Of a stretch of DNA of 8,034 nucleotides, positions 1 through 8,034 are shown piece after piece (within the stretch, counting starts at the first letter, position 1; each line of letters opens with the position of its first letter). The notes beneath the pieces were generated by a model. That model saw only the letters and a list, made by a program, of their open reading frames with translations, was not told where the DNA came from and did not search any database. Source of the DNA: a virus (taxonomy: Duplodnaviria; Heunggongvirae; Uroviricota; Caudoviricetes); the IMG/VR virus record IMGVR_UViG_2695420602_000004. The stretch is one strand, 5' to 3'. A program made the translations under genes and the position numbers.

Positions 1-378
1 ATGGACGAACAGTGGGGCTATGTCGGGGCTAAATCGCGCCAGCGCTGGCTGTTTTACGCGTATGACAGTCTCCGGAAGACGGTTGTTGCGCACGTATTCG
101 GTGAACGCACTATGGCGACGCTGGGGCGTCTTATGAGCCTGCTGTCACCCTTTGACGTGGTGATATGGATGACGGATGGCTGGCCGCTGTATGAATCCCG
201 CCTGAAGGGAAAGCTGCACGTAATCAGCAAGCGATATACGCAGCGAATTGAGCGGCATAACCTGAATCTGAGGCAGCACCTGGCACGGCTGGGACGGAAG
301 TCGCTGTCGTTCTCAAAATCGGTGGAGCTGCATGACAAAGTCATCGGGCATTATCTGAACATAAAACACTATCAATAA
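1..378 (+). CDS. insB: IS1 transposase InsB, C-terminal fragment (5' end outside window)
   Basis: Frame open from position 1 to TAA at 376..378; 125-aa translation recognised as InsB C-terminal region. Confidence 0.85.
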
Positions 379-393
379 GTTGGAGTCATTACC
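1..393 (+). mobile_element. IS1 insertion sequence, 3' portion (window starts inside the element); right terminal inverted repeat ends ~393
   Basis: Translation of 1..378 ends ...[15 protein letters not shown], which I recognise as the InsB C-terminus; DNA 371..393 ATCAATAAGTTGGAGTCATTACC matches the remembered IS1 right end (imperfect inverse of the left end GGTGATGCTGCCAACTTACTGAT). Only one end is present, so target-site duplication cannot be checked. Confidence 0.88.
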
Positions 394-483
394 TGCCGGA
401 TGCTCACCCGTGTCCGGCGCACGCACTCCACCTCACCCGTGGAGAACTCCTTAATTACTAACCTTAGCTTTGTTGATTAGCTA

Positions 484-702
484 CTAACGCGGGTATGTAA
501 TCATTCTGGCAATGCTTAATGCCGCTGCTTTTTCCAGATTGGTGATATCCTGCTCCAGAGCGGACAGATTTTCAGCCTGCTTAGCCCTGGTTTCATTGGC
601 CCATTTCAAATCCTGCGCTGCATTAATTTTCTGGCGCATCCACTCATAAAGTTCATCATCGGTATAGTCTGGCGCGATGATGACGGGTTCTCGTTTCTGC
701 AT
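484..702 (-). CDS. ydfC: YdfC-like small prophage protein (72 aa), third gene of the dicB-type operon
   Basis: ATG at 702..700 preceded by GAGGAA SD at 5-nt spacing (plus 708..713); 72 aa, matching the remembered size and position of Qin YdfC downstream of ydfA/ydfB. Family assignment from memory. Confidence 0.7.
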   Translation of the reverse strand: MQKREPVIIAPDYTDDELYEWMRQKINAAQDLKWANETRAKQAENLSALEQDITNLEKAAALSIARMITYPR

Positions 703-731
703 ACTGATTCCTCGCGGTGCTGTTTCGCTTA

Positions 732-860
732 TCAGCCGTTAGATTTTGCCGAACTGGAAAGCGCCTGTTTAAATTCGTTGAAGCTGAGAGCTTCTTCGCC
801 GTCGGCAAGACCTTCGAAGTATTCTTCGTAAGCCTTTTCCATGATTGTGTCGAAATCCAT
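732..860 (-). CDS. ydfB: YdfB-like small acidic protein (42 aa: MDFDTIMEKAYEEYFEGLADGEEALSFNEFKQALSSSAKSNG)
   Basis: Hand-translated minus-strand ORF absent from the supplied track (below its size cut-off); ATG at 860..858 sits 1 nt after the upstream gene's stop (862..864) with GGTGAG SD-like sequence upstream; 42 aa equals the remembered YdfB length; stop is 29 nt before the ydfC-like start. Confidence 0.5.
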   Translation of the reverse strand: MDFDTIMEKAYEEYFEGLADGEEALSFNEFKQALSSSAKSNG

Positions 861-861
861 A

Positions 862-1017
862 TCACTCACCTGGGTTTCTTTCCAGCCAGCGACGGGCACC
901 ATTTTCGGTTTTAAACGTTTTGCTTTTGGTATACGTCATCGCGGTGAACGTACCGTCCTGGTTGGGGAACACGCCACATACCAGAGATTCGCTGTTGCCA
1001 AGATCGATAGTATCCAT
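862..1017 (-). CDS. ydfA: YdfA-like small protein (51 aa, MDTIDLGNSESLVCG...)
   Basis: Internal ATG (1017..1015) of ORF 862..1173 has a GAGG SD 5 nt upstream; 51 aa equals remembered YdfA/YdaF size; first gene downstream of the DicA-like repressor on the same strand, as in Qin. Confidence 0.6.
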   Translation of the reverse strand: MDTIDLGNSESLVCGVFPNQDGTFTAMTYTKSKTFKTENGARRWLERNPGE

Positions 1018-1093
1018 GCTGACCTCATTTCCCCTTAACGCCGGGGTAGCGGAACTGTTTGCTGAGAACACCGTGCGGTGTCTTGATGGAGGT

Positions 1094-1146
1094 AATTTAG
1101 TTTTCTCATTATTTTTCGTCAAGGCTTTTTGATGAGAAAACTCAAG
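1094..1146 (-). promoter_or_regulatory. Candidate leftward promoter of the ydfA-B-C operon with overlapping operator (inverted repeat AGTTTTCTCAT / ATGAGAAAACT)
   Basis: Minus-strand TTGACG (plus 1117..1122), 17-nt spacer, TAAATT (plus 1094..1099); 11-bp inverted repeat arms at 1099..1109 and 1131..1141 flank the -35; the arm GAGAAAACTCAA recurs in the dicA/dicC intergenic region. Confidence 0.4.
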
Positions 1147-1209
1147 TATTGGCGCAAGATAAAGCCAATACATTGAAATGTAAGGCTTTAAAATTTTGTG
1201 AAGGGATGA

Positions 1210-1617
1210 TTATTGATGCTTGTTGCGTTTGCGAGCCTCTAATAGCTCGGTGAACAGGCGATTAAAATTCTCAACGCGGGCGCGGAGTTCGCTGAGTTGT
1301 GCTTGTTGCTCTGATTTAGGAAGTGCGCGATACAAACGCAACATCTCTAACTCATCTTCCGATAAGTCTAAGGCACTATCGAGTGAAACAGGGGGAGTTG
1401 GTGTTTTGTCCTCGTCGCCAAACAGTATCCAGGTTGGTGAACATTGCAATACCTCGGCGAGGCGATGCAAATTTTGCCCGCGCGGGGCTGTATGGTCACT
1501 TTCCCATAATGAAATTGATGAGCCAGATACGCCAGCAGCTTTGCTTAAACCGTTTTGACTTAAGCCTACCTGCTTACGTCTTTCTCTAATGCGTTGACCT
1601 AAAGTTTTCTCGTTCAT
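1210..1617 (-). CDS. dicA: DicA/RacR-like cI-type repressor (HTH_XRE), 135 aa from ATG at 1617; in-frame ATG at 1668 would give 152 aa
   Basis: Translation contains HTH region (GLSQNGLSKAAGVSGSSISLWE) and C-terminal ...LQCSPTWILFGDEDKTPTPP...SEQQAQLSELRARVENFNRLF closely resembling remembered DicA; 135 aa from the MNEKTLGQRIRERRK start equals DicA length. Neither candidate start has a strong SD. Confidence 0.8.
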   Translation of the reverse strand: MNEKTLGQRIRERRKQVGLSQNGLSKAAGVSGSSISLWESDHTAPRGQNLHRLAEVLQCSPTWILFGDEDKTPTPPVSLDSALDLSEDELEMLRLYRALPKSEQQAQLSELRARVENFNRLFTELLEARKRNKHQ

Positions 1618-1694
1618 ATTTAGATATCTTAATAACCCTTGACTTGAGATTCCTTGAGTGATTAGCATTGAGAAAACTCAATATTGGGGGTGCG
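1618..1694. promoter_or_regulatory. Divergent immunity-region promoter/operator between dicA-like and dicC-like genes
   Basis: TTGACT (1639..1644) with TAGCAT-like -10 (~1663..1668) for the rightward gene; TTGAG repeated at 1644, 1654 and 1668, with inverted CTCAA at 1677..1681 (TTGAGAAAACTCAA, 1668..1681) overlapping the -10/start region. Confidence 0.45.
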
Positions 1695-1922
1695 ATGTTT
1701 AAATCAGACGTAATTAATTTTTACGGTACGAAAGCCAAAGTAGCGAAAGCTGCTGGCGTTGACCCATCTGCTGTTTCTCAATGGCAAGAGCTGGTTCCTG
1801 AAGGTCGCGCGATGCGTCTACAGGAGGCATCTGGCGGCGAGCTTCTGTATGATCCCAAGGTTTATGACGAATATCGTAAGACGAAGCGGGCGGGGCGGTT
1901 GAACAATGAAAATCACTCCTGA
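1695..1922 (+). CDS. dicC: DicC/Cro-like small DNA-binding protein (75 aa)
   Basis: ATG at 1695 preceded by GGGGG SD-like run (1686..1690); divergent from the repressor; C-terminal ...PEGRAMRLQEASGGEL.YDPKVY.EYRKTKRAGRLNNENHS resembles remembered DicC; size ~76 aa. The track's 1668 start is TTG and less likely. Confidence 0.7.
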   Translation: MFKSDVINFYGTKAKVAKAAGVDPSAVSQWQELVPEGRAMRLQEASGGELLYDPKVYDEYRKTKRAGRLNNENHS

Positions 1923-2427
1923 ACAGGCTCGTGAGGCTCTGGATGCCTGGATATGTCGACCAGGAATGACACAGGAGCAGGCGACGATATTAATCACTGA
2001 AGCATTTTGGTCTTTGAAAGAGCGCCCGAACATCGATGTTCAGCGTGTCACAGATGAAGGTGGCGCGGTTGATCAGCGAGCGCTTGGCGTTAATCGAGTG
2101 AAGATATTCGAACGCTGGAAGGCTATTGACACCAGGGATAAGCGTGAAAAGTTCACGGCGCTAGTGCCTGCAATTATGGAGGCTATCCGGATTAGTGATT
2201 TCAGGTTGTATCGTGAAATTAGTGACGGGAAAAGCATTACGTACATGATCGCCGGGTTAAACAAAGAATATGGCGATGTGGTGGAGTCCGGACTGCTTTT
2301 TGCTGATCCTGCCGTAGTGGATCGTGAAACTGACGAACTTATAGAAAAAGCAATTGCTTTCAAACTTGCGTATCGACAGCAATACCAACAAAAAGCTGGA
2401 TGGAATTATGAGCCTTCTTTTTGCTGA
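1906..2427 (+). CDS. Hypothetical early protein (173 aa), YdaT-like by position (cII slot) and weak remembered similarity
   Basis: ATG at 1906 overlaps the dicC-like stop by 17 nt (coupled); follows the cro-like gene as ydaT follows ydaS in Rac. Family call is low-confidence. Confidence 0.6.
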   Translation: MKITPEQAREALDAWICRPGMTQEQATILITEAFWSLKERPNIDVQRVTDEGGAVDQRALGVNRVKIFERWKAIDTRDKREKFTALVPAIMEAIRISDFRLYREISDGKSITYMIAGLNKEYGDVVESGLLFADPAVVDRETDELIEKAIAFKLAYRQQYQQKAGWNYEPSFC

Positions 2428-3373
2428 ACGCCCACTGGTTATAAACACACAGCTTGCGATGAAGATTGGCTTAAACGAAGCCATTGTGTTGCAGCAGTTG
2501 CATTACTGGTTGAGAGATACCAATTCCGGCATGGAATGTGATGGTGTTCGCTGGATTTACAACACAACGGAACAATGGCTGGAACAGTTCCCGTTCTGGT
2601 CAGAGTCAACGTTAAAGCGCGCGTTTGCAAGTCTGAAAACGCTGGGGCTTTTACGTTGCGAAAAGCTCAATAAATCAAAGCGCGACATGACCAATTTCTA
2701 CACGATCAACTACGGGAGCGAGCTTTTAGATGGTGGCAAATTGAGCGAATCCATCAGTTCAAAATGCGCCGCTCCATCAGGTCAAAATGACACGATGGAA
2801 GAGGTCAAAATGAAACGCTCCATTGGTTCAAAACGACCCAATGTCATCGGGTCAAAATGGCCTGATGATCTTACAGAGAATACAACAGAGATTACTACAG
2901 AGAATAAAAACACTTTTCGTCCGGAAGCTTCGCAACCGGACCCGCAGACGGCTGAACAGGATTTTTTAACCCGGAACCCCGACGCGGTTGTGTTTAGTGC
3001 GAAAAAACGCCAGTGGGGTAGCAGGGAGGATTTGGCGTGTGCGCAGTGGATTTGGGGGCGGATCGTGAACCTTTACGAACAGGCTGCCAGCGACGATGGA
3101 GAGATCATGCGACCAAAAGAGCCTAACTGGACAGCCTGGGCCAATGACGTGCGCACAATGCGGATGCTGGATGGCAGAAGCCACAGACAAATTTGCGAAA
3201 TGTTTGGTCGGGTACAGCGAGATCAATTCTGGGTAAAAAACATCATGAGCCCGTCAAAACTCCGCAAAAAATGGGACGAACTGGTCATCCGCCTGGGACG
3301 TTCACCTGTACAGCGTTGTGTGAATCATATTTCTGAACCGGATACAGAAATTCCGCCTGGTTTCAGGGGATAA
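2408..3373 (+). CDS. Phage replication initiator (O-like; N-terminal HTH, low-complexity linker encoding ori, C-terminal DnaT-like region); start at ATG 2408 preferred over TTG 2354
   Basis: N-terminus MSLLFAERPLVINTQLAMKIGLNEAIVLQQLHYWL typical of lambdoid 'replication protein' HTH domains; iterons lie inside the central linker, as lambda ori lies inside O; ATG 2408 overlaps the upstream stop by 20 nt. Confidence 0.72.
   Translation: MSLLFAERPLVINTQLAMKIGLNEAIVLQQLHYWLRDTNSGMECDGVRWIYNTTEQWLEQFPFWSESTLKRAFASLKTLGLLRCEKLNKSKRDMTNFYTINYGSELLDGGKLSESISSKCAAPSGQNDTMEEVKMKRSIGSKRPNVIGSKWPDDLTENTTEITTENKNTFRPEASQPDPQTAEQDFLTRNPDAVVFSAKKRQWGSREDLACAQWIWGRIVNLYEQAASDDGEIMRPKEPNWTAWANDVRTMRMLDGRSHRQICEMFGRVQRDQFWVKNIMSPSKLRKKWDELVIRLGRSPVQRCVNHISEPDTEIPPGFRG
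2751..2910 (+). repeat. Candidate origin of replication: five direct G(G/T)TCAAAA(T/C)G iterons at 23-24 bp spacing, then an AT-rich segment with TACAGAGAATA x2
   Basis: Iteron cores at 2757..2766, 2780..2789, 2803..2812, 2826..2835, 2850..2859 (the first two extended as CCATCAG-GTCAAAATG); TACAGAGAATA at 2872..2882 and 2896..2906; all embedded in the initiator's low-complexity linker. Confidence 0.55.
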
Positions 3374-3413
3374 GTGTTGATTTTAGGGCATAAAGTAATG
3401 TTCAGGAGGACTT

Positions 3414-3815
3414 GTGGCAAAAGTTTTTACACAAGAAGAGCGGGAAAAAATTAAAGGGCAGGTGGTGGAACTCGTACGCCAGAGTGGGCGCGAGACATTA
3501 CGACAACTGGAAGCTAAAACTGGGGCAACAAGATATCTGATGAGCGTTCTGGCCAGAGAGCTGGTTGCCAGTGGCGATGTATACAGCTCTGGTTACGGGT
3601 TATTCCCGTCTGAACAGGCGCGTAAGGACTGGCAAAACGCCCGCAAAAAACTCTCGAGGGCAAAGGTGAAGAAAACAGCTGTGATTGATCCGGACCTTAT
3701 CTGGTCGTTACCTGATGGAGAAATACGTCGCTACGACAGTCGCCTAAACATAATCTGTCGCGAGTGCCGGATGAGTGAAGTTATGCAGCGCATACTGGCA
3801 TTTTATCAGGGATAA
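3414..3815 (+). CDS. ren: Ren-like protein (133 aa), GTG start
   Basis: AGGAGG (3404..3409) 4 nt before GTG 3414; C-terminus ...ICRECRMSEVMQRILAFYQG and an internal ...KTGATRYLMSVLARELVASG resemble remembered lambda Ren (...FKECRQSAAMKRVLAVYG; ...LTGATVTSINQAA...); sits right after the replication gene, as ren does in lambda. Confidence 0.55.
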   Translation: MAKVFTQEEREKIKGQVVELVRQSGRETLRQLEAKTGATRYLMSVLARELVASGDVYSSGYGLFPSEQARKDWQNARKKLSRAKVKKTAVIDPDLIWSLPDGEIRRYDSRLNIICRECRMSEVMQRILAFYQG

Positions 3816-3912
3816 TGTTAGGTATTTTAGACGTTACTAGATTAAAAAGCATTAGTTCAGGAGTGAATTGACATTCTCATTTTTCATGGCACAGGGTAGA
3901 TCTGGCGTGGTT

Positions 3913-3936
3913 GTCCGCTTTGTGCCAAAAGCGGAC
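3913..3936 (+). other. Strong stem-loop (9-bp stem GTCCGCTTT / AAAGCGGAC, 6-nt loop) in the ren-cargo intergenic region, no T-tract
   Basis: Direct reading of 3913..3936; not followed by a U-run on either strand, so not a canonical intrinsic terminator. Confidence 0.4.
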
Positions 3937-4004
3937 GCCTACGCCCTAACTAAGCTATTGTGTAATATACGGTACACAATAGCGAAAATTCTAAGCTTGG
4001 GAAT

Positions 4005-4937
4005 ATGGAAATCAACAAAGAAAAATTGTCAGGTTTACTTAACTACTTCGAGTCTCGCAAGAAATACGCTGCAACTCGAATATCTAGTTTATCCAGTCAG
4101 AATGAGATCTGTTTCGCTTTGTCAGGATTGACGTTTCGAAACGGGCCTTATGTTTTCCAAGACGTAGGTGAATTAAGGGAGGTACTTCATCCACCAGGAG
4201 AGATAGAGTTAGCCAAAGCGCTTAAGAGCAAGTCGCTACTCAGCGCTGTTGCTCGTCATATGCCCGCAGTTACGCATGAGCTTGCGTTGCAAAGCAGTGA
4301 GTCGAAATTTTCTCAATCAGACCTGACTATCGGATGGTGGATCATATCCGCGATCCGATGCCGCACACTCACCGATATACTTGTTCCTGCAGTAGCAAGT
4401 GCATCTTGGGATGTATTCCCTGCTCTTCAAGCCAACTCGTGTGAAGTCCAACTTCTTGAGGACGTGCCGGCAGTTCGGAGAATAAGCCCAAGTGTAGAGA
4501 TATCAGTAGAGTCTCTCGACTGGGTTCAAGAGAATCTCAAGCGTTGGATAGATCTGCTAGAGCAACCAGCATTCCGGCTCGCTATTGATTCTTTAACTAC
4601 TCACAACCAACACGCGAATTTGAGAATGGCTGCTGCTGCTTTATGGGCAGGATTTGAAGCGCTCTTTGGAATCAATTCAGAGCTTCGTTTTCGTCTTGCT
4701 CTTATGGCCGCAGCATATCTTGAGGAGCGAGGGCCTGATCGTTTAGCCACCTATCGTAGGGTTAAGAAGCTGTATGACTACCGTTCGAAGGCAGTGCATG
4801 GGGGAGCTACGTCAGATAACTTTTTAGTTGAGCATATAATTGAGGTACGAGTGCTTTTATCCCGATTAGTGTGTCGCATGACAGAGATCGGAAAAATGCC
4901 CACAACCGACGATTACGAGGAACGGCTTCTAACTTAA
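4005..4937 (+). CDS. 310-aa cargo protein with C-terminal R-x4-H motif (R260-S-K-A-V-H265); candidate HEPN-family RNase / abortive-infection-type defence protein
   Basis: Single long ORF with only a weak SD; 189-bp structured intergenic region upstream and 11-bp-stem hairpin downstream; motif YRSKAVHGG (nt 4782..4799) in what reads as an alpha-helical C-terminal region; the flanking genes are conserved lambdoid genes. Domain call is inference from the motif only. Confidence 0.7.
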   Translation: MEINKEKLSGLLNYFESRKKYAATRISSLSSQNEICFALSGLTFRNGPYVFQDVGELREVLHPPGEIELAKALKSKSLLSAVARHMPAVTHELALQSSESKFSQSDLTIGWWIISAIRCRTLTDILVPAVASASWDVFPALQANSCEVQLLEDVPAVRRISPSVEISVESLDWVQENLKRWIDLLEQPAFRLAIDSLTTHNQHANLRMAAAALWAGFEALFGINSELRFRLALMAAAYLEERGPDRLATYRRVKKLYDYRSKAVHGGATSDNFLVEHIIEVRVLLSRLVCRMTEIGKMPTTDDYEERLLT

Positions 4938-4997
4938 GGCTTTTTCTAAGGTAACTTGGAAAAACGCTTGTTTTATCTATACACAGTAAGCCTAACT

Positions 4998-5029
4998 TCA
5001 GTTAACCCGCAATAATGAGGGTTAACTGA
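4998..5029 (+). other. Perfect 11-bp-arm inverted repeat TCAGTTAACCC-N10-GGGTTAACTGA, 61 bp downstream of the cargo gene
   Basis: Direct reading; no adjacent T-tract on either strand, so either a T-tract-less transcript-end or stability hairpin or a protein-binding palindrome; CAGTTAAC recurs at 5509..5516 in the hok leader. Confidence 0.4.
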
Positions 5030-5318
5030 TCAACCTCCAAGATTAGGTACAATGAAGTGGTCAACAAAAACTGGCCACCGCAAGAAAACACGTCTATGTC
5101 AGTATTTATTCCGAACTTCCGTTGTTCGCTCAAAGCGGACTAAAAGGTTAGCTTGTGTCGGACTTTGCGTATTAAAAGAAGTGCAGGTGGTGACTAGTGG
5201 TTGAGCCCCATTTCCACAGAAAAAATCAGAGAAACTATACCCAATAGTTGTATTGAATCACTGACGAGACAGCCTCATATTCATCAGGACTGGTGTACGT
5301 CCAATACAGGAGGTTGTG

Positions 5319-5408
5319 GTGCTGGTTCTCAAATGTGCGCTGGCTATTACGGCTGTAATGGCGATTTATTGTCTTGCTATTGTTCTTATGGATCGCCTTT
5401 CTGACTGA
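5319..5408 (+). CDS. Candidate 29-aa hydrophobic membrane peptide (MLVLKCALAITAVMAIYCLAIVLMDRLSD), GTG start
   Basis: AGGAGG (5308..5313) 5 nt upstream of GTG 5319; product is one predicted transmembrane helix with a charged tail, the profile of small type I toxins; not in the supplied ORF track. Could be chance. Confidence 0.3.
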   Translation: MLVLKCALAITAVMAIYCLAIVLMDRLSD

Positions 5409-5416
5409 TTTCATAT

Positions 5417-5444
5417 TGGCGAGGTAACGGTAGTTAAGTAGAAT
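5417..5444 (+). promoter_or_regulatory. Candidate hok mRNA promoter (TTGGCG-16-TAGAAT)
   Basis: -35-like 5417..5422 and -10-like 5439..5444 place a start near 5451, the 5' end of the segment complementary to the 3' end of the hok transcript (5825..5837). Confidence 0.3.
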
Positions 5445-5619
5445 GGCTGCGGGTGCTTGAGGCTATCTGCCTCGGGCATGAACACCAACGGCAGATAGAG
5501 AAAAGCCCCAGTTAACATTACGCGTCCTGCAAGACGCTTAACATTAATCTGAGGCCAATTTCATGCTAGACACATGTAGGTTAGCCTCTTACGTGCCGAA
5601 AGGCAAGGAGAAGCAGGCT

Positions 5620-5775
5620 ATGAAGCAGCAAAAGGCGATGTTAATCGCCCTGATCGTCATCTGTTTAACCGTCATAGTGACGGCACTGGTAACGAGGAAA
5701 GACCTCTGCGAGGTACGAATCCGAACCGGCCAGACGGAGGTCGCTGTCTTCACAGCTTACGAACCTGAGGAGTAA
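5620..5775 (+). CDS. hokD: Hok-family type I toxin (51 aa, MKQQKAMLIALIVICLTVIVTALVTRKDLCEVRIRTGQTEVAVFTAYEPEE), HokD/RelF-like
   Basis: Sequence recognised as Hok family (TM helix plus conserved LCE.R....EVA.F.AYE); an in-frame upstream ATG at 5563 gives a 70-codon extended ORF; SD-like AAGGAG at 5604..5609. Confidence 0.85.
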   Translation: MKQQKAMLIALIVICLTVIVTALVTRKDLCEVRIRTGQTEVAVFTAYEPEE

Positions 5776-5845
5776 GAGACCCGGCGAGGGAGAAATCCCT
5801 CGCCACCTCTGATGTGGCAGGCATCCTCAACGCACCCGCACTTAA

Positions 5846-5870
5846 CCCGCTTCGGCGGGTTTTTGTTTTT
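5846..5870 (+). terminator. Rho-independent terminator at the 3' end of the hok transcript (CCCGC-TTCG-GCGGG + T-run)
   Basis: GC-rich 5-bp stem with tetraloop at 5846..5859, followed by TTTTTGTTTTT at 5860..5870. Confidence 0.65.
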
Positions 5871-5883
5871 ATTTTCAACGCGT

Positions 5884-5913
5884 TTGAAGTTCTGGACGGT
5901 GCCGGAATAGAAT
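5884..5913 (+). promoter_or_regulatory. Candidate promoter for rem-like gene (TTGAAG-18-TAGAAT)
   Basis: Hexamers at 5884..5889 and 5908..5913 downstream of the hok terminator; weak, sequence-only. Confidence 0.25.
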
Positions 5914-5991
5914 CAAAAATACTTAAGTAGCGCGCAGGGATAAGAGGGATGGTCCCTTAAAGGGGAGAGCTAATTATCCGGAAGGATTCTG

Positions 5992-6243
5992 ATGATGAAC
6001 ATCGAAGAACTGCGTAAAATTTTTTGTGAAGATGGCCTCTATGCTGTGTGCGTTGAAAATGGAAATCTTGTTAGTCATTACCGCATTATGTGTTTGCGAA
6101 AGAATGGGGCTGCGTTAATTAATTTTGTGGATGGTCGAGTGACAGACGGATTTATCTTGCGCGAAGGTGAGTTTGTCACTTCATTACAGGCACTGAAAGA
6201 GATCGGAATAAAAGCAGGCTTTTCAGCTTTTGCAGAAGAATAA
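5992..6243 (+). CDS. rem: Rem-like small prophage protein (83 aa)
   Basis: GAAGGA SD (5981..5986) 5 nt before ATG 5992; 83 aa and position immediately next to hok match remembered Qin rem. Confidence 0.65.
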   Translation: MMNIEELRKIFCEDGLYAVCVENGNLVSHYRIMCLRKNGAALINFVDGRVTDGFILREGEFVTSLQALKEIGIKAGFSAFAEE

Positions 6244-6309
6244 ACTCATCTACAATCTTGCGCGGGGCTGAACTCCCGCTGAGTAACACCGTGCCACCGG
6301 AGAAAACCG

Positions 6310-6588
6310 ATGGCACGCAACGTAAAATATTACAATTCTGATAATTCGCCCGTTCTTGCCTGCACGCACGAGCGGTATTCTCACGCATTCAAGTCTGAAT
6401 GGTTCCAACACCCTCCATGCACTGAAGAGCAGGCTGAATGGATAATTCAGTGTTACCGCAGGCGCGGATACGAGGTTAAGAAAGCCCTTAGTCTCGACTA
6501 CCGTCACTGGATAATCTCAGTCAGATTGCCTTACTCCGAACGCCCACCGCGTCCGTCCCGTACATTCCAGCAACGCATCTGGAGGTAA
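6310..6588 (+). CDS. Hypothetical protein (92 aa), translationally coupled to downstream DUF968 gene
   Basis: GGAG (6299..6302) 7 nt before ATG 6310; stop TAA 6586..6588 lies inside the downstream gene's RBS (GGAGG 6581..6585). Confidence 0.6.
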   Translation: MARNVKYYNSDNSPVLACTHERYSHAFKSEWFQHPPCTEEQAEWIIQCYRRRGYEVKKALSLDYRHWIISVRLPYSERPPRPSRTFQQRIWR

Positions 6589-6589
6589 C

Positions 6590-7639
6590 GTGCGGGTATT
6601 ACTTCGACCTGTTCTGGTACCGGAACTCGGGCTGGTGGTCGTTAAGCCGGGCCGTGAATCCATGCCGGTATTCCACAATACCCGGGTACTGGTGGAGCCG
6701 GAACCGAAAAGCATGCGTAATCTGCCGTCCGGGGTCGTTCCTGCCGTTCGCCAGCCGCTGGTGGAAGACAAAACATTGCTGCCGTTTTTCAGTAACGCAC
6801 GGGTAATTCGTGCTGCTGGTGGTGCTGGTGCATTGTCTGACTGGCTGTTGCGCCATATTAAATCCTGCCAGTGGCCACACGGCGATTATCATCACAGCGA
6901 AACCGTTATTCACCGATATGGTACCGGCGCAATGGTGTTGTGCTGGCACTGCGACAACCAGCTGCGTGACCAGACATCCGAATCACTCGAGCAACTTGCT
7001 CATCAAAACCTGTCAGCATGGATGATTGACGTCATCGGTCACGCAATAAGCGGTACGCAGGAGCGTGAATTATCTCTGGCTGAATTATCCTGGTGGGCGC
7101 TCCGCAATCAGCTGGCGGACGCGCTACCGGAAGCGGTATTACGTCGCTCGCTGGGATTACCAGCGGAAAAAATCTGCTCGGTGTACCGCGAAAGCGACAT
7201 CGTACCGGGAGAGCAGACCGCCACCAGCATATTGAAACAGCGCACAAAAAATCTTGCACCGTTGCCTCACGCCCACCAGCAACAAAACCCATCACAGGAA
7301 AAGACGGTGGTAAGCATCACCGTTGATCCAGAGTCTCCGGAATCTTTCATGAAGCTGCCTAAACGTCACCGTTGGGTTAAGGAGAAATACACACGCTGGG
7401 TTAAGACACAGCCGTGTGCTTGCTGCGGGATGCCAGCCGACGATCCGCATCATCTGATTGGTCACGGGCAGGGCGGAATGGGAACCAAAGCACATGATCT
7501 CTTTGTGTTGCCTTTGTGCAGAAAGCATCACGACGAGTTGCATACGGATACCGTGGCATTTGAAGAGAAGTATGGCTCCCAACTGGAGCTGATTTTTCGA
7601 TTTATCGATCGCGCGCTGGCAATTGGTGTGCTGGCCTAA
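6590..7639 (+). CDS. ydfU: DUF968-type prophage protein with C-terminal HNH-like Cys/His cluster (349 aa), YdfU-like; GTG start
   Basis: GGAGG 4 nt before GTG 6590; C-terminus [43 protein letters not shown] has CxxC...HH...C..HH..H spacing typical of HNH-type zinc-finger nucleases; size and position before Q match remembered Qin YdfU. Confidence 0.72.
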
Positions 7640-7656
7640 TTTTGTGGAGTAAGTTG

Positions 7657-8034
7657 ATGCGTGATATTCAGATGGTTCTTGAGCGTTGGGGGGCATGGGC
7701 GGCTAATAATCATGAAGATGTGACCTGGTCGTCCATTGCCGCTGGTTTTAAGGGATTAATTCCTTCAAAAGTAAGATCTCGTCCGCAATGCTGTGACGAT
7801 GACGCGATGATCATTTGTGAATGTATGGCTCGCCTGAGAAAAAACAACAGCGATTTACATGATTTATTGGTGGACTATTATGTTGGCGGCATGACTTTTA
7901 TGGCGCTTGCACGTAAGCATGGGCGATCTGATTGTTGGGTTGGCAGGATGCTCCAGAAAGCTGAGGGCGTAGTGGAGGGCATGCTGATGGTATTGGATCT
8001 CCGATTGGAGATGGATGCTGATTGTTCGAAATAA
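7657..8034 (+). CDS. Late-gene antiterminator Q (QuuD-like, 125 aa); stop codon is the last three bases of the window
   Basis: GGAG (7646..7649) 7 nt before ATG 7657; translation [34 protein letters not shown]...CCDDDAMII...[10 protein letters not shown] closely resembles remembered DLP12 QuuD. Confidence 0.8.

Follow-up and report, generated by a model that had tools for sequence, protein, structure and literature searches.

Candidate operators of a Qin-like but heteroimmune DicA/DicC switch (mEp460 type) in a lambdoid prophage segment

A short palindromic motif is repeated on both sides of the dicA-like repressor gene in the stretch of DNA analyzed here (8034 nt in total, hereafter the window), and we consider it very probable (roughly 85%) that its copies represent the operators of a DicA/DicC switch like that of prophage Qin, but heteroimmune and of the mEp460 type, a reading that rests on sequence comparison. 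The copies occupy defined positions relative to promoter-like hexamers, they are conserved, and they are inherited together with the repressor and Cro helix-turn-helix regions. The initial annotation had interpreted the arrangement as OL/OR-like. The comparative evidence supports this, i.e., the overlap with promoters, the conservation in Buttiauxella and the positional equivalence with the K-12 operator Oc, since the motif occurs at the same three places in Buttiauxella and Oc is found at those places in the K-12-type locus.

Gene content and the immunity cassette

The open reading frame listing and family searches identify the stretch as a segment of a Qin/mEp460-like lambdoid prophage (Table 1). 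Its DicA-like repressor scored 239.8 bits against the NCBIfam DicA subfamily model (cut-off 101) and is, over its full length, 58% identical to the K-12-type DicA. The only Pfam matches of this protein are to HTH_3 and related helix-turn-helix families, and the Pfam search revealed no S24 domain for RecA-stimulated autocleavage in its 135 amino acids. It combines an N-terminal helix-turn-helix domain of the P22 c2 type with a C-terminal half of the DicA type, and the closest solved homologue of its residues 1-72 is the DNA-binding domain of P22 c2 (1adr, 2r1j; E 8e-16 to 4e-15). The DicC-like protein scored 165.3 bits against NCBIfam DicC (cut-off 130), also exceeds the cut-off of Pfam P22_Cro, and is 68% identical to the K-12-type DicC. 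The locus, therefore, holds a CI-type helix-turn-helix repressor gene and a divergent Cro-type gene, as expected for lambdoid immunity, and with a full-length DicA-family repressor and a DicC-family partner it has the composition of a Qin-type switch. The gene identities on which the initial annotation relied were thus correct, as both subfamily cut-offs are passed and ydfA, ydfB, and ydfC (97-100% identical to those of the K-12 type) lie downstream of the repressor gene; in the window IS1 follows after ydfC. No Rfam match for DicF was obtained in the window, and dicF and dicB are not in view; dicB is present in L002, the closest complete relative.

Table 1. Features of the window (8034 nt), with strand and basis of assignment
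Feature	Position	Strand	Basis or remarks
IS1 insB	1-378		ORF listing/family searches
ydfC	484-702	minus	ORF listing/family searches
ydfB	732-902	minus	ORF listing/family searches
ydfA (DUF1391), first gene of the leftward operon	862-1017	minus	ORF listing, family searches, annotation of relative; operon is under predicted control of the left candidate operators
Immunity cassette, block differing from K-12-type Qin	1089-1794	.	Global alignment with K-12-type locus
Promoter-like site of ydfA-ydfB-ydfC (dicBp/PL analogue)	1094-1122	minus	TTGACG, 17 nt, TAAATT
Left proximal candidate operator L1	1095-1110	.	Minus strand reads AATGAGAAAACTAAAT
Left distal candidate operator L2	1131-1146	.	GATGAGAAAACTCAAG
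DicA-like immunity repressor, 135 aa	1210-1617	minus	NCBIfam DicA, Pfam HTH_3
Candidate fourth, weaker operator, K-12 Oa equivalent	1618-1633	.	ATTTAGATATCTTAAT, 2 mismatches
Promoter-like site of dicC/cro-like gene (PR analogue)	1639-1668	plus	TTGACT, 18 nt, TAGCAT
Right candidate operator, K-12 Oc equivalent	1667-1682	.	ATTGAGAAAACTCAAT, perfect 6+4+6 palindrome, 0 mismatches
DicC/Cro-like regulator, 75 aa	1695-1922	plus	NCBIfam DicC, Pfam P22_Cro
ydaT-like gene	1906-2427		ORF listing/family searches
sok (sok/hokD locus)	5451-5625		Rfam match
rem, candidate antirepressor gene	5992-6243	plus	100% identical to L002 protein annotated Rem

In a global alignment with the K-12-type locus, a block of 706 bp, which we call the immunity cassette, is 23-87% identical per 30-nt bin (mostly 30-65%), whereas the sequence outside it is 97-100% identical. 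The edges of the cassette are sharp, as this high level of identity extends up to position 1088 and resumes from position 1795. The left edge approximately coincides with the predicted +1 of the leftward promoter, and the right edge (boundary 1794/1795) falls inside dicC, just past the helix-turn-helix; the N-terminal, helix-turn-helix half of the DicC-like protein is encoded in the cassette and its C-terminal half is common to the K-12 type. The cassette holds both promoter-like sites, all candidate operators, the repressor gene, and the helix-turn-helix of DicC. These contents, together with the sharp bounds, indicate that promoters, operators, repressor, and the DNA-binding half of Cro are inherited as one module, and the classical imm substitutions of lambdoid phages represent the same kind of module exchange. 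Since the whole 706-bp cassette is replaced, the two cassette types are expected to be heteroimmune.

Positions 1090-1700 of the window are 99.0-99.3% identical in phage mEp460_ev081 (LR597641) and phage HannyBb (PP925841), which possess the same repressor, operators, and cro start; these two are complete phage genomes, unlike the window, a prophage copy into which IS1 has inserted. Phage mEp460_ev081 has been described as a functional temperate phage with homologues of dicB, dicF, dicAC, and rem (PMC10448788). No description of the operators of mEp460_ev081 or HannyBb was found in the searchable literature, and a literature search with the motif string returned unrelated eukaryotic papers only. 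At least 80% of the region 850-1950, used as query, is present in about 797 out of 5426 complete E. coli genomes (about 15%).

Candidate operators at two promoter-like sites

All three strings of the GAGAAAACT-type motif quoted in the initial annotation are present where it had placed them. The match of 18 out of 19 positions that it reported between the left and the right copy is obtained only if a gap of 1 nt is allowed (CTCAA-G-TATTGG vs. CTCAA-TATTGG); without a gap, the exact repeat is 13 nt long, i.e., TGAGAAAACTCAA at 1133-1145 and at 1669-1681. A 13-nt word common to the two intergenic regions compared (1018-1209, 192 nt, and 1618-1694, 77 nt), on either strand, appeared in 5 out of 5000 dinucleotide-preserving shuffles. 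We rejected the TATTGG extension as a part of the site, since it varies among the E. coli copies and is missing in Buttiauxella. A third copy, TGAGAAAACTAAA, is inverted and lies on the minus strand at 1096-1108 (match of 12 out of 13). With the arm at 1132-1148 it forms a 17-nt inverted repeat (88%) around TTGACG at 1117-1122, in agreement with the earlier description of a left copy paired with an inverted one around a leftward promoter.

The candidate sites are 16-mers of the form ATTGAG-N4-CTCAAT and are placed where operators should be. The right site spans the last 2 nt of the predicted -10 of dicC to about +8, and the overlap between the motif and the dicC-like promoter noted previously is, therefore, borne out by the promoter-like hexamers. 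On the left, the ydfABC (dicBp-like) leftward promoter has L2 at 9-24 nt upstream of its -35, and L1 overlaps 11 nt of its spacer and 5 out of 6 nt of its -10. Candidate operators are thus found on both sides of the repressor gene, L1 and L2 around TTGACG/TAAATT and the right site on TAGCAT/+1. Both promoters are consensus matches, and the two sigma-70-like hexamer pairs present in 850-1950, just one per side, compare with 1.4 expected in this region. A terminator scan found no terminators in 850-1950, and no Rfam match to an RNA family was obtained in 1000-1760. A hairpin occurs at 1147-1189.

A further P22-like site, beside the start of dicA, was missed in the initial annotation. This fourth candidate (ATTTAGATATCTTAAT at 1618-1633) directly adjoins the ATG of dicA and has the half-site TTAAG and the centre ATAT, as in operators of phage P22.

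Two other sets of motifs were considered and rejected. The phased TTGAG repeats described earlier are present at 1644, 1654, and 1668 (spacing 10 and 14), but in Buttiauxella the first two are replaced by CGCAAG and CTCAGG. Moreover, neither has a partner half-site at the right spacing. A fourth GAGAAAACT, at 1603-1611, lies inside codons 3-5 of dicA, where it encodes N-E-K-T; it scores 6.8 bits with the Buttiauxella weight matrix described below and is missing from the Buttiauxella genes (MNEM...). Since it is not conserved there, its presence is probably due to chance.

Related loci and alternative explanations

Relatives of DicA were sought in one genome per species and were encountered in Buttiauxella ferragutiae (76% identity), B. 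gaviniae (74%), and Citrobacter braakii (66%); the same scan yielded those of K-12-type E. coli and Citrobacter sp. NCU1. The comparative set comprises six loci, which fall in three specificity classes. A scan of viral contigs produced 80 near-identical copies and no new specificity class.

Within the specificity class of the window, the two Buttiauxella species have GAGTTTTCTCA/GAGAAAACTA unaltered at each of the three positions, amid flanking and intervening sequence that has diverged, although part of this conservation could be due to descent since the window and the Buttiauxella copies have a common ancestor. B. ferragutiae has the exact 16-mer ATTGAGTTTTCTCAAT on the upstream as well as the downstream side of the repressor gene, and the 16-mer of the right operator is identical to that of the window. 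ETEC-2265, an E. coli copy that is 91.5% identical, has kept L1, the -35, and L2, with the segments between them rewritten, and shows a single central change (AAAG) in the right operator. The leftward -35 is also conserved in Buttiauxella, and the dicC-like promoter has retained its -35 TTGAC and a TAnnnT -10 in Buttiauxella and C. braakii. Buttiauxella, C. braakii, and ETEC-2265 all have the site at 1618-1633 with 100% identity. In a map of variability within the type, based on 44 distinct near-identical copies from E. coli and viruses, L2 and the right site show no change in their 13-nt cores (for the right site the invariant core is 1668-1682), and variation occurs at the adjacent positions 1146-1152, 1124-1125, 1111, 1683-1688, and 1665-1667.

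A weight matrix was constructed from the six Buttiauxella sites alone and applied to both strands of all 8034 bases (about 16,000 positions). It ranked the right site first (26.7 bits), L1 second (20.9), and L2 third (15.9), with the best score per shuffled window having a median of 9.9 and a 95th percentile of 14.5. The fourth-ranked match, 1618-1633, with 11.8 bits, is within the shuffle range and not significant window-wide. The clear sites, therefore, number two on the left, and the right side has one strong site and this weak one, compared to three per side in lambda.

The K-12-type loci have other operators at the same positions. Their dicA-dicC spacer contains TTGTTAGTCATAACTAACAA, which is the published Oc, and related palindromes bracket the -35 of dicBp. 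In K-12, Oc is located just after the -10 of the dicC promoter (PMC3441716), a layout that is the same as that of the right site of the window. Single-base changes in Oc abolished binding of DicA in vivo, and Om and Oa, additional operators predicted from the sequence, showed no binding of DicA in vivo (PMC3441716). In K-12, DicA acts as a repressor of dicC and dicBp and, from Oc, as an activator of its own, weak promoter (PMC3441716); operators are present at both dicCp and dicBp, and Rem acts as antirepressor (PMC10448788). Oc itself is not found in the window, as Oc 16-mers match 9 out of 16 positions in the left region, which is the background level. In the comparison with the Qin dicA operators, which had been proposed in the initial annotation, the three positions agree but the palindrome is a different one, and Qin of K-12 has another operator sequence.

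A third, intermediate palindrome, TTGTTGAGTTTATTTAACAA, is found at the same places in C. braakii. Of the sites downstream of the repressor gene, one is centred 19-20 nt past the start of the -35 and the other 16-17 nt ahead of it, in all six loci. When compared with the downstream regions, the 16-mer of the right operator of the window matches at 14-16 out of 16 positions in its own class, at 12 in C. braakii, and at 9-10 in the K-12 type, and the K-12-type 16-mers show 13-14 matches in their own class and 8-10 elsewhere. For the two Buttiauxella loci, aligned sites were used instead of the best 8+4+8 palindrome chosen automatically as Oc, which was unsuitable there. In the recognition-helix region of DicA, the window and Buttiauxella classes have V-S-G-S-S-I-S-L, the K-12 class has I-S-H-V-S-V-S-Q, and C. 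braakii has I-S-H-A-T-I-S-L. The DicC helix of the window type, D-R/P-S-A-V-S-Q-W, is present in C. braakii, of which the DicA helix differs. C. braakii thus combines an altered main motif with an altered DicA helix and an unaltered DicC helix, and this ties the motif to DicA.

That the sites would primarily serve the DicC/Cro-like protein or a host factor such as YjdC, instead of the DicA-like repressor, seems unlikely in view of this comparison, in which the main motif follows the DicA helix. In its favour, dicA of K-12 is flanked by the strongest ChIP-seq peaks of DicC, which show a palindromic TTnG...CnAA motif (PMC11430063), the cassette also includes the DicC helix-turn-helix, and the site at 1618-1633 tracks the DicC and not the DicA helix class in C. 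braakii. However, the two assignments are not exclusive, as lambdoid repressor and Cro share operators, and DicA binds to Oc in K-12 in vivo (PMC3441716).

We regard it as very improbable that the left pair represents a nucleic-acid hairpin, either an RNA terminator or processing stem in dicA read-through transcripts or a DNA cruciform. Such a structure would fit with the inverted repeat formed by the two left copies and with the folding energy of -23.2 kcal/mol (z = -3.96) of the RNA read from the minus strand over 1085-1215, and the stem is retained in Buttiauxella. However, any two near-palindromic operator copies pair automatically, no U-run follows after the stem, and there is no informative compensatory change (1 out of 20 pairs, the others being invariant or broken). 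A hairpin would also leave unexplained both the third copy at the dicC promoter and the positional equivalence with the K-12 operators of unrelated sequence. Finally, the notion that the shared word is a functionless product of chance, or a remnant of a local duplication or recombination event, in AT-rich intergenic DNA where a whole-window search allowing three mismatches gave five occurrences against 3.1 expected, is hardly credible given the rarity of the exact 13-mer in the shuffles, the cross-genus conservation amid diverged flanks, the recovery of exactly these sites by the independent Buttiauxella matrix, and their fixed positions relative to the promoters.

Proposed switch and its relation to known systems

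For the variant of the window we infer binding, repression, and autoactivation, and roles for DicC and Rem, along the following lines. The 135-aa repressor would bind as a dimer, via its P22 c2-type helix-turn-helix domain, to pseudo-palindromes of 16-18 bp composed of two TTGAG-type half-sites with four A/T pairs in between, and since the sites have the geometry of P22 c2 this would be predicted to occlude RNA polymerase at both promoters. The strong right site, on the -10/+1 of the dicC/cro-like promoter (PR analogue), would block that promoter and, like Oc in K-12, may also stimulate the promoter of dicA, which is weak and divergent. L1 and L2, which bracket the -35 and cover the spacer and -10, would keep the leftward ydfABC(-dicF-dicB) promoter (PL analogue) off. 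Induction would proceed via the Rem antirepressor and not via RecA cleavage, since the repressor has no S24 domain; K-12 DicA is likewise devoid of an Ala-Gly cleavage site (PMC10448788). The rem gene of the window is a candidate for this antirepressor role, which has been shown only for K-12 Rem and DicA (PMC10448788).

The DicC/Cro-like protein is expected on the same operator set, and the site at 1618-1633, over the start of dicA, would be the likely place for shut-off of dicA. It may not be a site for the repressor, since K-12 Om and Oa are not bound by DicA in vivo (PMC3441716), and since C. braakii has the window-type DicC helix and not the DicA helix, it may be a DicC-preferred site and an analogue of OR3, as far as can be judged from the very few classes compared. 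It is conceivable, although we consider it doubtful, that two partly separate recognition codes exist, with TTGAG-AAAA-CTCAA belonging to the DicA-like helix and the TTAAG-ATAT-CTAAA of 1618-1633 to the DicC/Cro-like helix. If so, 1618-1633 would be a Cro-dedicated operator rather than the weakest member of one shared set, and the specificities of repressor and Cro would be exchangeable independently within the cassette.

In its layout the window resembles the DicA/DicC locus of K-12 Qin, with the same order of ydfCBA, dicBp, dicA, divergent dicC, and a ydaT-like gene, a repressor of 135 aa devoid of a RecA-cleavage domain, a gene for Rem, and three operators, candidate ones in the window, that are placed alike with respect to the promoters. 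The operator sequences are, however, unrelated (ATTGAG-AAAA-CTCAAT in the window vs. TTGTTAGT-CATA-ACTAACAA in K-12), and neither DicA nor DicC has the same recognition helix in the two types.

With immC of P22 the window shares the c2-type N-terminal domain, a Cro belonging to Pfam P22_Cro, and an operator geometry of 5-bp half-sites one helical turn apart with an uncontacted A/T centre of 4 bp. The P22 operator consensus is ATTTAAGATATCTTAAAT, of which the TTAAG half-sites are read by a c2 dimer (PMC5175364); four central base pairs are not contacted by c2, and an A-tract centre was bound best among the centres tested (PMC4267663). Candidate operators of P22 type are represented in the window by TTGAG-AAAA-CTCAA at three sites and TTAAG-ATAT-CTAAA at 1618-1633; the half-site of the former is TTGAG instead of the TTAAG of P22, whereas the latter has TTAAG-ATAT exactly. 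The C-terminal S24 autocleavage domain occurs only in P22 c2, Val33 of c2 is replaced by Ser in the window repressor and Glu44/Asn46 by Ala/Arg, and fewer operators per side are recognizable in the window.

The arrangement of a repressor gene between a co-directional leftward early promoter and a divergent promoter with cro as its first gene, with the same operator family at both promoters, is also that of lambda, an analogy that has been drawn for Qin (PMC10448788). However, lambda has three 17-bp operators per side, a cooperative cI, looping between OL and OR, and RecA-dependent cleavage, none of which is evident in the window.

The logic of the switch is ordinary, in the style of lambda and P22, and the understanding of how such switches work remains unchanged; it is the operator sequence that is apparently undescribed in the searchable literature. 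The products of dicBF-type operons inhibit cell division and alter the susceptibility to phages, and, to our knowledge, the work on DicA regulation has so far concerned only the K-12 operator. With ATTGAG-AAAA-CTCAAT as their own operator, the copies of the window type should not be silenced by K-12 DicA, nor should the reverse occur. The two variants would provide a natural specificity pair for how helix-turn-helix domains of the P22 c2 type read half-site and centre bases, and the window variant would offer ready targets for reporters, or for the prediction of cross-immunity between multiple Qin-like prophages and phages such as mEp460_ev081. The cassette sits before a dicBF-type operon in about 15% of complete E. 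coli genomes.

Boundaries of the immunity cassette

The block in which the window departs from K-12-type Qin, comprising the dicA-like repressor gene and the start of the Cro-like dicC gene, is sharply delimited. Its left mosaic edge (1088/1089) is where the +1 of the leftward promoter ahead of ydfA-ydfB-ydfC is predicted, and its right edge (1794/1795) lies within dicC, directly past the segment encoding the helix-turn-helix, so that the C-terminal half of DicC is common to both immunity types. The features considered here are compiled in the table.

Features within and around the immunity cassette
Feature	Position (nt)	Strand	Remarks
IS1 (insB 1-378)	within 1-483		~100 nt downstream of ydfC
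Overlapping inverted repeats	1147-1189		between dicA stop and operator L2
Repressor residues 44 and 46	about 1480-1488	minus	
Candidate operator-like site ATTTAGATATCTTAAT	1618-1633		adjoins dicA-like start codon
310-aa ORF	4005-4937		relatives' annotation: HEPN domain-containing protein
sok antisense RNA (Rfam, 115 bits) with hokD	5451-5775		followed by rem
rem	5992-6243		downstream of sok/hokD

Regions flanking the cassette

At the left end IS1 lies close to ydfC, and the whole window gave no hit for DicF RNA; this copy therefore appears to have lost the dicF-dicB portion of its operon or to have had it displaced. Of the window, only 904-8034 is spanned by the closest full-length match in E. 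coli. To the right, the protein encoded by rem, a candidate antirepressor, is 100% identical to the annotated Rem of a relative carrying the same immunity cassette. The 310-aa ORF, for which no NCBIfam match was obtained, is located amid replication and late-region genes and may represent a defence or toxin cargo gene.

Inverted repeats

The repeats between the dicA stop and the putative operator L2 consist of TATTGGC...GCCAATA and of AAAGCC...GGCTTT enclosing TACATT..AATGTA. They are fully conserved in E. coli ETEC-2265 and partially in Buttiauxella, and could terminate dicA transcription weakly or be bound by another protein. A further, perfect 14-nt inverted repeat (1529-1542 versus 1746-1759) results from identical codon usage: in the turn of the helix-turn-helix, the dicA-like gene and the dicC-like gene, located on opposite strands, encode K-A-A-G-V with the same codons.

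Operator recognition and the likeness to phage P22

The candidate site beside the dicA-like start has the same half-site and centre, TTAAG-ATAT, as the operators of phage P22. It is kept even in C. braakii, despite the different main operators there, and follows the class of the DicC-like helix-turn-helix and not that of the DicA-like one. In the P22 c2 repressor Glu44 and Asn46 have been tied to the reading of the uncontacted operator centre, whereas the window and Buttiauxella repressors carry Ala and Arg at these positions and those of the K-12 class Glu and Thr. This difference may be linked to the near-invariant AAAA centre of the window-class operators.

Follow-up and report, generated by a model that had tools for sequence, protein, structure and literature searches.

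The window analysed here is a stretch of 8,034 nucleotides from a viral record assigned to the Caudoviricetes (IMGVR_UViG_2695420602_000004). It carries a gene for an 'O-like' protein which matches the profile phrog_391 ('replication initiation O-like', E=7.7e-93), residues 17-321 aligning with positions 11-298 of the 298 in the profile (Table 1). In Pfam neither the complete protein nor either half found a match, even at E<=10, and most RefSeq entries name it 'hypothetical protein'. The gene lies downstream of a divergent repressor/cro interval, in which a consensus scan picks out the candidate promoter TTGACT-18-TAGCAT, and it is followed by genes for DUF977, a HEPN-domain protein, hok/sok, rem, DUF968 and Q. 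Among the ORFs of the window there is no gene for P, DnaC or DnaB, and phrog_109, the lambda P family, is unmatched. A search of Rfam gave no RNA family within the putative origin described below, the only one recognized in the window being sok (5451-5625).

Table 1. Features of the initiator locus, in positions of the window
Feature	Position	Strand	Remarks
pR-like promoter (candidate)	1639..1668	+	upstream of cro, a ydaT-like gene and the initiator gene; consensus scan, pattern match only
Replication initiator gene, 'O-like', 321 aa	2408..3373	+	phrog_391 profile match
N-terminal domain, aa 1-101, putative iteron-binding winged helix	2408..2710	+	AF2, Foldseek
Linker-coding segment, aa 102-174	2711..2929	+	whole putative origin within; AF2 pLDDT <50
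Iteron 0 (degenerate)	2729..2751	+	core GGCAAATTGA at ~2734; in register, one 23-bp period upstream
Iteron 1	2752..2774	+	core GTTCAAAATG at 2757-2766; left half-site only
Iteron 2	2775..2797	+	core GGTCAAAATG at 2780-2789; dyad-symmetric, centre 2786
Iteron 3	2798..2820	+	core GGTCAAAATG at 2803-2812; symmetry weak
Iteron 4	2821..2843	+	core GTTCAAAACG at 2826-2835; dyad-symmetric, centre 2832
Iteron 5	2845..2867	+	core GGTCAAAATG at 2850-2859; dyad-symmetric, centre 2856
Putative DNA-unwinding element, three 12-bp ACAGAGAnTAnn units	2868..2912	+	low stability, conservation
C-terminal domain, homologous to the lambda O C-domain	2930..3298	+	BLASTP
C-terminal tail VQRCVNHISEPDTEIPPGFRG	3308..3370	+	resembles the extreme C-terminus of DnaT; alignment

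The initiator appears to be built of two domains of different affinity joined by a linker. The AlphaFold2 model, obtained from a shallow alignment of 14 sequences and of low confidence overall (mean pLDDT 55), gives the N-terminal domain the secondary structure H-H-b-b-H-H-b-b. The top Foldseek matches of this domain are all winged-helix DNA binders, including the structure of a staphylococcal plasmid Rep (5kbj); none is significant, no match to the PDB reaching E<=0.001. A winged-helix fold is therefore suggested by the model. Assignment to PF04492 (Phage_rep_O) was rejected, the domain giving no match even at E<=10 where lambda O matches at 5.7e-36. Homologues of the N-domain with 46-63% identity occur in phages of Staphylococcus, Bacillus, Pseudomonas and Erwinia, and PHROGs labels its relatives 'DnaD-like'. 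Judged by sequence similarity, the N-domain family is distinct from that of lambda O and ranges from Staphylococcus and Bacillus phages to Enterobacterales. The C-terminal half, for its part, is 34% identical to lambda O over 148 aa (BLASTP, E=7e-28), with no similarity at the N-terminal side, and in both proteins this half matches phrog_2357 and phrog_277. The repeats had been placed in a low-complexity linker of the protein, which is consistent with a pLDDT below 50 for aa 102-174 in this low-confidence model; the whole repeat region, 2729-2912, falls within the part of the ORF that codes for this inter-domain linker.

The sequence GKTCAAAAYG has five exact matches, each on the + strand, with starts at 2757, 2780, 2803, 2826 and 2850, so that the cores span 2757-2859 at spacings of 23, 23, 23 and 24 bp; the rest of the 8 kb window holds no further match. 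Shuffling gives an expectation of 0.12 matches, and five were reached in 0 of 200 shuffles. The original prediction of five G(G/T)TCAAAA(T/C)G copies 23-24 bp apart is thereby borne out, while the 'helical-turn-pair' spacing that it assigned to them holds approximately: 23-24 bp correspond to 2.2-2.3 turns, so neighbouring iterons are rotated by ~70-100 degrees. Repeat search and TRF both delimit five copies of a 23-bp unit at 2752-2867. The pooled consensus is a 23-bp near-palindrome, CATCrGGTCA-AAA-TGACCyGATG, with 9 of 10 arm positions complementary. In the window itself the dyad symmetry is seen in copies 2, 4 and 5, copies 1 and 3 being half-sites only. In mEp460_4F5 and in relatives from Klebsiella, Enterobacter and elsewhere, the place of the degenerate iteron 0 is taken by a well-preserved copy, GGTCAAAGTG. 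With five copies and one degenerate copy, the array fits the pattern of a lambda-type origin, namely three or more tandem iterons of ~19-23 bp with internal dyad symmetry.

Directly 3' of the iterons lies an easily melted AT-rich tract (2868-2912) of 29% GC and 67% purine on the top strand. No 40-mer of the initiator gene is less stable than positions 2870-2910 (z=2.6), which rank third in the whole window, behind two segments situated at or between gene boundaries. An AT-rich segment with a duplicated TACAGAGAATA had been predicted here. The AT-richness stands, but the repeat is really made of three tandem 12-bp units (2873-2884, 2885-2896 and 2897-2908), CAGAGANTA occurring 3 times against 0.15 expected, and the segment is a sequence-specific repeat rather than merely AT-rich. 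Only 2 of its 45 sites vary among 51 alleles, and a Klebsiella phage with a gene of ~80% identity has it unchanged (100%). Opening dependent on DnaA was also considered and is unsupported: the window contains one DnaA box (3425, against 0.66 expected), outside the origin.

The motif common to these units, CAGAGAnTA, extends well beyond the close relatives of the window. It is kept, with frozen synonymous sites, in 17 of 17 relatives found by protein similarity, and the block recurs in at least 210 further phage initiator ORFs. The grouping, defined here, comprises blocks of 2-5 units, spaced 10-14 bp apart, that immediately follow on the 3' side an array of repeats with a period of 21-24 bp and are located 250-1000 nt into an initiator-sized ORF; the window, with 3 units at 12 bp, belongs to it. 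Scans were run at spacings of 11, 12 and 13 bp, and their counts are lower bounds among the matches listed and carry no chance baseline: at least 210 of the 234 distinct viral-contig clusters listed show the same layout, with the upstream self-similarity peaking at a lag of 23. The scan at 13 bp, intended as a control, matched the same origins. At the level of DNA, CAGAGAnTA is conserved in phage origins embedded in initiator genes, across many different iterons.

The specificity of the iterons can be followed among divergent relatives, which were collected by a scan of genome contigs and by tblastn against phages. Ten relatives with N-domains 67-79% identical, from Klebsiella to Edwardsiella, all carry 5-7 repeats of the GGTCAAAATG type at 23 bp, and these are kept even where the C-domain of the relative is unrelated. 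In contrast, four relatives with a C-domain 61-70% identical but another N-domain have other iterons. Iterons of the xxCAAAATG type also accompany the N-domain homologues of a Bacillus sp., Bacillus phage TP21-L, Staphylococcus phage 96 and Erwinia PEp14, where the neighbouring genes differ; in Pseudomonas phage AF, a further homologue, the upstream repeat is weak. In this comparison of sequences the iterons track the N-domain, and neither the C-domain nor the neighbouring genes. The claim that they set the specificity of the initiator finds support in this covariation.

Covariation of this kind concerns binding specificity and says nothing on initiation. The iterons could instead be mainly control sites, involved in autoregulation, handcuffing or incompatibility and exclusion, with replication starting elsewhere. 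Indeed, iterons of plasmids and phages are known in both control and initiation. Moreover, the two extra iterons of Stx phages are weakly bound and yet required (PMC7466680). However, the low-stability CAGAGAnTA block is always found directly 3' of the iterons, which is the layout of an origin and not of an operator, the position of the array equals that of the mapped lambda ori, and other segments of the window that are comparably AT-rich lack iteron cores. A mainly regulatory array is accordingly quite improbable, and a replication origin remains the preferred reading.

A second possibility is that the origin is genuine by descent but inert here, as part of a decaying Qin-type remnant. The Qin prophage of K-12 is defective. 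In the window, a fragment of IS1 transposase (1-378) adjoins the early-left genes, and in the genome MY203L1, whose module is identical, the DUF977 gene has a frameshift and the late region contains an IS1. The copy in the window, with its IS1 fragment, may itself be defective. On the other hand, the initiator ORF is intact, and the origin shows few differences from its counterparts in isolated phages: mEp460_ev081, whose initiator gene is 98% identical, matches the module at 98% and HannyBb at 97%. The prophage of MY203L1 also retains int, xis, lysis, terminase, portal and capsid genes. Inertness is very improbable on these grounds, and in any case bears on the host element rather than on the identity of the feature as an origin. 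Of 5426 complete E. coli genomes, 1746 carry the module of initiator and origin.

Since the repeats are also coding sequence, the pattern of variation within them is informative. Their 23-bp period makes the iteron cores fall in three reading frames: they begin at codon positions 2, 1, 3, 2 and 2 and encode SSKC, GQND, VKMK, GSKR and GSKW. Among the 51 alleles (relatives of 93-99% protein identity, a set not used for the covariation), 11 of 55 third positions (20%) are variable in 2749-2912 against 125 of 235 (53%) in the domains on either side (p=9e-6); the Fisher tests, here and below, overstate independence, since both the alleles and the viral contigs share descent and are mosaic. Within 2749-2912 third positions vary like positions 1 and 2 (p=0.67), whereas in the flanking domains the two differ. 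The contrast normal for coding sequence is present (p=4e-5) in a stretch of the N-domain of low diversity, taken for comparison. Within the 12-mers only position 8 is free to vary; it is the second base of its codon and yields N, I, S or T. In these units glutamate is encoded by GAG in 48 of 48 cases, compared with 155 of 361 in the remainder of the genes (p=1e-16), and threonine never by ACC or ACG. As the CAGAGAnTA sequence is constrained, and not just its AT content, it is probably read as a specific site. By these measures of variation, the constraint on 2749-2912 is one on the DNA and not on the protein. That the repeats are no more than a linker peptide (SxK/GQN..., TENT-TEIT-TENK) serving flexibility or interaction, with no DNA role, is barely credible: the 12-bp units are read in frame as T-E-x-T, a frame used by 78% of all units and by 100 of the 102 clusters with 12-bp spacing among the matches listed, so that the encoded peptide could also have a role, but a 23-bp period is unable to encode a peptide repeat, position 8 changes the amino acid while synonymous third positions are invariant, and units occur in more than one frame within the same cluster in 122 of the 210 clusters listed.

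The C-terminal tail of the initiator has a distinct affinity. Residues 301-321 align end to end with the DnaT chains 2ru8, 6aep and 9zbt (E ~0.01), the only match obtained when the PDB sequences were searched with the initiator, and 14 of these 21 residues are identical to the C-terminus of E. coli DnaT, including the terminal IPPGFRG. The initiator is not a homologue of DnaT, as the similarity is confined to its last 21 residues and the rest is dissimilar; because only a short terminal motif is common to the two, the annotation 'Primosomal protein I' in the record is misleading. IPxGFRG is kept in relatives whose preceding residues differ. A gene for a phage helicase or loader follows 0 of 24 initiators with a tail of the DnaT type, against at least 78 of 140 others (p=3e-8). 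Across the contigs compared, this type of tail and a downstream loader or helicase gene are mutually exclusive and anti-correlated. Other initiators end in SSB-like ...DDLPF tails. In a phage lacking P, DnaC and DnaB, the host helicase would most likely be recruited by the C-domain together with the IPPGFRG tail. A structural paper of 2026 calls the coupling of the preprimosome from DnaT to DnaB/DnaC unknown, and its text names neither a contact of the DnaT tail nor interface residues (PMC13377028).

Every test made at the level of sequence is favourable to the proposal of an origin embedded in the initiator gene. With a probability of roughly 0.85, positions 2729-2912 are the replication origin of a lambdoid prophage (Qin-site, mEp460-like) lying inside its own initiator gene, 2408-3373. 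This reading is supported by the DNA-level constraint and by the way in which the iterons follow the N-domain. The steps of its operation, namely iteron binding, wrapping, melting and helicase recruitment, as well as the identity of the tail partner, we infer as follows. Dimers of the N-terminal winged helix would bind the 5 or 6 contiguous dyad-symmetric 23-bp iterons and build a wrapped complex like the lambda 'O-some', in which the spacing of ~2.2 turns would rotate successive sites by ~70 degrees. Strain, negative supercoiling and transcription from the pR-like promoter could then open the adjacent 45-bp segment of low stability. Its CAGAGAnTA units would probably be recognized by their sequence, perhaps as single-stranded DNA bound by the initiator or the loading machinery, and the host helicase would be brought in by the lambda-O-like C-domain together with the DnaT-like IPPGFRG tail.

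A more specific scheme can be put forward tentatively, its chances falling somewhat short of even. It supposes an origin that works without a phage helicase or loader, in which CAGAGAnTA would be the opening or loading site and the tail a borrowed copy of that of DnaT, recruiting the host primosome in replacement of P. The units would then be common to a very large superfamily, in Gram-positive as well as Gram-negative hosts and with any iteron specificity, and the recruited partner would be PriA, or DnaB-DnaC.

The arrangement had been likened to the lambda ori-in-O. The comparison is sound for anatomy, position and C-domain, and fails for the N-domain, which is not PF04492 and in which no likeness to the lambda O domain is detectable, and for the loader, there being no P-like gene. 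In both phages the origin occupies the linker-coding middle of an initiator gene downstream of a pR/cro-type promoter. Both have 4-6 tandem iterons of dyad symmetry, centred on TCAAAAYG and spaced by ~20-24 bp, those annotated in lambda (ATCCCTCAAAACGAGGGAT; 20, 24 and 23 bp) starting 349 nt into O and those of the window 345 nt into the gene. A purine-skewed tract follows 3' (23% GC and 70% purine in lambda, 29% and 67% in the window). The iteron arms differ (CATCrGG in the window, ATCCC in lambda), and tandem CAGAGAnTA is absent from the lambda tract. Lambda also has a P gene and an O tail ending in ...DWIYGVDL, whereas the window has no P and a DnaT-like tail.

Related layouts exist elsewhere. 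In SPP1 (G38P-oriL) and in RepA_N plasmids such as pSK41 the initiator binds repeats in its own coding sequence. The likeness lies in repeats placed between an N-terminal winged helix and a C-terminal domain, and is one of layout, not of sequence membership. The CAGAGAnTA repeat is not known from either system. The unwinding elements of oriC and RK2 oriV contain repeated 13-mers and DnaA-trios. They resemble the units described here in being short, tandem, sequence-specific repeats in the melting region, adjoining the initiator sites; the CAGAGAnTA sequence, its period of 10-13 bp and the location of the units within an ORF are different. This analogy suggests that CAGAGAnTA may be read as single strands.

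Lambdoid ori-in-O arrangements with more than four iterons are documented in the Stx phages 933W and P27, which have six; their distal iterons are weaker, and the extra ones lengthen the linker of the initiator (PMC7466680). These are, however, true lambda-type O/P replicons with lambda-type iterons, whereas the window has another family of N-domain and iterons and no P. Closer in gene content are the 'O-only' phages, described as LLS and 34 of 314 lambdoid phages of Enterobacterales, mEp460_4F5 being named as the closest relative of the repressor and Cro of LLS; according to that paper, the replication of lambdoid phages with an O homologue alone is unstudied and 'is not yet understood' (Genome Res 2025, PMC12315714). 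The window and mEp460_4F5 share the single-O layout of this class, without helicase or loader. The accessible text of PMC12315714 describes none of the origin, the iterons, CAGAGAnTA or the DnaT-like tail.

An origin inside the initiator gene is a textbook arrangement; the departure is a replicon without a helicase-loader gene. In a full-text search of the literature, which did not extend to older subscription-only reviews, the sequences of the iterons and of the 12-mers were absent or present only in unrelated primers, and papers on phage replication modules yielded nothing on this initiator family or its motifs. The module is nevertheless carried, mostly as a 'hypothetical protein', by about a third of complete E. 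coli genomes, where recognition of the replicon aids prophage annotation. A defined origin with its specificity determinant permits better prediction of incompatibility and exclusion. The question of O-only replication also becomes testable, with an origin, putative binding sites, a conserved element that may serve for opening, and a motif that may recruit the host machinery. The DnaT-like tail is also relevant to the coupling of the preprimosome to DnaB/DnaC by DnaT. If CAGAGAnTA and the tail do act as opening site and primosome recruiter, phage initiators would indicate which part of DnaT makes the connection with helicase loading, and the occurrence of SSB-like ...DDLPF tails beside DnaT-like ones would suggest a general strategy of tail mimicry.

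The core motif GKTCAAAAYG occurs five times in the window, always on the + strand at 23-24 bp spacing and nowhere else in the 8,034 bases. The copies announced in the original prediction are thus borne out: all five cores are exact, 0.12 matches are expected, and none of 200 dinucleotide-preserving shuffles reaches five. Repeat finding and TRF extend the unit beyond the 10-mer core to 23 bp, in five copies. The consensus of 59 units pooled from the window and ten relatives, CATCrGGTCA-AAA-TGACCyGATG, is a near-perfect palindrome; dyad symmetry is seen in window copies 2, 4 and 5, copies 1 and 3 being half-sites. A degenerate sixth copy, represented by a good copy in relatives, lies one period 5' of the array. 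DnaA boxes are not enriched in the window and none occurs in the origin, and no family overlaps the origin in an Rfam scan.

The repeats lie inside a 321-aa ORF which aligns along its entire length with PHROG 391 ('replication initiation O-like'; E=7.7e-93); a Pfam search of this initiator gave no match. Its PGAP name is mostly 'hypothetical protein', with 'phage O protein family' in some copies only. The AlphaFold2 model, of low overall confidence (mean pLDDT 55), comprises an N-terminal helix/strand domain (aa 10-100) and a helical C-domain; pLDDT is below 50 over aa 102-174. Since these residues correspond to nt 2711-2929, the whole repeat block would fall within a predicted linker, as originally proposed. 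A fold search of the model returned non-significant matches only, all to winged-helix DNA binders; the staphylococcal plasmid Rep structure 5kbj is one of them.

The neighbouring genes are those of a lambdoid early region: an IS1 fragment, a DUF1391 gene, an HTH repressor (minus strand), Cro, a YdaT/CII-like gene and the initiator, followed by a DUF977 gene, a 310-aa HEPN-domain protein (RefSeq name), hok/sok, rem, a DUF968 gene and Q. E. coli MY203L1 has an identical module in the prophage occupying its rspB (Qin) site; this prophage also has int, xis, lysis, terminase, portal and capsid genes. Identity of the module is 98% with that of phage mEp460_ev081 and 97% with that of phage HannyBb, and 1746 of 5426 complete E. 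coli genomes contain it. A pR-like promoter lies upstream of the initiator, so that the origin is probably transcribed from the early-right promoter, as in lambda. The IS1 transposase ORF runs off the left edge of the window and abuts prophage early-left genes; at the corresponding position MY203L1 carries ordinary prophage genes, indicating an IS1 insertion or truncation in the window copy. The overlap of the YdaT-like gene with the initiator start suggests that the two are translationally coupled. In the database proteins P0002-P0004 (448 aa) the two ORFs are fused. The DUF977 gene, directly after the initiator at lambda's P position, is frameshifted in the otherwise identical MY203L1 prophage. 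The 310-aa ORF, located between the replication genes and hok/sok, may represent defence or toxin cargo.

Features of the window
Feature	Position	Remarks
IS1 transposase ORF, 3' part	1-378	
pR-like promoter	1639-1668	TTGACT-18-TAGCAT; repressor/cro interval; pattern match
YdaT-like gene	1906-2427	'toxin YdaT family'; PHROG 'CII-like activator'; overlaps initiator start by 20 nt
Initiator ORF	2408-3373 (+)	
Degenerate sixth iteron	~2734	
23-bp repeat array	2752-2867	
GKTCAAAAYG core starts	2757, 2780, 2803, 2826, 2850	codon positions 2, 1, 3, 2, 2; translations SSKC, GQND, VKMK, GSKR, GSKW
Dyad centres, copies 2, 4, 5	2786, 2832, 2856	
Least stable 40-mer of initiator gene	2870-2910	third least stable of window
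Three tandem 12-bp units	2873-2908	
DnaT-like tail	3308-3370	last 21 residues of initiator
DUF977 gene	3414-3815	'LygF'; PHROG 'Ren-like exclusion protein'
310-aa ORF	4005-4937	no Pfam match; phrog_28161 (unknown function); identical RefSeq gene HEPN domain-containing
hok/sok-type toxin-antitoxin	5451-5775	
sok RNA	5451-5625	Rfam RF01794, 115 bits
MokW/HokD-like ORF	5563-5775	overlaps sok RNA

The 23-bp period makes a peptide repeat impossible, and the cores fall in all three codon positions. Polymorphism was compared per site among 51 distinct initiator alleles from viral-contig loci at 93-99% protein identity. The pooled flanking domains (2408-2730 and 2991-3373) display a normal coding pattern, with 125 of 235 third positions variable (53%) and 7% (N-domain) or 14% (C-domain) of first and second positions. 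The corresponding values are 11/55 (20%) and 18/109 in the iteron and 12-mer block (2749-2912; p=0.67 for third versus first and second positions) and 13/45 and 3/90 in a low-diversity part of the N-domain (2543-2677; p=4e-5 for that comparison), and third-position variability differs between block and flanking domains (Fisher p=9e-6); the alleles are related and mosaic, so that these p-values overstate independence, the codon-position contrast being qualitatively unaffected. Among the same alleles, two of the 45 sites of the 12-mer segment (2868-2912) are variable. Moreover, a Klebsiella phage with only ~80% identity in the matching gene is 100% identical over positions 2868-2909. Frames, polymorphism and deeper divergence all agree and point to a constraint acting on the DNA of the repeat block.

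Divergent relatives were sought in one genome per species and in phage records. N-domains 67-79% identical to that of the window are present in ten relatives, from mEp460_4F5, a Klebsiella phage, Trabulsiella, Edwardsiella, Enterobacter, Citrobacter, Izhakiella and Raoultella; every one of the ten has five to seven GGTCAAAATG-type repeats, 23 bp apart and in the same place, and the iterons are retained in the seven whose C-domain is unrelated. Four relative loci (L093, L099, L100 and L102) have a C-domain 61-70% identical and a different N-domain; their repeats are similarly spaced and differ in sequence (AACCAGAATGCGG, CCGTCAGAA, ACCCCTCAA). N-domain homologues at 46-63% identity also occur in distant phages and genomes, where the neighbouring genes are quite unlike those of the window: they accompany four TGTTCAAAATGA repeats in Bacillus sp., TGTCAAAATGA repeats in Bacillus phage TP21-L, GGACAAAATG repeats in Staphylococcus phage 96, GGGCAAAATG/GGGCAATTTGCCC repeats in Erwinia phage PEp14 and a weak upstream repeat in Pseudomonas phage AF. 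In these comparisons the N-domain, and not the C-domain or the neighbouring genes, tracks the iteron sequence, a double dissociation. Such covariation would follow if the iterons were recognised by the N-domain and defined replicon specificity, and it supports the proposal that the iterons set initiator specificity.

The AT-rich part with a 'duplicated TACAGAGAATA' is indeed present 3' of the iterons, but consists of three tandem units rather than two (CAGAGANTA: three occurrences, 0.15 expected). Two window segments are less stable than this region, and both lie at gene boundaries or between them. In each of the 17 relatives identified by protein similarity, the iterons are directly followed by (A)CAGAGAnTA(C)(n) in two to five units. 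In their 52 units, positions 2-7, 9 and 10 are essentially invariant and position 8 is free (A19, T17, G6, C10); the latter is a second codon position, at which substitutions give N, I, S or T. Synonymous third positions do not vary: GAG is the Glu codon in 48/48 cases versus 155/361 elsewhere in the same genes (p=1e-16), and the Thr codons ACC and ACG are never used.

Viral contigs were also scanned for two adjacent CAGAGAnTA units at 11, 12 or 13 bp spacing. The three pooled scans gave at least 234 distinct clusters with enough flanking sequence, from redundant and related contigs, and these counts stand without a chance baseline. Among the matches listed, 210 of the 234 (90%) are located within an ORF of 200 aa or more, 250-1000 nt from its beginning; in the 165 nt 5' of the clusters self-similarity peaks at lag 23, the best lag being 21-24 in 188 of these 210, and units occupy more than one reading frame in 122. 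The T-E-x-T frame reads 78% of the units among the matches listed, and with this bias the encoded peptide may have a secondary role. In the 12-bp-spacing set, 68 of the 120 loci listed have a BLAST-detectable homologue of the window N-domain directly upstream; the other 52 combine N-domains that differ but are visibly related ('...LSQ..YW...GWFYK...') with 23-bp-spaced repeats of quite another sequence. Because CAGAGAnTA recurs beside many different iterons and N-domains, the block would be invariant, and the iterons variable, throughout a large class of phage origins embedded in initiator genes. The relative loci L093 (2800-3050), L117, L126, L131, L168 and L181 have the block in common and very different 23-bp-spaced iterons; examples found beside it are AACCAGAATGCGG, CCTGCAAA, AGGGTATT and AGTTAAAT. 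Full-text searches, whose scope left aside older subscription-journal reviews, found no paper with the iteron and 12-mer sequences in an origin context.

The proposed likeness to the lambda ori-in-O arrangement holds for the layout. Lambda has four iterons, annotated inside O and reading ATCCCTCAAAACGAGGGAT and variants, against five plus one degenerate here; start-to-start spacing is 20, 24 and 23 bp in lambda and 23, 23, 23 and 24 bp in the window, and the first iteron lies 349 and 345 nt into the gene, respectively. The iteron centre TCAAAAYG is common to both, whereas the arms differ (ATCCC in lambda, CATCrGG in the window). The tract 3' of the iterons is 43 bp long with 23% GC and 70% purine in lambda, and 45 bp (2868-2912) with 29% GC and 67% purine on the top strand in the window; the CAGAGAnTA motif is absent from lambda. 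The likeness does not extend to the whole protein: homology to lambda O is limited to the C-terminal half (34% identity over 148 aa, E=7e-28), and the lambda O N-domain belongs to Pfam PF04492 (E=5.7e-36), which the window N-domain does not match even at E<=10. Judged by sequence, the initiator is a chimera of a non-lambda DNA-binding domain and a lambda-O-like C-domain.

Neither the window ORFs nor the early-right operons of the matching prophage and of mEp460 show any likeness to P, DnaC or DnaB. According to a 2025 paper (PMC12315714), 34 of 314 Enterobacterales lambdoid phages encode an O homologue only, and the closest relative of the phage studied there, LLS, is mEp460_4F5. Over its last 21 residues (VQRCVNHISEPDTEIPPGFRG, ending …SEPDTEIPPGFRG) the initiator aligns from end to end with the extreme C-terminus of host DnaT (14/21 identical), hence the misleading 'Primosomal protein I' label that phage records carry. 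The IPxGFRG terminus is kept in relatives although the residues before it differ. The DnaT C-terminal domain docks on PriA via a hydrophobic interface (2026 preprimosome paper, PMC13377028); the mode of DnaB/DnaC recruitment is stated there as unknown.

In a first comparison of relatives, (I/V)PxGFR(G/S) tails are followed by unrelated genes, and tails ...HWNSPEAWENTL by a P-like loader (phrog_109, E ~1e-70) in 3/3 cases. Initiators of the latter type at the relative loci L089 (1473-2204), L095 (3412-4140) and L102 (3379-4101) have stop codons overlapping the start of the loader gene. The lambda O tail (...DWIYGVDL, then P) is of a similar aromatic/acidic type, and the ...HWNSPEAWENTL-type tail may be a P-docking element. 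A wider test covered 182 distinct initiators with CAGAGAnTA origins among the matches listed. A helicase or loader follows 0 of the 24 listed with a GFR(G/S/T)-type tail (up to four downstream ORFs, 70 distinct), against at least 78 of 140 distinct next ORFs scanned for the 158 listed with other tails (Fisher p=3e-8); these are DnaC-like (34), DnaB-like (33), P-like (6) or other loaders (5). This distribution suggests that the tail serves as a coupling module between initiator and helicase delivery, and that host machinery may be recruited by the DnaT-like form, replacing a phage loader. Initiators with CAGAGAnTA origins at six further loci (L240, L260, L283, L296, L227 and L302) end in …DDLPF, and their next ORFs are mostly of 260-300 aa. 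This ending resembles the SSB C-terminal tail, so that imitating the tails of host replication proteins may be a recurrent strategy.

Sequence comparison thus supports a replication origin embedded in the initiator gene. We estimate at about 85% the probability that the repeats are the origin of a lambdoid prophage, located in the initiator gene and bound by the N-domain, with the iterons setting specificity. The origin-in-initiator arrangement itself is textbook. The variant resides in three features: neither the DNA-binding domain nor the iteron family is that of lambda; the opening region would be a sequence-specific repeat, conserved across many iteron types and hosts of two phyla; and the replicon would be loader-free, with a DnaT-like tail. 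The origins of L093, L117, L126, L131, L168 and L181 would constitute a natural panel of iteron specificity versus a common opening element.

Follow-up and report, generated by a model that had tools for sequence, protein, structure and literature searches.

The lambda gene ren belongs to the rightward early operon, where it comes right behind the replication genes (order O, P, ren), and is followed by the intrinsic terminator tR2. Toothman and Herskowitz are said to have found in 1980 that Ren lets lambda escape Rex exclusion; in genetic terms, ren is defined by this resistance. More recently, lambda Ren was described as 'likely involved in DNA replication', and the Rex proteins were reported to interact with O and Ren in a two-hybrid assay (Thomason preprint, 10.1101/2021.04.19.439022). 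Lambda Ren is not an exclusion effector. HEPN effectors and toxins include a HEPN-MNT toxin (7ae2/8xdj), the HEPN domain of AbiA (8oz7) and Tha from a staphylococcal prophage (PMC11087260). In P2-like phages, the variable locus between G and FI (Z/fun) is a defence hotspot (Vassallo et al. 2022, PMC9519451). Other points of comparison are integron gene cassettes, with their attC sites, and IS200/IS605-type elements, which have hairpin ends.

We analysed an 8,034-nucleotide stretch of DNA from a virus of the Caudoviricetes (hereafter the window), in which a Ren-like gene is followed by a HEPN gene. The phage mEp460 backbone matched positions 874-3937 and 5126-7632, and the prophage is of the mEp460/Qin-like lambdoid type, with a Ren-family winged-helix protein closing an early-right replication module of cro, YdaT, O-like and Ren-like genes. 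The Ren-like gene starts with GTG and follows the O-like gene (2354-3373).

3400..3409, plus strand: Shine-Dalgarno region GTTCAGGAGG of the Ren-like gene, which includes the first copy of a repeated 9-mer; AGGAGG stands 4 nt upstream of the GTG at 3414
3414..3815, plus strand: Ren-like/DUF977 gene, 133 aa, with an N-terminal winged-helix domain and a C-terminal N-x-I-C-x-ECR-x-S-x-x-M-x-R-x-L motif; a backbone gene, last in the replication module

The 133-aa protein matched Pfam DUF977 (PF06163) over residues 1-133 with an E-value of 7e-27 (94.5 bits against a gathering cut-off of 22.1). It also matched phrog_142 ('Ren-like exclusion protein') from end to end (residues 1-133, E 7.6e-44), and lambda Ren matched the same PHROG over residues 1-95 (E 1.6e-41). 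A reading made earlier from the sequence only had called the protein Ren-like, and this assignment held. The ECRxSxxMxRxL pattern is real, since seven residues (N112, E117, C118, R119, S121, M124 and R126) were invariant in a 13-sequence alignment that included lambda Ren. The search for close DUF977 homologues gave relatives that were all at least 89% identical, and the diverse sequences were taken from a representative search. The alignment to lambda Ren that had been suggested as a check was significant, and the two proteins share a PHROG, but BLASTP covered only the C-terminal 20 aa (10/20 identities, 50%; pairwise E 4e-6). Both proteins thus belong to one PHROG over their full lengths, both have an N-terminal winged-helix domain and the C-terminal motif N-x-[IV]-x-x-ECR-x-S-x-x-M-x-R-[IV]-L, and both genes stand right after replication genes. 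In contrast, lambda Ren is shorter (96 aa, compared to 133 aa and an extra linker of 35-40 residues in the window protein) and falls short of the Pfam DUF977 model, the window holds no rexAB genes, and a T-less hairpin and a cargo slot take the place of tR2. The same family goes by the names phrog_142 and Pfam DUF977 / E. coli Rac YdaW, and several phage records call it 'LygF'; a literature search on 'LygF' gave nothing bearing on a Ren-like phage protein. The PADLOC-DB v2 scan of the Ren-like protein gave no match at E<=0.1. When positions 3300-5100, which carry the Ren-like gene, were used as the query, 4036 of 5426 complete E. coli genomes matched. The Ren-like gene is therefore not the exclusion-type accessory gene, stacked in a hotspot, that had been suggested; it is a conserved backbone gene that closes the replication module.

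The downstream gene had been called HEPN-like, and both its sequence motif and its predicted fold agreed with this.

4005..4937, plus strand: cargo gene, 310 aa, with an N-terminal alpha/beta domain (about residues 1-165) and, at the C-terminus, a HEPN domain (about 168-310) that contains R260-SKAV-H265

Residues R260, S261, V264, H265 and G266 were invariant across 33 diverse homologues with identities down to 41%. The C-terminal domain of the AF2 model (pLDDT 90.9) is all-alpha and has the HEPN helical-bundle fold, and RefSeq names the protein 'HEPN domain-containing protein'. No match to the 310-aa protein was obtained from Pfam at E<=10, from NCBIfam, from PADLOC-DB v2 at E<=0.1 or from a sequence-profile search of the PDB, and the 33 homologues gave no HEPN-family match at E<=1. 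An alignment-based profile search brought in no more than about 27 further proteins, none from outside the family, and gave no bridge to any named HEPN family. The family is small, with about 250 clusters among 5.8 billion, and reaches from Enterobacterales to Planctomycetota. Like the HEPN effectors and toxins named above, the window protein has a C-terminal HEPN bundle with an Rx4H dyad and is encoded by a single prophage-borne gene in a defence hotspot. It differs from them in lacking a sequence-profile match to the Pfam, NCBIfam and PADLOC families, in lacking an MNT or antitoxin partner, and in its N-terminal part, a distinct alpha/beta domain of about 165 aa, for which Foldseek found nothing significant in the PDB or BFVD. 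The neighbouring genes varied across four E. coli backbones and six homologue loci, with no conserved partner gene (MNT nucleotidyltransferase or antitoxin). The most suitable reading of the 310-aa protein is that of a new candidate abortive-infection RNase encoded by a single gene.

The two genes are separated by a spacer, which proved to be composed of two parts of different origin, and the HEPN gene lies within a portable cassette that ends in two hairpins, A and B.

3816..4004, plus strand: structured spacer, 189 bp, a chimera of phage backbone (to about 3937) and cassette (from about 3912)
3855..3863, plus strand: second copy of the 9-mer GTTCAGGAG, followed by a conserved TTGACA at 3868-3873
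3887..3900, plus strand: left 'pad' motif TGGCACAGGGTAGA, upstream of hairpin A, common to lambdoid and P2-type slots
3913..3936, plus strand: hairpin A GTCCGCTTTGTGCCAAAAGCGGAC, with an extended stem at 3905-3945 (-25.8 kcal/mol); left cassette boundary and mosaic junction
3954..3983, plus strand: perfect 11-bp palindrome GCTATTGTGTA-N8-TACACAATAGC, part of the cassette; the HEPN start codon follows 21 nt further on
5117..5140, plus strand: hairpin B TTCCGTTGTTCGCTCAAAGCGGAC; right cassette boundary, with the phage backbone resuming at 5126
3913..5140, plus strand: extent of the portable HEPN cassette (A, palindrome, gene, B); about 1.23 kb, with 99.2-99.3% identity in four other backbones

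The structured nature of the spacer was confirmed by folding of 3816-4004, which gave an MFE of -60.2 kcal/mol (z = -4.36), with none of 200 shuffles equally stable. In the other backbones the matches to the cassette ran from 3912, 3913 or 3917 to 5132, 5140 or 5141. An Rfam scan returned only sok, with no match for the spacer or the hairpins. A consensus scan of the plus strand for the signals that flank a gene in a classical phage 'moron' found no sigma-70-like promoter in the spacer and no terminator in the spacer or after the HEPN gene, a scan that weak or non-consensus signals could escape. The lack of such a promoter in the spacer counts against a defence role, for which the HEPN gene would be expressed in the repressed lysogen. 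In all 14 genomes with both genes, the Ren-like and HEPN genes were on one strand with no recognisable terminator between them, so co-transcription after induction is possible.

The 9-mer that precedes the Ren-like start and recurs in the spacer had been noted alongside a possible link between the genes. The recurrence is real, but the copies of GTTCAGGAG lie at 3400-3408 and 3855-3863 and not at 3401-3409 and 3860-3868; a third copy is on the minus strand at 1916-1924. The window contains 191 same-strand pairs of repeated 9-mers, compared to about 128 in shuffles, and a sister backbone class reads GTTCAGATG at the second site, where the 9-mer is not conserved. The repeat is unremarkable, expected by chance, and carries no weight as evidence of linkage. 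An 87-aa ORF behind the second copy (3868-4131) was rejected as a gene: it crosses hairpin A into the cassette, runs on past the HEPN start, and has an AGGAG that lacks conservation.

The sequence-only reading had left open whether the two genes are independent accessory genes in one hotspot or a functionally linked pair. As a pair, the Ren-like winged-helix protein would regulate or neutralise the HEPN effector, as regulator and effector or as antitoxin and toxin, within one exclusion locus. Such a pair would be in keeping with adjacent genes on the same strand, with the winged-helix fold of DUF977 (PMC2686095), with the absence of a terminator-like site between the genes, and with the palindrome at 3954-3983, which could be an operator or an mRNA 5' hairpin. 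However, the palindrome travels with the HEPN cassette and does not belong to the Ren-like side. The HEPN gene was present in 27 of the 5426 E. coli genomes, with all copies at least 99.4% identical, and the two genes were adjacent in only 14 genomes; the other 13 carried the HEPN gene with no Ren-like gene upstream. Four of these 13 were inspected, and the cassette, 99% identical and next to no DUF977 gene, was found in a yagU island, in tRNA-Pro islands by pao or vat, and in a P2-like prophage, where it lies between the tail-fibre-assembly and tail-sheath genes. The six loci with distant homologues (two in Enterobacter and one each in Pseudomonas, Paraburkholderia, Planctomycetota and Blastocatellia) had no common neighbour and no DUF977 gene, and conversely at least 11 other cargoes follow the DUF977 gene. 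The counts of 4036 genomes with the segment, 27 with the HEPN gene and 14 with both thus speak against co-variation of the genes across genomes. Since the genes occur independently, the interpretation as regulator plus effector fails; the distribution largely refutes a linked pair, which we consider very improbable, and the part of the earlier proposal that stands is that of independent genes at one hotspot. By this genomic evidence, the Ren-like and HEPN genes are neighbours by genome architecture and are not functionally tied.

The HEPN gene is one of several cargoes at this position. The Ren-like gene ended 93-101 bp upstream of hairpin A in 37 of the 44 viral contigs with hairpin A, and the distance to hok in those contigs varied from 1650 to 4485 bp. 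The right-hand neighbour of the slot is conserved.

5451..5775, plus strand: hok/sok module of the backbone (sok RNA at 5451-5625, hokD-like ORF at 5563-5775)

The alternative cargoes after the Ren-like gene in related lambdoid phages included PD-T7-1 (E 4e-157) and PDC-S39 (E 3e-102), both PADLOC matches, as well as a HEPN_RES_NTD1-like protein with a GNAT partner and an XRE-cupin regulator with GNAT. Adjacency in just 14 genomes, taken with the range of alternative cargoes, therefore argues for a backbone gene followed by a defence hotspot. Judged by its gene content, the slot after the Ren-like gene in mEp460/Qin-like lambdoid prophages is a defence hotspot with interchangeable cargoes; the literature searched contained no description of this site as a hotspot. 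Across the A/B slots, we found CBASS, DarTG, a DRT reverse transcriptase, parts of Thoeris, PD-T7-1, PDC-S39, P2 fun(Z) and the HEPN gene. Some A/B slots carried non-defence cargo, namely HAD with NUDIX and LysR with SDR, as judged by eye and with no library scan. The slot resembles the P2 fun locus, for which Nilsson et al. (2004) reportedly proposed site-specific recombination: the identical HEPN cassette occupies the P2 locus in strain LD27-1, and in phage P2 itself fun(Z) stands between an A hairpin GTCCACTCTGTGCCAAAAGCGGAC and a hairpin TTCCGCTTCTCGCTCAAAGGAAAC that is a degenerate B. It differs in being lambdoid and in following a Ren-like gene.

The consensus of hairpin A was GTCCGCT-NN-GTGCCA-NN-AGCGGAC and that of hairpin B was GTCCGCT-NN-TCGCTC-NN-AGCGGAC, each of 24 nt. 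Lambdoid phages, P2-like phages and chromosomal islands all show this arrangement, and the left pad was found in 22 of 49 distinct left flanks and also in phage P2. A REP-like high-copy repeat was rejected as an identity for the hairpins, which occupy one place in the median genome and never more than two. With somewhat less than an even chance, the hairpins are ordinary transcription or RNA-stability elements of 'morons', present at the junctions only because related phages recombine through short stretches of homology. Phage recombinases are able to act on such stretches, and no recombinase was found here. Arm covariation, examined as a pointer to the crossover point, also favours no single pairing scheme, with all four pairings averaging 6.0-6.4 of 7. 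The P2-like phage P37 lacks the whole pad and has only the plain G terminator at the site, which fits an ordinary element; P37 was rejected as an empty site, since without the pad it says nothing on mechanism. Against ordinary hairpins, neither A nor B is followed by a T-run, the loop cores (GTGCCA and TCGCTC) and the arms are kept in 47 distinct A..B combinations of hairpins and length whose cargo is unrelated, and the order A-cargo-B-(16-19 nt)-A was seen in 89 of 101 successive same-strand hairpin pairs. The cargo can also sit on either strand, which would be odd for a transcript-linked element. A more tentative proposal is that A and B are the ends of a dedicated gene-cassette exchange system with an integron-like logic that shuttles defence genes; if so, the 'structured spacer' of the window would be one recombination end. 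As in integrons, the cassettes are short (0.5-6 kb), poor in promoters and arranged head to tail in chains, their cargo is rich in defence genes, and a conserved, imperfectly palindromic unit (B, 16-19 nt, A; about 66 nt in all) parts them, as attC does. Compared to these and to IS200/IS605-type elements, no integron integrase or Y1 transposase was seen in the arrays, which were inspected non-systematically. In addition, A and B have no GTTRRRY core, two distinct hairpins (GTCCGCT-N10-AGCGGAC) replace one attC, and the 1-2 places per genome differ from integron arrays.

Taken together, we consider it probable that the locus combines two unrelated things, a backbone Ren-like gene and a hairpin-bounded HEPN cassette in a hotspot, with the HEPN protein as a putative defence RNase. 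The slot just downstream of the Ren-like gene is filled by a self-contained 1.23-kb cassette with one HEPN gene, whose product would be a stand-alone defence or abortive-infection ribonuclease. Its N-terminal domain would either hold the RNase inactive or detect infection, and upon superinfection, RNA cleavage by the RNase would abort the infection, so that the lysogen population is protected; the Ren-like protein would not be needed. It is unlikely that the HEPN protein is instead a selfish addiction toxin or a host-manipulation RNase serving the mobile element, by prophage stabilisation or lytic host shut-off: no antitoxin-like partner is conserved beside any homologue, and validated defence systems occupy both this slot and the P2 fun slot. 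The R-x4-H dyad is usually lost from non-catalytic HEPN domains. Here it is invariant down to 41% identity, as are the adjacent S261 and G266, which makes it still less likely that the domain is a catalytically irrelevant nucleotide- or protein-binding module with some other accessory function.

These results remove a tempting but wrong functional link between Ren-like and HEPN genes. Ren-like genes belong to the backbone and are ubiquitous, and a PHROG label of 'exclusion protein' is no evidence of a defence locus. The compact 310-aa HEPN family, which has no Pfam or PADLOC model, is nominated as a testable single-gene anti-phage system. The position after the Ren-like gene in mEp460/Qin-type prophages is a hotspot with defined sequence boundaries that can be mined for further systems. 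The shared A/B hairpins provide a testable handle on the movement of defence genes between unrelated phage backbones and islands, and a cassette exchange, if true, would link the lambdoid slot behind the Ren-like gene with the 'fun' slot between G and FI in P2-like prophages and with the chained island arrays of Enterobacteriaceae.

The window comes from a lambdoid prophage of E. coli (mEp460/Qin type) and represents its early-right region. Over the six marker proteins that were compared, which run from the O-like protein to DUF968, an IMG/VR contig (L030) gave 100% protein identity throughout. The features referred to below are as follows.

Features of the window (strand given where minus)
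1-393: IS1 fragment, C-terminal part of InsB, 99.7% identical to IS1A in comparison locus L004
1210-1668, minus strand: CI-like repressor
1668-1922: cro
1906-2427: YdaT-family gene
2354-3373: O-like replication initiator
3414-3815: Ren-like ORF, 133 aa
3887-3900: pad motif TGGCACAG[G/A]GTA[G/A]A, 12-25 nt upstream of hairpin A
3913-3936: hairpin A, GC-rich, GTCCGCTTTGTGCCAAAAGCGGAC, extended stem -25.8 kcal/mol
3954-3983: perfect 11-bp palindrome GCTATTGTGTA-N8-TACACAATAGC, 21 nt before the start codon of the HEPN ORF
4005-4937: HEPN ORF, 310 aa
5117-5140: hairpin B, TTCCGTTGTTCGCTCAAAGCGGAC, right end of the cassette
5451-5775: complete hok/sok type I toxin-antitoxin module (Rfam sok, 115 bits; Pfam HOK_GEF, E 3e-23)
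Downstream of hok/sok, in this order: rem, the DUF968 gene and the start of Q

Lambda and Rac have a P/DnaC-type helicase-loader gene, whereas here the O-like gene was followed directly by the Ren-like gene, with no such loader gene separating them. A DnaT-like C-terminal tail was weakly matched in the O-like initiator (NCBIfam NF002770, residues 320-339, E 0.006). The IS1 fragment stands where two related prophages (L002 and L005) have dicB/ydfA-side genes left of the repressor, and the homology of L002 to the window begins only at 760.

The sequence-only reading had offered two options for the Ren-like and HEPN genes, a linked exclusion locus or independent genes stacked in a hotspot. Comparison of homologous prophages showed that the genes were not linked: the 3300-5100 segment gave matches in 4036 of 5426 E. 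coli genomes, and only 14 complete genomes contained it in full, at 99.8-99.9% identity. A search for the HEPN gene alone gave 27 genomes with identities of 99.4% or more, and 13 of these had no Ren-like gene upstream. In the four of the 13 that were inspected, the gene was located in a yagU island, in tRNA-Pro islands beside pao or vat, and in a prophage of the P2 type, where the tail-fibre-assembly and tail-sheath genes flank it. By BLAST, the block common to other backbones extended from 3912, 3913 or 3917 to 5132, 5140 or 5141. Phage mEp460 matched 874-3937 and 5126-7632 with a different cargo between, and both junctions fell within short hairpins in the alignments. At six HEPN-homologue loci (two from Enterobacter, one each from Pseudomonas, Paraburkholderia, Planctomycetota and Blastocatellia), no conserved neighbour and no DUF977 gene was found, and the mobile contexts varied. 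The sequence-only observation was confirmed in part. Its linked exclusion locus was not supported; its independent genes in a hotspot were, with the correction that the cargo consists of the HEPN gene alone and the Ren-like gene belongs to the backbone.

A DUF4160 gene closely follows the HEPN gene in the yagU island of E. coli (L003, 7337-7714) and again in a Pseudomonas genome (L054, 7067-7765, there accompanied by DUF2442); either coincidence or a common island neighbourhood could explain this. In Enterobacter hormaechei (L050-L053, 3262-4617), the HEPN homologue was divergent and adjoined an FRG-domain protein in a satellite-like element that encodes a D5-type primase, which adds one more mobile context in which the family occurs.

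The proposed resemblance of the 133-aa protein to lambda Ren was real at the family level. The protein passed Pfam DUF977 (94.5 bits, cut-off 22.1) and matched phrog_142 ('Ren-like exclusion protein') from end to end with E 7.6e-44; lambda Ren matched this PHROG too (E 1.6e-41). An alignment of diverse representatives with lambda Ren showed invariant N112, E117, C118, R119, S121, M124 and R126, and BLASTP against lambda Ren aligned the last 20 residues only (50% identity, E 4e-6). A winged helix makes up the N-terminal half; DUF977 has been assigned to the winged-helix folds (PMC2686095), and lambda Ren gave weak MarR/Crp matches. An exclusion-type function, as had been suggested, was not supported by what is described of lambda Ren. 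Toothman and Herskowitz reportedly found in 1980 that Ren shields lambda against Rex exclusion and excludes nothing itself. The lambda gene is non-essential (PMC10695390), Ren is 'likely involved in DNA replication', and the Rex proteins contact O and Ren in two-hybrid assays (both Thomason et al., 10.1101/2021.04.19.439022).

The 189-bp spacer was structured, as proposed, and folded far better than shuffles (-60.2 kcal/mol, z = -4.36) because of hairpin A and the palindrome. Lambda has the canonical tR2 terminator after ren, whereas a scan of this spacer called no terminator and no plus-strand promoter, with no T-run after either element. The palindrome accompanies the cassette in all backbones and may serve as an operator or form a stem-loop at the mRNA 5' end. 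The 9-mer GTTCAGGAG, placed earlier at 3401-3409 and 3860-3868, is at 3400-3408 and 3855-3863, which are shifts of 1 and 5 nt, and the minus strand has a third copy (1916-1924). The first copy forms the Shine-Dalgarno region that serves the Ren-like gene, and the second lacks conservation in the sister backbone class, which has GTTCAGATG there. Since the window holds 191 same-strand repeated 9-mer pairs compared to about 128 in shuffles, a repeat picked after the fact has little meaning. An ORF behind the second copy (3868-4131) was rejected as a gene because its frame passes through the hairpin into the cassette.

Hairpins A and B are conserved, are 24 nt long and share GTCCGCT/AGCGGAC arms, with loop cores GTGCCA in A and TCGCTC in B. 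They bracket the cargo in the order A-cargo-B, and islands chain B-(16-19 nt)-A between successive cargo genes.

Further A/B hairpin sites in comparison loci
L003, E. coli yagU island: 5960-6025, 7206-7271 and 7782-7839
L057: 2728-4072
L058: 2977-6157
L188 and L189, phage P2: 436-459 and 233-256 (AF063097, about 15335-15358 and 17432-17455)

Among the matches listed, 186 loci held at least 119 A and at least 144 B hairpins. Where one hairpin followed another on the same strand, the order was A then B at long range in 70 cases and B then A at 16-19 nt in 19, with 12 cases for all other combinations together. The 70 A..B units, again among the matches listed, gave 40 cargo clusters of 0.5-5.9 kb, and such units were found in the lambdoid slot, the P2 G/FI slot, chromosomal islands and elsewhere. 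Known defence systems were among their cargoes, which included a CBASS cyclase, DRT RT_UG17, ThsA-like SIR2, ThsB-like TIR, PDC-S35, and DarT with a macro-domain partner (judged by eye from sequence). The element was low-copy (1-2 places per genome), had no entry in an Rfam scan, and was absent beside HEPN homologues of other genera. The hairpins may belong to a cassette system with site-specific exchange, or they may be conserved 'boundary sequences' on which general recombination acts; arm covariation did not reveal a crossover point, and one P2-like phage that lacked the pad entirely was uninformative on the mechanism.

Phage P2 shows the arrangement too: an A hairpin and a B hairpin, the latter degenerate, lie on either side of its classical exclusion gene fun(Z), inside a pad that has an inverted repeat of 9 bp, AATCTGA(C)A / TGTCAGATT. 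The P2 side may already have been described by Nilsson and colleagues in 2004. The pad motif at 3887-3900, present in 22 of 49 distinct left flanks, was common to lambdoid and P2-type landing pads, which belong to otherwise unrelated phages.

The slot after the Ren-like gene is a hotspot, with the hok/sok module as its conserved right flank. The Ren-like gene ended 93-101 bp upstream of the left hairpin in 37 of the 44 viral contigs with this hairpin, and the distance to hok in such contigs varied (1650, about 1866, 2526, 2663, 3862 and 4485 bp). At least 11 cargo types occurred between the two genes in the sample examined. The mEp460 cargo was PD-T7-1 (E 4e-157), which Vassallo et al. validated as a system (PMC9519451). 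In other contigs, PADLOC PDC-S39 was matched by a DUF7380/DUF4209 protein of 595 aa (E 3e-102); a 358-aa protein, which has the motif RNHLVH and a weak HEPN_RES_NTD1 match, was paired with a GNAT-like protein; and an XRE-cupin regulator stood with a GNAT. IS-disrupted versions of these three also occurred.

Single-sequence and profile searches with the HEPN protein recovered only about 220-250 clusters of stand-alone proteins of 300-320 aa, none with a Pfam annotation, from Enterobacterales, Pseudomonas, Burkholderia, Planctomycetota and Acidobacteriota. The Rx4H motif was invariant in 33 sequences (R260, S261, V264, H265 and G266), as were E226, R230, T199, H200, E152, D153, P64, E66 and E68. 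We concluded that the protein is a genuine HEPN-superfamily member of an uncurated family. Its fold, motif and position in defence hotspots point most likely to a single-gene abortive-infection or defence RNase. Several unrelated cargo proteins from these slots also carried Rx4H motifs (RNHLVH, RNQLAH, RNEIIH, RNNLLH, RNSIEH, RCSYVH and RNKFAH), at slot +10..+2103 in L006, at slot +122..+1909 on the minus strand in L008, and in cargo clusters C9, C10, C27, C32 and C33; apart from the DUF4209/PDC-S39 and HEPN_RES_NTD1 matches, these were judged by eye. These motifs suggest that HEPN effectors are over-represented among these cassettes.

Follow-up and report, generated by a model that had tools for sequence, protein, structure and literature searches.

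Solo HEPN defence genes are already known. ApeA (9HXB, 9HXD, 9HXI and 9HXL) is a protein of about 550–600 residues in which a helical N-terminal domain and a Mid domain precede a C-terminal HEPN domain split by large insertions; it forms an oligomeric doughnut, a decameric or dodecameric ring, and has a dinucleotide ligand and tRNA targets. Ligand bound in a HEPN/N-terminal pocket leads to cleavage of tRNA anticodon loops, and the catalytic mutant behind the ApeA structures is R502A (bioRxiv 10.64898/2026.01.26.701840). HepS, the "HEPN solo" protein of Gifsy-1 (9OIJ and 9OIK), is an inactive tetramer that is opened by the siphovirus tail-tip protein J and then cuts tRNA anticodon loops (Nature 2026, PMC13043305). 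HepT/MntA (8xdj, 7ae2 and 5yep), of about 130–140 residues, is a two-gene toxin–antitoxin system whose toxin is AMPylated by the MNT antitoxin, and in the validated protein DS-11 an N-terminal regulatory CBS domain and a HEPN effector share a single chain (Science 2026, PMC13092281). Here we describe a 310-residue protein that we consider, with a probability of roughly 0.65, to be a stand-alone, normally inactive HEPN ribonuclease of the ApeA/HepS kind, carried by a prophage as abortive-infection cargo, with an N-terminal domain that would both hold the enzyme off and sense infection.

The window, by which we mean the whole stretch of 8,034 nucleotides that was analysed, is part of a Qin/Rac-type lambdoid prophage of E. 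coli. It runs from an IS1A end (1–393) through a cI-like repressor, a cro-like gene, a YdaT-family gene, a replication gene and a DUF977/LygF gene to the ORF considered here, and then on to hok/sok, rem, DUF968 and RusA. The 310-residue ORF claimed in the initial annotation is present as an ATG-to-TAA frame on the + strand (4005–4937), and its predicted product, a solo HEPN protein, is identical to WP_042058399.1, from a reference prophage locus that matches the window at 100% identity over positions 3905–5145. The place assigned to it, between a ren-like gene and the hok region, also holds: one phage annotator gave the upstream DUF977/LygF gene (3414–3815) the name "Ren-like exclusion protein", and downstream lie sok (5451–5625; Rfam, 115 bits) and a Mok/Hok ORF (5563–5775). 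In K-12 Qin, relBE is presumably located just upstream of hokD, and its presence there would imply that this slot recurrently houses toxin-like cargo.

The HEPN assignment was first made from the stretch YRSKAVHGG (residues 258–266), and computationally it holds. R260 (codon 4782–4784) and H265 (codon 4797–4799) were correctly placed and are conserved, but the catalytic-type motif R260-S-K-A-V-H265 (4782–4799, + strand) is by itself at the level of chance: at least one R-x4-6-H occurs in 80% of shuffles of the protein, R-x4-H occurs in 42%, and a second R-x6-H of the protein, at residues 84–91, is unconserved. What raises R260-x4-H265 above chance is its conservation. In an alignment of 44 homologs, with identity down to 41%, R260, S261, V264, H265 and G266 are invariant in all 44, as are T199, H200, W214, G216, E218, E226 and R230 elsewhere in the C-terminal region, and the N-terminal invariants include R18, G41, P64, E68, E92, W111, R118, P128, W135, E152, D153 and P155. 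Of 245 C-terminal domains that were extracted, 243 have the R-x4-H arrangement, and in a divergent set of 32 such domains (alignment A2) the arginine is invariant and the histidine at least 90% conserved.

The family to which these sequences belong is large. A word-indexed search recovered 220 homologs of uniform length (about 300–320 residues) from Enterobacteria, Pseudomonas, Burkholderia, Planctomycetes and Acidobacteria, and an exhaustive profile search reached 3,713 clusters (50% identity) at E≤1e-3, 183 of them at E≤1e-30. The comparison with Pfam and PADLOC models that the initial annotation had called for matched no family at E≤10; NCBIfam likewise gave no match at this threshold, and the only PHROGs match was to the unannotated family PHROG 28161. 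Pfam scans of the 44 homologs, 10 distant members and the 32 divergent C-terminal domains, made with a library expected to include HEPN_Apea, returned nothing significant, and PADLOC gave no more than marginal HEPN-type matches for the divergent domains, with a single one to Cas13-ApeA (E=0.042). Several proteins of ~160 residues (P0204, P0206, P0211, P0212 and P0260) match the C-terminal HEPN domain only (profile positions 151–310). These may be stand-alone HEPN relatives of the family or fragments from short contigs; if genuine, they would be HepS-sized versions.

AlphaFold2, supplied with the homolog alignment, returned a confident model (pLDDT 92.2, pTM 0.89). The N-terminal region (residues 1–165; 4005–4499, + strand) consists of a long helix (2–29) and an α/β domain (34–150) and is a candidate sensor or regulatory domain; the initial annotation had left this part unassigned, and it is indeed a conserved domain that matches no named domain and no structure with confidence. 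The C-terminal region (residues about 166–310; 4500–4934, + strand) is a predicted ApeA-like HEPN domain, which the model renders as all-helical from 168 to 309, with the four helices in an up-down bundle that define a HEPN core and with R260-x4-H265 at the end of the helix spanning 244–264, the canonical place at the end of core helix 3. The helical bundle anticipated at the C-terminus is thus what the model predicts. A Foldseek comparison with the PDB gave only generic four-helix bundles (best E 0.45); no confident relative and no HEPN structure was among them.

At the level of sequence, a link to ApeA emerges that is weak but specific. The full-length profile gave 0 matches to PDB sequences, and the profile of the 32 divergent C-terminal domains matched Thr1ApeA (9hxl_A) at E=2.1e-4, with 9hxd, 9hxi and 9hxb following at E 0.11–0.34 (Ec2ApeA at E=0.11). 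ApeA was the only PDB sequence family that this profile matched, and other HEPN families gave none. Two motifs, a "W..IE.L" motif in helix 1 and the catalytic "Y..R(S/N)..VH(G)", are colinear between the C-terminal domain and ApeA, and the alignment puts R260/H265 on Ec2ApeA R502/H507. Together with the conservation of R260 and H265 and the predicted helical C-terminal domain, this profile match lends computational support to the proposal that the ORF encodes a HEPN-type ribonuclease and a defence candidate.

The protein resembles ApeA in organisation as well: each is the product of a single gene, with a C-terminal HEPN domain on which extra N-terminal sequence is packed, and neither comes with an antitoxin, so that both are presumably autoinhibited. 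In contrast to the multidomain ApeA, however, the 310-residue protein has one α/β N-terminal domain and a compact HEPN domain, and its lack of a profile match, half size and different N-terminal architecture indicate that it is not a member of the ApeA family. With HepS it shares a solo gene without partner or antitoxin and an accessory slot downstream of lambdoid prophage replication genes, but the HepS motif is R100-H105 and its trigger, protein J, may well not apply to the protein described here. The HepS family as published left out proteins longer than 250 residues or with additional predicted domains (PMC13043305). At 310 residues and with an extra 165-residue N-terminal domain, our protein falls outside that family, and HepS (9OIJ) gave neither a sequence nor a fold match in our PDB profile and structure searches. 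The absence of an MNT neighbour and the fused N-terminal domain set it apart from HepT/MntA. DS-11, another member of the E. coli accessory genome, has the same layout of N-terminal regulatory domain and HEPN effector in one protein, but the N-terminal domain studied here is unrelated to CBS or any other named domain. In a published HHblits comparison the nearest defence family was PD-T7-4/DUF4145, at 29% coverage and a probability of 63.8 (PMC13092281); in our searches the protein matched neither DUF4145 nor PD-T7-4 in Pfam or PADLOC at E≤10. It is therefore part of a separate family without a name (PHROG 28161), one that, by analogy, would work like ApeA or HepS.

The gene is rare in E. coli (27 of 5,426 complete genomes) and was not found by tblastn in 50,697 phage records, a distribution consistent with the accessory cargo that the initial annotation had taken it to be; a search of 72,556 plasmids gave a single, distant match from Sphingomonas (30.6% identity). 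Its description as a single-gene module is also upheld. The 12 genomic contexts that we examined, which included four from E. coli, an Enterobacter island, a small Pseudomonas island, Paraburkholderia, a Planctomycetota genome and a metagenomic contig, contained no conserved neighbouring gene and no MNT-type or other antitoxin gene. The Paraburkholderia homolog adjoins Ogr/Delta genes and a T6SS effector cluster. The metagenomic contig (L014) was the single case of a gene tightly flanked by two ORFs; these, considered as possible paralogs or partners, proved unrelated to the HEPN family. Enterobacter hormaechei (L008–L011) has a homolog of 74% identity, found where an island that carries a P4-type D5/primase gene has its variable end; an FRG-domain gene is adjacent and a YjhX toxin gene is nearby, in what is a mobile-element accessory region. 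In E. coli Eco_23-2667 the HEPN cassette is followed immediately by one that holds a DUF4160 gene (L003, 8337–8714), and a DUF4160+DUF2442 pair lies ~1.2 kb downstream of the Pseudomonas homolog (L012, 8067–8765); this proximity could be coincidence or a loose association.

The ORF is embedded in a mobile cassette (3913–5140, + strand) made up of a boundary hairpin that we call A, a leader, the HEPN gene, a structured trailer and a second boundary hairpin, B. The A hairpin (GTCCGCTTT-GTGCCA-AAAGCGGAC; 3913–3936) has perfect 9-bp arms and a 6-nt loop and is enclosed by a longer imperfect stem (3897–3952), and the B hairpin (TTCCGTTGT-TCGCTC-AAAGCGGAC; 5117–5140) has the same 9-6-9 plan. The leader contains, just before the ribosome-binding site, a hairpin with a perfect 11-bp stem seen in both sequence and RNA fold (GCTATTGTGTA / TACACAATAGC; 3954–3983, + strand), which could serve as an operator or act in the leader of the mRNA. 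Another hairpin immediately follows the stop codon of the ORF, and the trailer holds a palindrome with 14-nt arms (TCAGTTAACCCGCA / TGAGGGTTAACTGA; 4998–5029). With these five elements the structured non-coding DNA noticed earlier on both sides of the ORF is readily recognised; a scan of the window found no + strand sigma-70 promoter 5' of the ORF and no canonical terminator 3' of it. A TGGCACAG motif (3887–3894) lies 26 nt upstream of the A hairpin, and at a spacing of 26–27 nt it accompanies A in both lambdoid lygF slots and P2 gene-G slots (the window, L004, L063, L084, L104 and L141). Because the reverse complement of TGGCACAG overlaps the A loop, an alternative long-range pairing is possible.

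This block of ~1.2 kb recurs, at 99.1–99.3% identity, in three further and unrelated contexts: a P2-like prophage, one island located next to tRNA-Pro and IS1A, and another composed of small genes. Homology between the contexts ends at 3912–3917 and at 5140–5141, inside the A and B hairpins, whose outer arms vary between contexts at 2–3 of 9 positions while the interior varies by <1%. Conversely, phage Evi has both flanks and both hairpins in common with the window and carries a different cargo between them. For the HEPN cassette and for cargo of the Evi type, genomic context is tracked by the outer arms and the cargo by the inner arms and loops. The idea that one hairpin had been split by an insertion, leaving outer arms that pair with each other, found no support, since these arms formed 6.54 pairs compared with 6.33 after permutation and 978 of 10,000 permutations equalled or exceeded the observed value. 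The Gifsy-1 record of strain LT2 (NC_010392), considered as a link to HepS, was likewise set aside: it contains no R100-H105 ORF and no A or B hairpins.

The slots that receive this cassette are used by other genes as well. In the P2-like prophage of strain LD27-1 the HEPN cassette lies between the tail-fibre assembly gene G and the sheath gene FI, the Z/fun slot, and in phage P2 itself fun(Z) is flanked by an A hairpin and a B hairpin. The likeness lies in the G–FI slot and the two hairpins; fun(Z) is unrelated to the HEPN protein, and blastp against the matching 528-residue cargo ORF reached only E=0.059. The literature cites two P2 loci as variable and as including anti-phage genes, and the Z/fun slot is one of the pair; the hotspot that Rousset et al. 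2022 (PMC9122126) analysed experimentally was the cos-adjacent tin/old locus, with the mechanism of exchange stated as unknown. The title of Nilsson et al. 2004 proposes site-specific recombination at the variable loci of P2. In Evi, HannyBb and Rac, different genes fill the lygF–hok slot.

In viral contigs, a scan yielded 43 complete A hairpins. Together with the other loci, the contigs gave 26 unique A...B cassettes, which hold 21 distinct cargoes (0.5–3.5 kb), and the A/B pair marks the boundary in lambdoid, P2-like and other contexts (including L002–L004, L007, L141 and viral loci L025–L136). In 7 lambdoid contigs the distance between the lygF start and the A site is ~500 nt, and the site is found ~100 nt beyond the gene; in 5 contigs it follows a P2 G-like gene at ~70 nt. 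PADLOC models were matched by 7 of the 10 largest cargo proteins; the matches comprise PifA (1e-64), PDC-S39 (5e-103), SIR2/ThsA (9e-32), HNH, a TIR/ThsB-like protein and a trypsin-like effector, and the SIR2/ThsA cargo adjoins an adenosine deaminase. At least 9 of 39 unique sites have the order B hairpin, semi-conserved linker of about 10–18 nt, A hairpin. Tandem cassettes are seen in E. coli Eco_23-2667 (L003, 6960–8839), where the small genes are each flanked in this manner and a frameshifted integrase lies ~6 kb downstream, and at L002 (5232–9224), where two cassettes adjoin tRNA-Pro. This tandem layout resembles an integron-like array. In one lambdoid lygF slot (L135, 7012–9100) the cargo is a 595-residue PDC-S39 protein (DUF7380+DUF4209), a cargo type that recurs in viral contigs L083 and L108 in unclassified context. 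The C-terminus of the PDC-S39 protein contains "LRNQLAHG", another R-x4-H, so that the lygF slot may also house a further HEPN-like candidate.

How might such a protein act? By analogy with ApeA and HepS we envision a scenario in which two chains probably pair, so that R260 and H265 of both build one RNase site, and the N-terminal helix and α/β domain (residues 1–165) keep the enzyme off while serving as its sensor. Activation would come from a cue made during infection, such as a protein of the phage or some small molecule; the activated enzyme would cut an essential RNA, most plausibly tRNA anticodon loops, and the resulting arrest of translation would stop phage growth.

Three other readings are each less likely than the defence reading. 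One of them holds that the protein is a toxin of the toxin–antitoxin type, not an infection sensor, which stabilises the cassette or prophage by addiction and is neutralised by a cis-encoded RNA or a small leader or trailer product. Two of the hairpins around the gene, however, are generic slot boundaries common to unrelated cargo; the window contains no ToxI-type repeat array, the contexts examined all lack a neighbouring MNT or other antitoxin gene, and a conserved N-terminal domain of 165 residues is better explained as a built-in regulator. We therefore regard an addiction role as unlikely, while noting that toxin–antitoxin and abortive-infection roles are compatible with each other. We are similarly doubtful, indeed a little more so, that the protein is a HEPN RNase without a defence role, processing or degrading RNA for the prophage or host in lysis–lysogeny, the stress response or plasmid competition. 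A gene so rare and patchy in E. coli, which has moved recently between mobile elements and occupies a slot common to many defence-model matches, is not what this would predict, and the sequence link is to ApeA specifically.

It is also conceivable that the C-terminal bundle is HEPN-like in shape only, a binding or scaffold protein without nuclease activity in which the conserved arginine and histidine are structural. The generic four-helix bundles returned by Foldseek and the lack of a significant HEPN HMM match are what such a protein would give, but the R...H pair is conserved together with its flanking serine and glycine at the canonical spot, and in the alignment it falls on residues that are catalytic in ApeA; we consider this reading very improbable. 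We thus favor the model of a self-contained HEPN ribonuclease that acts in abortive infection from a defence hotspot.

That this protein may be of interest for defence has been signalled before. RefSeq names it "HEPN domain-containing", and Table S10 of the DefensePredictor study lists its exact accession in one of 1,041 E. coli clusters of "predicted, uncharacterized defense proteins", with a log-odds of 9.43, where the stringent cut-off is 4; the protein was outside the 118 units tested there (PMC13092281). Given this name and this listing, the computational flag is not new. DS-42, a protein of 311 residues adjoining it in the same table, is an unrelated membrane protein. What our analysis adds to the known solo HEPN genes is a large, uncharacterised family with a new N-terminal domain. 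If it is an active defence, it would be a compact ApeA-like solo HEPN system of 310 residues with a new regulatory domain, and its family, spanning Proteobacteria, Planctomycetes and Acidobacteria, is missed entirely by current defence-finding models. Since ApeA and HepS respond to very different cues, the trigger of this family would show how one nuclease core has been rewired to different sensors.

The cassette boundaries lead us to a more tentative proposal, which we think possible rather than probable: that a dedicated DNA-level mechanism, acting at the two 9-6-9 hairpins with loops GTGCCA and TCGCTC, shuttles defence genes between the hotspots of unrelated prophages, such as the lambdoid lygF–hok and P2 G–FI slots, tRNA-linked islands and tandem arrays, in an integron-like manner without a known recombinase, that the HEPN gene is one cargo of this largely uncharacterised system, and that the N-terminal domain of the HEPN protein senses a new class of infection cue. 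Our searches linked no recombinase to the A/B sites, and the site sequence had no relevant match in the searchable literature. The hairpin boundaries offer a testable handle on the rapid swapping of defence genes at fixed positions in phage genomes. A third hairpin class, with GTCCGCTTT/AAAGCGGAC arms and the loop (A/G)CCCCC, occurs within 60 nt upstream of A sites in two viral contigs (L072 and L073).

Several features elsewhere in the window deserve mention in their own right. Directly downstream of the cassette lies a complete hok/sok-type type I toxin–antitoxin locus (5451–5775). At the other end, the IS1A end at positions 1–393 is 99.7% identical to the copy at L002 and disrupts the prophage in its early-left region, on the ydfC/dicB side; the reference prophage (L001) is alignable only from window position 760 on. 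In the tRNA-Pro island (L002), too, a copy of IS1A is found, immediately upstream of the cassette. Finally, at 1668–2427 a Cro/YdaS-like gene overlaps a gene for 173 residues, called "toxin YdaT family protein" in RefSeq, and the two adjoin the cI-like repressor as the usual pair of the Rac/Qin immunity region.

Follow-up and report, generated by a model that had tools for sequence, protein, structure and literature searches.

The window, that is, the whole 8,034-nt stretch of DNA analysed here, is a segment of a Qin- or lambda-like Escherichia coli prophage, and the block at 5180–5450, which was the part used as a query, is 100 % identical to the chromosome of E. coli MY203L1. Read from left to right, it contains genes for cI/Cro-like regulators, a YdaT-family gene, replication genes and a DUF977 gene, followed by a HEPN-domain gene (4005–4937), a gap of 680 nt annotated as empty, hokD, rem, ydfU and the gene for the Q antiterminator; an ORF open at the left edge (1–378) presumably resembles an IS1 transposase. 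The toxin gene hokD (5620–5775, plus strand) matches the Hok/Gef profile PF01848 (E = 1.2e-23, 82.9 bits) and is annotated under this name in the identical locus of MY203L1. Its mRNA leader, including the sok target region, spans positions 5451–5625 of the plus strand (Rfam RF01794, 115.3 bits, E = 2e-26), and is preceded on the same strand by a promoter-like site, TTGGCG-17-TAGAAT (5416–5444). The mok ORF (5563–5775, 70 aa) is in the same frame as hok, and their ATG codons (5563 and 5620) are 57 nt apart, so Mok would here be an N-terminally extended Hok.

The 680-nt gap contains, just 5′ of the hok promoter, a small ORF on the plus strand (5319–5408), which has a GTG start (5319–5321), 29 codons and a TGA stop (5406–5408), and codes for the peptide MLVLKCALAITAVMAIYCLAIVLMDRLSD. 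The hok promoter-like site belongs to the neighbouring cassette and is outside of the small gene, with its −35 hexamer situated 8 nt past the stop codon. A Shine-Dalgarno sequence, AGGAGG (5308–5313, plus strand), is separated from the GTG by 5 nt (TTGTG), and there are 301 nt from the start of the ORF to the hok ATG. The ribosome-binding site, its spacing, the start codon, the ORF and the peptide are all exactly as given in the initial annotation, which had placed the ORF ca. 300 bp upstream of hok; nevertheless, its title described the ORF as strongly ribosome-bound, which overstates a sequence that offers only a consensus Shine-Dalgarno and no such observation. The peptide has a GRAVY of 1.74 and a best 19-residue Kyte-Doolittle window of 2.58, in agreement with the single predicted transmembrane helix proposed initially, and ends in an acidic C-terminus (DRLSD).

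The GTG at 5319 is present in all 80 unique homologous sequences, whereas the in-frame GTG at 5316, chosen by the automatic ORF call, is found in only 29 of them and was discarded as an initiation codon. In the same set, 78–80 sequences retain the GGAG core of the Shine-Dalgarno (5309–5312), and the predicted fold leaves most of this site unpaired. Two perfect AGGAGG motifs with a start codon 4–8 nt further on occur in the window, the other one corresponding to the actual start of the gene annotated at 3414; as shuffled versions contained 0.59 on average and 26 out of 200 contained at least two, the motif is not significant by itself, and the case for the small ORF rests on conservation and not on its Shine-Dalgarno. 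A terminator-like hairpin at 5343–5362 was set aside because it has only three G-C pairs and is located inside the coding sequence.

Upstream block and putative promoter

A conserved non-coding block (5115–5252, plus strand) precedes the small gene and includes the palindrome ACTATACCCAATAGT at 5234–5248; an Rfam search with this block did not give any E-value below 0.38. The region homologous to the window starts around positions 5090–5125 in 106 out of 132 loci, whatever the gene situated upstream. This gene varies with the prophage: it codes for the HEPN-domain protein in the window, and for a DUF4145, FRG-domain, methyltransferase, putative acetyltransferase or DUF551 protein elsewhere, so that this position looks like a cargo hot spot. 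The HEPN protein of the window did not match any PADLOC, Pfam or NCBIfam model.

Immediately after the block there is a putative promoter for the small gene, composed of a −35-like TTGAAT (5253–5258) and a −10-like CATATT (5276–5281), both on the plus strand and separated by 17 nt. With 8 of 12 matches, it is proposed from its likeness to the consensus and scores below the threshold of a standard scan. The CATATT hexamer is invariant in the 80 unique sequences, with variation at the flanking positions 5275 and 5282, and it is kept even in loci whose homology to the window starts only 30–70 nt 5′ of the ORF; the −35-like hexamer, in turn, is kept as TTGAA(T/G) in HannyBb-type loci with a diverged spacer. 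Within 5150–5560, this and the hok promoter are the only promoter-like sites on the plus strand. The invariance of CATATT and its retention in loci with short homology suggest that the small gene has its own dedicated promoter, from which transcription would start near 5287–5289. Since we found no terminator-like site between the small ORF and the hok promoter, transcripts might also read through into hok. On the minus strand, another promoter-like site (5261→5234, GTGATT-16-TATAGT, 8 of 12 matches) faces away from the small gene and overlaps with the palindrome ACTATACCCAATAGT, an arrangement that could represent a divergent promoter or, alternatively, an operator situated in the conserved block.

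Conservation of the reading frame

The 5180–5450 block was found in 1,855 of 5,426 complete E. coli genomes, i.e. in about a third of them, mostly with 90–95 % identity, and many more genomes carry the divergent allele described below as type B. The small ORF is almost always unannotated in those with the block, and PGAP omits it in most RefSeq genomes. We examined the conservation of the frame in homologues retrieved by BLAST and in 120 further prophage loci identified in IMG/VR by scanning with a degenerate DNA pattern. The 29-codon frame is intact in 10 out of 10 BLAST-retrieved homologues; likewise, among ca. 125 full-length copies retrieved with the pattern, a single one departs from the 29 codons, through a stop loss, and none of them has an indel or a premature stop. 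These copies comprise 31 DNA haplotypes and 32 substitution events, of which 17 are synonymous, 14 are non-synonymous, all of them conservative, and one is the stop loss. The excess of synonymous changes over the ca. 30 % expected is significant (P = 0.005), and P rises to 0.054 when the eight codons constrained by the search pattern are left out. The events are distributed over codon positions 1, 2 and 3 as 7, 6 and 19, and the frame of the small ORF is the best of the six. Within the allele found in the window (type A), the flanking non-coding DNA is approximately as conserved as the ORF.

Two other frames from the same region did not withstand this comparison. A 67-aa ORF in the +2 frame was rejected because an indel breaks it in 8 of the 10 homologues. 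The initial annotation had also pointed to a basic ORF on the opposite strand, at 5232–5414, as a possible overlapping gene. This ORF exists, with corrected coordinates 5235–5414 (59 aa plus stop), but its frame is not conserved: its ATG is lost in 4 of the 10 homologues, two of the 10 contain an in-frame stop, and the substitutions amount to 6 synonymous, 25 non-synonymous and one stop. The possibility of an overlapping gene is thus refuted. The expectation that the frame of the small ORF would be kept across homologues with synonymous-biased substitutions was, in turn, borne out. Frame conservation and the synonymous excess support the presence of a genuine small gene in the supposedly non-coding gap, and we consider it very probable that the 29 codons do encode a tiny membrane protein.

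A second allele and its published counterpart

A divergent form of the gene, designated type B, encodes a product of 34 aa, MSDDISLAMEGALAVVAVVGVYCLVVFLMDRLGN, and forms intermediate between types A and B also exist. In an alignment with the ORF of the window, type B shows 50 % identity in protein and 64 % in DNA; BLASTP reported local identities of 39–62 % between type B and a padded query. The type B gene has its own start, AGGAGG-5 nt-ATG, and retains the hydrophobic core and the LMDR motif, the core shared by both types being ALA(I/V)xAV(M/V)(A/G)(I/V)YCL..L(M)DRL. The dN/dS ratio was 0.43–0.50 between type A (the window) and type B, and 0.17 within type B. In the eight loci examined, all in lambdoid prophages of EHEC-type strains, type B is located directly upstream of a near-identical hok cassette. 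Were there no protein product, it would be difficult to account for two alleles so diverged that have retained an open frame, a ribosome-binding site, a hydrophobic core and a common genomic slot. The predicted topology is uncertain and inconsistent between the alleles, since a Glu in type B corresponds to Lys5 of type A.

Searches of 5.8 billion proteins and 1.84 billion cluster representatives with a profile from a 47-column alignment, the first row of which includes 18 residues derived from non-coding sequence, returned 65 and 22 matches, respectively, all from Escherichia and with E-values down to 1e-14. A pattern scan of genome contigs gave 42 matches and identified the ORF in Escherichia ruysiae, Shigella flexneri and a contig from a metagenome-assembled genome (MAG) labelled as Haemophilus; apart from two further MAG contigs described next, the remaining matches, of which the three from Photobacterium were inspected, were judged to be due to chance. 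The Haemophilus contig (L152) carries the small ORF together with the hok leader, and this contig and those from MAGs labelled as Collinsella and 'Candidatus Scatousia' (L138 and L143, respectively) all carry the promoter motif of the small gene; with their E. coli prophage sequence, the three are probably mis-binned. The family is restricted to prophages of Escherichia and Shigella, and is absent from E. coli K-12.

The surroundings of the type B gene differ from those of type A. Type B seems to share a transcript with the DUF551 gene situated 5′ of it, instead of being preceded by a CATATT element. Directly 5′ of it there is a second small hydrophobic ORF, coding for MNWPEAFAITGVAMAIAFLVYVICR in locus L176 (3882–3959) and for MSWPDAFAIVGITMAIAIIVYSICRWL in locus L107 (minus strand), which has its own GGAGG and overlaps the end of the DUF551 gene. 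By eye, its product is reminiscent of the type A core (AxAIT.V.MAI); however, BLASTP produced no alignment, and the possibility that this product (MNWPEAFAITGVAMAIAF...) is a paralogue of the small peptide is unsupported. Additionally, a perfect palindrome of 20 nt, GATATGGGAATTCCCATATC, separates the stop codon of type B from the hok promoter (4115–4134 in L176, and also in L107), and is absent from the type A locus of the window. It is not associated with a T-run on either strand and may thus be a protein-binding site rather than a terminator.

The type B allele has a counterpart in the literature. XECs145, with the type B peptide at the end of its sequence, is a translated intergenic small ORF found by Ribo-seq in E. 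coli O157:H7 Sakai (Hücker et al., 2017; PMC5597208, S2, S3, S8, and S10 Tables), and its product was predicted to reside in the inner membrane through one transmembrane helix. In LB it showed an RNA RPKM of 79.1, a ribosome-footprint RPKM of 346.1, a coverage of 0.99 and a ribosome coverage value (RCV) of 4.35, the mean RCV of short annotated genes in this medium being 1.55; in BHI, its RCV was 1.14 (PMC5597208). These values concern type B, which is 50 % identical to the peptide of the window, and Sakai contains several prophage copies among which reads may multi-map. In RefSeq, XECs145 corresponds to ECs_5710 (34 aa, YP_009502606.1, hypothetical protein), located directly 5′ of the Mok/Hok gene in the Sakai prophage Sp6. 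It thus shares with the ORF of the window a lambdoid prophage and the slot 5′ of the hok promoter, the common core, a consensus Shine-Dalgarno and one predicted transmembrane helix, and differs from it in having 34 instead of 29 residues, with an acidic N-terminal extension, MSDDIS.

The exact peptide of the window is also deposited, as a hypothetical protein of E. coli B108 (OSK45992.1), and allelic variants exist as WP_000960667.1 ('MULTISPECIES: hypothetical protein [Enterobacteriaceae]') and as ACT39199.1 and ACT43394.1, from E. coli B REL606 and BL21. The deposited variants are labelled as 'hypothetical' or 'membrane' proteins, without functional annotation, and exact-sequence literature searches with the peptides, WP_000960667 and XECs145 found no mention in the main text of articles. 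The gene is therefore uncharacterised rather than undiscovered, since the family is present in databases and one of its alleles is in a published list of translated small ORFs. Our analysis adds the recognition of a family with two alleles, its fixed slot 5′ of the prophage hok gene, an invariant promoter element, and evidence against the toxin and antisense readings.

Possible roles of the small membrane protein

The explanation that best accommodates these results, to which we assign a probability of ca. 60 %, is that 5319–5408 represents a true gene, expressed independently, whose product is an inner-membrane protein of 29 residues with a single pass. It belongs to a narrow family of Escherichia and Shigella prophages, the two alleles of which occupy a fixed slot directly 5′ of hok/sok in Qin- and lambda-like prophages. 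The gene would be transcribed from its own sigma-70-type promoter, TTGAAT-17-CATATT (5253–5281), with a 5′ UTR of ca. 30 nt, and be efficiently translated from the exposed consensus Shine-Dalgarno and the GTG start. The peptide would then enter the inner membrane as a single helix, with a conserved face, A-L-A-x-x-A-V-x-(A/G)-x-Y-C-L, that precedes an L-M-D-R-L at the membrane boundary. Judging from this pattern of conservation, which includes small residues, a Tyr-Cys pair and the LMDR motif, the helix could pack specifically against a membrane partner, as do other small modulators of bacterial membrane proteins and prophage 'moron' proteins, rather than causing indiscriminate membrane damage. 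The peptide is probably made in the lysogen at tolerated levels, and hence would not be a classical type I toxin repressed by RNA.

The small gene could alternatively be an accessory of hok/sok, either because the peptide acts in the membrane as an immunity factor against Hok or as a co-toxin, or because transcription of the gene reads through the hok promoter and tunes the levels of hok mRNA. The distance from the stop codon to the hok leader is 42–43 nt, being fixed at 42 nt in 108 of 118 type A loci, and type B occupies the same slot in the 8 loci examined, so that two diverged alleles are retained beside near-identical hok cassettes; the lack of a terminator-like site before the hok promoter also agrees with this possibility. 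Nevertheless, the same linkage would be expected from shared ancestry in a mosaic prophage slot, and both elements are found apart. Intact copies of the small gene occur without hok in approximately nine prophage contigs and in a Shigella flexneri chromosome, where homology breaks directly after the stop codon. Conversely, hokW from 933W-type phages, in which homology extends from position 5432 of the window onwards, is not accompanied by the small ORF. The same is true for hokD from the Qin prophage of K-12 MG1655 (L181, 1645119–1645872), where relBE abuts hokD and homology starts only at 5606, 14 nt before the hokD ATG; there, relBE replaced everything upstream, and hokD lacks the small gene, the hok promoter and the leader with the sok region. 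The presence of each gene without the other indicates that the small gene is a separable module. Moreover, the same Hok sequence is found alongside small proteins sharing only ca. 40–50 % identity, without signs of co-variation. We thus consider an accessory role unlikely, and a dedicated partnership with Hok at the protein level, with the small protein as an inner-membrane immunity factor or co-toxin, is decidedly unlikely. If this were the case, the prophage hok/sok would be a three-component system and the two alleles 5′ of hok would reflect the partnership; the interest of the gene would increase should the peptide prove to be such a partner.

The initial annotation suggested a possible second type I toxin. 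Such a peptide would act by depolarising or permeabilising the inner membrane, and would be restrained by an antisense or nearby small RNA. The peptide certainly has the dimensions of one, being shorter than 60 aa and hydrophobic, with a single predicted transmembrane helix and a size similar to those of TisB and ZorO. It is also encoded on a mobile element, as occurs with Hok/Gef (PF01848), TisB, ZorO, ShoB, Ibs and Ldr, and adjoins a proven type I system; additionally, the two tandem small hydrophobic ORFs of type B loci reproduce an arrangement used as a criterion in a systematic search for type I toxins (PMC2887945). However, that search covered O157:H7 and the small peptide is not among its candidates. 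We did not find a sequence relationship with any toxin family: the peptide had no match in Pfam, NCBIfam, PHROG or PADLOC even at E ≤ 10, nor in PDB, and did not match PF01848 at E ≤ 10, whereas the neighbouring Hok did so at 1e-23. Its C-terminus is acidic (DRLSD) and not basic or aromatic, as in those toxins. Neither was there a detectable RNA antitoxin or a leader hiding the Shine-Dalgarno. The minus strand at 5300–5540 contains no promoter-like site with at least 8 of 12 matches, although the same scan recovers a Sok-like one at 5644→5615; the fold energies of both strands were no better than those of shuffled sequences (z = −0.11, +0.21, and +0.17); and a permissive Rfam search identified only the hok/sok leader, downstream of the small ORF. 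A genuine antisense RNA might nevertheless lack consensus signals of this kind. Type I toxins are expected to be translationally silent during growth, but the Shine-Dalgarno is open, the predicted 5′ UTR is of only ca. 30 nt, and the type B homologue was well translated in uninduced, growing Sakai cells (RCV of 4.35 in LB and of 1.14 in BHI), which would not be expected from a lethal peptide under tight repression. A classical type I toxin subject to such control is improbable in view of these results, although the peptide may still be toxic upon over-expression, as are many small hydrophobic peptides.

Finally, it is very unlikely that the frame is open by chance and lacks a functional protein, the conservation of the DNA reflecting a recent origin or a regulatory function, as DNA or RNA, towards hok or prophage transcription: the similar conservation of the flanking DNA in type A, the non-significance of the Shine-Dalgarno-plus-start motif alone and the omission of the ORF by PGAP would fit this, but they are opposed by a third-position and synonymous excess specific to this frame, the retention of the frame, Shine-Dalgarno and peptide motifs by type B at 64 % DNA identity, the Ribo-seq coverage of 0.99 of the homologue, and the coincidence of a mosaic breakpoint with the stop codon.

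The small gene escaped the systematic work on small proteins done with K-12, the strain with the most thorough catalogue of them, from which it is absent because relBE replaced the region. A conserved and probably expressed small membrane protein tied to the best-known type I cassette is a suitable target for asking whether it is an extra component of hok/sok or a lysogenic-conversion factor; if it is merely another prophage membrane peptide, the gain is a better annotation of a gap usually called non-coding. The closest parallels to the preferred reading, by analogy, are small inner-membrane regulators such as AcrZ, MgrB, MgtS, KdpF and CydX, which are produced in normally growing cells and display conserved faces of small residues, and the membrane proteins encoded by prophage 'morons'. 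Some of these small membrane proteins are named in PMC10903887. The small gene is not homologous to the AcrZ/MgrB-type regulators and, unlike them, is confined to prophages of Escherichia and Shigella; it resembles all of these proteins in the size of its product and in its single transmembrane helix.

Follow-up and report, generated by a model that had tools for sequence, protein, structure and literature searches.

A very probably intact hok/mok/sok type I toxin-antitoxin locus (hokD/hokW type) in a Qin-like lambdoid Escherichia coli prophage

The stretch of DNA that we analyzed (8,034 nucleotides, referred to here as the window) carries, as part of a Qin-like lambdoid prophage, a small toxin gene that is surrounded by a set of regulatory RNA elements; the replication module flanks this locus on one side and the rem-ydfU-Q genes on the other. 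Upstream of it lie genes for cI/cro-like regulators, a YdaT-family gene, replication genes, a DUF977 gene and a gene for a 310-aa protein annotated as possessing a HEPN domain; downstream follow rem, ydfU (DUF968) and the gene for the Q antiterminator. The features on which our analysis is based are as follows.

4005-4937: neighbouring gene, annotated as encoding a HEPN-domain protein of 310 aa
-35 TTGGCG at 5416-5421, 17-nt spacer, -10 TAGAAT at 5439-5444, plus strand: candidate hok promoter, found by consensus scan (9 of 12 matches)
5451-5870, plus strand: predicted full-length hok mRNA of about 420 nt, its putative ends derived from the Rfam start, the terminator and the fold
5451-5462, plus strand: tac (translational activator element) at the mRNA 5' end, GGGTGCTTGAGG, folding partner of fbi or ucb
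5463-5471 (CTATCTGCC) and 5490-5498, plus strand: arms of the 5' leader hairpin, from the fold
5503-5509, plus strand: ucb or anti-SD, AAGCCCC, bound in the folds to the mok SD when the RNA has its full length and to tac when it is truncated (cf. PMC9841398)
5551-5554, plus strand: mok SD, GAGG, invariant in 31 of 31 loci
5563-5775, plus strand: mok frame of 70 codons that contains hok in frame (list of open reading frames), with an ATG that lines up with the start annotated for K-12 mokC
5571 to about 5495, minus strand: predicted Sok antisense RNA of about 72-77 nt, from alignment to the K-12 Sok RNAs and hokW-sokW
5585-5588, plus strand: dcb, CCTC, which pairs with the mok SD once the RNA is open (folds)
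-35 TTGCCT at 5606-5601, 17-nt spacer, -10 TAACCT at 5583-5578, minus strand: candidate sok promoter, placed by homology
5620-5775, plus strand: hok toxin gene (HokD, 51 aa; HOK_GEF, PHROG 251, RefSeq hokD), with its SD AGGAG at 5606-5610
5783-5804, plus strand: 3'-UTR hairpin, a 9-bp stem in all folds
5825-5837, plus strand: fbi (fold-back inhibitory element), CCTCAACGCACCC, pairs with tac
5844-5870, plus strand: intrinsic terminator of the hok mRNA, a 7-bp GC-rich stem (5844-5861) with a TTCG loop followed by a T-run

The hok open reading frame was recognized by the Pfam profile HOK_GEF (PF01848) with 82.9 bits against a cutoff of 22, it falls into PHROG 251 ('MokW-like host killing'), and its coding sequence is identical to that of K-12 hokD; RefSeq assigns the name hokD to 100%-identical copies. 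In phage records, the locus is called MokW, HokD, gef or 'host killer', the mok frame itself carrying the name MokW. HokD was among the literature-characterized positive controls used in the toxicity assay of a survey of Hok proteins (bioRxiv 10.1101/2025.08.07.668861). At the RNA level, the sok/hok-leader model of Rfam (RF01794) matched positions 5451-5625 with 115.3 bits (gathering score of 59; E = 2e-26); this match spans the full model (1-157) and begins exactly at the predicted +1 position, 5451. The hok-type type I locus that the initial annotation had proposed is thus supported by both the protein and the RNA profile. In the Rfam scan of the locus, RF01794 was the sole family for such loci to score, with no separate hok model scoring. 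Matches to isrK, rsmX, P9 and other Rfam families over the 3' UTR and the terminator stayed far below the gathering scores, and we set them aside as chance or terminator similarity.

In our assessment, positions 5416-5870 very probably hold an intact hok/mok/sok type I toxin-antitoxin locus of the hokD (= hokW) type, whose mechanism we infer to follow the R1 paradigm. A module of this kind is already known, and the copy in this Qin-like lambdoid E. coli prophage is complete and ordinary. Its value as a discovery is small, this being a textbook module that has already been labelled hokD, MokW or hokW, and experiments on a near-identical locus have been published. RefSeq annotation is confined here to the coding sequence of hokD, to which our coordinates for mok, Sok, both promoters and the elements of the RNA switch add detail.

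The candidate hok promoter had initially been described as TTGGCG-16-TAGAAT starting at position 5417. Both hexamers are indeed present, but they are separated by 17 rather than 16 nucleotides and the -35 hexamer starts at 5416. The -10 hexamer is located 7 nt upstream of 5451, and alignments show it to be kept in hokW, the Rac hok, and K-12 hokC, hokB and hokE (TAGAAT, TATAAT, TAGGAT, TAAGAT). At the opposite end of the transcription unit, the terminator that had been placed at 5846-5870 consists of the stem at 5844-5861 and a T-run that extends to 5870. The start of the Rfam match at 5451 and the end of the terminator near 5870 agree with the transcript of about 420 nt that had been predicted. 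A hairpin in the leader had been noted as well: its right arm lies at 5490-5498 as given, while its left arm occupies 5463-5471 and not 5464-5472. The 70-codon frame starting with the ATG at 5563, suspected at the outset to be of the mok type, is in frame with hok and matches the annotated, likewise in-frame mokC of K-12.

Folding of the predicted mRNA (5451-5870) yielded a structure of -173.3 kcal/mol (z = -7.65 relative to 100 dinucleotide shuffles, none of which folded as well), and its minimum free energy (MFE) conformation recovers the closed tac/fbi state envisaged in the initial annotation. The molecule is closed end to end by 12 bp between tac and fbi that are interrupted by one bulged C (5831). 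Short complementarities do arise by chance in general, and both the pairing and the hairpins could be fortuitous features around a small toxin gene, with no regulated fold-back mRNA being made. To rank tac partners, we considered 16,034 windows of 17 nt from both strands of the 8-kb window. Besides tac's own complement, the fbi site was the best partner, with a duplex of -21.1 kcal/mol versus -16.5 for the next best and a mean of -6.3 (sd 2.7), i.e., about 5.6 sd from the mean; chance complementarity of tac and fbi was rejected on the basis of this ranking.

The model folds change with the position of the 3' end. In the full-length fold (5451-5870), tac is paired with fbi, and ucb (5503-5509) is paired with the GAGG of the mok SD (5551-5554). 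When the 3' end was set to 5820 or 5812, tac paired with ucb and GAGG with the CCTC at 5585-5588; when it was set to 5824, tac paired with the directly downstream segment 5470-5486, like a metastable tac hairpin. In the R1 system, the full-length mRNA is closed by tac/fbi with ucb sequestering the mok SD, trimming of the 3' end leads to the tac/ucb and mok SD/dcb pairings, and a tac-containing hairpin forms transiently during transcription (PMC9841398). In these thermodynamic calculations, the window sequence is predicted to adopt all three of the published R1 states.

For the comparative analysis, we scanned one genome per species with a single Hok protein and obtained 53 loci; an alignment of six Hok proteins had been tried as the search profile, but it contained no stretch that was conserved enough. 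Thirty full-length mRNAs (from Escherichia, Kluyvera, Pseudocitrobacter, Citrobacter, Pantoea and Photorhabdus) were aligned together with the partial K-12 hokB sequence. Folding of the individual duplexes showed that the tac/fbi helix, with about 11-14 bp and the bulge present or absent, is kept in all 30 loci with compensatory changes. Among the replacements are U:A to C:G at position 4 of tac and, at positions 11 and 12, G:C to A:U or G:U. The 12-bp, one-bulge complementarity between 5451-5462 and 5825-5837 that had been read as tac/fbi is thereby corroborated by both the MFE fold and its conservation. MAFFT shifted the 5' half of fbi by one column in the bulge-less Photorhabdus and Pantoea loci, and this causes spurious unpaired cells at tac positions 7-12, which the per-sequence duplex folding corrects. 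Across the 31 loci, tac is nearly invariant (entropy of 0.08), dcb is invariant (31/31), and the mok ATG is kept in 28-29.

When the full-length fold was projected onto the alignment, 83.9% of the cells were paired, compared to 37-44% with slid partners, a measure that is inflated relative to these controls since the structure comes from one member of the alignment, the window sequence itself. Pairs that change on both sides numbered 43 versus 21-30 with slid partners, and not one of 500 shuffles reached the observed values of pairing and covariation. Both local hairpins behaved similarly in the alignment of the full-length mRNAs: 95.9% of the cells are paired in the leader hairpin (5463-5498), where three of the nine pairs change on both sides, and 95.7% in the 3'-UTR hairpin (5783-5804), where three pairs do so. 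By analogy with R1 (PMC9841398), the latter hairpin is likely to shield the 3' end of the active mRNA that results from processing. With a helix that is kept by compensatory changes in 30 loci from several genera, a covariance-model match at E = 2e-26 and the outstanding rank of fbi among the partners of tac, we give practically no credence to a chance origin of these features.

The Sok RNA had been sought on the minus strand, with TTGCCT-17-TAACCT as the best promoter candidate, and several lines of evidence speak for this choice. The promoter has 7 of 12 consensus matches and is a poor fit to sigma-70; since its -10 hexamer matches only three of six positions, it is not listed by a consensus scan, and we placed it by homology instead. 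As annotated in K-12, the sokC, sokB and sokE RNAs align with their 5' ends to position 5571 and with their 3' ends to 5495/5496, so that the predicted Sok RNA would start 7 nt downstream of this promoter. In the 31 aligned loci, the +1 base of Sok is invariant, as are the A at position 2 (5582) and the T at position 6 (5578) of the -10 hexamer and the TTGCC of the -35 region. The -10 hexamer of hokW-sokW is identical to TAACCT, and judged from primers YO-421/422 it is this hexamer that was replaced in the published promoter-less mutant: the two primers replace bases equivalent to window positions 5577-5583, TAGGTTA, which contain the minus-strand TAACCT. A 77-nt Sok RNA is predicted to fold with -30.5 kcal/mol (z = -5.25) into a terminator-like architecture in which a 5' tail of 15 nt is followed by a long hairpin and UUUU, and it would span both the SD and the ATG of mok. 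Its hairpin is about 18-20 nt longer than those of K-12 sokC, sokB and sokE, owing to extra sequence inserted at its tip. The 17 nt at 5555-5571 encode the single-stranded 5' tail of Sok together with the first mok codons.

The closest relative studied by experiment is hokW-sokW of the Stx2 prophage Sp5 and 933W-type phages (Takada et al. 2021, PMC8621323), which like the window locus resides in a lambdoid prophage and is near-identical to it from the hok -10 hexamer to fbi; in the alignment with a 933W-type Stx2 phage, this near identity extends from 5435 to 5840. Common to both are tac, ucb, the mok SD and ATG, the -35 and -10 regions of sok, dcb, the hok SD and fbi, and the hokW-sokW oligonucleotides YO-351, YO-349, YO-597, YO-406 and YO-541 all fit the window without a mismatch. 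The two loci differ by five substitutions clustered in 5555-5571 (the segment for the 5' tail of Sok and the initial codons of mok), in the C-terminus of Hok (FTAYEPEE in the window versus FVDYESEK in HokW, as read from primer YO-560), in the sequence following fbi including the terminator, and in the prophage backbone, which is Qin-like in the window and of the Stx2 type for hokW. HokW is toxic, and sokW expressed from its own promoter neutralizes it, partly through RNase III and Hfq; mutation of the sokW -10 region releases the toxicity, and deletion of hokW-sokW halves phage release after mitomycin C treatment (PMC8621323). Transfer of this mechanism to the window copy by analogy appears well grounded, while still being an inference.

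The hok/mok/sok system of plasmid R1 (parB) shares its architecture with the window locus, namely the tac/fbi, ucb/mok-SD, tac/ucb and mok-SD/dcb helices, a hairpin that protects the 3' end and an antisense RNA encoded in cis across the mok start. Transcript lengths are similar as well, with about 420 nt predicted for the window and 398 nt for the R1 hok transcript. The R1 Hok protein is 44% identical to HokW, which in turn differs from the HokD of the window at the C-terminus only, and nucleotide matches of the window to plasmid hok loci are restricted to short leader stretches with 76-82% identity. As differences from R1, we list the mok frame of the window being in frame with hok and the location of the locus in a prophage rather than on a plasmid. 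In E. coli K-12, hokC/mokC/sokC (gef) encodes a Hok protein with 82% identity, and its mok frame is likewise in frame and shares its stop codon with hok. The K-12 hokC leader aligns throughout with that of the window, the ends of sokC mapping to 5571 and 5495. It differs in having IS186 just downstream, with the alignment ending before the fbi region, in its shorter Sok hairpin, and in its location at a different chromosomal site that is not prophage-borne.

K-12 hokD (relF), which is located in the cryptic prophage Qin, matches the window in 394 of 395 nt over 5606-6000, a region that includes the 3' UTR, fbi and the terminator; over 5606-7394 the identity to K-12 Qin is about 94%, and rem and ydfU are common to both as downstream neighbours. 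The homology, however, begins only at 5606 with the hok SD, 14 nt before the ATG. K-12 hokD is therefore devoid of the promoter, tac, ucb, the mok start, the sok gene and dcb, and relB-relE are found there instead. The statement in the initial annotation that the K-12 copy lacks its own leader proved correct, and it concurs with the report that K-12 hokD has been inactivated by a genomic rearrangement (PMC12214031). The K-12-type relE-hokD junction was detected in 1173 of 5426 complete E. coli genomes, as compared to 3928 of 5426 for the complete locus (5400-5880 at a coverage of at least 80%), and one Kluyvera genome possesses this junction at 90% identity. The leaderless K-12 hokD is thus a derived, minority form and not the typical one, and the complete locus is the majority state in E. 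coli and nothing unusual. Places matching 5400-5880 number two per E. coli genome in the median and nine at maximum, and several E. coli strains carry this 481-bp region in the chromosome at 100% identity. The locus is also present in 79 phage records, among them mEp460_ev081 and HannyBb at 99.6% identity; these two records were deposited as phage genomes.

The prophage surrounding the locus is partly degraded: an IS1 fragment occupies positions 1-393 of the window, and relatives possess IS1 and IS3 nearby. In such a setting, the locus could itself be a relic that is intact in sequence and functionally silent, having lost any killing or stabilizing activity, as in the case of the chromosomal hok loci that Pedersen and Gerdes tested. 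As cited in bioRxiv 10.1101/2025.08.07.668861, chromosomal hokA, hokB and hokC conferred no post-segregational killing and did not respond to rifampicin; since these loci failed in killing tests, an intact sequence is no guarantee of classical killing activity. Several findings nevertheless argue against a silent relic and make it improbable. All regulatory elements of the window locus are intact and constrained, as seen from the invariant positions in the mok SD, dcb, tac and the sok promoter and from the compensatory changes; the near-identical hokW-sokW is a working toxin-antitoxin system; and the locus recurs at 99.6% identity in the two deposited phage genomes. Furthermore, a truly decayed copy among the loci that we collected (L010) has kept an intact coding sequence next to a leader that is full of indels, and by comparison with it we rejected a reading of 5416-5870 as a decayed locus.

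For the intact locus that we favor, the order of events can be modelled on its homologues, from which the start sites of transcription, processing at the 3' end, the coupling of translation, decay by RNase III and toxicity would carry over. A hok mRNA of about 420 nt would start at 5451 and would be translationally inert in its full-length form, with tac and fbi paired and ucb sequestering the ribosome-binding site of mok. Slow trimming of the 3' end up to the hairpin at 5783-5804 would remove fbi, upon which tac would pair with ucb and the mok SD region would refold with dcb. Translation of mok, and of the in-frame hok coupled to it, would then yield the 51-aa membrane toxin. The unstable Sok RNA of about 75 nt (minus strand, 5571 to about 5495), presumably made constitutively, would pair with the processed mRNA across the mok start, and this duplex would block translation and be subject to RNase III decay. 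For R1, activation by 3' exonucleolytic processing, cleavage of the duplex by RNase III, an unstable Sok RNA and a stable mRNA are known (PMC9841398).

Among close relatives, the most variable part of the locus is the patch at 5555-5571, where the mean column entropy amounts to 0.93, compared to 0.0-0.6 for the other elements. In R1, the 5' tail of Sok seeds target recognition. It is possible, if rather doubtful, that this patch is under diversifying selection that would keep co-resident hok/sok copies orthogonal. If true, each Sok RNA would neutralize the hok mRNA of its own prophage only.

With respect to function, a post-segregational or defence module, as had been suggested initially, is plausible and unproven. 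The gene at 4005-4937 next to the locus is annotated as encoding a HEPN-domain protein, and HEPN domains are found in many defence systems. Anti-phage defence by abortive infection, as described for R1 hok/sok against T4, could be the main role instead of help with lysis or maintenance, and the introductions of two studies link hok/sok to phage defence (PMC8621323; bioRxiv 10.1101/2025.08.07.668861). PADLOC, on the other hand, gave no hit for Hok or the 310-aa neighbour; PADLOC, Pfam and NCBIfam likewise returned nothing for the 310-aa open reading frame or for those of 30 aa (5316-5408) and 67 aa (5201-5404). The survey of Hok proteins found hok to be enriched in prophages and not near defence systems (bioRxiv 10.1101/2025.08.07.668861), and the sole experiment on a near-identical locus points to earlier lysis and phage release upon induction (PMC8621323). 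We therefore regard defence as an unlikely main role. By analogy with the near-identical hokW-sokW, the function of the locus is most likely linked to the prophage that carries it; e.g., it may help lysis on induction or serve the retention of the element.

The prophage copy in the window is disrupted at its left end, since part of an IS1 transposase gene occupies the first 393 positions and the closest full-length relative, MY203L1, matches the window only from position 904 onward. The features that we recorded outside the hok toxin locus are as follows.

Features flanking the hok locus (window positions)
1-393, left end of the window: IS1 transposase gene fragment, 99% identical to the IS1 of strain SC516
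3414-3815, plus strand: intact DUF977 gene (Pfam, 94.5 bits)
4005-4937, plus strand: 310-aa ORF in the slot directly upstream of hok, a HEPN-domain protein according to RefSeq
5316-5408, plus strand: strongly hydrophobic 30-aa ORF (MVLVLKCALAITAVMAIYCLAIVLMDRLSD), preceded by AGGAGG
5884-5913, plus strand: second promoter-like site, TTGAAG-18-TAGAAT, located between the hok terminator, which it directly follows, and rem (5992-6243)

While the DUF977 gene is annotated as frameshifted in MY203L1, the genome closest to the window, its counterpart in the window is uninterrupted. The slot that follows it upstream of hok is variable: in the phage mEp460, whose record contains the same hok locus, another gene occupies this position on the opposite strand, and SC516 has an IS3 element there. 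The 310-aa ORF found there in the window matches phrog_28161, a family of unknown function, and searches against Pfam and PADLOC returned no match for it. The 30-aa ORF lies in the unannotated gap between this HEPN gene and the hok promoter; no match was found for it in Pfam, NCBIfam, PADLOC or PHROG, and it might encode a small membrane protein or have no significance at all. On the other side of the locus, the TTGAAG-18-TAGAAT site may serve as the rem promoter.

Within the hok coding region, the Tyr47 codon is part of a TACG motif (GCTTACGAA) at positions 5758-5761. The hokD mRNA is reported to undergo low-level (6%) A-to-I editing by TadA, which recodes Tyr47 to Cys (PMC12214031). Further downstream, positions 5784-5865 on the plus strand bear a weak, sub-threshold similarity to the Rfam family isrK (25.7 bits versus a gathering score of 50). 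isrK is a small RNA of Salmonella prophages. The similar stretch coincides with the hairpin of the hok 3'-UTR and the terminator, and the resemblance probably reflects merely a hairpin-terminator architecture in common.

Variability among hokD-like loci is highest in the stretch at 5555-5571, which codes for the 5' tail of the predicted antisense RNA Sok and for the first codons of mok. Its mean column entropy is 0.93, compared to 0.0-0.6 in the other elements, and five of the few differences between the window and hokW, the near-identical locus of Stx2 prophage Sp5 and 933W-type phages, fall into it.

The leaderless relB-relE-hokD arrangement of the K-12 type is not limited to K-12, as loci L032 and L011 of our one-genome-per-species scan with the Hok protein illustrate: 1173 of 5426 E. 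coli genomes contain it, and Kluyvera sp. CHPC 1.2972 (L032) has a version with 90% identity. A decayed hokD-type copy is exemplified by E. coli ECMA0423 (L010, 1947610-1949162), whose Hok coding region aligns free of indels. In the leader of this copy, however, the 5' element tac shows point changes, ucb has lost 1 nt, and the sok -35 region contains an insertion. Near-identical hok sequences were also encountered on contigs of 275-431 bp labelled Acinetobacter idrijaensis and Xanthomonas pisi (L022, L027) and in the 'Actinobacillus phage' record PP818812.1; these entries appear to stem from contamination with E. coli or from wrong labels and not to reflect a true host range.

The Rfam family RF01794, named 'sok antitoxin', matches positions 5451-5625 on the plus strand, the sense strand of the hok mRNA. 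The first of the 157 positions of this model corresponds to the predicted mRNA +1 and the last to the hok ATG. Since the model thus runs on the sense strand from transcript start to toxin start codon, RF01794 describes not the antisense RNA of about 60-75 nt but the hok leader, with the tac/ucb stem and the Sok target region. Any 'sok' annotated from RF01794 would therefore be too long and on the wrong strand.
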